Assembly (NCBI GenBank): GCA_000092065.1
Contig: CP000582.1
DNA: 64,000 nt
Strand: one strand, 5' to 3'
Source: Ostreococcus lucimarinus
Lineage: Eukaryota
Shown here: one piece after another, positions 1 through 64,000 of the stretch
Layout: every line of letters starts with the position of its first letter
Position numbering within the stretch: the stretch's first letter is position 1
The notes under the pieces: model-generated
Seen by the model: only the letters and a program-made list of their open reading frames with translations
Databases searched by the model: none
What the model was told of the DNA's origin: nothing
Made by a program: the position numbers and the translations under genes

Positions 1-5
1 AGTCT

Positions 6-1493
6 GTGAAAGACCATCTTGCTCAGAACTGCTTGAAGATCCTTGCACACATTATGAAAACTCATCACCAGATAACACTCACATTGCCACAAGTGTCGTT
101 TGTGCTGTCATTTTCATTTAAAAATTTGTCAGATGATGCGCAGGACCTGAAAAACTCGTTTCTGTTACTCAATTCTCTCATATCGCGGAGAGTGGTCCAG
201 AACGACATGTATGCTCTTATGCATGAACTACTGTTGACGATTGCGAAGGGTCAATCGATGCAAGTTCGAAGTATGTGTTCGCACGTATTCATTCGTTTCG
301 TGTTATCGTATCCCATTGGTGAGAGGAAAGTAGAAGATATGCTTCGAACGCTGATTTCTTCTTTAGAATATCCTCAAGCAGACGGTCGCATGTCTGTGCT
401 GTCAACGATACATGCACTTCTTTTGAAGTTGCCCGAAGTCGCTCTCAAATCTAACGGGCCTCTCTTCTTCTTTCCACTAGTGCTCCGCGTTGCATCAGAT
501 ACGCATTCACAGTGCAGTGAGTTGGCAAATAGAGCACTCGATTGCTTATTTTCACGAGTCGATGAGACGCAAATGATGAAATTTCTCTCTTGTACGATCG
601 TATGGTCAAAAAGGCAAGATATGCTTCAACGTGCGGCATACCAAGTTTTACTGTTGGGATTTTCTAGACATGCCAGTATTACATTTGAAGTGTACTCGCA
701 AGTTGAAGGTCACATGATAAAAAGAATACGTGCGGCTCTTCAACGTAAAGACGGAGTGGACTGGTCTATTACGTATTGTCAGCTGATTTGCTTTGAACGG
801 GCAGTCAGCCATCGAAGTCAATGTCTGGATAGTGAGCATTCAGACGCATTCAGCAGTGAAGCTGATTTCGCAATGGTACACATCCTTCCACACGCCGTTT
901 CTTACGATCATCTTTGGATTCAGGCATCTGCGTTGCGCGTTCTCAGATCTTACCTTCAGGCCGAAACTCGAATGGAAAAGTCTTTCACAATATTGTCTGA
1001 CGTCAATATTGAACTCATCGTTGATGCATTGATTACGGTCATTGAACGACAATCACGAACTAAGAAAGTCGAGCATGCAAACATGGGCGATGTTTTGTTA
1101 TGTTTGACGGCAATCATGACTTCAGTACACGCAAAGGCGATCAGCGAAAAATATAGTTCACAAATATTCCATAGACTTCATAAGTCCGCTTTTTCGTCCC
1201 CAGAGCTCAAGCGTACAATACTCCAATCGATGGCTGCTTTAGTCTCCGCAAACAAATCGCCAATTGATTCGAGTAACATGGTATTATATCATGCATTGCT
1301 TTTATCTTATCATTGCATGGATCGAACAATAGAAGGTTGCGACACCAAGGAAGACTTACAGAGCTATGCAATCGCAGGAGACATATTTTCCAGTCTGCAG
1401 CTGATACTGCCTCCCGAGATTTTTCTTGTGATGTTCGAGCGTGTGAAAACTGACTTAACTAAGAAAGGAAGAAGCGGTACTGTGATTAGCTAG
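6..1493 (+). CDS. HEAT/ARM-repeat protein, C-terminal portion. The gene begins upstream of the window. It may be a nucleolar pre-rRNA processing factor of the UTP20/UTP10 kind, but the family is not resolved.
   Basis: A 495-aa uninterrupted ORF from the window edge with a repetitive alpha-helical, leucine-rich composition typical of HEAT repeats. No catalytic motif was recognised. Confidence 0.35.
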   Translation: MKDHLAQNCLKILAHIMKTHHQITLTLPQVSFVLSFSFKNLSDDAQDLKNSFLLLNSLISRRVVQNDMYALMHELLLTIAKGQSMQVRSMCSHVFIRFVLSYPIGERKVEDMLRTLISSLEYPQADGRMSVLSTIHALLLKLPEVALKSNGPLFFFPLVLRVASDTHSQCSELANRALDCLFSRVDETQMMKFLSCTIVWSKRQDMLQRAAYQVLLLGFSRHASITFEVYSQVEGHMIKRIRAALQRKDGVDWSITYCQLICFERAVSHRSQCLDSEHSDAFSSEADFAMVHILPHAVSYDHLWIQASALRVLRSYLQAETRMEKSFTILSDVNIELIVDALITVIERQSRTKKVEHANMGDVLLCLTAIMTSVHAKAISEKYSSQIFHRLHKSAFSSPELKRTILQSMAALVSANKSPIDSSNMVLYHALLLSYHCMDRTIEGCDTKEDLQSYAIAGDIFSSLQLILPPEIFLVMFERVKTDLTKKGRSGTVIS

Positions 1494-1809
1494 TTACCTT
1501 CGCGATCGTTTGTATGATATTTGTATTTAGAGAAACGTAGTCGAGTTGTCCCTTTACCACACCACAATTCAACATCCTCAGACTTCGCCTCTTCTCAACG
1601 CTACGATTTCATCATCGACCAAATCGACATCACGCGTTCATTCACATAACGTTCTCAGGTTCGAGCAGCCTCGTTAATTTTTTGGCGCCGCGAAAAATAG
1701 CGGTCGACACGTTCTCCAACCGAACACAAGATACGAAAAGCGCTTAACACAGAAAGGTAGGCACGCAGTATCTACACGCTTCCGCGTGCAGTTCAAGTGG
1801 CGTTCCAAC

Positions 1810-3111
1810 ATGGGTAGAACAAGTGTTGCGTCACCCATCTGCTCGTCCATCCACATCCTGAGCTCAAACTGCCAGCTACTTTTGTCCAGGGACTGGCGGG
1901 GAGAGGTGCCGTCTGAATGCTTGAAACGATTAATACAGGATCTTGCGAACAATTTAGAGAACTCTGTCTCCGCTCCAATCGTTGCCGATAGTCAATCTGA
2001 TCTTCGTCTCATGTTCGTTCCGCACAACGATTTAATTATCGCATGCGTTGCGGCAAGCAGCGCCGACATCGGGACTGTTTTTACTTTCCTCCACAGACTA
2101 GTAGGCATATTCTGTGCATATTTTGAGTCTTTCATGGAAGAATCTGTGCGTGATAATTTCGTTATCATATATGAGCTACTCGATGAGGTTGTCGATAACG
2201 GTTATCCTCAGCTTACAGAACCTGCAGTCCTTGGGGAGTTCATCAAAATCCGTGCTCACCGTCTTGAGGCACCAAGCCTGCCTTCAGCTGCTACCAATAC
2301 AATTTCATGGCGAAAGAACGGGATTTTTTACAAAAAGAACGAAGTCTTCTTAGATGTTATTGAGAGATGCAGCTTATTAGTCGATGGAAATGGAAAGGAA
2401 ACGCATTCACAACTTACAGGGACTCTTACTGTACGCTCTCAGTTGTCTGGCCTACCAGTGTGTCAGCTCAGTCTCAACGAACGAGCTACACGGAAAGCCT
2501 TCGACTCTTCGCCAAGTGGTCATGGGTTTCTTGAGGATATGACTTTCCATCCTTGCGTCGATCTGGCGACGTTCAGGATGAAACACCTCCTGTGCTTTAC
2601 TCCGCCTGATGGAAAATTTGACCTCATGACATACCGCACGCTCCACCCTGCAAAGCCACTCATCAATATCAATGCGACAATGTCATCGACAAACTCCAGC
2701 AGAATAGAGTATGCTGTCAGTCTTTCGACTCTCTTTAAAGAACAAAATATTGCTAGTAACATTCAGGTTGAGATTCCTGTGAGCCCTGATACAACTTCTC
2801 CAGAAATTCAGTGTAGCTGTGGCACTGTTGTGTACGATCCCGAGAAAGATGCACTTTTGTGGACGCTTCGAAATATCAAGGGTAAACGAGAATTCAAGTT
2901 ACAGGCTAAACTATGCGTACCATCCACTGGAATTGTAACTCAGTCTCCTGGAATGACTCCGGTGAGAGTTACTTTTGAGATTCCTTACAATACAGCGAGT
3001 GGCTTGCAGGTAAAATATCTCAAGGTTGTAGAAAAAGATGGCTATAGTGCTTTGCCTTGGGTACGTTACATAACACGCTCAAACGGTTATGAATTCCGAT
3101 TCAGAAAATGA
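1810..3111 (+). CDS. Adaptor protein complex medium (mu) subunit, AP-1/AP-2-like.
   Basis: Longin-like N-terminus (SSIHILSSNCQLLLSRDWRGEV), the mu-homology signature RDNFVIIYELLDEVVDNGYPQ, and a C-terminus KYLKVVEKDGYSALPWVRYITRSNGYEFRF that closely parallels AP-1 mu. The likely start is the internal Met at about 1810 within ORF 1786..3111. Confidence 0.8.
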   Translation: MGRTSVASPICSSIHILSSNCQLLLSRDWRGEVPSECLKRLIQDLANNLENSVSAPIVADSQSDLRLMFVPHNDLIIACVAASSADIGTVFTFLHRLVGIFCAYFESFMEESVRDNFVIIYELLDEVVDNGYPQLTEPAVLGEFIKIRAHRLEAPSLPSAATNTISWRKNGIFYKKNEVFLDVIERCSLLVDGNGKETHSQLTGTLTVRSQLSGLPVCQLSLNERATRKAFDSSPSGHGFLEDMTFHPCVDLATFRMKHLLCFTPPDGKFDLMTYRTLHPAKPLININATMSSTNSSRIEYAVSLSTLFKEQNIASNIQVEIPVSPDTTSPEIQCSCGTVVYDPEKDALLWTLRNIKGKREFKLQAKLCVPSTGIVTQSPGMTPVRVTFEIPYNTASGLQVKYLKVVEKDGYSALPWVRYITRSNGYEFRFRK

Positions 3112-4169
3112 GCTTCCCTTTACACAACTGTGTTGCAGTTAATTAGTCAACAAGAAAGACCAAAAACAGCTGCCACTAGTGAAACATCAACCCGAACTGG
3201 CATTCGGGGCATCGTCTTCCCATTGTCATACCTCGATCGAATCAATGAATCTATCGCGAATAGATTATCTAGTATCATCTTCAGATCCGCTTGTGAGACA
3301 TCAGCACCGGTGCGTGCACACTCGAAACGTTCTAGTAAAGTGGTATTTTCTTTAAGCAGCTTTTCAATGCTTAGAATAGCAGGCTCCCCATCGCCTCTCG
3401 AATAGCCGAGACCAAGTGTGTCCGTTCCGACTCCCACATTCGTCGCGTGGGAATTAAATCGACGCATTTCGATGAAATCGCCCAGAGGGAGCTTGGAGGA
3501 AAACTGCGCAGTTGGTATTTCAGAGTTGCCCTTAAGCCAGCGGACGCGAATAGCGACGTCGCGCGCGAGTTTGTTGGGTAGAAGAGCCGCAATAGAAACA
3601 CATGTTGCTAGGTGCGATGTTTGCGGATCACTGGCTGAACGCCTCAGCTCTTGCGCCAATATGCGCGATTCAGTCTCTGTCCAGGTATTCCGGGACCCCA
3701 TGCGCGCGACTGGTTATCCCCGTTAGAAAAGCGTCAATCGTCCTACAAGGAGAACATGTGGGCACGCAAGATACCGATGCGCACGAAGCACTTGCCTTGA
3801 ACACGCTTTCTCTCCCGTTCGTGCGAGAAGCGAGTTGCTCGTTCACAGGGTCTTGCCAAGTCAGGAGGTTTTGTGCTTATTGTACTCTTTGGGGGGTAAC
3901 CTATAGGCGAGGTGTATGTAACCAGTCACTATAAAGTGCCTACTGGTAGGTTACGATTCCACATTACCTATATGGTACGTGGAATATGTACTTTACTTCA
4001 TATGTTGAAAAAACACGCAAAAGCGAGAGTTCTCCCGACGCACGACCAATCATTTTTCACTATTTAGAAAAATGCTTGATTTTGATTGGCTACGTGATGA
4101 GCTCGCACGCTTCAAGGAGCCACGAGCGCACCGCTCGGCAGACTGCGACGCGATCACCCTTTCGACAAG

Positions 4170-6158
4170 ATGCCGATCAAAAGAGCGTCATACCGCAACG
4201 CGGTGGTGTGCGCTTGCGCTTCTCTTTTCCTCTTCGCCGTTTGCGCTTTGCCAATCAACGCCGAAAATCCTACTGAAATCACGGGCACGGTGATCGGCAT
4301 AGATCTCGGCACGACGTACTCTTGCGTTGGTGCATACGTAAACGGTAAAGTCGAGATCATCGCTAATGATCAAGGGAACAGAATCACACCATCTTACGTC
4401 GCATTCACCGATTCTGAAAGACTAATCGGAGATTCGGCCAAGAACCAGGCGTCTGCCAATCCTACTCGGACGGTGTTTGATGCAAAGCGGCTCATCGGCC
4501 GAAAATTCACGGACAAAGAAGTACAACGCGATCTTAAGATGTTCCCATTCAAAGTTGTGGACAAAGACAGTAAGCCATGCATTGAAGTTGAACTCAAAGA
4601 AGGCAAGAAGGTTTTCCAGGCTGAAGAAATTTCAGCGATGGTTCTCACGAAGATGAAGGAGACCGCCGAGGCGTACCTGGGTAAGGATATCAAACACGCC
4701 GTCGTAACTGTCCCAGCGTATTTCAACGACGCACAGCGTCAAGCGACAAAAGATGCTGGTGTTATCGCTGGCTTAAACGTCGCCCGCATCATTAACGAAC
4801 CCACAGCTGCGGCGATTGCATATGGGTTGGACAAGAAAGGCGAGAAAAACATTCTTGTTTTTGATCTCGGAGGAGGTACGTTCGACGTATCGATTCTCAC
4901 GATCGACAACGGTGTTTTTGAAGTCATCTCCACGAACGGAGATACTCATTTAGGCGGTGAGGACTTCGATCAACGTATCATGGAATATTTCATGAAACTC
5001 ATCAAGCGCAAGCACGGCAAGGACGTATCAGGCGACGTGAAGGCTGTGCAAAAGCTTAGACGTGAAGCCGAAAGGGCTAAGCGAACTCTTTCCAATCAAC
5101 ATCAAGTGCGAGTCGAAATCGAAGCTCTTTTCGATGGGATCGATTTCTCTGAACCCCTTACTCGCGCCCGATTTGAAGAGCTGAACAACGACCTCTTCCG
5201 CAAGACCATGGGACCTGTCAAAAAAGCCATGGATGACGCGGGCATGAAGAAGAGCGAAATCGACGAAATTGTGTTGGTCGGTGGTTCGACTCGAATCCCG
5301 AAGGTTCAGGACCTCCTTCGAGACTTCTTCGACGGCAAGGAACCAAACAGAGGAGTCAATCCTGACGAAGCTGTTGCGTACGGCGCCGCTGTGCAAGGTG
5401 GAATACTTTCGGGTGAAGGCGGCGATGAAACCAAAGATATCCTCTTATTAGACGTGGCACCGCTTACTCAAGGTATTGAAACTGTTGGAGGAGTTATGAC
5501 GAAGCTCATCCCCCGTAATACGGTTATCCCAACTAAGAAGTCACAAACTTTCACCACTTATCAGGACAACCAGCAGACGGTAATGATCCAGGTTTTCGAA
5601 GGCGAACGAGCGATGACTAAAGATAATCATCTTTTGGGTAAGTTCGAGCTCACCTCAATCCCTCCAGCTCCTCGCGGTGTGCCTCAGATTGAGGTCACTT
5701 TTGAAATCGACGCAAATGGCATCCTGAACGTTGGCGCTGAAGACAAGGGAACAGGCAAATCAGAAAAGATCACCATAACGAACGACAAAGGACGGTTGTC
5801 GCAAGAAGAAATTGAGCGCATGGTCGAAGAAGCAGAAGAATTTGCGGAAGAGGATAGGAAGACGAAGGAACGCATTGACTCGCGTAATAGTCTTGAGACG
5901 TTTGCGTACAACATGAAAAACACGATTTCTGACTCCGACAAACTCGCTGACAAGCTCGACGACGACGACAAAAACACGATTGAGGAAGCAGTCAAAGAGA
6001 CTCTTGACTGGTTGGATGAAAATCAAAGCGCTGAAAAAGAAGACTACGACGAACAGCTGAAGCAGCTCGAAGAAGTCTGCAACCCTATTGTGGCCAAAGC
6101 GTATCAGAGCGCGGAAACGGACGATTCGGAGACTGTTGACGAACACGACGAACTTTAA
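4170..6158 (+). CDS. BIP: ER-lumenal Hsp70 chaperone BiP/GRP78.
   Basis: Hydrophobic signal peptide ([20 protein letters not shown]), Hsp70 motifs [12 protein letters not shown] and [10 protein letters not shown], and a C-terminal ER-retention signal HDEL. Intronless 662-aa ORF. Confidence 0.95.
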
Positions 6159-6276
6159 TGTCTGTTCACGGTGGCACGCTTGAAGATTGCAACGCGTAAG
6201 AGACGTAAGAGATTGAGTAGCATGATTTTGTATTAAGCAGTGCCTTCATCCTTCCATGTTTTCGTTTACATCTGAG

Positions 6277-6960
6277 CTATCCCGCCCTCAACCGTACAGA
6301 GTGCCGTTGAATCAGAATGCCGTTGAATCGATCAATGCCCTCTTCGCTAAACTTAGTACCACAGAGTTTAAAAAATGTGAAAGCAGTCAGCAAACTATCA
6401 CTTCCAGCTTGATGTTGTGGACCAATCCTCTCTACTTGCAATAAATCAGCGAGTTTGTTCAGTCCACCGTGTATATTGCCTAGTCGCTTCATCATGAGTT
6501 TCATATCGTAAACTTGTGGGAAGTACTGGTTCAACAGCTCAAAGAACTCGCTTTCTTTTTCTGGAAGTTCTTTACAAGTTGGCAGTTTCAGCAAGTACCC
6601 GAAATCGTAGCCACTGTGAAATGTGATCCAACTCTCTTCATCATTCAATACTACATCACTGACCATCAACAACTCCCCAAACTTTTTGACGTCGATACCG
6701 CGCACTTCGAAGGTAACAAAATCAATGCCGCTTTGTTTCAAAAGCTCTATTGAGTCGCGCGCGTATACATCTTCCCGGAGGCTGAACTCTTTGAAATTGA
6801 ATTGCCAGATACAGTATTGACCATTTACGTGTGCAAGATGTCCGTCGCCGTCAGTGAATGTCAGCCCTAACTGTATAAAGCATATCAACGTTGCAACGCA
6901 GCATGTGATAGTGAAAATCGGACTGTATATAGGGTTGAAAGCCCTTGACTATTGACTTCG
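6277..6960 (-). CDS. CAF1/POP2 deadenylase (CCR4-NOT subunit 7-like). The N-terminal exon or exons are unresolved.
   Basis: The ORF 6277..6888 aligns with CNOT7 from IQLGLTF through WQFNFKF, FHSGYDFGYLLK and ERIGPQHQAGSDSLLT. The upstream peptide ..FHYHMLRCNVDML (about 6872-6960) lies in a different frame; see the findings. Confidence 0.75.
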
Positions 6961-7160
6961 TATATTGCGAGGAATTACGGTCTATGTATTCTCCGTTTCG
7001 GCGAATCCAGCTAAAAACGCTTCGGCACAGTTTTTGTGCCGTTGAGCGTCCAGAGGCGTGCTAGCTGAAGTCGGAACAACAACGCCCACCATCGGGTAGC
7101 CACTAGAACACAATAGTAACATCTGCATCATAATCTAATCTGTCATTTGGTTATCGAACA

Positions 7161-8642
7161 ATGAAGACTGATCCGAGGCCATTTCACGAACGAGAGTATG
7201 CTAGAGCGTGCCAGGAGAACCTGAATGTCTTCCTTACCGAGCGGAGTTGTCCCTTCCACATACCGGAGCAAGAATTTTGGAACACTGCTGTTCCAGGAGA
7301 CATAGATTCCGTCGTTTTGTTTGTTCTAAAACTGGTAGAAAACGACGTAGGTGCAGATAGAGTTGAACATTTTAAATTTGCGCTGAAGTGTTTAAAATAT
7401 CCTTTTCCAGTCAATACTACGGCGCTTGGAAAGAAATACAGTTCAGAACAGCACGTGATACCTTTCTTAACGTGGCTAATTTATTTATTCGTATACGAGG
7501 ATAACCACGAAATGAAAAGTGAGACAAGCGAGAACAAAGGGAGGTTACTTTATTTACAGACAAAGGCGCTATATCAGGATTTTCTGCGAGGTGTGGAAGT
7601 GTACGAGCTCAAAACTGCTGAGCGTTTTCTTTGTCGGTCACCACTATCGAAGGAGCAAGTGCACATAGCAAACAATCGTTTGCAAGGTTTGAAATATGCC
7701 GTTTCAAAGAGAAAGGTAGAGTTGCAACAATACACTGCCACTAAACGGAGCTTCATAACAACACTGAGGAACTTAAAACAGCGAAAGATAGCTGCACTTG
7801 AGCGCCTAGATACGACTCCATCACGCATTTCCATCCAACAGCGACTCTATAGTGGCCTCCAGAATAGCTTGCAGGACTATCGCAAAAAGATTCATATTTC
7901 TGTGGACCGACAAACGCAAAATCGACCTGTGCTTAAACAAGTAGAGTCAGACTCAGACTCTCTTGTGAATACTGAGTCATCCATCTCTATATATAGTGCG
8001 CCACTTGCTGACTTAAAAGAATCACTAGAGAAGCAATATGAGGAATATGTTGGACTGTTGGCTACTTTAGGACTCCCGTGGTCGAGAAGAGGTGTTTTGA
8101 ATGAAGGAAAACTGTTGCAGGTTTTGGAAAATTTTGGCATGCATGAGAAAGAGAATAGTGAGAATTTTCGTGAGTTTCGTGCTTTGTTGGAAAGTGAGTT
8201 ATCGCGAATAAGAGCCAGGAATATTGCCACGCTCGACAGACTAAGAAATACGGAAAGCACAGTACAATTTAACTCGGCAGTGAAAGAGAAACAAATTTCC
8301 GAGTGCGTTTCACTTCAGAAGCAACTTCACAAAGCAGACGTTCATTATCAGCAAGAGCGCCAACGCTGTGATGACGAAATACAGGGACTTGTTCAAAATC
8401 TTCGTGAAATAGAGAAACAAGTTCAGTTGATCACTCATGATGCAAATCCGTCACATGTATCAACTGTGATGGAACGATTGCAGAGTGGTTACGACGAAGC
8501 GTCTCAGTTGTTTTCACACGAGAAAGCAACCATACAGGGCAGTTTACTTATTGCGTTAGACTTACTGATGTTGCATAAGCAACGAAATCACGAACTCTTG
8601 AACAACTGGAGCTTACATACTGACTCCGCTGGTACCGTTTAG
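7161..8642 (+). CDS. Kinetochore protein NDC80/HEC1-like.
   Basis: N-terminal DPRP motif followed by a calponin-homology-like region (LKCLKYPFP, W..LIYLF) as in Ndc80, then about 350 aa of predicted coiled coil. Confidence 0.55.
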   Translation: MKTDPRPFHEREYARACQENLNVFLTERSCPFHIPEQEFWNTAVPGDIDSVVLFVLKLVENDVGADRVEHFKFALKCLKYPFPVNTTALGKKYSSEQHVIPFLTWLIYLFVYEDNHEMKSETSENKGRLLYLQTKALYQDFLRGVEVYELKTAERFLCRSPLSKEQVHIANNRLQGLKYAVSKRKVELQQYTATKRSFITTLRNLKQRKIAALERLDTTPSRISIQQRLYSGLQNSLQDYRKKIHISVDRQTQNRPVLKQVESDSDSLVNTESSISIYSAPLADLKESLEKQYEEYVGLLATLGLPWSRRGVLNEGKLLQVLENFGMHEKENSENFREFRALLESELSRIRARNIATLDRLRNTESTVQFNSAVKEKQISECVSLQKQLHKADVHYQQERQRCDDEIQGLVQNLREIEKQVQLITHDANPSHVSTVMERLQSGYDEASQLFSHEKATIQGSLLIALDLLMLHKQRNHELLNNWSLHTDSAGTV

Positions 8643-9959
8643 TTTGTTAAGATGAGGGTCGAGACCTAACACTCGACGTGAGTCGCTCGTCAGCGTATCT
8701 AATTTCAGCGTTCTTGCTACTTTCATGTGCTTGTGGATAGCTTTAGATCTCGCGTAGAACTGCTGTTTGGATATCCCGTGACTTTTAAAGGCCTTGATAA
8801 ATTGTGCCATTCGAGGGTTGGAGCTATTATTTGGTACGGAACCGTGAACAATGCGCTGATCCCAGACTAAAAAGCTACCAGCCCGAAGTGAAATTCTGCG
8901 TTTCAAATTGTGAATAGGGTCCACAGCCGCAAACTTGAAGCTCCCTGCACCGTGACCTCGCCACACGAGCCTATTTGTACTGGAATCGTTGTGGTTCGTA
9001 TATTTGTTCATGGCCCCCAAATGTTCGACCCAATCTGAAAACACGCTATGGAAGCCAGGAACGAGCACCGTGCCGCCATCTTCGTTTTTGTTCTCCGTGA
9101 TCGATAGAATCCCTTGTAGGTGTGGCCCAGTTACCTGTGTAACACTGTTCATCTCTTTGCTAAAATCGCGCAAGTTTTTGTAGTCCAGCGTCTGTGAAGG
9201 TACATTCCCATTTATATACATCCAAGGATTCAAATCCAAGTGAAGATTACTCGGTGTTTTCCAGGTGGGCATGTCCATGAAGTGTTGGCTATTTTTTATA
9301 CTTATACTTTTTGTTGGTCTGTAGAAGCACCAGCGGTCATGTGACAATAATATATCCGCGTGCCCCAATAAAAGTCGCAGTGCCTTGACCACATACTCGT
9401 TACATCTGTTTCTTATCATCTGTGCTGTGAATAGTGCTGGTTCGGGTGCAAGGCCATAGGTCTTGGAAGATAACACTGAATAAGTGTGTGGGACGCCACG
9501 TTGAAGACTGGGATTCCTGGCCTCCAAGTGGTCCCAAATTTCTTTTGCAGTTTCTTCGCACTCTTCAGGACCGATGATATCGCGAAAGATTACGAACCCG
9601 TACGTTTTAAAAAAATCCAAGAGTTCGTGTTTGTCCGTCTCTGGACCACTGAGTACTTGTCCAGCAGGAAAGGACGTTACAAAGCCCTCGTCATCTGTAG
9701 GTATACTGCACGCCCGTGGATAGAGATTTGCACAGTTGTCAACGACCTTCCGGCGCGTCCTGTTTTTGTGCTCTAAGCGAATATCATCTTTAATCGAACG
9801 AAGAACTGTTGCTGCGTTGCGCAACTGAACTTTCTCCGCTCCGCTGCTTTGTAACTGTTTTATCCGTCGTATTTGTGAACGGTACCGCCGCTGCAACTGG
9901 TCTAACTGAACGCTCTTATTTTCTGTAGTACATTGGTCCACCATTCGATTCTTACGCAC
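8613..9959 (-). CDS. Fe(II)/2-oxoglutarate dioxygenase of the PhyH (phytanoyl-CoA dioxygenase) family, with an N-terminal coiled-coil extension.
   Basis: H-x-D (HFMDMP) and a downstream VWDQRIVHGSVPN pattern spaced as in PhyH-fold enzymes. The family assignment is tentative. Confidence 0.45.
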   Translation of the reverse strand: MRKNRMVDQCTTENKSVQLDQLQRRYRSQIRRIKQLQSSGAEKVQLRNAATVLRSIKDDIRLEHKNRTRRKVVDNCANLYPRACSIPTDDEGFVTSFPAGQVLSGPETDKHELLDFFKTYGFVIFRDIIGPEECEETAKEIWDHLEARNPSLQRGVPHTYSVLSSKTYGLAPEPALFTAQMIRNRCNEYVVKALRLLLGHADILLSHDRWCFYRPTKSISIKNSQHFMDMPTWKTPSNLHLDLNPWMYINGNVPSQTLDYKNLRDFSKEMNSVTQVTGPHLQGILSITENKNEDGGTVLVPGFHSVFSDWVEHLGAMNKYTNHNDSSTNRLVWRGHGAGSFKFAAVDPIHNLKRRISLRAGSFLVWDQRIVHGSVPNNSSNPRMAQFIKAFKSHGISKQQFYARSKAIHKHMKVARTLKLDTLTSDSRRVLGLDPHLNKLNGTSGVSM

Positions 9960-10720
9960 TCTAGTGCATGTTTTATCGGTGCGCGCTTGAGATGCGCGAG
10001 TCTGAAGGCTGTTCGGGAAGAGATGAAGAGTTCGAGAATTGTCACGTTTTTTTATTTGTCCGAGCTAGAACTGTAGAAAATGTAAGCTAACCTGACAGCG
10101 TCATCTTCACGCGCGCTCTTCCCGCGCGAACGGCATCGTGAGATTCGGACCATCATATCATAGACGGCGAAGAAGAAGATACATGTCGAACTCGAGTACT
10201 ACTAAGAAAACGCCGACGGAGGAGGCAGAGTTGTACATTTTGAAACATTTACTTGCAGCGAAGGTAAGAAGATATGAAAACACCGAATGTTGGGTCTAGC
10301 AATATTCATGTTCAGTACTTTTGGCGATTTTAAGCACATTAAGGAACTCGAATATAACTAGTTTGCCACGTTACCACCTTCGATTGACCATGAAGTTAGT
10401 CACTGCTCCAACGGCGCCAAGTGCAGTTAAGTGCTTGTGAGAAGAGGGCCCACGCCCTGACGCTCGATATGCAGGCGAAAAAATTCAATAATGTCATCAC
10501 TCAGTATCGTACAACATTGGCCCGGCAGCGATTACACCGGCTTCAACAGTCCTTGTACATTTCATCGACTCGTTTGAACTGGTTATCGAGGTGTCCACGT
10601 AGAACTACAAGCCGCAAAATATGTTAAGGAAACTTTCAGCACGAAAAAGTCTACCGGGCCTGTGCGCACTTAAAATCGACTTGCTACTTTAGAATCATCA
10701 CGTCGCTAGCTTCGAGCGTT

Positions 10721-12121
10721 TCATGCATTTGTTTGCCGAGAGCAAACTCGATACGTGAGTATGCGACCCCTCGCATTCGCGACGGCCAGAAGTGTGCCAT
10801 CGTTGTTGAAAGCTGTCGACGAGACGTAGTGTAAAGGGGTTGAGCTAGTTGGCCAAGCTTTGACCATCGATAACGTAGGGACGTGGAAGGCTCGTAAAGC
10901 GTTCTTCTTGAATGATGACGACATGATGATGATATCACCATGAGGATCTGAACTTAGTGATGTGACCGATGTCGAAAGACTTGATATGCGCTTTGCTGGA
11001 CTCTGCGTTCTTCTCTTATATGGATCACTCCAGTCCACATCTGCGAATCTATGGACGCTGACTATGCCATTGCCTTGCCCCGTGATGATTTTCTCACCGT
11101 CAGGTGTCAAACATATACATTTTGTGTCATCAAAACCAGCTGCTTTTTTCAGACAACGCTGCATCCGAACATCCCAACAATAAAGCAATCCATCATCTGT
11201 GACGCCGATTATCTCCATCCCGGCGTGTGAAAATACACATGCACGAACCGACGTACCAGTAGTATTGAGTTTCATAACACACGTGCGGCTCGTTTGTGAA
11301 ATTATATTCACTTCGGATGATCCTGGAATACCTAACAAGTCTGTGCCTGGAGCTTGAGCAAAGGTACCGCGGACGAGCGTCTCTCTACGCATGTGGACCC
11401 TCTCAACGGTGTTTCTCTCAAGATGGCCCAATAATAAGTTCCCTTTGCCGCATATAATAGTGTAATCGCTACTCCTGCTGAATTCTACGTTCTTAATTGA
11501 TACATTTTCTATCGACAGTGTCTGAAACAGCTTGTTGTTTTTACCGTCCACCCTAAATATATTCACCCGAGAGTCGGCACTAGCACTCAAGGCCAACTCA
11601 CGTTTGTGGTGAAAATGCACACAAATAGCTGCACTCTCAGGGGGGCCGTCAAAATCAAAATCTTTCACCCTCGTAAAATCAAGAAGATTCAGGTTGCGCC
11701 GAGCTTCCAGCCCTACACGAACTGCGGAGTTTCCAACTTCTGGGAAAGCACGACCGGTGCTGGTATGGGTACCATCGGACCAACGCTTGACTACTTTCGA
11801 CCCGATGAAGGAAATAGATTCTTCGTCTGGCTGAGAAAGAGCCAATTCAGAACCCGCAAACTCAACTGCCTCCACCCGTCGCTTGTTCGCAAAATTTCCG
11901 CAGAAACCGCCGTCACCATGGTCGTCTATCCAGGCACGGCCACGTGAGCCTCCCATCTCGACTAGCGTACGCGACGTCAAGTCGAGCGCGATATGATATC
12001 GCCTACACAGATGGTCTTCTGCACAAGCGAGACTCTCGCGCGCGCGTCGACTTTCTTTGCGAGAGAAACAAAAAAAGCGACGCCAGCCGACTTGACTGCG
12101 AGTGGACGGACATAAGTACAA
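10721..12121 (-). CDS. WD40-repeat protein, possibly the U3 snoRNP component UTP18.
   Basis: Multiple WD-like repeats in the C-terminal 300 aa (LLYCWDVR, GNGIVSVHRF) and a basic N-terminus. The true start probably lies at an internal Met. Confidence 0.5.
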   Translation of the reverse strand: MYLCPSTRSQVGWRRFFCFSRKESRRARESLACAEDHLCRRYHIALDLTSRTLVEMGGSRGRAWIDDHGDGGFCGNFANKRRVEAVEFAGSELALSQPDEESISFIGSKVVKRWSDGTHTSTGRAFPEVGNSAVRVGLEARRNLNLLDFTRVKDFDFDGPPESAAICVHFHHKRELALSASADSRVNIFRVDGKNNKLFQTLSIENVSIKNVEFSRSSDYTIICGKGNLLLGHLERNTVERVHMRRETLVRGTFAQAPGTDLLGIPGSSEVNIISQTSRTCVMKLNTTGTSVRACVFSHAGMEIIGVTDDGLLYCWDVRMQRCLKKAAGFDDTKCICLTPDGEKIITGQGNGIVSVHRFADVDWSDPYKRRTQSPAKRISSLSTSVTSLSSDPHGDIIIMSSSFKKNALRAFHVPTLSMVKAWPTSSTPLHYVSSTAFNNDGTLLAVANARGRILTYRVCSRQTNA

Positions 12122-12474
12122 AATGGTAGGCTACGAAGCGTGCATTGTGTGTAAATGATCCGATATATTACACATTCAATATACGGATATACAATATATA
12201 GCGTGTAGATGTCGCATCAGTATGGAAAGAAATGTAACCAATAGGACCCGTTCTAAACCCTAGATTTGATAAAGGCGGCACGAGGGCCGTTCTCGATTTC
12301 TGCGTAGCTGGTTACCACAGAGACGCAGGAGCTCTTCCTTCCAAGTGAAACGATTCAGCGTCAAAGTATGAATCGTACGCTGTACTATCCTTCGTGATGA
12401 AACTACGTGATGAAGTTGCGAATGCACTTTGAACTTCAAGTGTGACTGGACAAGCACTGTTTAAGCTCTTTGAA

Positions 12475-13728
12475 ATGACCTCTTTCGACAAGCTTGGTTT
12501 AAGCGGCGTACTGCTACGTAATATTCGGCAGCTAGGTTTTACAGAGCCTAGTTCTGTGCAAAAGTCTTGCATCCCGCCGATCCTTCAGGGAAGGGATGTC
12601 ATCGGCATTGCCAACACAGGAAGTGGAAAAACAGCTGCCTTTGCCCTGCCCGTTGTGCACGTATTGAGTGTAGACCCACATGGCGTCTTTGCGCTCTGCC
12701 TTAGCCCTACGCGGGAACTGGCCTATCAGATAGCTGAACAGTTTGCAGTTTTCAGCGTCGGAATGTCTCTCAGGTGTGAAGTGGTAATTGGTGGTGAGGA
12801 CCTACTTCGACAGGCCAGCTCACTATCGAAACGTCCGCATATTGTTGTCGCAACGCCTGGACGTTTACTAGAGCACTTCATGCACTCCTCTGATACCATA
12901 GAATGCTTTCAGAGACTCAAGTTCTTGATTTTAGACGAGGCGGATAGACTTCTAGATTCCTCCTTTGAGGCTGAGCTCCGATATCTGTTGACAAATTTGC
13001 CACAGAAGCGCCAGACTCTGATGTTTTCTGCCACCATAACACCAAGCGTTATAGCACTCAAGCCACTCCTCGGTCAACGTGCTTTCTACTATGAAGAAAA
13101 AGGTGAATTAACGACGCCCACCGGGTGCGCGCAATACTACTGTTTCATGCCCGAAAAAGTCAAGGATACGTACTTGGTTCACGTGTTGAGAGAACTTGTG
13201 TCAAGCAAGTCCACACGCGCCATGATATTTTGCCCTACAGTTCAGAAGTGTGAGATGGTATCGCATATGCTTCATAATCTCGGTATAGCTGCATGTTCTC
13301 TACATGCAGCGAAGAAACAGAGAGATCGACACTCCACATTGAACGCTTTTAAGAGTACAATGGTGAAGATTTTAGTCGCGACAGATGTTGCGGCGCGAGG
13401 ACTTGACTTGCCTGACGTTGAATTGGTGGTCAACTACGATATACCCTCAGATCCTCGTCAGTACATTCACCGAATCGGTCGAACTGCTCGATTTCACGCG
13501 ACTGGTCAAGCTATATCGCTCGTCACGCAGTATGATGTAGGAAAAATCAAGAAAATAGAAAAACACCTTGGGCACGAACTCGAAGAATTTCATGTGCAAG
13601 AAGCAGATGTTAATAAGTTGGTGGGAGAAGTTTTTGCTTCTAGAAAGATGGCCAAATTACACATGGCTTCCCCAGGCGGATTCGATGAGCAGCTCAGTGC
13701 AAAGAAGAAGCGACAATCGGCTAAGTAA
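12475..13728 (+). CDS. DEAD-box ATP-dependent RNA helicase (DDX49/Dbp8-like).
   Basis: Q-motif region TFDKLGLS..GFTEPSSVQ, Walker A ANTGSGKTAAF, DEAD box LILDEADRLLD, and SAT, HRIGRTAR motifs. The start is taken as the internal Met MTSFDKLGL. Confidence 0.85.
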   Translation: MTSFDKLGLSGVLLRNIRQLGFTEPSSVQKSCIPPILQGRDVIGIANTGSGKTAAFALPVVHVLSVDPHGVFALCLSPTRELAYQIAEQFAVFSVGMSLRCEVVIGGEDLLRQASSLSKRPHIVVATPGRLLEHFMHSSDTIECFQRLKFLILDEADRLLDSSFEAELRYLLTNLPQKRQTLMFSATITPSVIALKPLLGQRAFYYEEKGELTTPTGCAQYYCFMPEKVKDTYLVHVLRELVSSKSTRAMIFCPTVQKCEMVSHMLHNLGIAACSLHAAKKQRDRHSTLNAFKSTMVKILVATDVAARGLDLPDVELVVNYDIPSDPRQYIHRIGRTARFHATGQAISLVTQYDVGKIKKIEKHLGHELEEFHVQEADVNKLVGEVFASRKMAKLHMASPGGFDEQLSAKKKRQSAK

Positions 13729-13829
13729 TGTTTAGACATTTTGTTTTATATACCTATATATAGGTACCTAGTATTGTAATATTACACGGTACTACGCCAG
13801 ATTACGTAGTTTTTTTATCGCATATTGCT

Positions 13830-14130
13830 GAGAAACCTTGGGGCGTGGTTCCACGCCCCAAGGTTTCCAGAAAGTAATACATACTGATATCATACGTTCG
13901 CCGACATATAGAGAATGAACCCAATCCCGTATTATAGTGGTTCTAACGCATATGTCTACACTACATGACCTAGACCTACATATAGACTTAGCGCGTATGA
14001 ATAAGCATCGGACAAGCACGCACGGCATCCATCGCGACTTATAAACCCAAGGTTTCTCAATTTAGACTTTCGCCGTTTTGCGATGGTGTATAATAAGCGT
14101 TGACAACACTATAATACAGGATTGGGTTCA
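13830..14130. repeat. Intergenic inverted-repeat structure, a partial copy of the short-TIR MITE-like family also seen at 45.3 kb.
   Basis: Perfect 17-bp-stem hairpin gaaaccttggggcgtgg/ccacgccccaaggtttc centred near 13850. The motif agaaagtaatacatactgatat (13868-13890) is shared with 45405-45427. An inverted pair gaacccaatcccgtattatagtg (about 13915) and cactataatacaggattgggttc (about 14107) flanks it. Confidence 0.4.
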
Positions 14131-14159
14131 TCTCATGTGTCAATATCTCTCAGCCACAG

Positions 14160-17006
14160 GTGTGGCGCAGCACTCGGTCGATCACAGTTTTTTTATTCAG
14201 CTGCACCAGTTCGCACGCGGAATTTTCCATAACTCGCGACCCGAACCCGATGAATGTACGAGCAGCGCACCGTACGCTTCAATCACTTGTGAGAGTGCGA
14301 AGTTTCGGGCTACTCGGCTGCCGGCTCGCACGGTGTACGTCAGACTTAGCGGACAGCTCAACAACTCTGTTGCCGTTGTTGCGTACACGAAGTACAGGCG
14401 TAATACCGGTTATCAACGTGCAGTCGAGCCGTAGCGCATGCGTCGGTACAAGGGGGATTCTAGATGAGTATGAACAGCATAAAAACGACAGGGCCCAACT
14501 CGGTATACCCGCAAAACCTCTCTCTGCGAAGCAAGTATCAGAACTGATTGCCTTGCTGGAAGCACCGATCAGCGAAGAAGAAGACCGCATATATGATATG
14601 CTAGTAAACTGCATTTCACCTGGTGTCGATGAAGCGGCATATGTTAAGGCAGGTTGGCTTGCAAGTGTAAGCAAAGGCAAGACTGTGAGCCCGTTAGTAT
14701 CGCGGGAAGATGCCGTCCGTATCCTTGGCACCATGCAGGGTGGATACAACATCTCGCCTCTTATTGATGCACTTGATTATGACGACTTGGGTCGCATTGC
14801 CGCTGCCGCTCTTTCTGACACCCTGTTGATATTCGATGCATTTTACGATGTTCAAGAGAAAGCAGATAAAGCAAATAAGTATGCCATGCAAGTAGTGCAG
14901 AGTTGGGCGGACGCAGAATGGTTCACAAAGAAGAGCCCACCACCATCAAAAATCACTGTAACAGTGTTCAAAGTGCCAGGTGAAACAAATACCGATGATC
15001 TTTCGCCCGCTCAAGATGCATGGAGTCGCCCCGATATTCCTCTGCACGCCCTTGCGATGCTCAAATCACCGCGTGAAGGAATTCAAAACCCGATTTCTCA
15101 AATCGACGAACTCAAAAAACTTGGATATCCACTGGCGTATGTTGGCGACGTCGTTGGGACTGGTTCGTCACGTAAGTCTGCAACGAATTCTGTCTTGTGG
15201 CACATGGGTATTGACATTCCGAACGTTCCCAATAAACGCACTGGAGGAGTATGCATCGGTGGTAAAATTGCTCCAATTTTCTTCAACACAATGGAGGACA
15301 GTGGGGCATTCCCTATCGAGATGGACGTGAAGAATATACACATGGGTGATGTCATAGATATATTCCCGTATGAGGGTTTAGTCAAGAAACATGGCACAAA
15401 TGAGGTTATCACAACTTTTTCCCTGAAGAGTCCTGTGCTATTGGATGAAATTCAGGCTGGTGGGCGCATCCCACTCATTATTGGTCGATCGTTGACTGAT
15501 AAAGCTAGAAATGCATTGGGTCTAGAGCCTTCTGAAGTATTTCAAGTGCCCCAGGTCTCTAAATCACGTTCTAAGGGGTTTACACTCGCACAGAAGATGG
15601 TGGGGAAGGCATGTGGTGTGGCTGGGATACTTCCCGGCACATACTGCGAACCTCGTGTAACGACTGTGGGGAGTCAAGATACGACTGGTCCTATGACACG
15701 TGACGAGTTGAAGGATCTGGCTTGTCTTGGTTTCACCGCCGATTTAGTCATGCAGTCTTTTTGCCATACGGCTGCATATCCCAAGCCTGTTGATGTTGAC
15801 ACTCACCACACTCTCCCCACTTTTATTCGCAACCGTGGCGGTGTATCGCTTAGACCAGGAGATGGGGTCATACACAGCTGGCTGAATCGTATGCTCTTAC
15901 CTGATACAGTAGGTACAGGTGGCGACTCGCACACTCGATTCCCGATTGGGATTTCGTTTCCAGCTGGCTCTGGTTTAGTAGCATTCGGTGCTGCCACTGG
16001 AGTTATTCCTCTCGACATGCCAGAATCAGTACTTGTTCGTTTCACTGGGCATCTACAGCCAGGTATTACTTTGCGGGATCTTGTCCACGCTATTCCACTG
16101 CAGGCAATTGAAGATGGATTACTTACAGTCGCAAAAGAAGACAAAGTCAACGCCTTTAGTGGGCGTATTTTGGAAATTGAAGGTCTTGAGCATCTGAAGT
16201 GTGAACAAGCATTTGAACTGTCAGACGCTAGTGCTGAAAGAAGTGCGGCTGGCTGTACAATTAAGCTCGACGAAGCAAGCGTAAAGGAGTATCTTACTAG
16301 TAACGTTGCTCTTCTTAAGTGGATGATAGCCAATGATTATGGTGAGGTTCGTACTCTCGAGCGCAGAATCCTCGCGATGCAACAATGGCTCGCTGCCCCA
16401 GAGCTTTTACGGGCTGATGATGATGCTGAGTACGCTGCGACGATCGAAATTGATTTGAACGCAATCACAGAACCTATATTATGTGCACCGAATGATCCAG
16501 ATGACGCACGTACACTTTCTTCTGTAGTTGGTGATAAAGTTGACGAGGTGTTCATAGGCTCTTGCATGACGAACATTGGTCATTTCAGAGCTGCGGCAAA
16601 GCTTTTGAACGACAATCTCAGTCAGCTTCCCACTCGACTTTGGGTGGCACCCCCAACAAAGATGGACGAATTGCAGCTGAAAGTTGAAGGACATTACAGC
16701 ACTTTTGCTACGGTAGGCGCGAGGACAGAGATGCCAGGGTGCTCTTTGTGTATGGGAAACCAAGCGAGAGTTGCTGAAAAGAGCACAGTAGTTTCTACAA
16801 GTACTCGGAACTTTCCCAATCGTCTTGGTAAAGGTGCAAATGTTTATCTAGCATCTGCAGAACTTTCTGCTGTTTGCGCGATTCTAGGCCGAATACCATC
16901 AAAGGAAGAATACTTGAGCCATGTTGAAGTGCTTACGAACAGTACTGACACGTACCAGTACCTCAACTTCGACAAATTGAGCTATTACACAGATGTACGC
17001 GAGTAA
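14160..17006 (+). CDS. acnB: Aconitate hydratase B (bacterial-type AcnB, bifunctional aconitase/2-methylisocitrate dehydratase) with an N-terminal presequence.
   Basis: A 948-aa intronless ORF that is colinear and highly similar to proteobacterial AcnB along its whole length ([89 protein letters not shown]). It has an additional ~70-aa S/T/R-rich N-terminal extension. Confidence 0.9.
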
Positions 17007-17051
17007 TACTCTGAAGAAGTAGTTACATTTACAATATTAGGCTACGTCGAG

Positions 17052-18149
17052 TTATTCGTCAGAAATGTAATCGTAAAATGCCCTGACTTTCTTGCCAAGC
17101 TGTTCCACAGTTTTGTCGTCTGATGAAAAGTCGACATCGTGCCCAAATTCTAGAATTAGTACTGGCTTCTACATATTTCCCGATCCAAGGCGCAACCAAA
17201 CATGGTGAGTTCATGCTTTTGTGTCAAAAGCTCGATACTGACATACCTTTTTAAATTGACTACACATGTGGTCTGTCACAAAACCTATCGTTAAGGTCTC
17301 CTGATGTTTTTTCCCGACCGTGAGCGCTCTCACATCCTGGTTGGGAATGTCATTAACCTCAATTTCAACTTAACAATTTCGTAATACTTGTAACAGCCAC
17401 TTTTCATGTTTGTAGTGTAGTGATTCAAGGTACTCGAGTGTGATGTTAAGCTCCTCACCACGCGCCCGCCGCTGAAGCCGCTCCATGCACACATCTGGCT
17501 CAACTCTCAAATATATAAACCCATCTGGAATCAGGGAGGGTAAGGCCTTCAGCTACACGTCAGTGCACTTGATAGAGAAACTCAAATCTACTTCACGCAC
17601 ATTTATCATGGGATACAACCAAGCGTTGTAGAGATCAGCCTCAAGCTCGGATAACCAGCCTTGTTCGTGCACTGACTCGACAAATACGTTTCGGTCAGAA
17701 AAAACACTGCGTTCAGTTATTCTTAGTAGTTTCGATGTTCCTGCGCTTTGTCGCTCTTGCAAATACCGAGTCATAAAAACATAATTCTGGAACACATATG
17801 CATATCTTTCTGGATTGGTGTAAAATTCTTTGAGCAAGTTATGAGGAGGATTGCTTGCACTTTTTCGCGGCACGCTTTGCCAACTTTGAACCGGTTCTGG
17901 GACAGTGTACACCAGATCCTATATTCACCAAATGAGTAGAGAGTATAACAAACCGAATCACATACTTCTAGGCGTGAGGCGCTTGAGAGCACCTCTGACA
18001 AAAATGTACTTTTGCCTGAACTGATGTTCCCTTCTACGCAAAGGCTGACCTGGAAAACATTTATCTCGAACTGTTTGTCAAGAAGACGGAACTTACCTTG
18101 TAAGCTGTGTCAAGCGCTTGACGAGAACTGCAAGTGACGTCAGAGAGCA
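17052..18149 (-). CDS. Deoxynucleoside kinase (dCK/dGK/TK2 family), multi-exon.
   Basis: Exons reconstructed on the minus strand. The P-loop exon reads [12 protein letters not shown] (about 18000-18060); the next exons read [26 protein letters not shown] (17597-17912), [32 protein letters not shown] (17388-17524) and the C-terminal [13 protein letters not shown]. Five predicted short introns of 48-77 nt. The stop is near 17052 and the ATG near 18147. Confidence 0.7.
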
Positions 18150-18713
18150 TTAAGTACGTATGTATTGCACTTTCCAACGATACATTCGGAGAACTTGGCG
18201 ATGCCCTCTTCGCCGCGTTGTTTGAGAAACGTTTCTCAAACAGACAAGTCGCTCAAACTGTCTCGTGGGCGTAAGCCGACAGGGCATAGATGGCACTGAG
18301 TCGGTAAAATTTGAGGAGAATATGACGTGAAACTTTGTGCGAATAATGCGGCCCCCGTGACGGTCGTATTGGAAGAAGCAGTGAAGAAAAGTTGTGAACG
18401 TTTTGAGGAGGTTGTCTGGTCAGTATGTCTGTATTTGTCGCTAATACTGTGGAATACATGCGACTGAATACTGTACTTGTACCGTGGTATCATTTGTACG
18501 TAAAACTGCATCACGGTATCATAGGAAGATTTGGAATCCCGCCGTTTCCGCTTAGCTCGCACGACTGTCGCGCAAGAACGTAGCGTTAGTGATGACAACG
18601 CTATCGGAGGAGTTATGATGAACGGCTTTTGTCGTTGTATTTTGTTTCCAGGGCACGGTAGACACCAGACAGAGGGCGTCACTGCTCAAACAAGTTAAAC
18701 AAGTTTACTGAAG

Positions 18714-20360
18714 ATGTGCGGTGTCGTTCTAGTCGTTGAAGAAAGTAGTTCGAGTTATCGTTTGTCGGACGTGAAACCACTAGCTTCTATGGTAGACTGT
18801 ACGTCCGACATAGATATTGGACTCAGCTGTGCTTTATCCCGTCGAGGACCTGATGCGTGTGCCACGTTCAATCACGCCAGCCACAAGTTTTGTATTCGCT
18901 TAACAGCTGCGATATTGCAGCTCAGAGGCGAAGAGATGGTAGACAGCCCTTTGATGGTAGCTAATGATTGTGCGATGGCATTCAATGGTGAAATTTATAG
19001 TGGTCTACCTTATCAAGACTCTACTCAACGTGACGCAGCACTCTTATTTCGAGCACTGGGTGATGCCAAAGAAGAAAGCTCGAAGATAGAACTTTTGTCT
19101 GGCGTGCGGGGTCCTTGGGCGATTGTATATTTTGATATGAAAAACGAGAATATTTTGATCGGAAAAGATATCTTTGGAAGGAGAAGTCTTTTGCTACACA
19201 TCCCTGATCACCATGATAGGCGCTTGATTGTATGCTCGACTGGCGCATCCAAACACTGCAGCGTGAAGTTTTGGACCGAGATTGGTTGCGGTGTGCACCG
19301 CATAGACCTAAGAGCCCCAACGCTAGAAGTGATAAAGCTAGACTGGAAGCATAACGTCGCCACTACATGCGGGATGCTCGGTGAAGAATGTAGGCAGCTA
19401 CCAACCTTTCTCTCAAGCCTGCACAGCAAGTGCTCACTGCGTTCGTTCATGCGGTTGCTCGATCGTTCAATGGAAATCAGGGTAACGATGAACTCTCGGA
19501 AGGAGTTATGCGCACCCCCACATGATAAGATGGCTCAGGTTCTTGTTCTCTTCTCAGGGGGGCTCGACAGCACAACCATCGCGTCGTTGGCTCACAGACA
19601 TGTCCCTGCCGGTGAAGTCATCGACCTTTGCAGCGTCTGTTTTCGAGATGGAACCTCTCCGGATCGATTAGCTGCTAAGGATGCTTTAACAGAGCTAAGG
19701 TCGATTTCACCTGGCAGAGTATGGCGATTTATCGAGGCAGACGTGAGTGTGGAAGAGGTTCTCAGGCATTTCTACCACATTCGTTCACTCATTCAACCAC
19801 AAAATAGCACCATGGCTTACAACATTGGAGTGGCCCTATGGTTTGCGTCGCGAGCGAAAGGAACCGCTACGCTCTACAACGTACATGGACCAATTGAAAT
19901 ATCTAGGAATTACATATCGGACGCAAGAGTTGTTCTCTTGGGTCACGGTGCTGATGAAGTCCTTGGTGGGTATCGTAGACATAGAACTGCTTTTGAGCAA
20001 GGTGGGATGATCTCTCTTGCGAGAGAAATTAAATTGGATATAGACCGTCTATGGATTAGAAATCTGGGAAGAGATGATCGCGTTGTGTCAGATTCAGGTC
20101 GAGAGGGTAGGTATCCTTTCCTTGATGAAGAGCTTGTGCGTTCGGTAACAACCAGTTCTTTTCGCGGTGTATTCAACTTTAGTCTTCCACCAGGTCAGGG
20201 CGATAAGCTTATCCTTCGAAAGACAGCGTGCCACCTCGGCTTATTGCATACTTCGAGAAGGCCCAAATGCGCGCTACAGTTTGGGAGCAAAGTTAATCGC
20301 TTTGAGAGTGAGTTGAAACTACGAAATAGTGCCGACGAAGCAGCGTGTAAAAGTGATTGA
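18714..20360 (+). CDS. Asparagine synthetase domain-containing protein (ASNSD1-like; N-terminal nucleophile amidotransferase plus PP-loop ATP pyrophosphatase).
   Basis: The N-terminal Met-Cys (MCGV) is typical of class II glutamine amidotransferases, and the PP-loop SGGLDS (VLFSGGLDSTTIA) follows. 548-aa ORF. Confidence 0.7.
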   Translation: MCGVVLVVEESSSSYRLSDVKPLASMVDCTSDIDIGLSCALSRRGPDACATFNHASHKFCIRLTAAILQLRGEEMVDSPLMVANDCAMAFNGEIYSGLPYQDSTQRDAALLFRALGDAKEESSKIELLSGVRGPWAIVYFDMKNENILIGKDIFGRRSLLLHIPDHHDRRLIVCSTGASKHCSVKFWTEIGCGVHRIDLRAPTLEVIKLDWKHNVATTCGMLGEECRQLPTFLSSLHSKCSLRSFMRLLDRSMEIRVTMNSRKELCAPPHDKMAQVLVLFSGGLDSTTIASLAHRHVPAGEVIDLCSVCFRDGTSPDRLAAKDALTELRSISPGRVWRFIEADVSVEEVLRHFYHIRSLIQPQNSTMAYNIGVALWFASRAKGTATLYNVHGPIEISRNYISDARVVLLGHGADEVLGGYRRHRTAFEQGGMISLAREIKLDIDRLWIRNLGRDDRVVSDSGREGRYPFLDEELVRSVTTSSFRGVFNFSLPPGQGDKLILRKTACHLGLLHTSRRPKCALQFGSKVNRFESELKLRNSADEAACKSD

Positions 20361-20998
20361 CCACGCCATGGGCGCGGATGGCGCCGTGTACTGTTGACGT
20401 TCAGTGGTATGTCCCACGTGAGGTCCCTGCGATTTGTTTCTTTCATGAGTCTACCTTATACCCACCTTGACTGTGTACAACTTTGCCACTAAACTGAACA
20501 CTCGAGTTCTCGTCAAGAAGTCAGGCTGTCCCCTTGTGTACTGTGTTGTAGAGCTGGTGCCGCAGCACACAGCGCGGACGCATCAACGGCAACGCTGCGA
20601 ACTCTTTCCATCAATGCCTCTTCCGTAGCATCTCTTTCCTCATGACTTAGCGAACGTGTGCGTTCCTTGTTTTTGTTGTCTGTTTTTCCCCAAGAGTTTG
20701 ATGTGCGTGCGCCACCACTAAAAATCTTAAAGGTTGTATTTGTATCATCAAAGTTCATGAATGGAGTATACTCTCACTATTAGGATTCGTCACGGGCGAA
20801 CAGCTCTGGCAAGTAACTCAGAAAGAGAGTCGCGGCGAGCCGAAATCCGTCACGACGGTGTACGAAGTAACAAAGAGATAGGTTTACAGTATAGGTTATA
20901 TGAATCTCGATCTTGTTTTTTTCGTCCAGTAACCAAATAAAAGAAACGACGCGAACGCGAGATACGTACAGCCGACACGTCGCAGTTGCAGTGCAAGA

Positions 20999-21868
20999 AT
21001 GATACGTTTGGTTACAGACATCGCGAATAAGAGTCTACTGATACTGTCGTGCTCATATGCAGCTATTTTAGGTGCTCTTTGTCTCTTTCAACGGAAGCTT
21101 CAGTACTTCCCCACTGCAGAAGTGCCAACTCTAGATAGCCTTCCAACCGCTTTCCGTCGTGTCGAGGAGTTTGAAGTGCACGTGATTGACGGGCTGAAAC
21201 TGAAAGGCTGGTTATGGCGACAGAAGTCTTCACCAGTGTTGATACTGCATTTGCACGGAAACGCAGGAAATCGATTTCACCGTCTATACTGGGCGAATGA
21301 AATCGTGAAACGGACAAGCTGTTCTGTCGCACTTTTTGATTACCGAGGTTTTGGTGGGAATCCTGGTCGTATCTCAGAGGATGGTCTGATTAAAGACGCG
21401 GTGGCAGCCATAACGTGGGCATACACGAATGCGAAACGAAATTCACAAAAGCTTGTTCTACACCTGGAAAGCATCGGTAGTGCTGTGGGCCTGAGTGCTC
21501 TGCTCAAAATGGCAGTCGAAGTTCGGGTCGATGGAATCGTCGTAGAGGGCGGATTGTGCTCGTGTTATGATTTAGCACGTTCTATGCTACCTTTCGTACC
21601 AGTTAAATTATTATTACGCGACAAATGGAACCTTACCATTCAAGGCGCTCAGGAGCTGGATGAAGATATCAACTTCCTCAGCCTGCACGGGAAGGCTGAT
21701 CGGATAGTGCCACTCTGGTGTGGGACGAAATTGTTCGAAGCAGTGTCTTGTCGTCACAAAAAATTTATAGCGTTTGAATTTGGCGACCATAACGATTTGA
21801 TTATCCAACCTGGTTATCTTGATGCACTTCTTGAATTTTATGCTGAAGTTGAGCGTAAAGACACTTGA
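20999..21868 (+). CDS. Alpha/beta-hydrolase of the BEM46/ABHD13 family.
   Basis: N-terminal transmembrane segment, an HLHGNAGN motif, a nucleophile elbow GxSxG context (LESIGSAVG), and a D/H pair downstream (GKADRIVP...GDHND). Confidence 0.65.
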   Translation: MIRLVTDIANKSLLILSCSYAAILGALCLFQRKLQYFPTAEVPTLDSLPTAFRRVEEFEVHVIDGLKLKGWLWRQKSSPVLILHLHGNAGNRFHRLYWANEIVKRTSCSVALFDYRGFGGNPGRISEDGLIKDAVAAITWAYTNAKRNSQKLVLHLESIGSAVGLSALLKMAVEVRVDGIVVEGGLCSCYDLARSMLPFVPVKLLLRDKWNLTIQGAQELDEDINFLSLHGKADRIVPLWCGTKLFEAVSCRHKKFIAFEFGDHNDLIIQPGYLDALLEFYAEVERKDT

Positions 21869-21910
21869 TGGACCAGAGTGCAGTTCCAATCTATCACACT
21901 CACTTTTTCG

Positions 21911-22657
21911 CTACAAACCCTGCAAAACATTAACGAAATCGCCAATACCAGTACCCTGTATTGCAGAGACACCTACAATATTTAGATGCTCATAGAACTC
22001 TTGTAAAATCAAGTTGAGCGATGAAGTTAATGCAGAGGAAAAGTTACTTGCATTCTCAAGTTTTTCCTGAAAGATATTGACATCGGTTAGCAATTTAAGT
22101 AGCGGAGCATGAGGAGCAACGTCAATTTTATTGAAAACTAACACCACATTGAGACGGCTCCTGTATAGTACACTCACGGCTTGCAACATGTTGCTCATCA
22201 ATATCTGTGGATTTTGGCACTGGGGGGTATCCATAACGAAAAGAATGTCCGTGCTAAAGCTACTAGCAATCATTTCTGTGATCATCATACCACTGGCCGA
22301 CCAAGTAAAAATTTCGATCTGTCCAGGAGTATCTACAAAGAAGTACTCATACTCTGTCGCTCTCTGCTCACATATGCTGATAACCTTGTCGAACCTGGTT
22401 GCAAACAGATTCGCTGCGGTGAGTATTGCACCATTCGGACCTAAACTATACTCTTTCATAACGGCTTTGTAGTCAATCGTATCGCGGATATCTATGTTAG
22501 CCTGATAAGGTAAGTTGTGCGCTGCAGGGTCGAGGTTGATTACGTATGACGATTTCCCAGCGGCGTGCGTGAAATCCACAAGCCTTTCCAGCAGCGAAGT
22601 TTTACCCGAACCTGCCATACCAACAAGTATGCACACTCTACCGCGTTGAACGCTCAT
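21911..22657 (-). CDS. GPN-loop GTPase (GPN2/GPN3-like).
   Basis: P-loop VGMAGSGKTS, the diagnostic GPNGAI motif (YSLGPNGAI), and NK.D (VFNKIDV). 248 aa. Confidence 0.85.
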   Translation of the reverse strand: MSVQRGRVCILVGMAGSGKTSLLERLVDFTHAAGKSSYVINLDPAAHNLPYQANIDIRDTIDYKAVMKEYSLGPNGAILTAANLFATRFDKVISICEQRATEYEYFFVDTPGQIEIFTWSASGMMITEMIASSFSTDILFVMDTPQCQNPQILMSNMLQAVSVLYRSRLNVVLVFNKIDVAPHAPLLKLLTDVNIFQEKLENASNFSSALTSSLNLILQEFYEHLNIVGVSAIQGTGIGDFVNVLQGL

Positions 22658-23805
22658 GTTTCCTTCTTCACGCAGCTCTACGGATGCGGCGCGCCGACAT
22701 AAACCGGTGCCCCCTTCGCTCAGTCGCGACGTCGATCTTGTGACGTCGAATTCGGCCTTTCAGATGGGCGATCGAACAGTGCAAATATGGGAAAATCCAT
22801 AACATACCAAAATACAAAAAGAAAATACAATTACAAAAACTAACGGTTTTGGCTCGCTGGAGACTTCCTTGCACCGACTAAATAAATCACTACGGCAGTG
22901 GGTCGCAAACGCGAATGGCACGGTCCAGAGAGATACTCGAGTGCTTCTTCCCAGTATGTCAATTTTCATTTCAGCAATATGAAAATAATCTCTGTGACGA
23001 CTGTACACGACCGGTAAAACGTTTTGGCCAGAGAGAGAAATCTATCACAGCTTTCTCGCAGTCGGAGATGCACAACGCCAATTTCATGCTACTGATGCTC
23101 GATTCCCCAAAAGCTCATGGGGCAGCACTGCGCCACACTATGTTACGGCGCATCCAGCGCGTGTTTGCAAAACAACAAGTTACTTGGGTAAGTTCTGTGA
23201 TTCTGTATTTTCATACAACCTTAGCCAAAGTTGAAAGACCGGATTTCAAGTAACGCTACCCTGCGAAGGAAGTCCAAGAATTAAGAAACCAAGCTTCTCT
23301 CTGCAAGTAGCGAAAATTAGTTCTCGAGACGGCAACCATTTACTTTATGAGCCTGGTGAGTGCTTTATTTCAACACTTCGAAGCGGCGATGACTTATTTT
23401 CGTTAGTGGACACGCGTATCGTGGTAAAAGCTCGAGAAAATGAATTTGTACCTTACAAGCACACGATGGTAGTATCACAGGATTTTCGTGCTCGATTTGA
23501 GGCTGTGAAGTCAGCACTTATTCGTCTGTCCTCACCGCTTAACTGCAGCGTATGTCATACCAAGACTACAAATGATGTTTGCTGACTCGTCCAAAGTCAG
23601 GTCGGCTAGCGTCTGACACACCTTTACTTCTCAAACAGTCGTCAAAGCACTTTTTGCGCTGGCTACAGTCAAAGTTGCAGTCGAGTGTTCGCATGCAATC
23701 ACGAGTTATTTCATGCCAATACTTAGTGTTGTTAAAATCTCAAAAACAAGTAAGGAGTGCACAGATTCTTAGAAGATACAAAGCTAAAAACACGAGTAGA
23801 TTAGT

Positions 23806-25414
23806 TTGATCATAGAACGAGCCCTTACGGGTATCGACTCTGATACTGCTTTGATTTTGGAAGACGTGGATGTTCTTGTTAAAGATAAAGATGGACTCAA
23901 TTTGCAATGTTTGCTATCTACACTGAACGACATTGCAGACTTTCGCACAATCCAAGGTGCGCTTGATCTGAGTAAGACGTTTCAATTGACGCATGACTCA
24001 GGCTCTTTCCATACGTTTATAATTGGAACAACCGCAGAATTTAAGGTGCATTCAGATTTACATCGCCACTTTCCATTGCAGGTATGTTGAACACGCTGAG
24101 CTGTAAGAAAAACTGTTAATTTTGTATTCTCTTCGCAAGATTCCAAGTCCTTCACAAGACAGCGATGTCCATGTACAGCAGATAAGACGCGATGAAGGAT
24201 TGAAGCAAATTCGTTTAAAGGTTCAGAGTGCACTATCCATCGGAGGGCACCGACAACAAAAGGCAATGCGAATTGTACCACTCTCTACGAGCCAACAGGT
24301 AAGTCTTACTATGTCGTGATATTTTCAGGCTAACACGATCAAATAGAACAACGGAAATGTTCGCTGGGATGACGTCGGTGGTCTAGAAGATATAAAAGCT
24401 GCTTTGTGCGACATGCTGAAATGGCCTATTAAATTCCCGAAGCTTTTCAAGAATTACTCGAAAGGAGCTCTCCTTCACGGTCCACCGGTGAGGAAGATGT
24501 AAATATGTCCATTCTTACGTGATGAGTGTCAATAGGGCACAGGGAAGACTCTCATAGCAAAAGCTGCAAGTGTCGAATCAGGCTTGACATTTTTCAACGT
24601 CAAAGGACCAGAGCTTCTAGGGATGTATGTCGGTGAAAGCGAGGTGAACTCTTTCTCTCCTCGATGTACTTCATTTTGACCTCTTAATAGAAATGTGTGC
24701 GAGAACTATTTAACAAAGCCCGAGAATTGGCCCCCGCATTGATTTTCTTTGATGAATTTGATTCTCTCTGCATGGTGTGTTTCTCAGTTGGAATGCCTGT
24801 GTTAAAGTGACGAATCTGTAGGTTGATGCACCGCCTGGAACACTAATAAGCCGTGTCATCAGTCAAGTCGTTACGGAATTGGATTCGCTGAAGGTGTTCA
24901 CGTCTTAGATTCCAGCACTCTTCAATTGATAACAGTTTTCCAGGGGTCTCAAGTATTTGTATTGGCAGCTAGCAACAGATTAGAACTTATTGAACCGACA
25001 ATTCTGCGGTCTGGGCGGTGAGTCAGCTCACGCTTTTTTACTCAAAAACCAACGGAAACTTTCAGACTTGACCGAGTTCTACATGTTCCTCTTCAGAACG
25101 ACGTTCGCTCAAAGGTTGCAATTTTCAAGGTTTGTTGTCAAAACCACTGAGTCAAAGGTCGTCTTAACTTGGCAACCCAGGCTCTAACCAAAAACTTCAT
25201 ATTTTCATCAAACTTCGAGATTGGTCAGGTAATCTTAGATAGGAACAATTGATGAAACTCTGACTGAAAATTGTCTCAAGTTGGCGTTAGTTAGTGAAGA
25301 TGTTAGTGGCGCTGACATCTACTCTGCGTGTGTACGAGCTTGGATCAAGGCTGCCAAGCGGGCGATAGCGTACAATTCCACCGGTATAGTGGTTCAGACG
25401 ATGGATTTCTATTA
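23806..25414 (+). CDS. AAA+ ATPase, multi-exon, with a degenerate first AAA domain and a canonical second one (PEX6/PEX1-like; NVL or SPATA5 not excluded).
   Basis: D2 motifs are spread over at least six short exons in different frames: [26 protein letters not shown] (about 24480-24560), [17 protein letters not shown] (about 24700-24770), [13 protein letters not shown] (about 24850), [19 protein letters not shown] (about 24960-25020), and a C-terminal helical [21 protein letters not shown] ending near 25414. The ORF 22915..23253 may belong to the same gene. Confidence 0.6.
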
Positions 25415-25544
25415 AAAACAGAAAACACAATTTTCGCCTGCTTCACCAACCGGACTTCCATAATGAAAGTAATATTACTTCTTTTTTCTCTACTCGGGCA
25501 CCTACAGGTGTGCAACTTGCGTTTCGTTCGACAACGTTCGCCCT

Positions 25545-25610
25545 ACGTGGCATTAGCCTGGTTCGCGCGCCCTTCGTAGCACTAGCCTGGCTCGCGCGCG
25601 CGCGTTCATT
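25545..25610. repeat. Imperfect ~31-bp tandem duplication immediately upstream of the SR-alpha start codon.
   Basis: gccctacgtggcattagcctggttcgcgcgc is followed by ccttcgtagcactagcctggctcgcgcgcgc, within about 30 bp of the ATG at about 25639. Confidence 0.5.
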
Positions 25611-25638
25611 CAACCTCGTCCGCGGCGAGCAAAAGCGG

Positions 25639-27216
25639 ATGCCCACTCTAAAACAAGTATCGGTCTTTTCACGCGGTGGGCTTGTTCTCGTGCACGAGTG
25701 TTTCACGAAAGAGGTCGTTCTTCTGACCGAACTTTCAGAATGCGCGCATACCTTGAAAAGCGATTCAGATCGATCTATTGAGTCAAGAATTGCAGCCTAC
25801 GATTCTCAGAAGAGCAAAGTTATTTGGCTAAGTGACGCTGTCACTGGTTTGACGTTTATACTCTCCTTCGAAGAGGCTTTAGAGAAACACGAGGCAGACG
25901 ATTTACTCAGGACAAGCAAAGACGCATTTGCTGAATACTACGAACATGATCGATTCGACTACAGTGAATTCCTACCCGCTCTCCAAGCACGGATTCAGCA
26001 ATTGGAAAGGTCTAATGAGCACTGCGAGCTTGGTGCTGCTAGTGAACGGTCAGGCGTGGATAACTCTGTTTCCGACAGTAAACTGCCTTCACGCGATTTT
26101 GGACGTACAAAGAGGCAGCATCACTACCATGACCCATCCGTGCCCAGATCTCGCCATTCAGAAAGGCTCGATTCACTCGATTTCTCAGAGCCGTCACAGG
26201 TTGCTCAGCCGCCGATTTTTCCAGAGCCTTCAAGCACTCAATCAAAACATACTCAAGCTATTAAGCACGAGGGGGGGAAACGTCTGGGCTTGAGCTGGTG
26301 CCGTGATCTTGTTAGTTTCCGTGAAACACACATTAGTGAGGAATCTTTGTTACCTCTCACAGCGTCAATCAAACACAAATTGACTCAAAAAAATGTGACG
26401 AGCGATATAGCTGATTTACTGGTGACAGAAGTTGCACAGAAACTCGTAGGGAAAAAAGTTTCTACATTCCAGTCACTAGCAAGCATAGTCTACCGTTCAC
26501 TTGAGGAGTCAATCATTCGTATACTGAGTTCTGCGAAGAAAATTGACCTATTGACTGAGGTCGGAAGCGCTCGTAAGAGTAGAAGACCTTTCGTGATTGC
26601 GTTTGTTGGCGTGAACGGTGTCGGTAAAAGTACGAGTCTATCGAAGGTAGTACATTGGCTTAGTCAGCAAAATTTCTCAGTGATGGTTGCTGCATGTGAC
26701 ACGTTTCGTGCTGGTGCAGTAGAGCAACTACGGACACACTGTCAACGTCTTGACTGTGCGCTTTTTGAGAGAGGCTACGAAAGAGATCCATCAGTTATCG
26801 CTCAACAAGCTATTCAGCAAGCCACGCGACAAGGTATTGATGTCGTCATGATAGATACTGCAGGGCGCATGCAAGACAACGAACCATTAATGCGAGCACT
26901 TGCAAAACTCTTGAGTGTAAACCTGCCTGATTTGACACTGTTTGTAGGCGAAGCACTGGTCGGAAATGATGGCGTGAGCCAAATTTTGCAGTTTGAGCAT
27001 AGATTACAAGCATTGATGCAAACGGAGAAGAAATGTGTCATAGATGGCATCTTCCTTTCAAAATTCGACACCATCGACAATAAAGTTGGCACTGCTTTAT
27101 CGTTAGTGTATGCGTCTTCGATTCCCATCATGTTTGTTGGTACTGGGCAGATGTATAAGGATGTTCGTACTTTTCAGGCTGAAAATATTGCAACCGTACT
27201 TCTTGCTGATTCATGA
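25639..27216 (+). CDS. SRPRA: Signal recognition particle receptor alpha subunit (SR-alpha).
   Basis: N-terminal SRX-like FSRGGLVLVHEC, NG-domain GTPase motifs GVNGVGKST, DTAGR, a TKxD-like LSKFDT, and the C-terminal FVGTGQMYKD. The start is taken at the internal Met MPTLKQVSVF. Confidence 0.85.
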   Translation: MPTLKQVSVFSRGGLVLVHECFTKEVVLLTELSECAHTLKSDSDRSIESRIAAYDSQKSKVIWLSDAVTGLTFILSFEEALEKHEADDLLRTSKDAFAEYYEHDRFDYSEFLPALQARIQQLERSNEHCELGAASERSGVDNSVSDSKLPSRDFGRTKRQHHYHDPSVPRSRHSERLDSLDFSEPSQVAQPPIFPEPSSTQSKHTQAIKHEGGKRLGLSWCRDLVSFRETHISEESLLPLTASIKHKLTQKNVTSDIADLLVTEVAQKLVGKKVSTFQSLASIVYRSLEESIIRILSSAKKIDLLTEVGSARKSRRPFVIAFVGVNGVGKSTSLSKVVHWLSQQNFSVMVAACDTFRAGAVEQLRTHCQRLDCALFERGYERDPSVIAQQAIQQATRQGIDVVMIDTAGRMQDNEPLMRALAKLLSVNLPDLTLFVGEALVGNDGVSQILQFEHRLQALMQTEKKCVIDGIFLSKFDTIDNKVGTALSLVYASSIPIMFVGTGQMYKDVRTFQAENIATVLLADS

Positions 27217-27308
27217 AGGGTGTATTTAGAGTAGAAGGGCTTTTTATTCAATTGAAGCTAACTCCTAGCGCAGTCTTTTGAAATATATCTGTGTCTCTGT
27301 TTCCTCTT

Positions 27309-28187
27309 CTAGTCCGATAGTACCTGTGGAAACGCTTCATGATAGTTTTTTGAACATGGCAATGGATTCACCTTGTCTATCAAGCCATATTTCACTGCTT
27401 CGGTAGGGTCGAAGTAAAGAGGGCGATTTATATCGCTTTCAACGGTGGCGATGTCCTTGCCGGTCGTCTTCGCTAATATCTCCAGCTGTAGGGAAAGATA
27501 ACATGATTCCTAGGTCAACTAGTTAAAACAGTTACATACCATTTGTCTTTTAGTATTTCGCATCTCCTGGCGTTGAATTTCCAACTCAGATGCCTAATCG
27601 AAGTTAAAATGGCCACAACGCTCAGTATGCAAATGCAAATGTTCACCTGTCCACGAAAAGCGCTCAATGGTTGCTTCAACATAATACTGGCAGAAGGCAA
27701 CGCCGCGCGATTACCCTGTGCCATATTTATCATAGGCTGAGAACGAACAAATTCAAGCGTACCCTACTACCTGCAGCCAACAACATCGCAGCCTCACCCC
27801 AAGCTGTTCCTACTGCTATGGTGTGTACAGGAGGAGATACATACTGGATTGTATCATATATAGCAAACGCCTCAGTATCATACCCATATTTTTGCCCATC
27901 CTTGGTTCGTATTAGTTGCAGTCCATAACATCGATGATATTCGAACCTTCGAAGACCCTGTCGAGTTAATGTACAGTTGTATTGGCTTTTTCTTATCTTC
28001 ATACTGCAAGTAGAGCAGTTCGGCAAGAATCAACTCTGTCACTGAAGGTACAAGGGTCATGCCCTGGTTTGAGAGCTGAGCTGATGACGTTATTGTTTGA
28101 GCATAGTATTACCAAGTAAACGATCCTCTCTTTGAAAATGAAGGATGGAAGATCAGGAGGAGACTGAGTGGACGCATCCCCTTGCAA
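27309..28187 (-). CDS. clpP: ATP-dependent Clp protease proteolytic subunit (ClpP paralogue 1), nuclear multi-exon gene.
   Basis: Minus-strand exons read [16 protein letters not shown] (28000-28180), [28 protein letters not shown] (27880-28050), [32 protein letters not shown] (27740-27900), [21 protein letters not shown] (27520-27700), and the C-terminal [39 protein letters not shown] with a stop near 27309. Confidence 0.8.
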
Positions 28188-28936
28188 GCTCGGTATGACC
28201 TGTTGTAAAAATTGAAGTTTGTTCTTTATCGTGGCGGTGAAAGAAAGCCGACCTGCGTAATAGCATGTCGCCCGCGGTCGTTCATAATGATGCGGCGACT
28301 AGTCTTCTGCAAAACTTCTGGAAATGGCTCGCCAGGGCGGAACTTGCTCGCCCGTGAAGCTCGCACGCGAACAGAGCTAGAGCTCGCCGTCACTGTAGGG
28401 GTGAGACGAAACATGTAACTTGTAACTCGTTACGATGAGTTCTGTAAGTCTGACCCACTATTCAAACGTGGGTAACTTCGACTCGGCGTGCAACTGGATC
28501 AGTAATCTACGCCGACGCGTGTTTTAGGCGGACCCCACGGGACGAAAACCTGCGACCAGCAGCGAACTGGCGAACCCTTCAGGGTTGAGCGCGGTTCGGC
28601 AACGCAACCCATCCGGATAAAGCCCTTTGGAGAATGAAATAAGAGAAAATATAAGGATGAAAGTATGAGATCGGTGTTGGTGTCGGCATTGAAAATAGCC
28701 TCATATATTAATATAGACAGCATCTATCATTCACTTTTCTTTCATCGCCTTGCTTCGCCTCGCAGCCGCGGTCAAACGCTGTCGCGTCGCGTGTGAATTA
28801 CCCCGACAGGCCGCACTGAAACGTGTATCCTATATCGTGCCGACAGGAGCGTACTGCGTCTAAGCTTAGGGACAGTGTTGCGAGCGCGCATTACGGCAAT
28901 CACACGTAGCGTTGCTCGTCAAAATAGCAGCACGCG

Positions 28937-31177
28937 ATGTACACGTCTTCAACTCGACTGGCACTGGCTCAAAACCTCAACCAGACTCGAGTCGCGCGCC
29001 CGCGATGTGCTGGGGGGCACGGACGAAACGCCGACAGTCTTCGCCCCGTGATTACGCGAAAATTGAGCGCACGTGCGCGTAATGGGCGCTCAGGCACACG
29101 GTTCGTGCCAAATCGTGGTTCTGAGCAGGATATCTTATCTGAACTTGAAGAAGCGCAAGAAGGAGGAATTGCTGGCTACGGCGTCATCTCGTCCAAACCT
29201 ACGACACCCCTTTTGGATACCGTGCAGTTTCCGAGCCATTTGAAGGGTTTAAACATGGATCAACTCAAGCAAGTCGCGAAAGAACTACGTGCAGACCTAA
29301 TCTACAACGTATCTCAGACAGGAGGGCATCTTGGTTCGAGCCTCGGAGTTATTGAGCTCACCGTCGCACTCAATTACGTATTCGACCAACCGAACGACAA
29401 AATCATATGGGACGTGGGGCATCAAGCTTACCCTCACAAAATTTTGACGGGAAGGAGGGACCAAATGAACACCATGAGACAAACAGGCGGGTTATCACCT
29501 TTCACGAAGAGAAGCGAAAGTCCTTATGACTGCTTTGGGGCGGGACACAGTAGTACGTCCATTTCGGCAGGTCTTGGAATGGCTGTCGCTCGGGATATGC
29601 AAGGCGGCGATAATCATGTCATCAGCATAATCGGAGACGGGGCAATCACGGGGGGGATGGCGTATGAAGCTATGAACAATGCTGGATTTCTGGACACGAA
29701 CATGATCATCATCTTAAATGATAACCAGCAAGTGTCGCTTCCTACGCAATACAACAGTATGAATCAAGATCCAGTGGGTGCGCTTTCGTCGACATTCGCT
29801 CGTCTTCAGTCGTCGCGCCCTCTACGCGAGTTGCGCGAGTCTGCCAAGGCGATTACCAAACAGATGCCAACCCCTGTGCAAGAGGTCACCGCAAAAGTTG
29901 ACGAGTATGCGCGTGGTATGATTAGTGGATCTGGCTCGACTCTATTTGAAGAGCTCGGACTATATTACATCGGAACTGTTGATGGGCATAATTTGGAGGA
30001 TTTGGTCGCCATTCTGCAAGAAGTAAAAGAGACAAAGAGCGTTGGTCCCGTGTTGATTCACATCGTGACCGAGAAGGGCCGAGGCTACTCTTATGCCGAA
30101 GACGCTCAAGACAAGTACCACGGTGTATCCAAATTCGATCTCGCTTCCGGTGAACAAAGCAAATCAACAGATACAATCCCCACTTACACGAAGGTGTTCG
30201 CCGATGCCTTGATTGGAGAAGCCATGGCTGATGAAAAGGTTGTGGCCGTGCACGCTGCCATGGGCGGGGGAACGGGATTAAACCATTTCGAGAAATATTT
30301 CGCCGATAGAACGTACGACGTCGGCATTGCGGAGCAACATGCCGTGACTTTCGCTGCGGGTCTTGCATGTGAGGGATTGAAACCCATGTGTACGATTTAT
30401 TCAACATTTTTGCAACGTGGCTGGGATCAAGTTGTTCACGACGTAGCGCTGCAGAAACTTCCGGTGAGGTTTGCGATGGACCGTGCTGGCTTGGTTGGCG
30501 CGGATGGACCAACTCATGCTGGTGCGTACGATGTGACGTTCATGGCGTGCCTTCCCGATATGGTCGTTATGGCGCCGATGGACGAGGCAGAGCTGTGTCA
30601 TATGGTTGCAACATCTTTAGCTATTGACGATCGTCCCTCCTGTTTCCGCTATCCTCGGGGTGCGGGCGTTGGGGTCAACATGGAAAATGAGAGCGTCAAA
30701 GTGCTCAATCCAGGATACAAGGGTATGGTGTTAGACATTGGGAAAGGCCGAGTTCTACGCGAAGGAACCGATGTCGTTCTGTTGGGTTATGGTACTCCAA
30801 CGAATAACTGTTTGCTGGCTGCCCAAATGTTGCAAGAGTTCGGCGTCAGCGCCACCGTGGCGGATGCTCGATTCTGCAAACCTCTGGACGTCGAACTCAT
30901 TCGTCGCTTGGCAAAATCACACCCAGTTTTCATAACGGTAGAGGAAGGTTCCATAGGCGGCTTTGCGTCTCACGTGTTGCACTTCCTAGCGACTGACGGA
31001 CTGCTCGACGGCGGCTTGAAGGTTCGACCAATGGTACTTCCCGATCGTCCAATTGATCACGGTTCGTATGCATTCCAGCTTAACGAGGCTGGACTTAGCG
31101 TTTCGCACATCGCATCTACGGCGCTTTCGCTTGTCGGGAAGCAAAATGAGTCTCTCGAGGTTTTAGCAAGAGTCTAG
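28937..31177 (+). CDS. dxs: 1-deoxy-D-xylulose-5-phosphate synthase (MEP pathway) with a transit-peptide-like N-terminus.
   Basis: TPP/transketolase-like motifs [38 protein letters not shown] and the C-terminal DRPIDHGS. A 746-aa intronless ORF. The N-terminal ~70 aa are S/T/R/A-rich with no hydrophobic signal peptide. Confidence 0.9.
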
Positions 31178-31363
31178 AGAAACTTATAATTCAATTTGCC
31201 AACGCTGCTGAAGCTCCCGCAACGCTACTCGGAGGATTTCCGAGTAGTTCGAAGAAAGCTGGATAGGCGAGCCACGTCACAGCCACTACAATAACCAATA
31301 TTCATCACGAATTCACCCACGTGAGTCGCCGAGTCAACTCTCAGACGTGTGTCTACTATGCAG

Positions 31364-31750
31364 CTATGGCGCGGCGACGTCGCGAAATAAGAAATATTGA
31401 TTGATGTACTTACTTCCAGCGCCGAAACCGACACCCCACGCAAGACCAACGCCTACGCCACAACCACCACCTATACCTAAGCCCCAAAACCCAATCGGTA
31501 CCCCTGGGTGAAGTGGTAAACTGCGTGTCATAGTATTTAAGTTAAACGACTCACCGCCAAAGCCCCAACCTAAACCGAATCCGCAGCCCAATCCGATCCC
31601 TACGCCGAAAAAGTTGAGCGAAAGTATGTCTACACATGGCGTGAACGCACCGACCCCAACTCCTCTGCCTACGAGTCTCCGATCCTTACTCGGCGGCATG
31701 AGACCACTTCTGCAGTACTGACGTAAGTTAGGCTCGCCGTATTGGGACAT
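31364..31750 (-). CDS. Small glycine-zipper (GxGxG-rich) putative membrane protein.
   Basis: A 128-aa ORF with two hydrophobic Gly-rich segments (GVGIGLGCGFGLGWGFGG and GLGIGGGCGVGVGLAWGVGFGAG). It could also be a low-complexity artefact, and no homologue was recognised. Confidence 0.25.
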   Translation of the reverse strand: MSQYGEPNLRQYCRSGLMPPSKDRRLVGRGVGVGAFTPCVDILSLNFFGVGIGLGCGFGLGWGFGGESFNLNTMTRSLPLHPGVPIGFWGLGIGGGCGVGVGLAWGVGFGAGSKYINQYFLFRDVAAP

Positions 31751-32093
31751 CAGGACACACTTTTTTTATCGAATTTCAGACGGTATGATATGATATCATA
31801 TAAATCACTCTTTACGTCCTATAAAGCTGTGGAGAACAACTCCATGAAGTCCGGAATGTTGCTTCCTCAGGCAGAGATTGCTAAAATTCTCCAAGTTAGC
31901 GACCATTTAGCTGGTTTGAAAATGTGAAAAAGGGATTGCTCTCACTGCTGCAAAAGCTCAGGCGCGCGGCCGTTTTACAATTCGGCACTTTGACTCGACT
32001 GTCTGTAGCAGGATAAACTGATAAGCGTGCATCGCACTTTCAGAGGCGCGCCTTCAGTACATCCGCATACGCCCCTCACAGCACGACAAGACT

Positions 32094-33206
32094 ATGGGCG
32101 TCGCCTGTGGACCCTCACGAGGTGAAGGAGACCACGGACCTCAAGAGCAAGCACGTCAAGTTCCAAGTTACGTATCACTGAGTGAAGTTTTGCGACTCGT
32201 CCGTGAGGGCCATGTCAACGGAGACGATATCATGCGTCTTGCATCTCTTTACTTGAGCATGAAGTCCAAACGCGCTTCCGCAAAAGAAATCCTCTCCGCG
32301 CTATTTAGTCACGCACACGGCGGTGAGATTTTGCGAGTCATCAGCGCCGTTGTTGTTGGGGCCAAATCTTTACAAAGTGAAGGCTTTGTAAATTCTCAAG
32401 GCGGAAATACACTCCTTATCTCCCATGCACAGTCCAAAACAAACCATGTCAATCAGAGGGCGAAGCAAATAACACAAAAGGTAGTCTTTGATCAGCAGCG
32501 GCTATCGAAGAGGATCGCGTCGAAGCTTAGATCGCGACATCCGGGTATGCACGTTGATCCGGCCTCGTTCGAACTCTTCGGCGAGGCGATCCGTCAACGC
32601 ATTCGACATATCTCTAAAGATCTCATGAGGATCGCCACGATACGTCATATGTCGAGCATCATAGCGAAAAACTCAAAAGCAGAGAGAGTAACTCCTAGGG
32701 GTAAGATTCGTGACATCAACCTTACACTCATGCAGAGTACATCAGCTAGAAGAGAACAAGAGCGACAGAAATTGCTACAGCTTGGTGATCAGTCCAACAA
32801 ACGGAAAAGACAAAGTTCTGATGACGAATTTGATGAAGAACTACGCACTAGGGCGGAGAAAGCACGCACAGAAGAGGAGGAAAGGAGGCTCGCAGATGCT
32901 GCGAATGAAGCAACAAGAAGCGCACTAGGCGATGCGAAGTATCTCAAGTGGTTCGCTCACGGTAAAAATGTGCAAAAAACTACCGAACTTAATCCTCGGG
33001 TATCAAGTGCAGTTACTTCAAAACAAACAACGCGCGCTGAAGCGACAGAAAAGGCTTCAAAGACTGGTTTGGAAACACACGACAGCAAAATTTCATTTGT
33101 TGACGTCATATGCGTGCTCAAGTCGGAAAAGGCTTTTAACGGGATTCTTCCTCGTCTCTTTCACACGAAAAATTTGCTGCTGTTCAACGTGGGGAATTCG
33201 AACTAG
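32094..33206 (+). CDS. Basic nuclear protein, possibly TAF4-like (TFIID subunit 4 C-terminal domain).
   Basis: A 370-aa K/R/E-rich ORF. Weak resemblance to the TAF4 C-terminal domain (LRIATIRH.., the C-terminal ISFVDVICVLKSE). The assignment is tentative. Confidence 0.3.
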   Translation: MGVACGPSRGEGDHGPQEQARQVPSYVSLSEVLRLVREGHVNGDDIMRLASLYLSMKSKRASAKEILSALFSHAHGGEILRVISAVVVGAKSLQSEGFVNSQGGNTLLISHAQSKTNHVNQRAKQITQKVVFDQQRLSKRIASKLRSRHPGMHVDPASFELFGEAIRQRIRHISKDLMRIATIRHMSSIIAKNSKAERVTPRGKIRDINLTLMQSTSARREQERQKLLQLGDQSNKRKRQSSDDEFDEELRTRAEKARTEEEERRLADAANEATRSALGDAKYLKWFAHGKNVQKTTELNPRVSSAVTSKQTTRAEATEKASKTGLETHDSKISFVDVICVLKSEKAFNGILPRLFHTKNLLLFNVGNSN

Positions 33207-33248
33207 TCGGTACGTCAACGTTTTTACGCCCTTTCTATGTTCTATGTA

Positions 33249-33620
33249 TTAAAAGGTTTTGCTTCTCTCGCTCGGTACGAACTCTACGACTGCAAGCTGC
33301 GCTCCGTCTCCACTTCGTCTTTTACTACGCGTCACACGTGTGTAGCCTCCTTGCTGATCCATGTATCTTCCAGCTAACTCTACCGACACTTTTGTGTGAG
33401 CTTCATCTGTGTCGAGGTAGGCTCTAATTCTACGTCTCGCGTCAACTGACCCCTGCAAGACACAAGTTACTTGGCGAAGAAATATTCAAAAGATCTCGCG
33501 AATACCTGCTTCGACATACTTATCAACCTATCAGCTAGTTTTCTAACCTCCATCGCCTTTGCAAGTGTCGTCGTCACTTTACCTTTAGTGACCAGTTGAC
33601 TAGCCAAAATCCTGGATTTT
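33249..33620 (-). CDS. Organellar (bacterial-type) ribosomal protein bL17, two exons.
   Basis: C-terminal exon 33249..33458 reads GGYTRVTRSKRRSGDGAQLAVVEFV. The upstream exon (about 33500-33620) reads TTLAKAMEVRKLADRLISMSKQ, joined by a GTATTC..TTGCAG intron. Confidence 0.7.
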
Positions 33621-34160
33621 TGTGAGCTCGTCGAGCAACGCGAAATTGATCAAGTTACCTTAAAGTAGAGCTACGCATCGTTGGAAGATGTACAATCTAA
33701 CGTGCGTTCTGCAGAGGTAATAAATACCCTTCTTCTATCTTCACTCTGTCAGTTCTCCGACTGGGACGAATGTTCACGTTTTCTTTGTTTGACCGGATGT
33801 GAGAACTTCAGAACCTCAGCACGTATACAACGGTACAATGGCCTATTCACATAGCTCCAGACGCTAAATATAAATATGAACGAAAGCAAACGCAGAATGA
33901 AAAACCACTTTGACTAACTAGCCTTAGAATACGGGAAGCTCGCCTAGGTTACCCCCGAAGGAGCTATAATAGTACTATAGCATGTGGGAAAAGAAGCAAG
34001 AGTCCGCGAGCGTACGAACTTGGCGCGGTCACCTCAACTTTGACGGCTGCAGTTGCGCGTCTTATACCACTTGTACTTTCCGTCACGCTCGGCTGCGTCA
34101 CTCTGTTCGTCGGCTACTATTGACGGATTGCAGTGTCGCACCGAGCCAAAAAAGCAAGCT

Positions 34161-34741
34161 ATGAGTATCCCGAGTGTGAGTAGCATTGTGATCTTAGATG
34201 ACGAAGGGAAGCGGGTCGCAGTCAAGTATTACGAAACATTGAAGTACGTCATTTCTCTCTCCATAACTTTGCCTAGATGAATGTCCATTCTTGTAGGCGC
34301 GCACGAGACGTACAGTTCACGTTTGAGCGAAATTTGTTTACCAAGTCGTCCCATTTAAGTGGGAAAGGCGAAGTAGAACTTCTGATTCTCGATGACTACA
34401 TCGCTGTCCACAAAGCCAGCCACGACTTGCGTTTCTATGTAGCTGCACGTCACGATGAAAACGAATTGATTTTAGTATCAGTTCTTGAAACTTTGTATGA
34501 GGCACTTTGTACTCTTTTGAGAGGAGTAGTCGACAAACACGCTGCATTAGAAAACCTTGACCTCGTCCTATTAGTCATCGACGAGTTAATAGATGGTGGG
34601 CTTATATTGGAAACAGATCCGACCACTATTGTGAATCGTGTTTCGATGGAAGAAAGTATGGAGCACTCCCTTACAGAACAAACCATTTCTCAAGCGCTGG
34701 CCACGGCTCGTGAACAGATATCTCGTAACTTATTACGCTGA
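34161..34741 (+). CDS. COPZ: Coatomer zeta subunit (COPZ), two exons.
   Basis: Exon 1 is 34161..34243 (MSIPSVSSIVILDDEGKRVAVKYYETL). A 53-nt intron GTACGT..TTGTAG spans about 34244-34296. Exon 2 from about 34297 reads RARDVQFTFERNLF..LRFYVAARHDENELILVSVLETLYEAL..LENLDLVLLVIDELIDGGLILETDP, colinear with COPZ1. Confidence 0.8.
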
Positions 34742-35259
34742 CCGTGACTGAATGTACATAATTCGCACTTAATATGAAAAAATTCTTCATTACAACACGC
34801 CTACGCCACGATGAACTTCACTGTGCTTTCTGCGAGACCTTGCTGATTTGAAATGAGGTGACCACATTGCGAAGCTCCTTAAAGTTCTCTTAAGAAAGTG
34901 ATAGGTGAATGAAGATTGAAAACATACCTGTTCCGATGTACTCCATTGCTTCTCGCTAGCTGCCACCGTAGCAATAACGACATAGTTCTGAAGAAACATA
35001 ACGTGAAAGTTTCATGTAAAAGTAAAGTCTCCTTACCTGAGAAGTTGTCACGCAAGCTAGATTGTGGAGCCCATATGCCGCAAACGGCGTCAGCAGCTCG
35101 TACTACGCACAACTCTTAGCACGTACTGGTAAAGTTCGTTAGAGATAAGAAAACCTGATAATATCCTCGATTATTCTTGGAATATTGCTCTTGTGAGATG
35201 ATCTCTTCCTGTTCAACAGCCACACTATCGGAAATCTTAGCCTTAAATCAAGAGTTAAA

Positions 35260-35660
35260 TCATTCTCTCGCGCACCTTCCGGTGATGGCGGGTGAAACAG
35301 CATTTAAAACACTATCCAACGTTCCAACCGATTCAATTTCAGGCGACTTTTCTGTTATCATTAATTTGTTCGTTGGAATGATGATGACCTGAAGTGTTCC
35401 AGCAGTAGGGCTCGCAAACTGCACCTCTGTAGTCGCCTTCGAAAAGATGAATTTCGCTTCTCCGCGCGGTAAATGAAAGAGTACCTCATCACATCTTGGT
35501 TGACAGTAGTTTCCACTTTTCGCATTGCTAACTGGGATCTTTTTGTGACAATGTGAGACAAAATAAGCAACCCGTCTCAACAGCAAAGAACGCACCTCTT
35601 TCCAGTCTCCAGGCAAAGATATTTTATACGGTTCAATCGCACCAGCCCTTATAAAACATG
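35260..35660 (-). CDS. NECAP-like (adaptin ear-binding coat-associated protein, PHear domain). The remaining exons are unresolved.
   Basis: YKISLPGDWKEVRSLL..PRCDEVLFHLPRGEAKFIFSKATTEVQFASP parallels the NECAP PHear domain (RASDWK..RLRITSKGKTAYIKLED..GELFAQAP). Confidence 0.4.
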
Positions 35661-37588
35661 ATGATGAACGATGAGAAAACTATCGCGTCATTAGACCGAA
35701 CCTCAACGCTGGAGTACGGGTTTGTCCAGCTTCAAATACAAAATACCCAGACTAGTGCACTTTAGGAACAACAGCTTTGGAAAACAAGGGTTTGCTTACC
35801 ACGTCCACAGAAGCAGGAAGATATGCGCTGACCTACATATATGATATAACACTCATCAGTAGTTATATTGTCATCGCACCTGTTTCCCATCCTGGCATTT
35901 CTACTTGAGACAGAACGTAGAGTAAAGACCCGAGCGACTTACCTCGAAAGCCTCGACCGAACCGGTGTGCAAGATGCTGAACACTCCACTCAGTGCAATT
36001 CCGTTAAACTCACGCCTCGTTGCGGCGCAGGTTTTGCACTTTGTGATAAGTGAACTACCGCCGGTGTGCTTTTTGTACTTCGACGAAATTCCACGTCCTC
36101 TGTCTGGCCTCGACTTTGCGAATCGCTGATTCGCTTCGTTTTTGATTCCGCGCGCGCGCGATGCCGTTATCGATATTATCATTGCTGCGGTAGAGCTGTT
36201 TGGATCGAACCGCGGGTCGCAACCGTTTTACGTTCGAGCGAGGCCAGTCAGCGCTTCAGTCGGACCTGAGTCGCCGGCTATCGAAGTTTTTTTGTCGAAA
36301 GTGTATACTTGGTAGTGGTAGTTTGCGAATTTAAGTACGCGTAAAAGGGTAAGCACGCGCAAAAGGGTAAGCATGCGTGTATAAGTAAGTAATCGCGTGT
36401 GTCACCTGCTCGATAGCACCTATTTTTTCGGAAGCTCGCCACGTCGAGACGACCCGTCCTTCCCGCGCAGTTGACGGACTTTGCTAGGTGCACGTACGAA
36501 ATACCGTGAAACCTGAGCTGAATTCATCCCTGACCGCGCATGACAAAAGATTGCACGTTCGCGCATTTTTGCGACTCGTCCTCTTCGTTAACGCGAAGGA
36601 GCCCAACCACGGTGAGATTCCAAGATCTTTATTTTCGTTCATTCACAGATGTTGACGAAGGTGAGAGTAAGCTTCAAGTACAAACATCGAGAAGGTCTAG
36701 TGCGCATGTCTATTGTTGCGGGAAAAGTACGCTTTTGAATCGTAGACTCGGCCAACACTTCACAGCTTCGGTATTTCTACAGGATTTTGCTACTCACTCA
36801 ACGCGGACAGTCGTCGAAGCTCGCAGAATAATAGAACTAAGTTCCAGTCTACTATCACTTTTATCGAAATAACCGTTTGAACATTGCAAAAGACAAGCTC
36901 ACTATCAGTAGCCCTAGTACCACAGTAGCGTGGGAGCGGGTTAGACCGCCCCTTCTCCCAACGTGGTTGGTTTGAAAGATAGATGACAAGTAGAAATGGG
37001 CGTATTCTGAAACGTAGCTAGTCGACATGCCTTACAGATACCGCGACACCATGTAACTCAGATCCATCTAGATTTTCTACGGCTTGTTCACTGTCTAACC
37101 TAGCCAATTCATTAGACAGAGTGAAAGCTTGTGTCACCGATCTCACCTGGAAACATAAGTCACAACTACCGTCTTTCCTGAGTGTTTGCGCATGTCAACG
37201 TCTGATACTTTGCCAAAAGCCCCGAAGACATGTTCAATGTCCTGTCTGGACATAGATTCCACAATTGGACTAAGCTGCACTTTACTACCGGTAAACGTGC
37301 TCTTCATCTCTCGCAAGTGATGAATGGCCAGGTTGGGTGAAGGCTCTTCTGTCGCCAAATGTGTTTCGGACAATATATGTTTCGAACAAAGCTATAACAG
37401 ACACTATCGCATGGACCGCCGCATTGAGCCACGTAGACGGTTTCTGAGCACTGGTACGACTGGCACGTTCGCCGACGAAATGTCACTCCTGGCAGTTGGG
37501 CCTCGAAACCCTCGACGGGGATTGAACTAAATCCTGGATTCTCGCTTTGCGTATAATATCACACAATAATCGAAGACATTGTTGATAG

Positions 37589-39313
<1,725 letters not shown>

Positions 39314-39415
39314 GGATCATTTACATCAGTGCGATATCAACTGTCGTACTGAGCTAAATGGGACGGACACCAAGTTTTGTAATATCCAATCAACGAAGCA
39401 ACTTCAATTGTTCCA

Positions 39416-40639
39416 TCAAACTGTTTGAGATGCAACGTCTACATCGTCGAAAAGTAGCAAAAGTTCGTCTAAGCGCATAGTGGTCACTTCTAAATCTTTT
39501 AGTACCTCTCTTTTAAGTGGCTTGCTAGACCACATTCGCTCGTTCTTTACAATTCCTGTGCGATATCGCCGTACCTCAAAGAGCTTTCGTAAATGAACAT
39601 TTGTCAAAGCCTGAATAAGTTCACGTTTTACAGTCTTTTCGACGTCAGAACAGTCCACACGCCACAGATAGTTCGTTCTTGATGGAGCATGATCATGCGT
39701 GCGGGCTATTTCCTGCATCTGCACGTATCCAAATTTCAACAACTTGTAAAGAATGTCTCGAGTATCCTTCACGGGAACCATGGATAATTCAGCAACCTGT
39801 TTCTGCTCAAGTTGATTTCGAATCAAAACTCTAAAAATACGAAGAGCCTGTGCTCCTAAACGTGTTTTGATAACCGCTTCGACATGCTTTTGCCGTCTCA
39901 AATGAACGTCGACGTCACTCGCCGAGCGTTCCACACTCAAAAGTCTGGTGTCTTCTTCTTTCAGGCGTCCAAGCGCAGCATCGAGCGAACGCGGATTTAG
40001 ACGCAGAAAACTCGATGAACTATCGTTTTCTTGCGTTTCCGATGGCATGTGTTCCTGATCTGTTCGCGTACAGGCTCTGTCCAAGTTCACACATGTTTTG
40101 TCGTAGCGTACACGTTGCAGCAGCTGGATTTCTAAGAGGTCACAAATCGCTTTATGAACATCGGCACTGCGTAGAGAGCTTTCTGAAGGCACTTGTTGCA
40201 CGATTGACATGATTTGATTCACCGACATCGCTCCATGTAATGCAATCGTAAGAAGCACCATAAAGTGCTCTTGTGTATGCTTGGTTTTTGCATAAAGCGC
40301 ATATCTGGAGAACCTCTGTCTACACCTTATGTAAGCCAGGTTGATCCTGTACGTATAAACTATTCGCGATGATGTCGGCTTCTGTGACTTGTGCACCGAG
40401 GTGATGCAACCATGCTTGATTAAAGTATACAAGATAGCACCACACGTCCGTCGTCGGAAAGGCACCAAGTGCACAATATACTCGAAGGTTAAATTGTCTC
40501 GTTGCGAAACCGCTTCAAAGACTTTTCGGGCTGCCAGACCAAACTCATCTTGGATTATTTGGACAGCGAGATCTATTTCCTTTCGTGAATGCATACCGTG
40601 AGCGGCACGAAGAGCTGTGAGTCGAAGGGGTTCGCGCAA
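39416..40639 (-). CDS. Winged-helix-repeat protein resembling RNA polymerase III subunit RPC3/RPC82.
   Basis: A 407-aa ORF with repeated winged-helix-like segments (ALRIFRVLIRNQ.., TNYLWRVD). Family-level resemblance only. Confidence 0.35.
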   Translation of the reverse strand: MREPLRLTALRAAHGMHSRKEIDLAVQIIQDEFGLAARKVFEAVSQRDNLTFEYIVHLVPFRRRTCGAILYTLIKHGCITSVHKSQKPTSSRIVYTYRINLAYIRCRQRFSRYALYAKTKHTQEHFMVLLTIALHGAMSVNQIMSIVQQVPSESSLRSADVHKAICDLLEIQLLQRVRYDKTCVNLDRACTRTDQEHMPSETQENDSSSSFLRLNPRSLDAALGRLKEEDTRLLSVERSASDVDVHLRRQKHVEAVIKTRLGAQALRIFRVLIRNQLEQKQVAELSMVPVKDTRDILYKLLKFGYVQMQEIARTHDHAPSRTNYLWRVDCSDVEKTVKRELIQALTNVHLRKLFEVRRYRTGIVKNERMWSSKPLKREVLKDLEVTTMRLDELLLLFDDVDVASQTV

Positions 40640-40668
40640 CTTTTTGCTTCACGCCTGTCGGCTTCGCG

Positions 40669-40799
40669 GGAAAAATTTATATATCGCCCCTTTAGAGAGT
40701 ACCTACACACATGACGAGTCATGAACCGTGGATATATACGTATTTAATACGTATCATGTGTGTAGGTACTCTCTAAAGGGGCGATATATAAATTTTTCC
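40669..40799. mobile_element. Minimal foldback copy (about 131 bp) of the 88-bp-TIR element family: two terminal inverted repeats back to back.
   Basis: ggaaaaatttatatatcgcccctttagagagtacctacacacatga ... tcatgtgtgtaggtactctctaaaggggcgatatataaatttttcc is a perfect ~45-bp palindromic arm pair. Apart from one or two substitutions it is identical to the TIRs at 56620 and 57474. Confidence 0.6.
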
Positions 40800-41065
40800 A
40801 CTGTTCAGAGCAAAAAGAACCTTAGGCATACAAACAAATGGAGTGTTGTACTTCAAGTATGATTCGTCTACAATTCTACTTCACCCATCGTATCATCATC
40901 AGTATCGCTACCGCGTTCTTCCACTTTGTTCAAGTTTGTGATTTGCTCAGCAAGAAGTTTGTCGTCACGTTCGCTCACAACTCGCGCGCTTTCTTTTATC
41001 AGTAACTTTCCGCCTTTAGATGTGATGTATTCCTAAGATTTTATCAAGTCTTTGCGATGTGTACA

Positions 41066-42072
41066 CTAAATTATTCTCACCTGTAAGACACTTATGGCTT
41101 TATCCACCAAACTGATTCCAAACTCCCGTTCAGACGTTTGAGTTGAAAGAACATACAGTGGAGAAGCGACTAAAGACATCTTCACTTTGCAATCTTCCGT
41201 CGAGACAAGTTCGGCAGCACGCATAGCACTCTTAATATGGAGAACGCCGTCGTACTGGAAACAAGTCAACTCAACGTCAGCTCTGATTTTTAGCGGCTGT
41301 GGTGTCATCCGTCTTCGAATATCTTTGAGCAGCGTAAGGGCAACTGATTCGTCAACTGTTTGATTATCTTCGTCTCCAGATGCACGAAATTCTGCGATCT
41401 CTCGGTGAAGTAAGCTGGAGTCCATGACAAACATTTTGAATGCATCGAATGCGTGACCATACTTCCTATAGAGAGGCCAACCAATGGACTACAAAAGGGT
41501 CACAGTCCGCAGCAACAAGTTTGGACACAGTATACCTTGTATAATGTTTCGGGAAGCGTCCCTGTCGTCTCCGAAACGTGTCTGATGATAGAATGAACCA
41601 CCTTGCTTTTGTTGAACTTGATCTCACATGCTTCAACATCTTCAGGGGACACTCGTCTGAATGATAGTGAGTGACTGCAAAGAACTTCAGTACGTGCATA
41701 CCTTTTTGAAAGGTCAATGTAACCCTTCTCTTCGTCAACACGCAGCACCATCGCTGGCTCAATTCTACCGACCTGGAAGCAAACTAAGAATTATCTTCCT
41801 GGAAAATGCTGCGGTACAGATCCTACCTTTATGAGCTTCGAAACTGAACGAATACGTCTTCTGGTCAGTTCTGACAACAAAATCATGCCTTCAATGTTGT
41901 CATATTCCAGTAGCTGAACGTAAGCACCCATTTCTGCTATGCTTTTGACCTATCTCACAGCATTCGAAATAGGAAGCTAGCAGTATGACGAGCGTGTTTA
42001 CCTGTACCATAACAACCTGGTCGATCTCTGGAAACCTCTCGGCGTACATTCTACACTCAGGGGCCTTCATTG
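41066..42072 (-). CDS. SUI2: Translation initiation factor eIF2 alpha subunit, multi-exon.
   Basis: Minus-strand exons: [23 protein letters not shown] (ATG near 42070), [41 protein letters not shown] (about 41830-41950), and [35 protein letters not shown]. That last exon contains an in-frame 45-nt intron (GTATGC..TTCAG) that ORF 41500..41751 reads through. The C-terminal part follows: [43 protein letters not shown]. Confidence 0.85.
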
Positions 42073-45000
42073 CGAAGTAAGGTCAACTCAAGCTGACGAA
42101 CAGGGGGCAACTAACCATGTTGTAGTAGAGCACTTTTTTGTTTTTCACGTTCTTGCGCTGTCCGCTTCTGCGCTCGGTTGGCTGTGCGCTTGTGCGGGTT
42201 CTTTTTGTTTTGTTTTTAGTAACATTTTTTATTTTTTTGTCTTAGATTGTGTTCTTTATAGTCGATGTGAATGGTTCAATACGATCAAATATGACATGCT
42301 GCACCGCGCCTCGCTTTGTCTCGGTTGCCCTGAGCAACTGGGACGACCAGTCGCTCCAGTCGTCACGTCGCTCCAAGTGTGTCAGGCAGCATAGCACGGA
42401 CGACTGCATATGATGTGTGCGGATATCACAAGACCTTTGTGTGTACTGCAGCCGACAATCTCTCATCGCAGGTTGGTCCGGACTTCGGCGCGTAAAACCA
42501 CCAGTGAAACGTCTTTCTCGCCTCGGGTCGTCGACGTCGAAAGTTTTGAGGCGTACGGACAGGCACGAATAGCATCGATGAACAAATGCGCAACGAAATT
42601 TAATTTTGCGCAGATAATCTCATCGCAAGAAGACGGAGCGAGATTTTCGATCGAGCGGGTGAGTTAAGTTGAGCAGCTCCCGAAAACACTGACAGTAGCA
42701 AAGGAAGCAAAACTCGACTTAGCAGAAGGTGTACCGAGACTGTATATGATGCGACTTCGCAATAAAGGTGGTCGTCTTCAATTCGATGAGATGAATTATC
42801 ACGGCCTTTCCTCTCAATCGCTCAGTTCTGTTTCAGAGCTAGACTGGTATGCGTTATTCGTATTTGACAGCTCAAATAGGCGTTGTGACACTTAAGATTC
42901 CAGGTTCATCGCTGTATCCAGGGCTACATTCTCAGAAGAACAATTTCCTTCACACGATGATATTGAAGTATTTCGGATCCCAGGTGTGGGATCTATAAAA
43001 TCCAAGAAGCTCAGAAATATTCACCTCTGACAGGACATGTTGCCATCAATCTCAATAAAGGCACGTGGCATGCTGGTCCCCTTTTTAGCGTAAGTATCGT
43101 GATTCGAATGCTGTGTCTCTGAATCTGATGGTTGTGAATATAAGGAAGACGAGCGGGATTTCTTAAACCTCGAACTGATGGATACAAACACGAAAGATCG
43201 TTATGGTCACAAGTATGAGGACAGTGGAACTCGTTTCACAATAGAACTGTGACGATGGTGTAGCATCATTTTGTAAGTATCCATTACTATCGCACAAACA
43301 GGCAGTATTACCGTAGCTATAGTCCATCAGGAATATACCAACTGACTAGCAACACTTGTAGAGACACTTACCCCGCATCCGCGCAACCACCAAACCTCAT
43401 TTCCACACTATCACGCCACTTCCTGCAGCGTGCAGCGAGGGCGAGAGAGTACCGAAGACTAGATCCTTCCGTACTGCACGTATAATTAGCACACTTGAGA
43501 TACAAGAATGGAGATTGCTTCTAAATATCAGGAGATAATTCGCGAAGTCATCAAAAATGTATCCGTACGTTGCCACGGGCTTTCACGCCAGTCCAAGTGT
43601 TCAGTACCACAAACAGGCAGAATTCACAGCGGAACACGTGAACGGGGAAGTTTTGAAACAACTCGAAAAGGCACGTACATTACAAGCGCTTGTTTCACGT
43701 TCTTGAACATCGTGGCAATAGTCGTGGGAACATAAATTGCTTCAGTCTGGCGCTCTTTCCGTGAACTCCGGTCTGAAAACCGCGCCGATAATACCTCACA
43801 GGGGTGACGCTTGCAGCAAAAGCATCGACGAGGATGACAAGTTCGTAGCACTTCAACTCGCTTCAACTTGTAGACTCACTGTCTTCATAGTAAACTGACA
43901 ACTGGAACGAGTGAACTTCAAGAAGTTGGACACGCAGCACCCAACCCCAAGGTAATACTTTTTCAACGGGTTATTTCAATATGTATTAAACAAGGTCATA
44001 CTCATAGGACGAGACGGGCACCAAACGAAAGGTTGAAATGTCGTGTTGTGATTATTTCAACTTCTTACTTTGCTTGTAGCGTGAAACTGACAAACCAGCC
44101 GTGCCTGATCTCGGCCAGGACGAAGTGATAAGCACAGATAGCGAAGATGATAATCTTGGTAAGCATTCACCTTTCATCGATAATCGTCTGTCATATTTTG
44201 AGTGTAGAAACGGAACCTGTTACTTCAAATTTGGTGCTTAGTCAGTTTGAGAAAGTGGGGAGAACAAAGAATAAATGGAAGTGTGCGTTCAGGGATGGTG
44301 TCATGTTACTAAATGGGACTGAGTATGTGTTCGGTAAGGCTACTGCGGAATTTCTTTGGTGACTTTTGTTCGTTCTCTTGTCCATTGTTACTAGAAATCT
44401 TTTTGTGCGACAAGCTGCGTATTTCTTCGTAGCAATATTTTGATTGTTACGGAAGACCGAGCAAATCGCTCTGTTATTAAAGCGTTCCCCCAACTCGCTA
44501 CAAAGAAGTAAGCGCTCTTCGACGACCTACTTCGTCTTCTAGCATGGCGTTTGCTGACTTAAGGAGACCAGAATAGTCATGCGAAGCTATCCGTAGCAGT
44601 TCAAGAAGGCAGTGCTTTATGTCGACAATTCGGACGTCTGAAGTAGTCTCAAATTTCATGCACCTGTGAAACGAACAGTATGCCGAGTCGAATTGTAACT
44701 GTCGACGAACTTGCTGATACCCACTCGAACTTGCCTCAGTTTCGAAGTTTGGAGAAGCTGTCTTTGCTCTCAGCAGAAGTTTTCGAAAGTTTGAGCTACC
44801 AGGGCGCGCGTCGCATTGACACTTCAACTCGGTGATTCTTGAGCGGGCGCGGTTGATTTCATGAGTCGCACCCTCGACATCTCGCTTGAGACTAGACATC
44901 TCTTTTTCATAAGCACGGCAAGCGGCAACGAGTTCTGTTAGCTTTTCTACGTTCACGGCCTTTTTCACTGAACAAAACTTTAAGAGTATCTTTAGTTTGA

Positions 45001-45280
45001 TAAACTGCACGCACTGCTAGATATTTGCATGTCTTCTTCCGAAATTCGTAGATGATCCTAAAGCGCGTCAGTTCTACACGAACTTCGAACTTCTTCAAAG
45101 TATACCTGCACGCTCTTCAGCAAATTGTCTTCGAACATCGTCAACCGTGACTTTGGTTTGAGCGCGACGTGCGCGTTGCGAGTCTAGTATAGAAGGTTTT
45201 ACGATATCATATACAGCCATATATGACTGAGGGCCTTGACAACAACATGTTTCGTTTCTTTGATTTTATATGTCATATCC

Positions 45281-45427
45281 GTATGTATTACTTTCCACGC
45301 CCTAATGTATGGGGTGTTAGCACTTCTCGATCGCCACGCGCGCGTTGTGGCGTCGTCGCGAGTTATTAGCACTTCGACGGCGCGCACATATTAGGGACGT
45401 GGAAAGTAATACATACTGATATGTGAG
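45281..45427. mobile_element. Short MITE-like element with ~26-bp terminal inverted repeats.
   Basis: gtatgtattactttccacgccctaat (45281-45306) against attagggacgtggaaagtaatacatac (45390-45416, one mismatch). An internal duplicated ttagcacttc and a GC palindrome lie between them. The terminal motif ggaaagtaatacatactgatat is shared with 13868-13890. Confidence 0.5.
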
Positions 45428-45556
45428 TAAAAATAAGTCGTCGCGCGGTTTGTCGAAGAGTTCAGCTGACCCTGACGAGAAAGCAGGCAGCAACATAGAA
45501 GGCGATAAACCATCGCGGCAGCTTCAGGGTCCGCGGGAAGGACTTTACTTGGACCG

Positions 45557-47334
45557 ATGCGATTGAATCCGTGCAGTTGCCAAGGAAGGCCGACTGGTGT
45601 ATCACATACTGGACGCTCAAGTGTACCACCTTCTGTGCGTCCACGAAATACGTCGTTCAATAGTTCATCACTCTTGAATTCAAGACAGTTAGCACGTGGT
45701 GAAGTGCGCTGCGCCTCATTGATACACAATCTCAGTCACGCTTTAAAGAGCGGAAAAATATCTGCAGTCGAGCTCACCAGCGCCTACCTTGATAGGGTGA
45801 GTAGCAATGTCATGACTCACCCACACACGGCTTGAACTGACTCTTTGGGGATAGATACGCTCAATAGATAACACTATTGGGAGTTTCGTACAGGTGGATT
45901 TTGCTGGTGCTATCGAACAGGTGAGAGTGTGCTCTGATACCATGTCCTTTGTTCAGAACTCAGTTTCTCGCACAGGCGAAACAAATTGATTCACGTATTG
46001 CGACCGGCCAAGATCTTCACATTCTTGCCGGTATTCCTCTCGCAATAAAAGACAATATTTGTCATCAGGATCTTTCCACGACAGCGGGCTCCAATCTCTT
46101 GAGAGCTCATCAGTCTTCGTATGATGCTGAAGTTGTCACAGTCCTGAAGGGTTGTGGCTCAGTGTTGATCGGAAAGACGAATATGGATGAGTTTGGTATG
46201 GGAAGTACGACTGAAACATCGGCCAACAAAGCAACTCATAACCCTTGGGATCTATCTCGAGTGCCTGGTGGTTCATCTGGGGGCTCTGCAGCGGCAGTGG
46301 CGGGGCAAATGTGTGCTGGTGCTTTGGGAAGTGACACTGGGGGTTCTATACGACAACCGGCAGCATTCTGCGGTGTTGTTGGCTTAAAGCCCACTTATGG
46401 CGCGATATCGAGGCATGGCCTCATAGCTTATTGCTCCACTTTTGACACCATTGGACCAATCGGCCCGACAGTGCAGGATGTGTCTTATATATTTGGTGCT
46501 CTTCAGAAGGACGGAAACATAAAGAAGATGCGTGACACAAGTTTACGGCATTCAAGCATTATCGAGACATCACTCCCACCGCAAGCTTCTCTTAGTTGCA
46601 GACCATACGAAGGTAGACGCTTTGCTGTAATAGCAGAGGCGATAGATGAAGGAGTCGCAGATGAAGTGAAATTTTCATTTTTTGACTCAGTTCGGCATAT
46701 AGAAAGTCTTGGAGGGGTGGTGGACCTCGTCTCGTGCAAAACGTTCCAAATGGGTCTACCTGCGTATTATGTCATGGCCGTTTCAGAGGCTAGCAGTAAT
46801 TTAGCTCGTTTTGATGGCGTTCGTGTGGGCAACCGTGAGGCATCATATGAGAGTGTTACTGACTCACTCGTCGGACATTTTAGACACAGTTATCTTGGTC
46901 CAGAAGTTCTTCGACGTATTCTCATGGGTACATATACACTATCTTCTGGTTACAGTGATGAATATTACGCTAGAGCAAAGTATGCTCAACGTCTTGTCCG
47001 TGATGAACTTATAAGCTACCTCAGCCAGTACGACGCTTTGCTGACCCCAGCTACGCCTGATGTTGCTTATACACGTGGGAGCAAAATCATGGATCCTTTG
47101 CAGATGTATACGGGAGATTTAATGACAGTCAACGTCAATCTTTCTGGCTTACCGGCTATCGTAGTGCGATCTGGAGTCCTCACTGTAGCAGAGGGTACAC
47201 ACCTCCCTATTGGTTTGCAGTTCATCGGTAAACATTTCGGTGAAGGTGAACTATTGCAGATAGCTCACATTTTCGAGATTTCACTAGATAGCGTCACCAA
47301 GTTTCCGGACGAAGAAATTTTCTCGTGGCTTTGA
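45557..47334 (+). CDS. gatA: Glutamyl-tRNA(Gln) amidotransferase subunit A (GatA, amidase signature family), organellar, multi-exon.
   Basis: The main exon 45949..47334 carries the amidase signature GGSSGGSAAAVA and GSDTGGSIRQPA and the K-S-S catalytic context (IAIKDNI). An upstream exon (about 45740-45800) reads ISAVELTSAYLDRV, typical of the GatA N-terminus, preceded by a basic S/R-rich presequence. GTGAGT donors are present. Confidence 0.85.
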
Positions 47335-47765
47335 TTATCGACTGACCTAGTCGAGGAAGATCTCAGACACAGGATGTGGAGTGGCAGACTGGTCTTGCGC
47401 AGATATTGTGCAGATTAGTACTGCTTCCCTTGACTTGATGTGGAGAATTCTACAGCCGATCAAACAAGCCCAAAACCATAAGCTACGCGTTAGTCTAAAT
47501 CACGCGTTAGAACCCTGTATTCTTAGTTCTCTGTACTCACTCCCTTGATCTACACTGTCTAAAACTCCCGAGAATTCCCGTCAGTTGGAGGCATACCTTG
47601 ACGACTGGACACGGCATAAAGGGGTCATTGCGAATGCGAAGACAATATACACACGGTTAATATTGCATATAAGCGTGCTTATCTGGAAAGCCGCTGCAGG
47701 CGAGGAGTTGCTTACCGGTATTACAAGTCTTCGAGACCGTTCAAGCACAAAACGTATAAGTCAAC

Positions 47766-49559
47766 ATGACTTGTTACACGAAAATCAACGCGGCTGTCCC
47801 TATCAAAGGTAAGACGCGTACGCGTACGCGTTCTCGATTAATCGGTACATGGTCACATTGTTCCATGCATTCGTTGCACATTGGGCTGTGTATGGCTTGC
47901 AGTCGTGCTACCTGCCAGAAATCAGCCTTGCCGTCGTCCGATGCAAGTTTTACTAGGTTGAAGCTACTTTCTACGAGAAAAGAATACAACGCGCGACGAT
48001 CGATCACATGCAGCTCTTTAAATATCGACTTCGCAAACTCCCTTCTGCCCTTTAGTAGCCCTGATATGTTTCTCGGAGTGTTGGACTCAGCGTCTGTATA
48101 CGAAACAGTGCTTCTGACGGTAGAGTTCAAAACGCTTGCGCTTGGATTCGTTGCTGGCATCATGACCACAAGTTTCATCGTTTATCTCACTCAGCGGGGT
48201 AGGCGCCGAAAATCTAAAACCCTCACTCGGCAAGCTTTAGCAGAGTTGAGTGCCCTTGAAGAGCTGGAAACCCTGGACCTCCTTGGCGACATCCCGGCGT
48301 GGTTGACTTTTAGCGATGTTGAGAGATCAGGTTGGCTCAATAAAGTTGTTAAAGCCGCTTGGCCTTATTTGGATGCGGCCACTTCATCAGTCATCGTGAA
48401 GGCCTTAGATCCAATATTGCGAAATACACGGCCAAGTTTCTTGACATCGTTACAGTTTGAGAGATTCAGTTTTGGTAGTGTTCCAGCTATCATTGAAGGT
48501 GTCAAGGTATATGAATCGAGTGAAGAAGGTGCTTTGGAAATCGATTTAAAAGTGTTTTGGGCAGGAGATCCTGACGTTGTTCTGAAAATACGAGCAGCAC
48601 AAGATGCGTTAGCAGTTCCAGTTTCTTTAACGGAATTTGAGTGCACGTTCACTCTTCGACTGATTTTTGCACCACTCATTGGAATCTTCCCATGCTTCGG
48701 GGCGCTCACAATTTCATTGACTGAAAATCCGGATGTAAATTTCGATCTTCGCGTTGTAGGAGGAGACATAACGCTTCTGCCTGGTCTTGCGCAGCCACTT
48801 CAAACATACATCCAGGCCTTAATTGCATCTTTTCTCGTCTGGCCTCGTTGCATCACTGTGCCGATTCCAGGTACGGGTTACTCACTTCCAGATATGGAAC
48901 GCGCAAACGCCGGTCTACTTCATGTTGAAGTACATTCTCACGATGAAACATTGGCTTCAGAAGCTGAAATTGCTATCCAACTCCGTTGGCCCGGTGCATT
49001 GAGCACAGATATGTCTCAAGAAGTGCGCGTACACGCTTTGCCCGGTGGCAGGTTTTTGAACTCTCGAGAAATCACACTTCCCGTGGAGGACATGACTAGA
49101 CAGATATTGAGTGTGCGTTGGTATTCAAGCCCTAAAGACCAAGGCGAGGCGAGGCAATTGACAGGTGAAACTAGTCTATTATTGGATGACATAGTTAGTC
49201 AGATCGATTTTGAGTCTTCGGGAGAGTTAAAAGACTGGGGTCCCGTCACCATAGCTGTAGAACTTGAATCCACAAATAGTGAAAATGCGAGCAGAGATGC
49301 CGTAAAACGAAAAAGTTCGATGTACGGCAGGATGATCAAGGTAGGTTCTGACCTTTTATCGCGGGGCAAGCGTTTTTCGAAAAAATCTACTACGAAGGTG
49401 TCTAGAGGACCCGAAGATAACAATGTGGATAGATGGTTACATGTCCGAGCGCGTATAGTTCAACTGACTGTTAGATACCAGTCCATTGATTCTATGCGTG
49501 CACCTCTCTCATCTTCACAGGGTTTCCGCTTGCGTGAAAACGAACAGAACGAGGATTGA
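47766..49559 (+). CDS. SMP-domain lipid-transfer protein (extended-synaptotagmin/tricalbin-like) with an N-terminal transmembrane anchor.
   Basis: TM segment LALGFVAGIMTTSFIVYL, then WLNKVVKAAWPYLDAATSSVIVKALDPILRNTRPSFLTSLQFERFSFGSVPAIIEGVKVY, which matches the SMP-domain consensus. The true start is probably the internal Met MFLGVL. Confidence 0.55.
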   Translation: MTCYTKINAAVPIKGKTRTRTRSRLIGTWSHCSMHSLHIGLCMACSRATCQKSALPSSDASFTRLKLLSTRKEYNARRSITCSSLNIDFANSLLPFSSPDMFLGVLDSASVYETVLLTVEFKTLALGFVAGIMTTSFIVYLTQRGRRRKSKTLTRQALAELSALEELETLDLLGDIPAWLTFSDVERSGWLNKVVKAAWPYLDAATSSVIVKALDPILRNTRPSFLTSLQFERFSFGSVPAIIEGVKVYESSEEGALEIDLKVFWAGDPDVVLKIRAAQDALAVPVSLTEFECTFTLRLIFAPLIGIFPCFGALTISLTENPDVNFDLRVVGGDITLLPGLAQPLQTYIQALIASFLVWPRCITVPIPGTGYSLPDMERANAGLLHVEVHSHDETLASEAEIAIQLRWPGALSTDMSQEVRVHALPGGRFLNSREITLPVEDMTRQILSVRWYSSPKDQGEARQLTGETSLLLDDIVSQIDFESSGELKDWGPVTIAVELESTNSENASRDAVKRKSSMYGRMIKVGSDLLSRGKRFSKKSTTKVSRGPEDNNVDRWLHVRARIVQLTVRYQSIDSMRAPLSSSQGFRLRENEQNED

Positions 49560-49986
49560 AGTAAAACCCTTCACACTATCGAATGTCAATACCTTCTAAA
49601 CAAGAGTCTCGATGACCGATGATTGATGTGAATAGAATTACATTTGCGAATGCCAATCGACTAATCGACTACTGGGATCAGAAGACTTGAGTATATTTTC
49701 AAAATTGCGTAAAGTCTGGTTGACTTGTTTTCATCTCTGCATATCAGTATGGCCACATCCCTTCATTCGAATGAAAGAGTTGTTCCGAAATGAAAGTGCT
49801 GCATGACTTGAAATTTATCCAAGCACTCAACCTGTGCATCATGAATTAAAAGAAGTGTCTGATGTTCACCCCTGACGTACGTACACAATACATTTTTAGT
49901 AGCCCCTCAGTGACTTTCGTCCACGACCGCACGTCACTTAGACTCGCGAGGAATGGCGATACACGCTGCAAAGGACCTGCTTTCAA

Positions 49987-50560
49987 CTACGATAATTTGA
50001 ATGTGCATGACTCTAGCCTCCCAAAATAGCAACCCACCATCCTCACATGTGCGCAACTGTCCAAAAATAGTCCACCCTGTGAAAAAGCCTCGTGCTCAAG
50101 AATAATTCTTGGCGTAGAATTTCCACATCGTAGCTCGGCTGCTCCCCTACGAGCTAGCTCAATGACAGTACATTTCTCCGGCATAAATATTACCATAAAA
50201 AAGGCAGAAAACAGTAGTCATCAAGACCCCACGCACCGTGTGAACCTGCTGGTTCAAGCCTATTCGTCCGTAGTCAGCACCTGTGGCATCTTGTGTTAAA
50301 CGTTCATACCGAAAATGTTGTTGAATTGTACGAGTGACTGCGATATAATGCTTGAAGATACTATGGATGACGTTCGTTCTTTGATCGATGGTGAAAATTT
50401 TATGAGCTTCGAGACAGCACAGAAAAGCGACAAAATTGAGCTCATGTCCTGTTCCGTAGTCTAAACGTGCCCCATCACCAAAACTAGGCATATTAATTCA
50501 ATCTGTTACTTCCAAGTTCTGATATTTCCATGTCGTACCTATTTTGTAGATATATCTTGA
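49987..50560 (-). CDS. PP2A phosphatase activator PTPA (phosphotyrosyl phosphatase activator), partial model.
   Basis: SFGDGARLDYGTGHELNFVAFLCCL is the hallmark PTPA motif. The flanking exons are not resolved. Confidence 0.6.
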
Positions 50561-51330
50561 GGTCACTCTTGATGTAAATATCCTGGCCAGCGTTGTGAAA
50601 AATTAAAGAGAGAATACAAAGGACTCTGGCGAAGCTTTCGTTACCTTTCGTTCATCAGATACTATATCGTCAACGAAATCTATCAATCAAAACGATTCGG
50701 ACAGTCGAATTATCTAAAATGTGCAAAATTTTACCTGCGCTGCGGCGTTGAACTTCCTCCAACCACCTACGGAAACTTGGATCGCCAAAACGCACACTAG
50801 TAGCCGTTTGCTCGAATTTTGTGACGCTTTCTTCAAGATCACGGAAGAATTCTTTCGATCTCTCAATCCTCTCATCCTGTCGCTTCTTATACTCATCAGT
50901 GTTCGTCGGTTTCGCCAAGGAATCGCTAACTCCCTGCTGAAACTCTTACGACTCAAACTGTTGCACGCATCTGTATTCACCTGTATGAAGTCGATCAACA
51001 AACCACGTGCACGTGAAACTTTGAATTGTGACATGTCTGTCATATTTCGTATACGTTTGCTTGGTGTGCGTTCCACCATCGCTCGTTCATCGAGGTACGT
51101 TCTGTGGTGAACTCGTTTGTCTTAGAGGAGCAAACGGGGACAAGGAAAACCTTGCAGTACGAGATACCTTCTTGGCATCAATTATTCGACTATCGTAAAG
51201 TGGGTATATACTAGTACATTTAGTTGATTTGGTGTCATCCAAGCATTACAAAGTCAGGCCTAAGGTTGAGAATAGCTTTTGCGCAAAGGCAGCGAGAGGT
51301 TGAGCCCACTTCACTTTCGAAGAGGCTTCT

Positions 51331-54112
51331 TCACGTAAATTTCCCTCCACCTCTCGTGGCAAACTCACGTGACGTCTTCTTGCGCGAAAAATTACCGTAT
51401 GAATCACGCTGCTTTCCCTTCAAACCGCGGTCAGGCACTTCAAAGGTGAAAAAACGGCTGCGTTCACTTCTGGACCGTCGCGACTGATACTCGTCAGCGT
51501 CAGCTGAGTTCTTCACCTGCCGTCGAGATCGAGCAATTGGTTCATCATCCTCCTGGTAACTGATATTCTTCGAACCGATATGGCGATCCAATGCCCGTTC
51601 ACTTGCGTCCAGCAAGACGAGGACTTTCTCAGAAAAAGTGTTTGCAGCGACTTGCAGTCGTGAGTGAGCCACTTGACTTAAAGATACACTTTGTGCAACA
51701 TCATAGAAGACTGCTGGAACCTCTTCATTAGCTATCATCGAGTTCACAATGGAACGCACTTTCTCTTCACTCATTGAGACCATTTCGGCAAGAATACTGA
51801 CGCTTGCAGACGTGTACTGTTCCGCAAACTGATGCAAATAAAGTCGGATAGCTTCTATTTTGAGCTGTTCATCTATGAGGCGAACTATCCTTTCCTTTGA
51901 TTCGGGCAAAGAATTCCATACTGATAAATTGAGAACAAGCTGCGATGCCACGTGATAGTTTCCAGTGAGTAACATTTGGGTTGCTACCATAATAGTATCA
52001 CGTGCTCCATCTGGTGGACCTGTAAAAAGTTGCCTACGATGATTCTCGATGACTCGCATGAAATTACGTGGAAAAGGTCTCGTCTTTCTCGTGCAGAACA
52101 AGTCTGAAACCTCTAACAGCATTGAACATGTGAGAAATATACTTTCGATGAGATCAATATTGATGTGCAGATGATGAGGTATCTGACGCCGTCTTTCAAG
52201 CTTTTCTTGTTCCGCAGAACGCTCAAACCGAGCTTGTGTTGAGCCTTGTGCAAGTAGCTCCTTTGCTCGCCCGCTTGCGCACAATTCGGACAAGTAAGTG
52301 AATGCTTCGACGAAATTGCCACGCTCAAAGGCACATATTCCTAGTTGTGCAACTGTTCTATTGAAAAGGATTTGCGTGCTAATGTCCATGTATTGAATAA
52401 CTTCTTGCAAATGTGACATAAGAAGCAAGTCTTTCGCTGTTTTGAAATCTCCACGAAGTGCCTCACTGAAAATTTGACAAAGGAGCGCACGGGCTTTGGC
52501 CCGCTCATCACCATGCTTGTAAATGTAAGTAGCCAACATCTCAATCGTTGTGAAGAGTCCTTCAGCAGGGAATTCAAAAGAAGTGGCAAACATTTCAACT
52601 TCGGAGTTTTGATGACTAGGTTCGACGGTGTCATTGTTCGCCGAACAATGAATTTTCGAAGTGGTGTATTTCCTGAGTGCTTCGTGTGAATGACAGCGTT
52701 TACAGTACAACTTCTCCAAAAGCCGCAGAGACAAACTCGCGACGTGCTTCGTGTTCTTGTTTCTATAGAATTCAGTAATTTGCGAAAGAAGAATGAGTAA
52801 CATCCCCTCGTCTTGCAGTCTATTGACGTAATCCTTTGTATGTGCATCAATGCATTGTAGCGACTTGGTGTATTCGTCGTCCAAGCGCTCAGTGAAAGCA
52901 CAAAGAGATCCACGAAGTTGAATGTTTGCTCCTGCAATGATCTCGTCATTTGATGGGCGTATAGCTATCTCTTCTTCATCCACTAGTGAGATGTGGCTAT
53001 TCGATTTCAATAACTGTAAAATGCTGAGTACATTGCTTAAACAACTGCGCCACACAGGGACCGGCATAAATGTCGACATGCTACCAGTCAGGTCGAATTG
53101 TGCACTGATAATATGCAAAAGTACCTCAACCTCTTGCGCAGGGCACTTTGATAGGGTTGAAATATACCTCAACTGCTCGACTACACGTGTCCTGTCGACG
53201 CCTTTCTTTCCTCGAGACATGGCGATATCTTTGAGCTTCGAATCGATCATTTCAAACGTGACGTCCTCTTTGGGAATATTCATGATATCTTGCATAGATT
53301 TCTCAGCTGGATCTAATGGAATTTTCTCTTTTGTGTCGTCGATTGTTTCTGATGTGGTGTCACTGTCTGAGGCTTCGCCTGTCTTCAGGAAAAGCTCCGC
53401 GGCAGCAACGTCGGCAGGTTCGATCGCACGAATGTGCTTCTTAACTCTTTGATTCAGTGAATTGAACGCCTTTGCCTGCGAAGTAGACATTTGCTTCTTG
53501 AACTCCGGTTCTTGTGAACATATATCCAGCTCAGCAGCCAAAGATACTAACGTTCGAGCGAAGAGTTTCAAACTGCTACCTGTCCGCGTAGAAGACTGCG
53601 TGCTCTTCAAAAACTGCTTGTGGAACCCGTCCAGGAGACCGAGGAGAGATGGCCAATCCCTTGCCGTTGTTGCACGCCGGATCCCCAGCGTGCACTGCTT
53701 CAGCGTCTCATATTGTTTTTCCTGAGTGCAACGTTGAGAAAATTTTACTCGTTCAGTTCAACGACGTACCTTTGTACTGCGTATGATACGCCTTTCATCC
53801 TCTGAGCTATCTGAACTGTCATCTTGCAAGTATCTGCGAACGAAAGACAACTGGTGAGTATTCACAGGAGCCTAGGGTTTGTTCGCCAGGTTCGAGATCG
53901 AGAAAGGCCGCGCTCGAGACGCCGCACGAGATGACGAAGGCGTACTTAGATGGGCCATGATCTGAATCAGAACTGGAGCTGTACGACGACGACGACGACG
54001 ACGTCGACGTCGAATCGTCGGAAGAGTAATCCGTGCTCTCTTCGCTACTGCCATCGCTTCCTCCCCAGAATTTGCTCGCCTGTACAGGAAAAGACGGCGC
54101 GTTAATATACAT
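51331..54112 (-). CDS. Translation initiation factor eIF3 subunit c (NIP1).
   Basis: The 759-aa ORF 51331..53610 has a PCI region resembling eIF3c (LLLMSHLQEVIQYMDISTQILFNRTVAQLGICAFERG) and an RG/RS-rich C-terminus. An acidic Ser/Asp-rich N-terminal exon lies at 53819..54112 (..ASKFWGGSDGSSEESTDYSSDD), matching eIF3c MSRFF..SDSESE. Confidence 0.75.
53985..54016. repeat. (GAC/GTC)n trinucleotide microsatellite inside the eIF3c N-terminal acidic exon.
   Basis: The run acgacgacgacgacgacgacgtcgacgtcgaa encodes a poly-Ser stretch on the minus strand. Confidence 0.6.
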
Positions 54113-54708
54113 GCACGGTACTTTGTGAGAAGATTACTTGTGGCCCGCATCATCGCGACAAGTTGCAGGGTCACGGATCAAACCCGTCGCCCGTGCCGAG
54201 ATCGTTTCGAGCAACGACACTAGCGCGTACCATGCTTTTCGGCGCCGCAGCCCAAGAGCTTGACTTGATAACCCACGCCACTCCACGGTGTGCAGACCTG
54301 TTATTTTAATGAACCAAATACGCCAGTATTTGACTCCGACGTCTGCAGCAAGAGAGCAGCTCGGACTTCGTTCGACCGCCCGGAACCCCGGAGTGTGCTG
54401 AATAGTGCGGAATTTATCTCAAGAAATAGATTTACAACGTACTTGTATAGCAAAAAGAGATTCAAAATATTGCATCATGTAATATTACATGCTTTTGCTA
54501 CGAGAAAGGGCGCCGCCAAGATGTGGGCAGGTGGTGTGGTTTGCCGAACCGCACAAATACGCGGAAATTACAAAACAAAGGTACGTACGCCGCTCAGAGC
54601 ATACCGATAGATCGCATGCTAGATTCGTTCAGCGTGTCCGCTGATCACACTCTGCATCTCTTCACACCTTACTGAGTGACCGCGGCTGATCTTCGCTCCA
54701 GGTTTTCG

Positions 54709-55191
54709 ATGGACGTTGACCGCCTGCAGAGACTTGCCAGTGCTGTCCGCACGGGTGGCAAGGGATCTATGCGACGGTAATTCATGATGGATCACTCTGA
54801 CGCCTCCATCTCACCCAAACACTTTTCAGTAAGAAAAAAGCCGCACATAAAGCTGTCTCGGCTGATGACACCAAGTTACAAAACTGCCTCAAACGCATGC
54901 AGGTCAACACGATCCCGGGTATCCAAGAAGTAAACATCTTTCAAGGCGAAAACGTGATTCAATTCGCCAACCCTAAATGTACGAACTGTTCCAGTATGAT
55001 AGCGTTACGATCTGACGAGTATGCGCAGTGCAAGCTTCCCCTCCAGCTAATACTTATGTGGTGACGGGCCCGTCTTCTACTAGAGGTGAGCGGATCATAC
55101 TTTTCTCAAGAGTTCATACTAAATCCAAGTCTTAGCTCTCCAAGATATACTCCCCGGTGTCTTTAGCCAGCTCGGTAAGTCGGTCGCATAG
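54709..55191 (+). CDS. BTF3: Nascent polypeptide-associated complex beta subunit (NAC-beta/BTF3), multi-exon.
   Basis: Exon 1 reads MDVDRLQRLASAVRTGGKGSMRR, followed by a GTAATT..TTTCAG intron. The later exons read KKAAHKAVSADDTKLQNCLKRMQVNTIPGIQEVNIFQGENVIQFANPK, VQASPPANTYVVTGPSSTR and DILPGVFSQLGKSVA*. Confidence 0.7.
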
Positions 55192-55428
55192 ATCCATCCA
55201 GCAGCCTTGATAAACCACGCGTTAGGTCCTGAAAACATTGCGAACTTGAAGAAAGTGGCTGAACAATACTCTCAGGAAAGTGGCTAAACTTCGTTCTTCG
55301 TTTATAGACTTCTTGTGAGTTACAAATAACTGACGATCGCTAAATTCCACCCTCCTATCGCTCGGTCAGAGCTTCTAGTATTCAGAACATGCATGCAGTG
55401 GATATTGTATCCACGATGCGTGACAAAG

Positions 55429-56290
55429 CTAATTTGTCTTGTACAGTTCGTTCACGTTGACTTCCAACTTTGTTTCCTTCTCGACAAACCAATAGCTATC
55501 ATCGTGGCACTTTTTTTCCGGGTGCGGCTCATGCATCGCTCTGTTTCCCAACATCTCAGGTATGGGTGGATTTTCGTATTCTCCGCAACGTACACGCTCT
55601 GACGAGCTAGATTTATTTGTTTCAGAAGAAAGAACAAAAACTTGCATCCCGTCACTGTACTCGTCGTCTGTGGCGAGGAGTAGTCTGTAATGTGGAATTA
55701 GGTTTTCACTGCCAAATGGGCTAGGGACTTGCAATGTCGTTCCAGTGGGCGCACTTGTTGCGATCAGCATCGCACGCGATAAAGCAGCACATTCAAGCAT
55801 TTCACTTTCAGGGATAAAGATTCCAGCCTAGACGAATCGTAAGATATGCATAGGGCTCTGCAGTCATACAAACCTCGTGTTGAGTATCAGCAAAAATGGA
55901 GCGGATGATTTCTTTCATCTGGTCCAGCTTGTCATCAACCACTGTGTTGGATGCAACATTCGCCTGAAATCAATCGTCAACATGCTTCAGTCAGGTGTAC
56001 GATATATTTACCTGGTGCTCATATTCTGCCAAGCTAGGCTGGGAGTGCACGTGTCGTAAAACTACTTTATTCTTCGAAACTTTGGTAACCAAGCCGATTC
56101 CCTCTAGTACGTTCGTTATATCGTATATTCTCCGCTTCTGCACTAGCAGCGCGACGGCAGCCTCGTTTAGATCGAGAGTTCCTTTCGGCGACTCGCGCAG
56201 CAGGGTCATGAATCTCGTCGTCAACAAACCGAGGGAGCTATGTAAGACCTTGATATAAATGGGGGATGCGTACGATGAAAGTGTCCTCAC
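55429..56290 (-). CDS. E2F-family transcription factor (winged-helix DNA-binding domain plus dimerisation/marked-box region), multi-exon.
   Basis: ORF 55991..56290 reads [55 protein letters not shown], the E2F DNA-binding domain signature. ORF 55429..55800 supplies the downstream coiled-coil/marked-box part. Confidence 0.7.
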
Positions 56291-56619
56291 CTATCAAATC
56301 GACTTGCACCTGGTTTTGGTAGCATCGATCCGTGTACACGAATATAACCGTAGGAAGGCGATAATTCAGCGCATATTTGCTTAGAGTGTTAACGCATTCG
56401 GCGCGATCGACTGAATATTACCGTAAAACGGTACACGTACTTGAATATGATTCTGCGAATCCTGAATTTGTTCGCTCGTACGCAAGTCGTCTACGATAGC
56501 TCACAGTGATGAGCGTCGCTGTTCGTTCCGCCGTGCAGCTGCAACCCGAACAGCAACGATTCCCCGGCCGGATACAGCTCAACCGCTCTCGATTTGCCAA
56601 CCAAGACTATTTCTGAGAG

Positions 56620-57474
56620 GGAAAAATTTATATATCGCACCTTTAGAGAGTACCTACACACATGACGAGTCATGAACCGTGGATATATACGTATTTTACA
56701 CCGTTTAGTTCTAAAAGTTTGATTCTACAACATCTACGAGAGGTAGTTCCTAATGCTAATTTGCTCGCCTTTGCTTGCCTTGCGTTTGTGTTCATCGACC
56801 ATCTTCTCGTGCCAGCCCCTCTTCCTGCTCAACGCCGTATCACCCGCCGCGCCTCTCATAGGAATCGCAACCAGGTTCGACATACCGAGCACACCATCGC
56901 CGTCCATTTTGCTATTCTTGGACATGTTTTGAGACATCTCTCTGTGTGTCTTCAAGTTGTGCATGAAACGTTGAAGTTTGTTGAGCGTGTCTGTGATGTG
57001 TGCGGCTTCATCAGGCTCGAACGTGAATTCTGGATCGAGTGCGAGTTGTGTCAACTCGGCGGTCATTTGTGCCCAGCGTAACTTTACACTCACGTTGTCG
57101 AAAGCTGCTCCAAGGCTTCTCCGATGAGTTGGTAGAGAGGCTTCAACATTATCTGGAATCGCTGGAGTCACGTGTCTCCTGGAATCGCTGGAGTCACGTG
57201 TCTCCTGGAGCCCGGACGATACGTGAAGAGCATCACCGAACGGATCGTCGAAGGGATCATCGTCGCACTCGTCTTCCATCCGACCATCGCCCGCACGCGC
57301 GACGACAACTGGCGCGACAGGCGTGGAAAAGACACGAGGCGAACGTGTTTTTCACCAAGGTAGGAATACTCTATTGTAGATGGCACTAAACGGTGTAAAA
57401 TACGTATATATCCACGGTTCATGACTCGTCATGTGTGTAGGTACTCTCTAAAGGTGCGATATATAAATTTTTCC
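56620..57474. mobile_element. Non-autonomous DNA transposon (about 855 bp) with ~88-bp terminal inverted repeats and a putative 9-bp target-site duplication.
   Basis: The left TIR 56620-56708 (ggaaaaatttatatatcgcacctttagagagtacctacacacatgacgagtcatgaaccgtggatatatacgtattttacaccgtttagt) is the near-perfect reverse complement of 57386-57474. The flanks show ttctgagag at 56611-56619 and 57516-57524. A 41-bp terminal segment is tandemly duplicated (57441-57481 and 57482-57522). The interior carries a 26-bp x2 direct repeat (57155-57206) and no recognisable transposase. Confidence 0.7.
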
Positions 57475-57833
57475 TTCTGAGGTACTCTCTAAAGGTGCGA
57501 TATATAAATTTTTCCTTCTGAGAGCAGTCCATGTCGTCGTAAAATTAACAAAATGATTTAATATGTACCCCTAGTATCGTTAAATACTGTAGTATTTGGA
57601 AGTATTTGGATAAAGCCGTTGGAATTAAAACCAAGAATGCTGGAAGAGTCTGCCCTATCTGCCTATCGTTCCGTAAGTGCGCGAAGAGACTGACGCGCAC
57701 TGGAACCGTCGATACAGTTATATCGGTTCAACGACGGTTCAACGACGGCCGCACGTGTATTTCATTTGTGAACACCGGTGCACCATAATACTTCGCGAAC
57801 GAGTATAACAAGAAAAGCCCAAAGCCCGAAGGT

Positions 57834-58670
57834 GTGAAGGTGATGAGCTCGAGTATGGTTGTGCCTTCAAGGGGATTGCGGGCGTCGTCATTTCGTATCC
57901 AGAGTGATAGGAGTACAATCAAACATGGCGCTGCGTTTATCACGAGACGCTCAACTAATACTCTCGCGCCATCTCTCACTTTCCTATATACGAATGCTGG
58001 TTCGCCAGTACGGGGGAGTGTGTGTTCAACAACATCAGAAACAATGCAATCAACAACACCAGAAACGATCGAAGAATTGCAATTATGTCAGGAGGAACTG
58101 TACTGCGTTCCTCAAGGGTCCAGTCGAATCATATTTTCCGCTCAAGATCCTTTTTCAGATAGAGTTGCTACTCGCGCCAATGCTCTTTCAGCCGTACCAG
58201 TTGGTGTGTCATTTTCTACTGCCTTCAGTGACCTAACTGGTAACCATGCGTTTATGTGCGCATTTTTAAGCTGGCTTGTCGCTCAAGTCGCGAAGATATT
58301 TACTGCATACTATCGTGAGGGTCGTTGGGATTACAGAGTAATGTTTGACAGTGGTGGCATGCCCAGTTCTCACACAGCTCTTGTCGTCGGTTTAACGACC
58401 TCTATCGCGCATCTGCATGGCTTAGGGAGTGTGCATTTCCCAATGTCATTAGCGTTCACGTTGATTGTTATGTACGACGCGGCTGGAGTGAGACGACACG
58501 CTGGGAAACAGGCTGAGGTACTGAACAAGATTCTTGCTGACACTTTTCATGGGTCGCCACTGAGCAATACCAAGCTCAAAGAAGTTTTGGGGCATAGTCC
58601 GTTGCAGGTAGTGTGTGGAGCTATCCTCGGTGTGCTCGTAGCGTCATTCTACATGCTGAAGTTCAGCTAA
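57834..58670 (+). CDS. DUF212 / acid phosphatase-vanadium-dependent haloperoxidase-related membrane protein (PF02681 family) with a transit-peptide-like N-terminus.
   Basis: MFDSGGMPSSHTALVVGL..VMYDAAGVRRHAGKQAEVLNKIL matches the conserved core of the plant/cyanobacterial DUF212 family. The N-terminal ~60 aa are S/R-rich. Confidence 0.65.
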   Translation: MKVMSSSMVVPSRGLRASSFRIQSDRSTIKHGAAFITRRSTNTLAPSLTFLYTNAGSPVRGSVCSTTSETMQSTTPETIEELQLCQEELYCVPQGSSRIIFSAQDPFSDRVATRANALSAVPVGVSFSTAFSDLTGNHAFMCAFLSWLVAQVAKIFTAYYREGRWDYRVMFDSGGMPSSHTALVVGLTTSIAHLHGLGSVHFPMSLAFTLIVMYDAAGVRRHAGKQAEVLNKILADTFHGSPLSNTKLKEVLGHSPLQVVCGAILGVLVASFYMLKFS

Positions 58671-59016
58671 TAGCTATGCGGTGAATCGCATGCAACCCTC
58701 TCTAGACATTGCCTATTTTGCTTGTGACTTCGTATTGAGGTTTCGTAACAATATCGTGCACACGGTGCCAATGTTGATAGAAATTAGATGGTGATCAGGA
58801 TAGCCAAGTTCGTGAACCAAACTCATCGCCTCAACGCGCTTGTCTGAGAGTAGTCGCGGACGGAAAAGCTAGTCTATCTAACACAACTTGGCCCTTGCCC
58901 TCGCACATTTCCAACGTTTCTCTTATTTATGATTTTCTTTTTGATCGAAGGCGTAGTGATACTACAAAGAAGTTCGAATTATGAGATTATAGTAAGCCCT
59001 ACTCGCACTAAACTGT

Positions 59017-60099
59017 CTAGACGGGCTTCTGAACTAGACCAGCGGCACTATCCCACGCCGACGCGCTCATCACGTCCGCGATCGCGTTTGATTCGCGCTC
59101 AATAACTTTATCAACGATTCCGTATTCAATCGCGTCCTTAGCCGTCATGTACAACGGGCGTTGCATATCCTATTCGCAAGAAATTTTAATAATGAACGAA
59201 AATCATTGTAGCGAAAAGCTCACCTTATCTAACTTGGCCACTGAATGACCTGTTGTCTGACTGAGAATATCCAACAGAGACTTCTTCTGAGCAAGTGTTT
59301 CGCGCCACTTGATGTTTAGTTCGGTAGCCTGTCGCTCTCCAGTCGAAGGTACGCGAGGTTGGTGCAACATTGCTGTCGCATGAGGTGTCATGTACCTTTT
59401 ACCTTTATCACCTGCAGATAGAAGCATGCATGCTTGCCCTATTGCAACACCGGTACCAACTGTATAAATCTATATCTATGTGAGAAAAGTCGTTAAAAAC
59501 GAAATTAAGACCTCACCTCATTGCCAATATACTTCATCGTGTCGAAAATTGCGGTGGCTTCGGTTTCAAAACCGACAACCTCGCCATCGGCGCGGGTACA
59601 ACCAGTCGAGTTGATGTAGATGTAGCACGGCTTCTTTTGATCGGTGTATTGAAGATACAGGAGTTCTGACACAATGAGCTCAGTAACAGCAGGAACAAGC
59701 TATCAATAATGCGTAGTTAGTTTCCCAATTCAAGTTATTGAACATGTATCTCACCGGCATGCCTATGTAGACGATTCGGCTGTCCAGAAGCAAGGAGGGG
59801 AGGTCAGGTGGCGGTGTTTTTGGTTTGTGTTCACTATACGAGGTCCCCGGATTCGCGCTAGCCGGTGAGTTTGAAGCTTGTGGACTTGCATAAGCATTAC
59901 TGATGGCCGCCCCCGGTCTTCCGTGCGCGTGGATGGTCCGAGGGCGACGTCGCGACGTCGTCGTTACACGTTCAAGGTGCTGGGGAGCTGTTTTCGCTCC
60001 CACTCGCCTGTTGGCGGCAGATCGCAAGTGGTCTCCGTGCGCGACGCGGGCAGCACGCGCAGAGCAAGTGACAGATGAAACCACGTAAGTGGATTTCAT
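59017..60099 (-). CDS. clpP: ATP-dependent Clp protease proteolytic subunit (ClpP paralogue 2) with a long N-terminal presequence, multi-exon.
   Basis: Minus-strand exons: an ~80-aa S/T/R/A-rich extension, then PPDLPSLLLDSRIVYIGMPV (ORF 59680..60099), LVPAVTELIVSELLYLQYTDQKKP.YINSTG (about 59520-59700), MLLSAGDKGKRYMTPHATAMLHQPRVPSTGERQATELNIKWRETLAQKKSLLDILSQTTGHS (59203..59427), and the C-terminal RPLYMTAKDAIEYGIVDKVIERES.. with a stop near 59017. Confidence 0.75.
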
Positions 60100-60352
60100 G
60101 CTTTACGCCTGTTCAATAGTGCTGGGCGCGCGTTTCGAGAGTATCGAACCAAGCAAAGAGAAAGAAACCTATGATAAGCCGATATTATTTTTTAGGTGTT
60201 TGTTCTTAGTGAAATGTATATATATCATATGATATCATGTCATGTCCCGTCGGATATATAAAGTACTAGGTAGAAAGCATATATTTCTGTAAGTACTTAC
60301 TCGCTCTGCGCAGGGCGCTCCAAAACGCCTGTAACGCGTTTACTCGCCGCAC

Positions 60353-60928
60353 ATGACGCGACCCTCGAACGACTATTGCGAACAGATTGTGCACGTCGAT
60401 GCCTTCGCGCAGCAAGTCAACGTGTGCCGTAGCGCGAATGTGGAACTAGTATCTTTAGGCTTACGACGGCAGGTTAGGGATACGACATACACACGCTCGG
60501 TATCAGGTGTTCGCAGCTCGCAGCTTATGTTGACGAAATCTTTCGTACCCGCGAAAGGCACGACGTTTGTCTATCAACGGGAAAATGTGATAAAAACTCC
60601 ATCTCTGACTGCTGGTCGATCGTCCAGCGACCATCCGATAATAGAATCACACACACTGAAGAGAACACCTGATGCTTATATCGAACAAATTATAGCTGTC
60701 ATCGATGCTCTGGTTCCTGGAGCACGTGAAAACACTCGAATCCCGTTATTACAACTTGGTGCCGATTCACTTACGCTCGCGGAAGCAAGTGTAAAAATTA
60801 ATACACTTACGGGGGTGTCGCTGTCGGTTTTTGACATGCTTGATTTCAAGACACTGGCAGGCATACTTGAGAACACGTTTTCAAGTTCGTGTCAATTAGG
60901 AAGTGTGACCTGCATTACCAGTGTGTAA
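60353..60928 (+). CDS. Protein with a C-terminal phosphopantetheine-binding (acyl/peptidyl carrier, PP-binding) domain.
   Basis: LLQLGADSLTLAEASVKINTLTGVSLSVFDMLDFKTL fits the PP-binding LGxDS(L/I) serine attachment motif in a helical context. The N-terminal 120 aa are unassigned. Confidence 0.35.
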   Translation: MTRPSNDYCEQIVHVDAFAQQVNVCRSANVELVSLGLRRQVRDTTYTRSVSGVRSSQLMLTKSFVPAKGTTFVYQRENVIKTPSLTAGRSSSDHPIIESHTLKRTPDAYIEQIIAVIDALVPGARENTRIPLLQLGADSLTLAEASVKINTLTGVSLSVFDMLDFKTLAGILENTFSSSCQLGSVTCITSV

Positions 60929-62898
60929 ATTATCTAATCTAAGAGAGTTTTTTCCCAATCATCCCTGTAAGGATATCTAAACTATTACCATCTGGATGGA
61001 GTTCGAACGTGTTTCCCTGACGATCGACTGTTTACGCAGTAAGATTTGTGAGTTCTAGGTTGTTGTCACATTTCACCTGCAAACAGAAAACCTGCATCTG
61101 TGAGACCAGTGACAGTGACCGAAATCATCGCGCCCGAAGAATCTGAGTTAAAAATCGAAAGTTGTGCTTCATCGTGTAGCCAGTGAGCCGTGTATTCTGC
61201 CTACAAATACATAAGCAAGAGTCCTGGACATTCTACATTTCATACCCGTATGGCGCAGAAACCGTTTCTTTGCAATTTGTCATGTAGACTTTCAAAGTGA
61301 GCTAAACCGGGGTAAGCAAAGATATTTCCTCGTTTGGAGCGGACTGACCCAGAATTTTAGGAACGAGCGCCTCTCTCTTCAATTTCTACACAGTATGAGT
61401 AAACTCCCAAAGCATACGTTAGCAACGCACTACGCTGAACTTCTCAGTGGATGGTTCTTGAACACCCCCACGCTTTGTGCCATCAAAAGTCGAGAAGAAT
61501 AGAGCGTTCTCATTAATCAGGCTGTTAAGGCACACACTAGGCGACTAGCGACCGATAAGATATTCTTCTTTTTGTCGAAATAAAAGAAATAAAACTTACA
61601 GAGTTGTCAAGATTGAGGCCGATACCTATCACTACGCTGAAGGAATTTTCACGATAAATGGCTTTGCATAGAACACCACCAATCTACGTTCGAAGCTTAA
61701 AGTATATAGAAGAAGGTCTAAGTGTCCCTATACCTTGTTCAACTTATAATAAATATCATTTGGCCACTTGATCCGTATACCCAGCGACTTGTACTGTGAG
61801 CAACCAGCAGCAGTACAAGACTCCTCAATCGCCTAAGCGCAGCAGTGATCAAACAAGAAGGAATGTTCTGAGTGCACACAAACCTTAACGACCGCTAATG
61901 TCGATATGTACTGTAGAAGAGGGATTTCGGCAGCAGCCCTGTCGTTCCAAGTCACACACATAAATACTTTGATTTATTTGCACGCACAAACTAGTTTCAC
62001 ATGTAAAGGAAAACGTCAAGCAACCGTACGGTGACTGCCAGACATTTGTGCTGAATATGCGTGAGGATTCGGTACGATGAACGAACGGCGTCTAAATACC
62101 CTCGACCTTGGCCCGCAGTCTGCTCATCACTGACGCATACAGTCCCAGACGGGAAAGACTCAAACTCCCTGATTATCAAGTGAGAAAAAGCACAAAACTG
62201 TAAATTGAGACGCGCACTTGAGCAAAAAGTCGCTCGTGCTACCCAACTTTCCCGATCGCAGCAAAATAGCCCCAAGGTGTCGAGTTTGAAGCTTGGAAAA
62301 GAATTCTAACTCGTTGAAAGTGCCTGCTAGATTTGATGGGCTCTCGAGCACACGTACTCGACTACAAAAGCATGCGTTAACGAATATGTGATGTTTCGAA
62401 CACGCATATTTCAATACCTCGCGGCGATTGGCTTTTGACCAAGCCGCTCTTTCACCTTTGGGAGCATCTAAACGAAGTTCAACGATAAAGCGCGTGGCTT
62501 CGAAGAAATTGTACCGAAGGATTCCGAACGCACAGCTCCACCGCATGCATTGCAGATGTTCCATCAACCCTCATGTACTTCAGCGGGGTTCACACGCCAA
62601 TTCGCGTCGAATTGCGAACGCGTGACTCGGTCAGGTCGCGCGCCGGCGACACACAACTCAGCGGTGCGCAACTCGGCTAAATGTCGGTTTATACCCACTG
62701 AATTATGAGGATATAATATCATATACACACATACCGATGCCTATCTGTACATTGCATGATTTTTTCCATCCTCACACAAGACGCGGGCGTTCTCACGACG
62801 CACGCGGACACGAGCACTTGTTGTCACACGTCGCGCGGCAGCGGCTCCATCGATACGATTGCGCCACTACAGGCCTGTCGGGATCCGGTACAGCTGCC

Positions 62899-64000
62899 AT
62901 GAGCTCGCACGATTCTAGATACTTCTCCAGTCATAAGAAAGGTAACTGTGGGCAGGCTTCACTGAGAAGTGAAAAGTATTGAAGTGACAGTTCCCCCTCA
63001 GGCGAAATAGCAGAGTGGCGCCAAGACTTGAAAAGAAATGACAGAGATCTTTTAAAGACGACGGTAAAGAGAAGTACGATCATTTAATCTCTAACTTGAA
63101 CACCTATCAACTAAATATCGCAGTTATTGCTGCTATGACGGTCGGGAAGGACGTATGTTCACTGTTTCCAGACGTCATCAATTGCATGCAGACTGAAGAC
63201 ATAGAGTTGAAAAAGCTCATTTACTTATACTCGATCAATTACGCACGGTCTAACCCTGATCTTGCTATACTCGCGGTGAATACATTCGTAAAGGTAAAAA
63301 GACAAGTCGACATACTTTTCTAGCCTAAAATCTTTGATTATAGGACAGTCAAGATCCCAACCCGCTCATACGGGCTCTTGCTGTGCGGACGATGGGCTGT
63401 ATACGGGTTGACAGGATCGTAGAATATTTATGCGATCCATTGCATCTAGCATTACGGGTACGCACGTACTCGTTTCACGTATTTTCTGAAGTTGACGTCT
63501 TTCAGGACTCTGATCCATACGTCCGAAAAACTGCGGCCATATGCGTAGCGAAGTTATATAGCATAAATAGAGAGCTCGTTATCGACAGGTTTGTCTGCGA
63601 AAGACCGTCTGCTGTGATGACTTACGATGTTTGGACGTCTTAGAGGATTTCTACAGCAGTTAAACGGCTTGCTGCTTGATGACAACCCCATGGTAATGGC
63701 AAACTCCATTGCGGCACTTGTCGAAATTCAGAAAGGGAGCTGTGCGCAAATAATCGACTCAAGTCTGCTTTCTAGAGTTTTTACTTCACTCGAAGCGTGC
63801 ACTGAGTAAGATTACATGTCTATTCGTTTCAAATCACTTTGTTGATTCTTCGTTGTAGGTGGGGGAAAGTGACTATCCTTGACTGTTTGGCGGCGTATGA
63901 GAGTACAAGTGCTACGGAGGCCGAACACATACTTGAAAGTATCTTGCCAAAGCTTCAGCATGCCAACTATGCCGTAGTACTCGCATGCATACGAGTGATT
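62899..64000 (+). CDS. Adaptor protein complex beta subunit (beta-adaptin, AP-1/AP-2 type), multi-exon. It continues beyond the window end.
   Basis: Exon 1 reads [15 protein letters not shown] (ATG about 62899, GTAACT donor). Exon 2 reads [21 protein letters not shown]. Exon 3 (about 63131-63293) reads [57 protein letters not shown]. Further exons read [83 protein letters not shown] and ..[14 protein letters not shown]. All are closely colinear with the beta-adaptin N-terminal trunk. Confidence 0.85.

Follow-up and report, generated by a model that had tools for sequence, protein, structure and literature searches.

An AcnB-type aconitase gene with an N-terminal presequence in the nuclear genome of Ostreococcus lucimarinus

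The AcnB gene, its product and its genomic surroundings

The window analysed here, a stretch of 64,000 nucleotides from Ostreococcus lucimarinus contig CP000582.1 (assembly GCA_000092065.1), carries on its plus strand a complete, intronless coding sequence for an AcnB-type aconitate hydratase (14250..17006; 918 amino acids followed by a TAA stop). The product is identical to the annotated O. lucimarinus protein XP_001416185.1 / ABO94478.1 / UniProt A4RSV0, which belongs to an 895-kb record. The coding sequence lies inside a mechanically called open reading frame of 948 amino acids (14160..17006, plus strand), an uninterrupted stop-to-stop reading that begins at a GTG. A preliminary description had equated the gene with this longer frame; its reading as an AcnB gene stands, and the start shifts from 14160 to the ATG at 14250, where both the annotated and the metagenome-called products begin. 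The in-frame upstream stretch (14160..14249, plus strand) contains no ATG and is probably non-coding 5' untranslated sequence. Three minus-strand open reading frames within the gene (14279-14752, 15098-15412 and 15803-16333) were treated as by-products of the long conserved frame, and a 17-bp inverted repeat upstream of it, being unique in the window, was rejected as a repeated element.

Sequence search and profile scores agree on the identity of the protein. It matches the AcnB equivalog model TIGR00117 with 1455.1 bits (cutoff 1287.2), covering positions 1-844 of the 844-position profile, and the equivalog model NF006690 with 1429.9 bits (cutoff 782), while scoring only 38.5 bits against the aconitase_mito model TIGR01340 (cutoff 825) and 23.1 bits against the AcnA model TIGR01341 (cutoff 945). 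The top matches are likewise AcnB proteins and not aconitases of the AcnA/IRP type. Along the 948-residue frame the Pfam domains follow the AcnB order, with PF11791 at residues 103-255, PF06434 at 267-474 and PF00330 at 563-910. On the plus strand, these correspond to an AcnB-specific, HEAT-like N-terminal domain (Aconitase_B_N; 14466..14924, 3.1e-59, full profile 1-153), a swivel domain in the N-terminal position typical of AcnB (Aconitase_2_N; 14958..15581, 1.4e-96, full profile 1-204) and catalytic domains 1-3 (15582..16994), in which the Pfam Aconitase match spans 15846-16889 and the equivalog models extend to residue 945 of 948. The proposed colinearity with proteobacterial AcnB is borne out by a match to residues 2-854 of the E. 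coli enzyme (1L5J) at ~72% identity, with long identical runs. The [4Fe-4S] ligands are Cys772 (16563..16565, plus strand; 918-residue numbering) and, within a C-S-L-C motif, Cys831 and Cys834 (16740..16751, plus strand); they are equivalent to the cluster ligands Cys710, Cys769 and Cys772 of E. coli AcnB (1L5J numbering). Of the 333 columns that are invariant across 37 proteobacterial AcnBs, the algal protein keeps 325.

The surroundings of the gene are those of a eukaryotic nuclear chromosome. Neighbours in the window include the eukaryote-specific genes for Ndc80, AP-complex subunits, TAF4, eIF3c, SRP54 and BiP, and at least the adjoining deoxynucleoside kinase (dNK) gene (17370..17912, minus strand) is split into two exons by a 54-nt GT-AG intron (17547-17600), the spliced product scoring 139.9 bits against the dNK profile and the unspliced one 72.6, in line with the intron-bearing eukaryotic context described earlier. 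Comparison of codon usage and GC content with the neighbouring genes showed that AcnB matches them (GC3 0.42; RSCU correlation with the pooled neighbours r = 0.69, one of the highest values in the window). It could be argued that an intronless frame with ~72% identity to enterobacterial AcnB derives from contaminating bacterial DNA or from a chimeric assembly. This reading is refuted by linkage: the order Ndc80, PhyH, WD40, DEAD-box helicase, AcnB, dNK, Asn synthase, SRP54 recurs in metagenome contigs from ENA and JGI that were assembled independently (23 AcnB-carrying contigs were read), and on O. tauri chromosome 2 the orthologue lies 0.54 Mb from the start, within low-GC sequence and with dNK adjacent. 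The native composition of the gene and the eukaryote-type presequence of its product speak against it as well, so that we consider contamination to have practically no probability. 

The locus also displays the features of BOC1, the low-GC region of the big outlier chromosome of Mamiellales, namely a GC content below the genome level (46% in the window, compared with 'over 59%' for Ostreococcus genomes; PMC3491373), a 54-nt intron of the 40-65 bp class in the neighbouring gene, and a location on the big outlier chromosome, to judge by the 895-kb record and the chromosome 2 position of the O. tauri orthologue. In O. lucimarinus this 'big outlier' stretch of low GC is presumably part of chromosome 2.

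Distribution and ancestry of eukaryotic AcnB

AcnB had been described as uncommon in eukaryotes, which overstates its rarity. We found orthologues in other Mamiellales, Pyramimonas, a haptophyte and a dinoflagellate, together with further eukaryote-type sequences, and the literature adds Chloropicon alongside the Mamiellophyceae (Lemieux et al., 2019) as well as diatoms. In neighbour-joining trees built with simple distance corrections (Kimura, gamma) and 200 bootstraps, the 34 eukaryote-type AcnBs formed one clade in 190-191 of 200 replicates (95%), located among Gammaproteobacteria-like sequences. Alphaproteobacteria were represented in these trees by Azospirillum, and neither a named diatom nor a Chloropicon sequence was among the eukaryotes. 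The nesting of this clade within Gammaproteobacteria received 90% support with Kimura and 48% with gamma correction. Almost all of the closest 80 bacterial species are Gammaproteobacteria, and none of the 80 is alphaproteobacterial or cyanobacterial. One candidate for a eukaryote-type sequence outside the clade, P0073, was rejected, as its 'extension' has no starting methionine and the protein contains the bacterial long-form loop; it was treated as a bacterial open reading frame called too long.

Because the eukaryotic sequences form a single clade among Gammaproteobacteria-like AcnBs, the acquisition is old and shared rather than recent. A recent transfer from a marine gammaproteobacterium into Ostreococcus specifically would fit the identity to gammaproteobacterial AcnBs (70-73%), which about equals that to some congeneric and other algal AcnBs (72-75%), and the Bathycoccus genome paper reports an excess of putatively transferred genes on outlier chromosomes. 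However, AcnB has neither the deviant composition nor the one-lineage distribution of an 'alien' gene: neither codon usage nor GC3 sets it apart from its neighbours, and presequence-bearing orthologues occur in O. tauri (syntenic with dNK), Ostreococcus sp. RCC789, Bathycoccus, Micromonas-like lineages, Pyramimonas, a haptophyte and a dinoflagellate. Since these orthologues fall into the one clade with 95% bootstrap support, a recent transfer is effectively refuted, and we regard it as extremely improbable.

An endosymbiotic derivation, from the alphaproteobacterial ancestor of mitochondria or the cyanobacterial ancestor of plastids and perhaps already present in LECA, accords with the single clade that AcnBs from several supergroups of eukaryotes form and with the proposal that LECA may have had redundant aconitase orthogroups (Santana-Molina et al., PMC11976288). 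Cyanobacteria moreover use AcnB (PMC4224347), and the tree contained no named cyanobacterial AcnB. Against this origin stand the complete lack of alphaproteobacteria and cyanobacteria among the 80 closest bacterial species and the position of the Azospirillum AcnBs, which cluster with Betaproteobacteria apart from the eukaryotes (92-99% bootstrap) and differ from them in four indels. In addition, ACNB has been listed among the enzymes of non-alphaproteobacterial origin that carry mitochondrial targeting signals (Santana-Molina et al., 2025; PMC11976288). All named eukaryotic carriers, here and in the literature, are algae, and this is easier to reconcile with later spread among algae than with ancestry in LECA. 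Taken together, we consider an endosymbiotic origin very unlikely.

The remaining reading, which we favour, is that one old acquisition from a Gammaproteobacteria-like donor gave rise to a gene that is now common to many algal lineages and that has since become compositionally native. The donor is not named below this level because two lines of evidence conflict. In the neighbour-joining tree the eukaryotes pair weakly with Enterobacterales/Pasteurellales (about 50% bootstrap), and this sister relationship is contradicted by a 7-residue indel: the eukaryotes have its short form, as do Methylococcales, Ectothiorhodospira, Halothiobacillaceae and Myxococcota-like MAGs. 

The same indel bears on giant viruses. 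AcnBs from giant-virus MAGs (IMG/VR GVMAG contigs) resemble the algal protein in their full-length architecture and in 59-66% identity, and several have short Arg-rich extensions at the N-terminus. In contrast to the algal proteins, they form a separate clade with 100% support and carry the 7-residue insertion, which is missing from all eukaryotic AcnBs but one (P0113, with a partial form). Because of the insertion, the viral genes cannot be copies taken from the algal clade, and with the separate clade it led us to reject giant viruses as source or vector of the algal gene. The viral sequences group with the eukaryotes under gamma-corrected distances (118 of 200 replicates), which is probably a long-branch effect.

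The N-terminal presequence and the site of action

The first 69 residues of the 918-residue product (14250..14456, plus strand) form an extension that bacterial AcnB does not have. It reads [31 protein letters not shown]... at its start and ends in GTRG, carries a net charge of +8, and is composed of 10 R, 0 K, 2 D, 0 E, 9 S and 7 T, the first acidic residue standing at position 32, so that the first 31 residues are Arg-rich and acid-free. The preliminary description had noted an S/T/R-rich extension of ~70 residues, and with its length of 69 from the ATG, its wealth of Arg, Ser and Thr and its near lack of acidic residues the segment agrees with that account. It has the positive charge, the scarcity of acidic residues and the amphipathic-helix potential of a mitochondrial presequence. 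Its muH of 0.58 exceeds the 0.37 of the plastid DXS transit peptide encoded in the same window, and overall it is closer to the window's mitochondrial F1-beta presequence than to the DXS peptide, with one reference peptide per class (n=1). Two candidate cleavage sites, SSR-SA (~residue 61) and GTR-G (68), lie just ahead of the AcnB core; both are non-canonical, and the presequence has no unambiguous MPP motif (Arg at -2 or -3). 

Arg-rich extensions that are not conserved in sequence are present on all eukaryote-type AcnB homologues examined, and several of them end in a clear RxF(A/S)S(A/S) motif immediately before the core. The haptophyte and dinoflagellate orthologues have short presequences of mitochondrial type that end in RxFASA, and they lack the signal peptide needed for import into a complex plastid. 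It is these short presequences without a signal peptide in algae with complex plastids that lead us to favour the mitochondrion, into which AcnB is, judging from sequence features, most probably imported. This assignment is in agreement with the published mitochondrial targeting signals of ACNB (Santana-Molina et al., 2025; PMC11976288). For the Chloropicon AcnB, one predictor returned a mitochondrial location and a second 'other' (Lemieux et al., 2019).

Alternatively, the enzyme could be imported into the chloroplast, or into both organelles, and serve the plastid supply of citrate/isocitrate or 2-oxoglutarate instead of or besides the TCA cycle. Mitochondrial and plastid targeting peptides of green algae are hard to tell apart. 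The extension is long, and beyond its midpoint it is rich in Ser and Thr and sparsely charged ([39 protein letters not shown]), a composition found in many transit peptides; the DXS transit peptide of the window is Arg-rich too, and one of the predictors did not place the Chloropicon orthologue in the mitochondrion. However, the Arg-rich, acid-free first 31 residues and the higher muH point away from the plastid, the short presequences of the complex-plastid algae exclude plastid import in those lineages, and the published analysis assigns ACNB mitochondrial signals (PMC11976288). Plastid or dual targeting seems unlikely to us.

For the mitochondrial reading, we propose that AcnB would be synthesised in the cytosol with its positively charged 69-residue presequence, which would be removed once the protein has entered the mitochondrial matrix. 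The mature enzyme would then interconvert citrate and isocitrate in the TCA cycle, possibly as the main or only aconitase of the alga. In diatoms and other marine protists acnB is indeed taken to be the TCA aconitase, including in diatom proteomics. A nuclear AcnB of this kind, imported into mitochondria, acquired once and long ago from a Gammaproteobacteria-like source and by now compositionally native, is as a whole very likely the right account of the gene. The preliminary description had left both the acquisition and the organelle served as open questions; the single Gammaproteobacteria-like clade and the published mitochondrial signals answer them largely, if not fully.

Aconitase complement and comparison with known systems

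That AcnB may have wholly replaced the canonical aconitases of mitochondria (ACO2) and cytosol (AcnA/IRP) in Bathycoccaceae, and perhaps more widely among marine algae, is a suggestion that we make tentatively and regard as somewhat doubtful. For Ostreococcus and Bathycoccus, the ACO3 orthologues retrieved through PLAZA were all LeuC-like (PMC8331168). We rejected these 'ACO3 orthologs' as canonical AcnA, since the Ostreococcus and Bathycoccus entries begin MYDKII.DH.V and are LeuC-like, and the Micromonas entries resemble monomeric isocitrate dehydrogenase; neither group represents aconitases. KEGG K01681 was not found in the Chloropicon supplements, and core chlorophytes show the reciprocal aconitase pattern (Lemieux et al., 2019). 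If the suggestion were true, a Gammaproteobacteria-like enzyme with a HEAT-like domain would be the only aconitase of the Bathycoccaceae, and perhaps of many marine algae. The properties known from bacterial AcnB, lability under oxidative stress and iron shortage and RNA binding by the apo-form, could then let it sense iron or redox state where the ocean is poor in iron, and an essential TCA gene would lie within a candidate mating-type or species-barrier region (the low-GC outlier of Ostreococcus and Bathycoccus).

The existence of a nuclear AcnB-type aconitase gene in O. lucimarinus is confirmed, and every testable point in its description as an intronless gene for a bacterial-type enzyme with an added targeting peptide was upheld. 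This is a confirmation and not a discovery: the gene is annotated and thus known, published work already records it in Mamiellophyceae and Chloropicon, the origin and targeting of ACNB are covered by a systematic study of 2025, and the gene represents an old transfer common to many marine algae. Its interest is that an enzyme of central metabolism whose ancestry is bacterial but not mitochondrial has been fitted with a targeting peptide and now apparently runs the TCA cycle in ecologically dominant picoalgae, which bears on the chimerism of eukaryotic core metabolism.

Compared with known systems, the algal protein is most readily set beside E. coli AcnB (1L5J), with which it shares the HEAT-like, swivel and catalytic 1-3 domains, ~72% identity over the whole mature length and the same [4Fe-4S] cysteines. 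Unlike the E. coli enzyme, it is nucleus-encoded, has the 69-residue presequence and lacks the 7-residue loop (PDQPGVV in E. coli). E. coli AcnB also has 2-methylisocitrate dehydratase activity, dimerises in an iron-dependent manner and, as the apo-enzyme, binds mRNA. The 2-methylcitrate-cycle partners PrpC and PrpB are missing from Mamiellophyceae (Lemieux et al.).

The AcnBs of other Mamiellophyceae and of Chloropicon primus belong to the same family and have the same kind of N-terminal extension. The orthologues considered are O. tauri XP_003075081.1/Q01EA0, Bathy14g02860, Micromonas 104770/31433 and Chloropicon A3770_07p46120; those of the Mamiellales fall in the eukaryotic clade of our tree, and the orthology of the Chloropicon protein follows Lemieux et al. 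Even among themselves the Ostreococcus AcnBs are merely 74-81% identical, with presequences that are not conserved in sequence, and a Micromonas-like AcnB gene lies in ordinary high-GC sequence (GC3 0.89), unlike the low-GC Ostreococcus gene. The haptophyte and dinoflagellate AcnBs resemble the Ostreococcus protein in belonging to the same clade and in their mitochondrial-type presequences. AcnBs of marine protists, diatoms included (e.g. Thalassiosira pseudonana Thaps3_22914), are similar in being taken as the TCA aconitase in the literature; the presequences in this group are shorter, at 29-50 residues, and have clear RxF(A/S)S(A/S) motifs. Finally, the canonical eukaryotic aconitases (the mitochondrial ACO2 type and the cytosolic IRP1/AcnA type, e.g. 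Chlamydomonas Cre01.g042750 and Arabidopsis ACO1-3) catalyse the same reaction with the same Fe-S chemistry and are distant homologues in their catalytic domains. In canonical eukaryotic aconitases the swivel domain is C-terminal and there is no HEAT-like domain.

A nuclear AcnB gene and its surroundings

The open reading frame at 14160-17006 (+) is uninterrupted; if a GTG is mechanically taken as its start, it spans 948 codons. Its first in-frame ATG lies at 14250 and gives a 918-aa product that exactly matches the O. lucimarinus CCE9901 protein XP_001416185.1 / ABO94478.1 / UniProt A4RSV0, annotated as 'aconitate hydratase (B)' (the record carrying XP_001416185.1 is 895,087 bp). The preliminary description, which had proposed a 948-aa AcnB, was thus right about the enzyme and placed the start too far upstream. 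Because the remaining Met codons within residues 1-200 all fall inside the conserved core, no downstream start can give a full-length untargeted isoform. Pfam recovers Aconitase_B_N (HEAT-like) and then Aconitase_2_N (swivel) ahead of the Aconitase catalytic region, the AcnB-specific arrangement that had been noticed earlier. The NCBIfam AcnB equivalogs TIGR00117 (1455 bits, cutoff 1287) and NF006690 (1430 bits, cutoff 782) are both passed, whereas the window protein reaches only 23 bits with the AcnA model (cutoff 945) and 38 bits with the mitochondrial-aconitase model (cutoff 825). All three [4Fe-4S] cluster cysteines are kept (C772, C831 and C834), as are 325 of the 333 positions invariant among 37 proteobacterial AcnBs, and we regard the protein, judged from its sequence, as an intact AcnB under purifying selection.

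The ORFs around AcnB are eukaryote-specific or have typical nuclear functions; they include AP-complex mu and sigma, BiP (HDEL), CAF1, Ndc80, a DEAD-box helicase, a deoxynucleoside kinase (dNK), a GPN-type GTPase, SRP54, DXS, TAF4, mitochondrial F1-beta, POLR3C, an SMP-domain protein and eIF3c. The order Ndc80, PhyH, WD40, DEAD, AcnB, dNK, Asn synthase ... SRP54 recurs in marine metagenome contigs from ENA and JGI, which are independent assemblies. This rules out a chimeric assembly as well as contamination, the latter having been named in the preliminary description as the finding that would tell against it. As had also been claimed, the neighbours bear introns: the adjoining dNK is interrupted at 17547-17600 on the minus strand by a GT-AG intron of 54 nt (44% GC), and once this is spliced out the dNK profile matches in one continuous stretch, at 139.9 instead of 72.6 bits. 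The dNK P-loop piece (VNIGSG, ~17900-17960) sits in yet another frame, which points to at least one more small, possibly non-canonical intron upstream. Similarly, the ORFs of CAF1 (6277-6888, -), AP-sigma (34277-34741, +) and eIF3c (51331-53610, -) each match their Pfam profile in its C-terminal part alone, implying upstream exons and further small introns in the region. Between the DEAD-box helicase and AcnB, ~100 nt past the helicase stop codon, lies an inverted repeat of 17 bp without mismatches, GAAACCTTGGGGCGTGG-tt-CCACGCCCCAAGGTTTC (13832-13867). It occurs once in the window (0.01 chance matches expected), with a partial copy, CCCAAGGTTTC, near 14047, and might tentatively be considered a candidate 3'-end hairpin.

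GC across the whole window is ~46%, and Ostreococcus genomes are reported to exceed 59% (PMC3491373). In the literature, the big outlier chromosome region (BOC1), which is a candidate for a mating-type or species-barrier region, is characterised by its low GC, its introns of 40-65 bp and the clustering of its housekeeping genes; the outlier of O. lucimarinus is chromosome 2 (PMC3491373, PMC2367439). With its low GC and densely packed housekeeping genes, the window matches this region. AcnB itself has a GC3 of 0.42 and an RSCU correlation of r = 0.69 with the pooled neighbours, both typical of the window, so that the gene is compositionally native. We compared its surroundings with those in O. 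tauri (L128) and in Bathycoccus-like and Micromonas-like contigs (L129, L130). The O. tauri orthologue also lies on chromosome 2 (CAID01000002.2:532690-555446, 0.54 Mb in, 45-49% GC) with dNK adjoining, and between the two species this adjacency is kept while other neighbours are rearranged. The Bathycoccus-like locus has 41% GC, and the named Bathycoccus AcnB is on chromosome 14, the outlier of that species. AcnB GC3 is 0.34-0.42 in the low-GC outlier sequence of O. lucimarinus, O. tauri and the Bathycoccus-like contig; the Micromonas-like gene lies in ordinary high-GC surroundings (69% GC, GC3 0.89).

Origin of the algal AcnBs

The nearest database proteins come from other Ostreococcus lineages (75-81% identity), including O. 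tauri P0141, a cluster-mate of P0004, at 81%. They are followed by Micromonas-like, Ostreococcus sp. RCC789, Bathycoccus, Pyramimonas, and MMETSP and EukProt algal transcripts, with Gammaproteobacteria interleaved at 71-74%. Among species-representative genomes, the best 80 bacterial matches (68-73%) are almost all Gammaproteobacteria, the exceptions being a Polyangiaceae MAG, a 'Deltaproteobacteria' MAG and an unclassified proteobacterial MAG. One homologue, P0146 (NCBI MBI20060.1, 'MAG: ... [Euryarchaeota archaeon]'), falls in the same 90%-identity cluster as the Ostreococcus-like P0005 which probably means that an algal contig was wrongly assigned to an archaeal MAG in the public database.

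Trees were built by neighbour joining from 826 columns and 82 sequences, with 200 bootstraps and two distance corrections; the sampling took in chromid-borne AcnBs of beta- and alphaproteobacteria, and distant AcnBs served as outgroups. The trees unite 34 eukaryote-type AcnBs in a single clade in 190-191 of the 200 replicates and place Azospirillum and Betaproteobacteria in a separate group (92-99%). The eukaryotic clade lies inside a Gammaproteobacteria-dominated assemblage with 90% (Kimura) or 48% (gamma-corrected) support and pairs weakly with Enterobacterales/Pasteurellales (~50%), a pairing that conflicts with a rare indel. The 7-residue loop that reads PDQPGVV in E. coli is missing in all eukaryotic AcnBs except P0113, which has a partial 5-residue form, and is likewise missing in Methylococcales, Ectothiorhodospira, Halothiobacillaceae, one Pseudomonadales MAG, two delta-type MAGs and most distant outgroups. 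It is present in Enterobacterales, Vibrionales, Alteromonadales, Pseudomonas, Acinetobacter, the beta and alpha sequences and giant viruses. Our conclusion is that the gene now common to several algal groups goes back to a single old acquisition, the donor being a Gammaproteobacteria-like lineage whose AcnB was of the short (loopless) form; its spread among them may have been vertical, by secondary endosymbiosis or from eukaryote to eukaryote. The AcnB of the congeneric RCC789 (P0179/P0013) shares only ~74% identity with that of O. lucimarinus, and gammaproteobacterial AcnBs come just as near (~73%). About a third of the protein is variable and appears saturated, with the rest nearly frozen, which limits phylogenetic resolution.

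Full-length AcnB-type aconitases (59-66% identity) also occur on putative giant-virus contigs, labelled GVMAG in IMG/VR (L089, L097-L123). These form a separate clade (100% support) and carry the loop that eukaryotic AcnBs other than P0113 are without. Several begin with a short Arg-rich extension reminiscent of a mitochondrial presequence, such as MNRVLRRGLSTFKD or MFVKRILNPSKRAYSTFKRQ, which hints that viral AcnBs may be sent to host mitochondria.

Presequence and predicted location

The S/T/R-rich extension of ~70 residues described earlier comprises 69 residues from the ATG, the bacterial-homologous core beginning at residue 70. It contains 10 Arg, no Lys, 2 Asp, no Glu, 9 Ser and 7 Thr, with the first acidic residue at position 32 and a maximal helical hydrophobic moment of 0.58. 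All eukaryote-type homologues examined have extensions (22-129 residues as called, the longest probably over-extended gene calls), which are not conserved in sequence, yet are Arg-rich and acid-poor; several show RxF(A/S)S(A/S) directly ahead of the core. Three proteins in the window served as sorting references: BiP (4170-6158, +; signal peptide and C-terminal HDEL), DXS (28937-31177, +; ~92-aa N-terminal extension, plastid peptide muH 0.37) and mitochondrial F1-beta (37619-39313, +). The F1-beta ORF opens at an upstream ATG (MCGSSQ...), the real start probably being the Met 34 codons downstream (MRRTLSN...), and its presequence ends in RTYASA. The N-terminus of AcnB looks like that of F1-beta, but a comparison with a single reference for each class is weak evidence. 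A stronger argument comes from orthologues in the dinoflagellate Polarella, the haptophyte Scyphosphaera and further relatives, which are without a hydrophobic signal peptide (maximal 12-residue hydropathy <=1.7 vs 2.6 for BiP) and are hence ruled out as plastid proteins in those algae with complex plastids. Published work points the same way: ACNB is counted among the enzymes that are of non-alphaproteobacterial origin and carry mitochondrial targeting signals (PMC11976288), and of two predictors applied to Chloropicon AcnB one placed it in the mitochondrion (PMC6731263 supplement). We infer the mitochondrial matrix as the predicted location.

Probable metabolic role and relation to known aconitases

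The finding is correct but already known: the protein is annotated in GenBank and UniProt, and AcnB (K01682) orthologues were reported with E = 0 from O. tauri, O. lucimarinus (JGI 35987), two Micromonas species and Bathycoccus (Bathy14g02860) (Lemieux et al. 2019). Mamiellophyceae are without the 2-methylcitrate-cycle partners PrpC and PrpB (Lemieux et al. 2019), which makes the predicted role of AcnB in the TCA cycle likely; acnB is routinely taken as the TCA aconitase in diatom proteomics and protist metatranscriptomics.

The PLAZA-based 'ACO3 orthologs' of a supplementary alignment (PMC8331168, file 3) were rejected as aconitases. The Ostreococcus and Bathycoccus entries (OL01G00690, OT_03G02850, ORCC809_01G05860 and BPRRCC1105_01G00570) are all LeuC-like at the start, and those of Micromonas resemble monomeric isocitrate dehydrogenase. 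These sequences suggest that the three genera may be without a plant-type ACO. In core chlorophytes, the AcnB search gives only weak matches, to their AcnA-type enzyme (Lemieux et al. 2019), the reverse of the pattern in Mamiellophyceae. Both observations are indirect hints that O. lucimarinus may be without a canonical AcnA or ACO2. If AcnB is the sole aconitase of these algae, this would be the most interesting residue of the finding. Over its bacterial-type core, the window protein is colinear with E. coli AcnB (PDB 1L5J, residues 2-854) at ~72% identity.

Follow-up and report, generated by a model that had tools for sequence, protein, structure and literature searches.

Between the E2F and DUF212 genes of Ostreococcus lucimarinus CCE9901 lies an 855-bp DNA transposon that is very probably an internal-deletion derivative of a ULP1-carrying Mutator-like element (MULE), and the site it occupies exists in nature as at least three alleles: empty, full and solo-TIR (a single terminal inverted repeat). 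The element is not autonomous, and its sole coding remnant is a 181-aa fusion of N-terminal and C-terminal parts. A second, 131-bp copy, which can fold back on itself, stands at one breakpoint of a 4.6-kb inversion. Both copies lie in 5′ intergenic DNA of the 64,000-nucleotide stretch that was analysed (the window), which belongs to a low-GC region (~46% GC) of a record that we take to be chromosome 2 of this strain. The 'big outlier' low-GC part of Ostreococcus chromosome 2 is also a candidate mating-type compartment. The accessible part of a study of Mamiellales describes their low-GC 'big outlier' region as transposon-rich (bioRxiv 10.1101/2025.04.21.649811).

The 855-bp element and the alleles of its site

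The element spans positions 56620-57474, and Pfam analysis of the flanking genes (E2F_TDP, 3.2e-25; DUF212, 3.2e-48) bore out the position that an earlier, sequence-only reading had given it. Its TIRs, delimited by repeat search and alignment of the arms, occupy 56620-56709 (plus strand, the end downstream of the remnant ORF) and 57385-57474 (minus strand, the end upstream of the ORF); each measures 90 bp, and one matches the other's reverse complement at 90 of 90 positions. The repeat tool returned arms of 97 nt with 98% identity (56613-56709 and 57385-57481), which were trimmed because they included seven partly palindromic flank bases. The near-perfect TIRs of ~88 bp proposed earlier were thus right as an inverted repeat and needed correction in their extent. 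Long TIRs, here 100% identical, are a feature of the Mutator/MULE superfamily. Five occurrences of the 35-bp TIR tip were counted in the 64-kb window, compared with none in 100 shuffles, and tblastn found no further transposase segment in the rest of the window.

Two tandem duplications recognised in the sequence-only reading proved exact. One, of 26 bp, covers 57153-57204 (57153-57178 and 57179-57204) inside the remnant ORF (56734-57279, minus strand), and comparison with longer copies (L001, P0003 and P0055) revealed that it spans the deletion junction. The other, of 41 bp, affects the right terminus (57439-57479 and 57480-57520), with a phase ambiguity of 2 bp by which these coordinates are shifted from those first given; counted from the end of the element, the extra copy comprises 7 bp of flank (TTCTGAG) and 34 bp of TIR tip at 57475-57515. 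The 9-mer TTCTGAGAG abuts the left TIR at 56611-56619 and adjoins the duplicated right tip at 57516-57524.

The same locus was retrieved from environmental assemblies via DUF212 orthologues. One haplotype (L007) holds an intact empty site, in which a single TTCTGAGAG (3673-3681) lies between flanks 97-98% identical to the window. This proves that the 9-mer, earlier described as a flank resembling a target-site duplication (TSD), is a genuine 9-bp TSD, in keeping with the ~9 bp (range 8-11) of Mutator/MULE elements. The derivative was inserted between E2F and DUF212 by cut-and-paste, with transposase acting in trans and duplication of the 9-bp target. The proposed check for empty sites in related strains was thus answered by a related haplotype, and the empty allele and the related copies elsewhere uphold the original description of a non-autonomous DNA transposon.

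The occupied site was found at 99.8-99.9% identity in the independent metagenome assemblies L003, L004, L015 and L049, and the 41-bp duplication was seen in the contigs that reach far enough right (L003, L004 and L015). Since independent assemblies reproduce the structure, the element and its 41-bp duplication are not assembly artefacts, a possibility that the sequence-only reading had named as a refutation. A third allele (L023) consists of TTCTGAGAG, a 65-bp remnant of the right TIR and a second TTCTGAGAG. An A/C variant always matches between both arms of one copy; the window element has the A variant in both arms, whereas the solo-TIR allele has C, a difference that calls for conversion, with the opposite arm or an ectopic copy as donor, unless the site was hit by insertion twice. 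A further contig (L005) was considered as a fourth allele and set aside: it has an interior of the L045 type and starts 240 bp in, and it is possibly a chimeric scaffold.

The 181-aa ORF and the transposase behind it

A protein homologue search with the 181-aa ORF, annotated as 'predicted protein' XP_001416445.1, returned 61 homologues. The ORF is composed of transposase residues 1-33, nine frame-shifted residues derived from the 26-bp duplication, and a last stretch of ~139 residues. When its ends were matched to longer proteins through alignment by eye, the first 33 residues corresponded to the N-termini of P0055 and P0123, and also to L001 and L012, and the last ~139 residues to the C-termini of P0014 and P0122. 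The interior ORFs of the 855-bp element gave no significant Pfam match, in agreement with the lack of transposase motifs noted in the sequence-only reading, but the 181-aa ORF nevertheless carries the N-terminal and C-terminal remnants of a transposase.

The DDE domain was reached by a chain of homologues leading from the terminal fragments through P0122 and P0126 to L013, P0184 and L046. L013 carries a homologous left TIR followed by ORFs of 409, 268 and 668 aa, of which the second contains a Peptidase_C48 domain (1.9e-12, 47.9 bits against a cutoff of 20.7) and the third a MULE domain (PF10551, 4e-11, 43.7 bits against a cutoff of 27.6) and an end resembling that of the window ORF. P0184 is one 902-aa ORF with both C48 (4.6e-19) and MULE (6.1e-11) domains. 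L046 contains an unbroken MULE-domain ORF (4.6e-11) whose C-terminus, ...KASKGEQISIRNYLS, is that of the window ORF, and which is followed by the family TIR with 33 of 35 tip bases matching. The MULE DDE domain is thus found above the 27.6-bit cutoff in L013 ORF3, L046 and P0184, and is missing from the window copy itself; Peptidase_C48, the mark of ULP1-carrying MULEs, is present in the family (P0184 and L013 ORF2) and deleted from the window copy. Because the 181-aa ORF joins both ends of a C48-MULE transposase, the element is assigned to the Mutator/MULE superfamily, with which the 9-bp TSD and the long TIRs agree. Judged by its sequence, the ORF appears to be a dead transposase remnant from which the catalytic part is missing.

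Pfam detected no SWIM domain in the relatives (a weak ZSWIM1-3_RNaseH-like match fell below its cutoff); a CSCALGRNGQ(L/V)C motif lies downstream of the DDE domain at the position expected for SWIM, with no evident His. For a FAR1/WRKY-type DNA-binding domain there was no Pfam match at E≤1, weak C2H2 matches being the only ones, and the N-terminal region of the relatives is Cys-rich (CCECGPEDC...KKCGCKK). By our own assignment, MDSTF, VDCCWAE, WCQFHV and TGSIESFHGRWK are putative MULE signature motifs of the relatives. As the sequence-only reading had anticipated for autonomous members, relatives revealed the superfamily, through C48-MULE ORFs beside family TIRs; none of the relatives examined proved to be a complete autonomous copy bounded by two TIRs and a TSD, as L013 has its left TIR only, L064 shows a single TIR that can be recognised and L046 is truncated by the end of its contig. 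L064 and the other subfamily copies checked (L062-L066) have a diverged right TIR only. No MULE-domain homologue was found in the NCBI reference proteomes (last homologue search, five proteins).

Two other readings of these data deserve attention. The element could belong to another cut-and-paste superfamily (hAT, P, Merlin or PIF/Harbinger), its MULE likeness being coincidental or produced by nested insertions, and we consider this very improbable. TSDs of 8-9 bp are also made by Merlin and by some P and hAT elements, that of the L022 copy is 8 bp long, and the L002 copy has a DDE_Tnp_4 (PIF/Harbinger) gene at a distance of ~2 kb; PIF/Harbinger elements, however, make 3-bp TSDs, the ends of the window ORF are collinear with MULE-domain ORFs beside homologous TIRs (on the left in L013, on the right in L046), and the Pfam matches to MULE above the curated cutoff come from three independent relatives. 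Somewhat less far-fetched, though still unlikely, is that the 181-aa ORF encodes a functioning protein of the host or the element, for example a truncated-transposase repressor like KP of P elements. Its frame is open and annotated as a protein, but it has no Pfam domain. The 26-bp duplication brings the N-terminal and C-terminal parts back into frame, an event with a chance of 1 in 3, and the many other deletion derivatives that are also open come from a protein database limited to open frames, which gives a biased view. Comparing the window ORF with the L002 copy, which has the same deletion, revealed 3 synonymous and 11 nonsynonymous codon differences and a terminal frameshift, and the ORF accordingly gives no sign of constraint.

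Other copies, repair scars and the 4.6-kb inversion

A metagenome scan located the TIR tip at 36 loci with more than 20 distinct flanks, providing the further copies for which the sequence-only reading had suggested a search. Viral contigs scanned with the TIR tip gave no match, and nothing therefore suggests a virus-borne copy. Eight copies are paired. Four of these have a TSD: the window copy at 56.6 kb (855 bp, TTCTGAGAG, 9 bp), the L016 copy (1,134 bp, CTCTTGACG, 9 bp), the L025 copy (98 bp, CCGAAAACC, 9 bp) and the L022 copy (807 bp, TCGGATCG, 8 bp). The other four, namely the window copy at 40.7 kb (131 bp) and the copies in L002 (854 bp), L014/L039 (221 bp) and L045 (268 bp), have none, so that the TSD predicted for other insertion sites was recovered at L016, L025 and L022 and failed to appear in half of the paired copies. 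For only one of the four, the 40.7-kb copy, would an inversion account for its absence.

Copies at other loci are 97-99% identical, which, together with the empty and full alleles in related haplotypes, supports the recent activity proposed earlier. No two of the short copies (98, 131, 221 and 268 bp) agree in structure and breakpoints; each is therefore a deletion product of separate origin, and together they do not amount to a uniform, amplified family. They do not have the form of MITEs, which are short, non-coding, bounded by TIRs and TSDs, and present in many near-identical copies. Differing deletion junctions were likewise seen in P0003, P0016, P0123, P0127, P0185, L014, L022, L025 and L045.

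On the minus strand, comparison with L001, P0003 and P0055 places the deletion junction of the window copy between ...CCAGCG and ATTCCAG.... The L002 copy has the same junction and the same 26-bp duplication, and the L022 copy is without the duplication. Tip duplication recurs in L014, where 35 bp of TIR tip are repeated in tandem (11474-11543); at that locus the L002 allele has five extra bases instead. We propose that the ancestor was an autonomous element encoding a single long transposase of roughly 1,300-1,400 aa, in which an N-terminal Cys-rich region would have been followed by the Ulp1/C48 protease, the MULE DDE domain, a SWIM-like CxC...C motif and a C-terminal tail. One internal deletion would have removed nearly all of the coding DNA, leaving the two 90-bp TIRs, the subterminal regions and the fused ORF.

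When repair of the gap left by excision is interrupted, as in Ac/Ds, Mu and P elements, derivatives with varied junctions are the usual outcome. The internal deletion and the 26-bp and 41-bp duplications of the window element may be scars of such interrupted, template-switching gap repair (SDSA), which would follow the double-strand gap made by transposase cleavage or excision, and in L023 the 65 bp of TIR left between two copies of the TSD could have the same origin. That tip duplication recurs at the terminus favours repair after transposase cleavage over random slippage, and it is from structures of this kind that the proposed mechanism is drawn.

The second window copy, at 40669-40799, had been correctly recognised as ~131 bp made of two TIR arms. 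It comprises a 77-bp left arm (40669-40745, TIR positions 1-77) and a right arm from whose interior 22 bp are missing. The same A>C change is found in both arms, and the copy lies 75 bp upstream of the RPC3 start codon. This foldback would be an extreme deletion derivative of the same MULE family. The suggestion that it is a simple MITE did not survive: its flanks, ggcttcgcg and actgttcag, are mismatched and hence form no TSD, the short copies of the family are heterogeneous, and the foldback marks an inversion breakpoint. Compared with a widespread haplotype of 99.5-99.9% identity, the window carries the 4.6-kb segment from eIF2-alpha to TFIIA (40800-45424) in inverted orientation. The other orientation was found in L050, L057, L058, L059, L060 and L061, and the window orientation with the foldback in L070, L071 and L073 and about 19 similar places (about 20 independent wild assemblies, 99.97% identity), demonstrating that both orientations exist in nature.

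On the RPC3 side, homology to the other-orientation haplotypes ends exactly at 40668, directly adjoining the foldback at its outer end, and at this breakpoint no sequence is missing from the flank of RPC3 or of eIF2-alpha. The second junction (45417-45424) displays a 7-of-8-bp microhomology, TGA(T/C)ATGT, at the point where the window lacks 24 + 76 bp of junction sequence that the other haplotype has (L059 738-761 and 5393-5468). No element is present at either inversion junction in the other-orientation haplotypes. The second breakpoint adjoins a different small inverted-repeat element.

These structures suggest a break at the foldback terminus and a second break 4.6 kb away, after which end joining would have rejoined the intervening segment inverted; at the far junction, microhomology-mediated joining would have dropped the 24 + 76 bp (~100 bp) together with one TSD copy. 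A break at the terminus with inversion would thereby explain why the foldback is without a TSD. The main alternative is that the foldback did not cause the inversion, having been captured as filler DNA at an unrelated inversion, or having arrived by normal insertion with later loss of its TSD; we regard this as a real possibility, but a clearly less likely one. It agrees with the missing TSD, a condition shared by several other copies, with the other orientation having no element at either junction, and with the different inverted-repeat element beside the second breakpoint. The breakpoint, however, matches the end of an intact TIR to the nucleotide, and the RPC3 and eIF2-alpha flanks are complete; cleavage at the terminus fits this exactness and absence of loss better than random capture does, and a later insertion into the inversion junction would be expected to have left a TSD. 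That the palindromic repeats and tandem duplications are artefacts of collapsed or mis-joined reads is scarcely credible. Misassembly is a well-known hazard at palindromes and short tandem repeats, and L072, and possibly L005, appear chimeric at the TIR, yet the structure of the occupied site recurs at near identity in assemblies from different projects and assemblers, the duplicated right end included, and the foldback is reproduced in L070, L071 and L073.

Some further candidates were rejected. Ectopic recombination between two inverted copies was discarded as the cause of the inversion, since no element stands at the second breakpoint in either orientation, and so was classical reversed-ends transposition, as both foldback arms remain together at one junction. 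L072 was considered as a third arrangement upstream of RPC3; the same truncated-TIR/GC-rich junction occurs at L031, and the contig, possibly an assembly chimera or a product of ectopic exchange, was left out of the evidence.

Relation to known elements and significance

The element resembles Mu1 and dMuDR of the maize MuDR family in its long TIRs of 90 bp, in its 9-bp TSD and in having arisen by internal deletion, and its autonomous relatives share the MULE DDE domain. Mu insertions usually lie in 5′ intergenic regions, like both window copies. The host, in contrast, is a picoplanktonic green alga with a 13-Mb genome, the family has no Pfam SWIM or FAR1/WRKY domain and no second (MURB-like) gene, and tip duplications and TSD-less copies are unusually frequent in the small sample at hand. 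The combination of Peptidase_C48 and MULE (P0184 and L013) is shared with the ULP1-carrying MULEs, known as KI-MULE/VANDAL20 in Arabidopsis and CUMULE in melon and present also in rice and maize. In several plant KI-MULEs the ULP lies in a separate gene and the transposase is possibly missing, whereas in P0184 C48 and DDE stand in one continuous ORF, with C48 N-terminal to DDE. Ulp1 domains had been described before in Mutator transposons of plants and in MuDR-type elements of hydra and lancelet (PMC2836005).

The 131-bp copy resembles MITEs and foldback elements in consisting of two TIR arms only, able to fold back, and the family has further mini copies of 98-268 bp; it departs from MITEs in the heterogeneity of these short copies and in the TSD-less foldback. 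Ac/Ds alternative transposition and P-element-induced inversions and deletions offer a parallel in the breakpoint exactly at a TIR terminus and in the microhomology and sequence loss at the other junction, but classical reversed-ends transposition would split the ends between the breakpoints, whereas both arms are found here at one junction. Transposase action may have been involved in an inversion whose break-induced origin is itself read from the structures. MULEs have been reported in the low-GC 'big outlier chromosome' region (BOC1) of Mamiellales in the accessible part of a genome-scale survey of transposon classes (bioRxiv 10.1101/2025.04.21.649811), and they share with the present family, to the extent covered there, the superfamily, the compartment (low-GC Ostreococcus chromosome 2) and a link to structural variation. 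That part of the survey does not give the TIRs, TSD, deletion series, insertion polymorphism or inversion of this family.

Elements of this kind were already known, as were their mechanism and their enrichment in this compartment, and the picture is refined, not changed. XP_001416445.1 is reassigned from 'predicted protein' to a dead transposase remnant, and the superfamily, TIRs, TSD and one-ORF C48/MULE DDE architecture are provided for a family in a very small free-living eukaryote. The element is ordinary in kind. We put forward, as a tentative idea that we do not favour at present, that in natural Ostreococcus populations breaks recur at the ends of elements of this MULE family and generate structural variation in the low-GC chromosome 2 outlier, and that transposase-induced breaks with their misrepair, more than insertion, would be among the main causes of its hypervariability. 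The observations behind this idea are the TSD-less half of the paired copies, the copy at the inversion breakpoint, the two loci with tip duplications and the three or more alleles at one site. The segregating empty, full and eroded alleles and the inversion could serve as population markers and, on a small scale, as a natural experiment in the reshaping of the low-GC outlier chromosome of Mamiellales by cut-and-paste elements and the scars of their repair.

Deletion junction and reading frame of the annotated remnant

Without the 26-bp duplication at 57153-57204, the deletion junction of the window element would lead into a stop codon. The duplication introduces a +2 frame shift, by which the frame is open again across the N-terminal and C-terminal parts of the transposase, and it is because of this reopening that the 181-aa remnant (XP_001416445.1) is annotated as a protein.

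Elements at other loci

The P0183 family (loci L062-L069) is a diverged sister subfamily with about 70% protein identity, in which the MULE ORF is intact (649 aa) and Pfam calls no C48 domain. Its right TIR is diverged yet recognisably homologous (GGGATAAATCTATATATTGCCGG..., for example at L064 3274-3345), and no left TIR was seen in these loci. The larger O. tauri copy (L001 4452-6904; GCA_002158475.1, KZ155840.1) contains two insertions absent from the window element, and adjoining it at 7706-7858 is an additional degenerate, foldback-like pair of TIR arms showing about 75% identity to the window TIR. On L002, a GC-rich Ostreococcus contig, the gene at 2057-2872 contains a PIF/Harbinger transposase domain (DDE_Tnp_4) and is separated by about 2 kb from the contig's MULE copy; it points to a second class II family.

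The 4.6-kb inversion

The 4.6-kb segment from eIF2-alpha to TFIIA (window 40800-45424) has the opposite orientation to that in a widespread wild haplotype of 99.5-99.9% identity, and each orientation was found in many independent environmental assemblies. The second inversion breakpoint is directly adjoined by a different small inverted-repeat element (45263-45434), the 40-nt arms of which are 83% complementary and 92 nt apart; part of this element was found again in another locus (L016 3495-3587).

Scars and possible exchange at the element termini

At another insertion site, one allele (L014 11474-11543, Ga0228638_1000004) carries the TIR tip in a 35-bp tandem duplication, and in the other allele (L002 4790-4806) five extra bases, CCCCG, separate the TIR from the flank. 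Terminal scars are therefore recurrent in the MULE family of the window element. In two further loci (L072 2865-2927 and L031 11220-11290) the TIR is cut off at position 62 and fused to the same GC-rich sequence, that of the RCC1/EamA gene region. The contexts of the two junctions differ, one of them adjoining RPC3; either the assembly is chimeric here or two copies of the TIR have undergone ectopic exchange.

Position 20 of the TIR is polymorphic (A/C, CGCACC vs CGCCCC), and the two arms of one copy always share the same state, as compared for the window element (56620-56654 and 57440-57474), the window foldback (40669-40703 and 40765-40799) and the paired copies in L002, L014, L016, L022 and L045. 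The solo-TIR allele L023 has C, whereas the window element, at the same insertion site, has A in both arms. Taken together, agreement within copies and this mismatch suggest that the arms are homogenised with each other, or that repair replaced their sequence with that of an ectopic copy.
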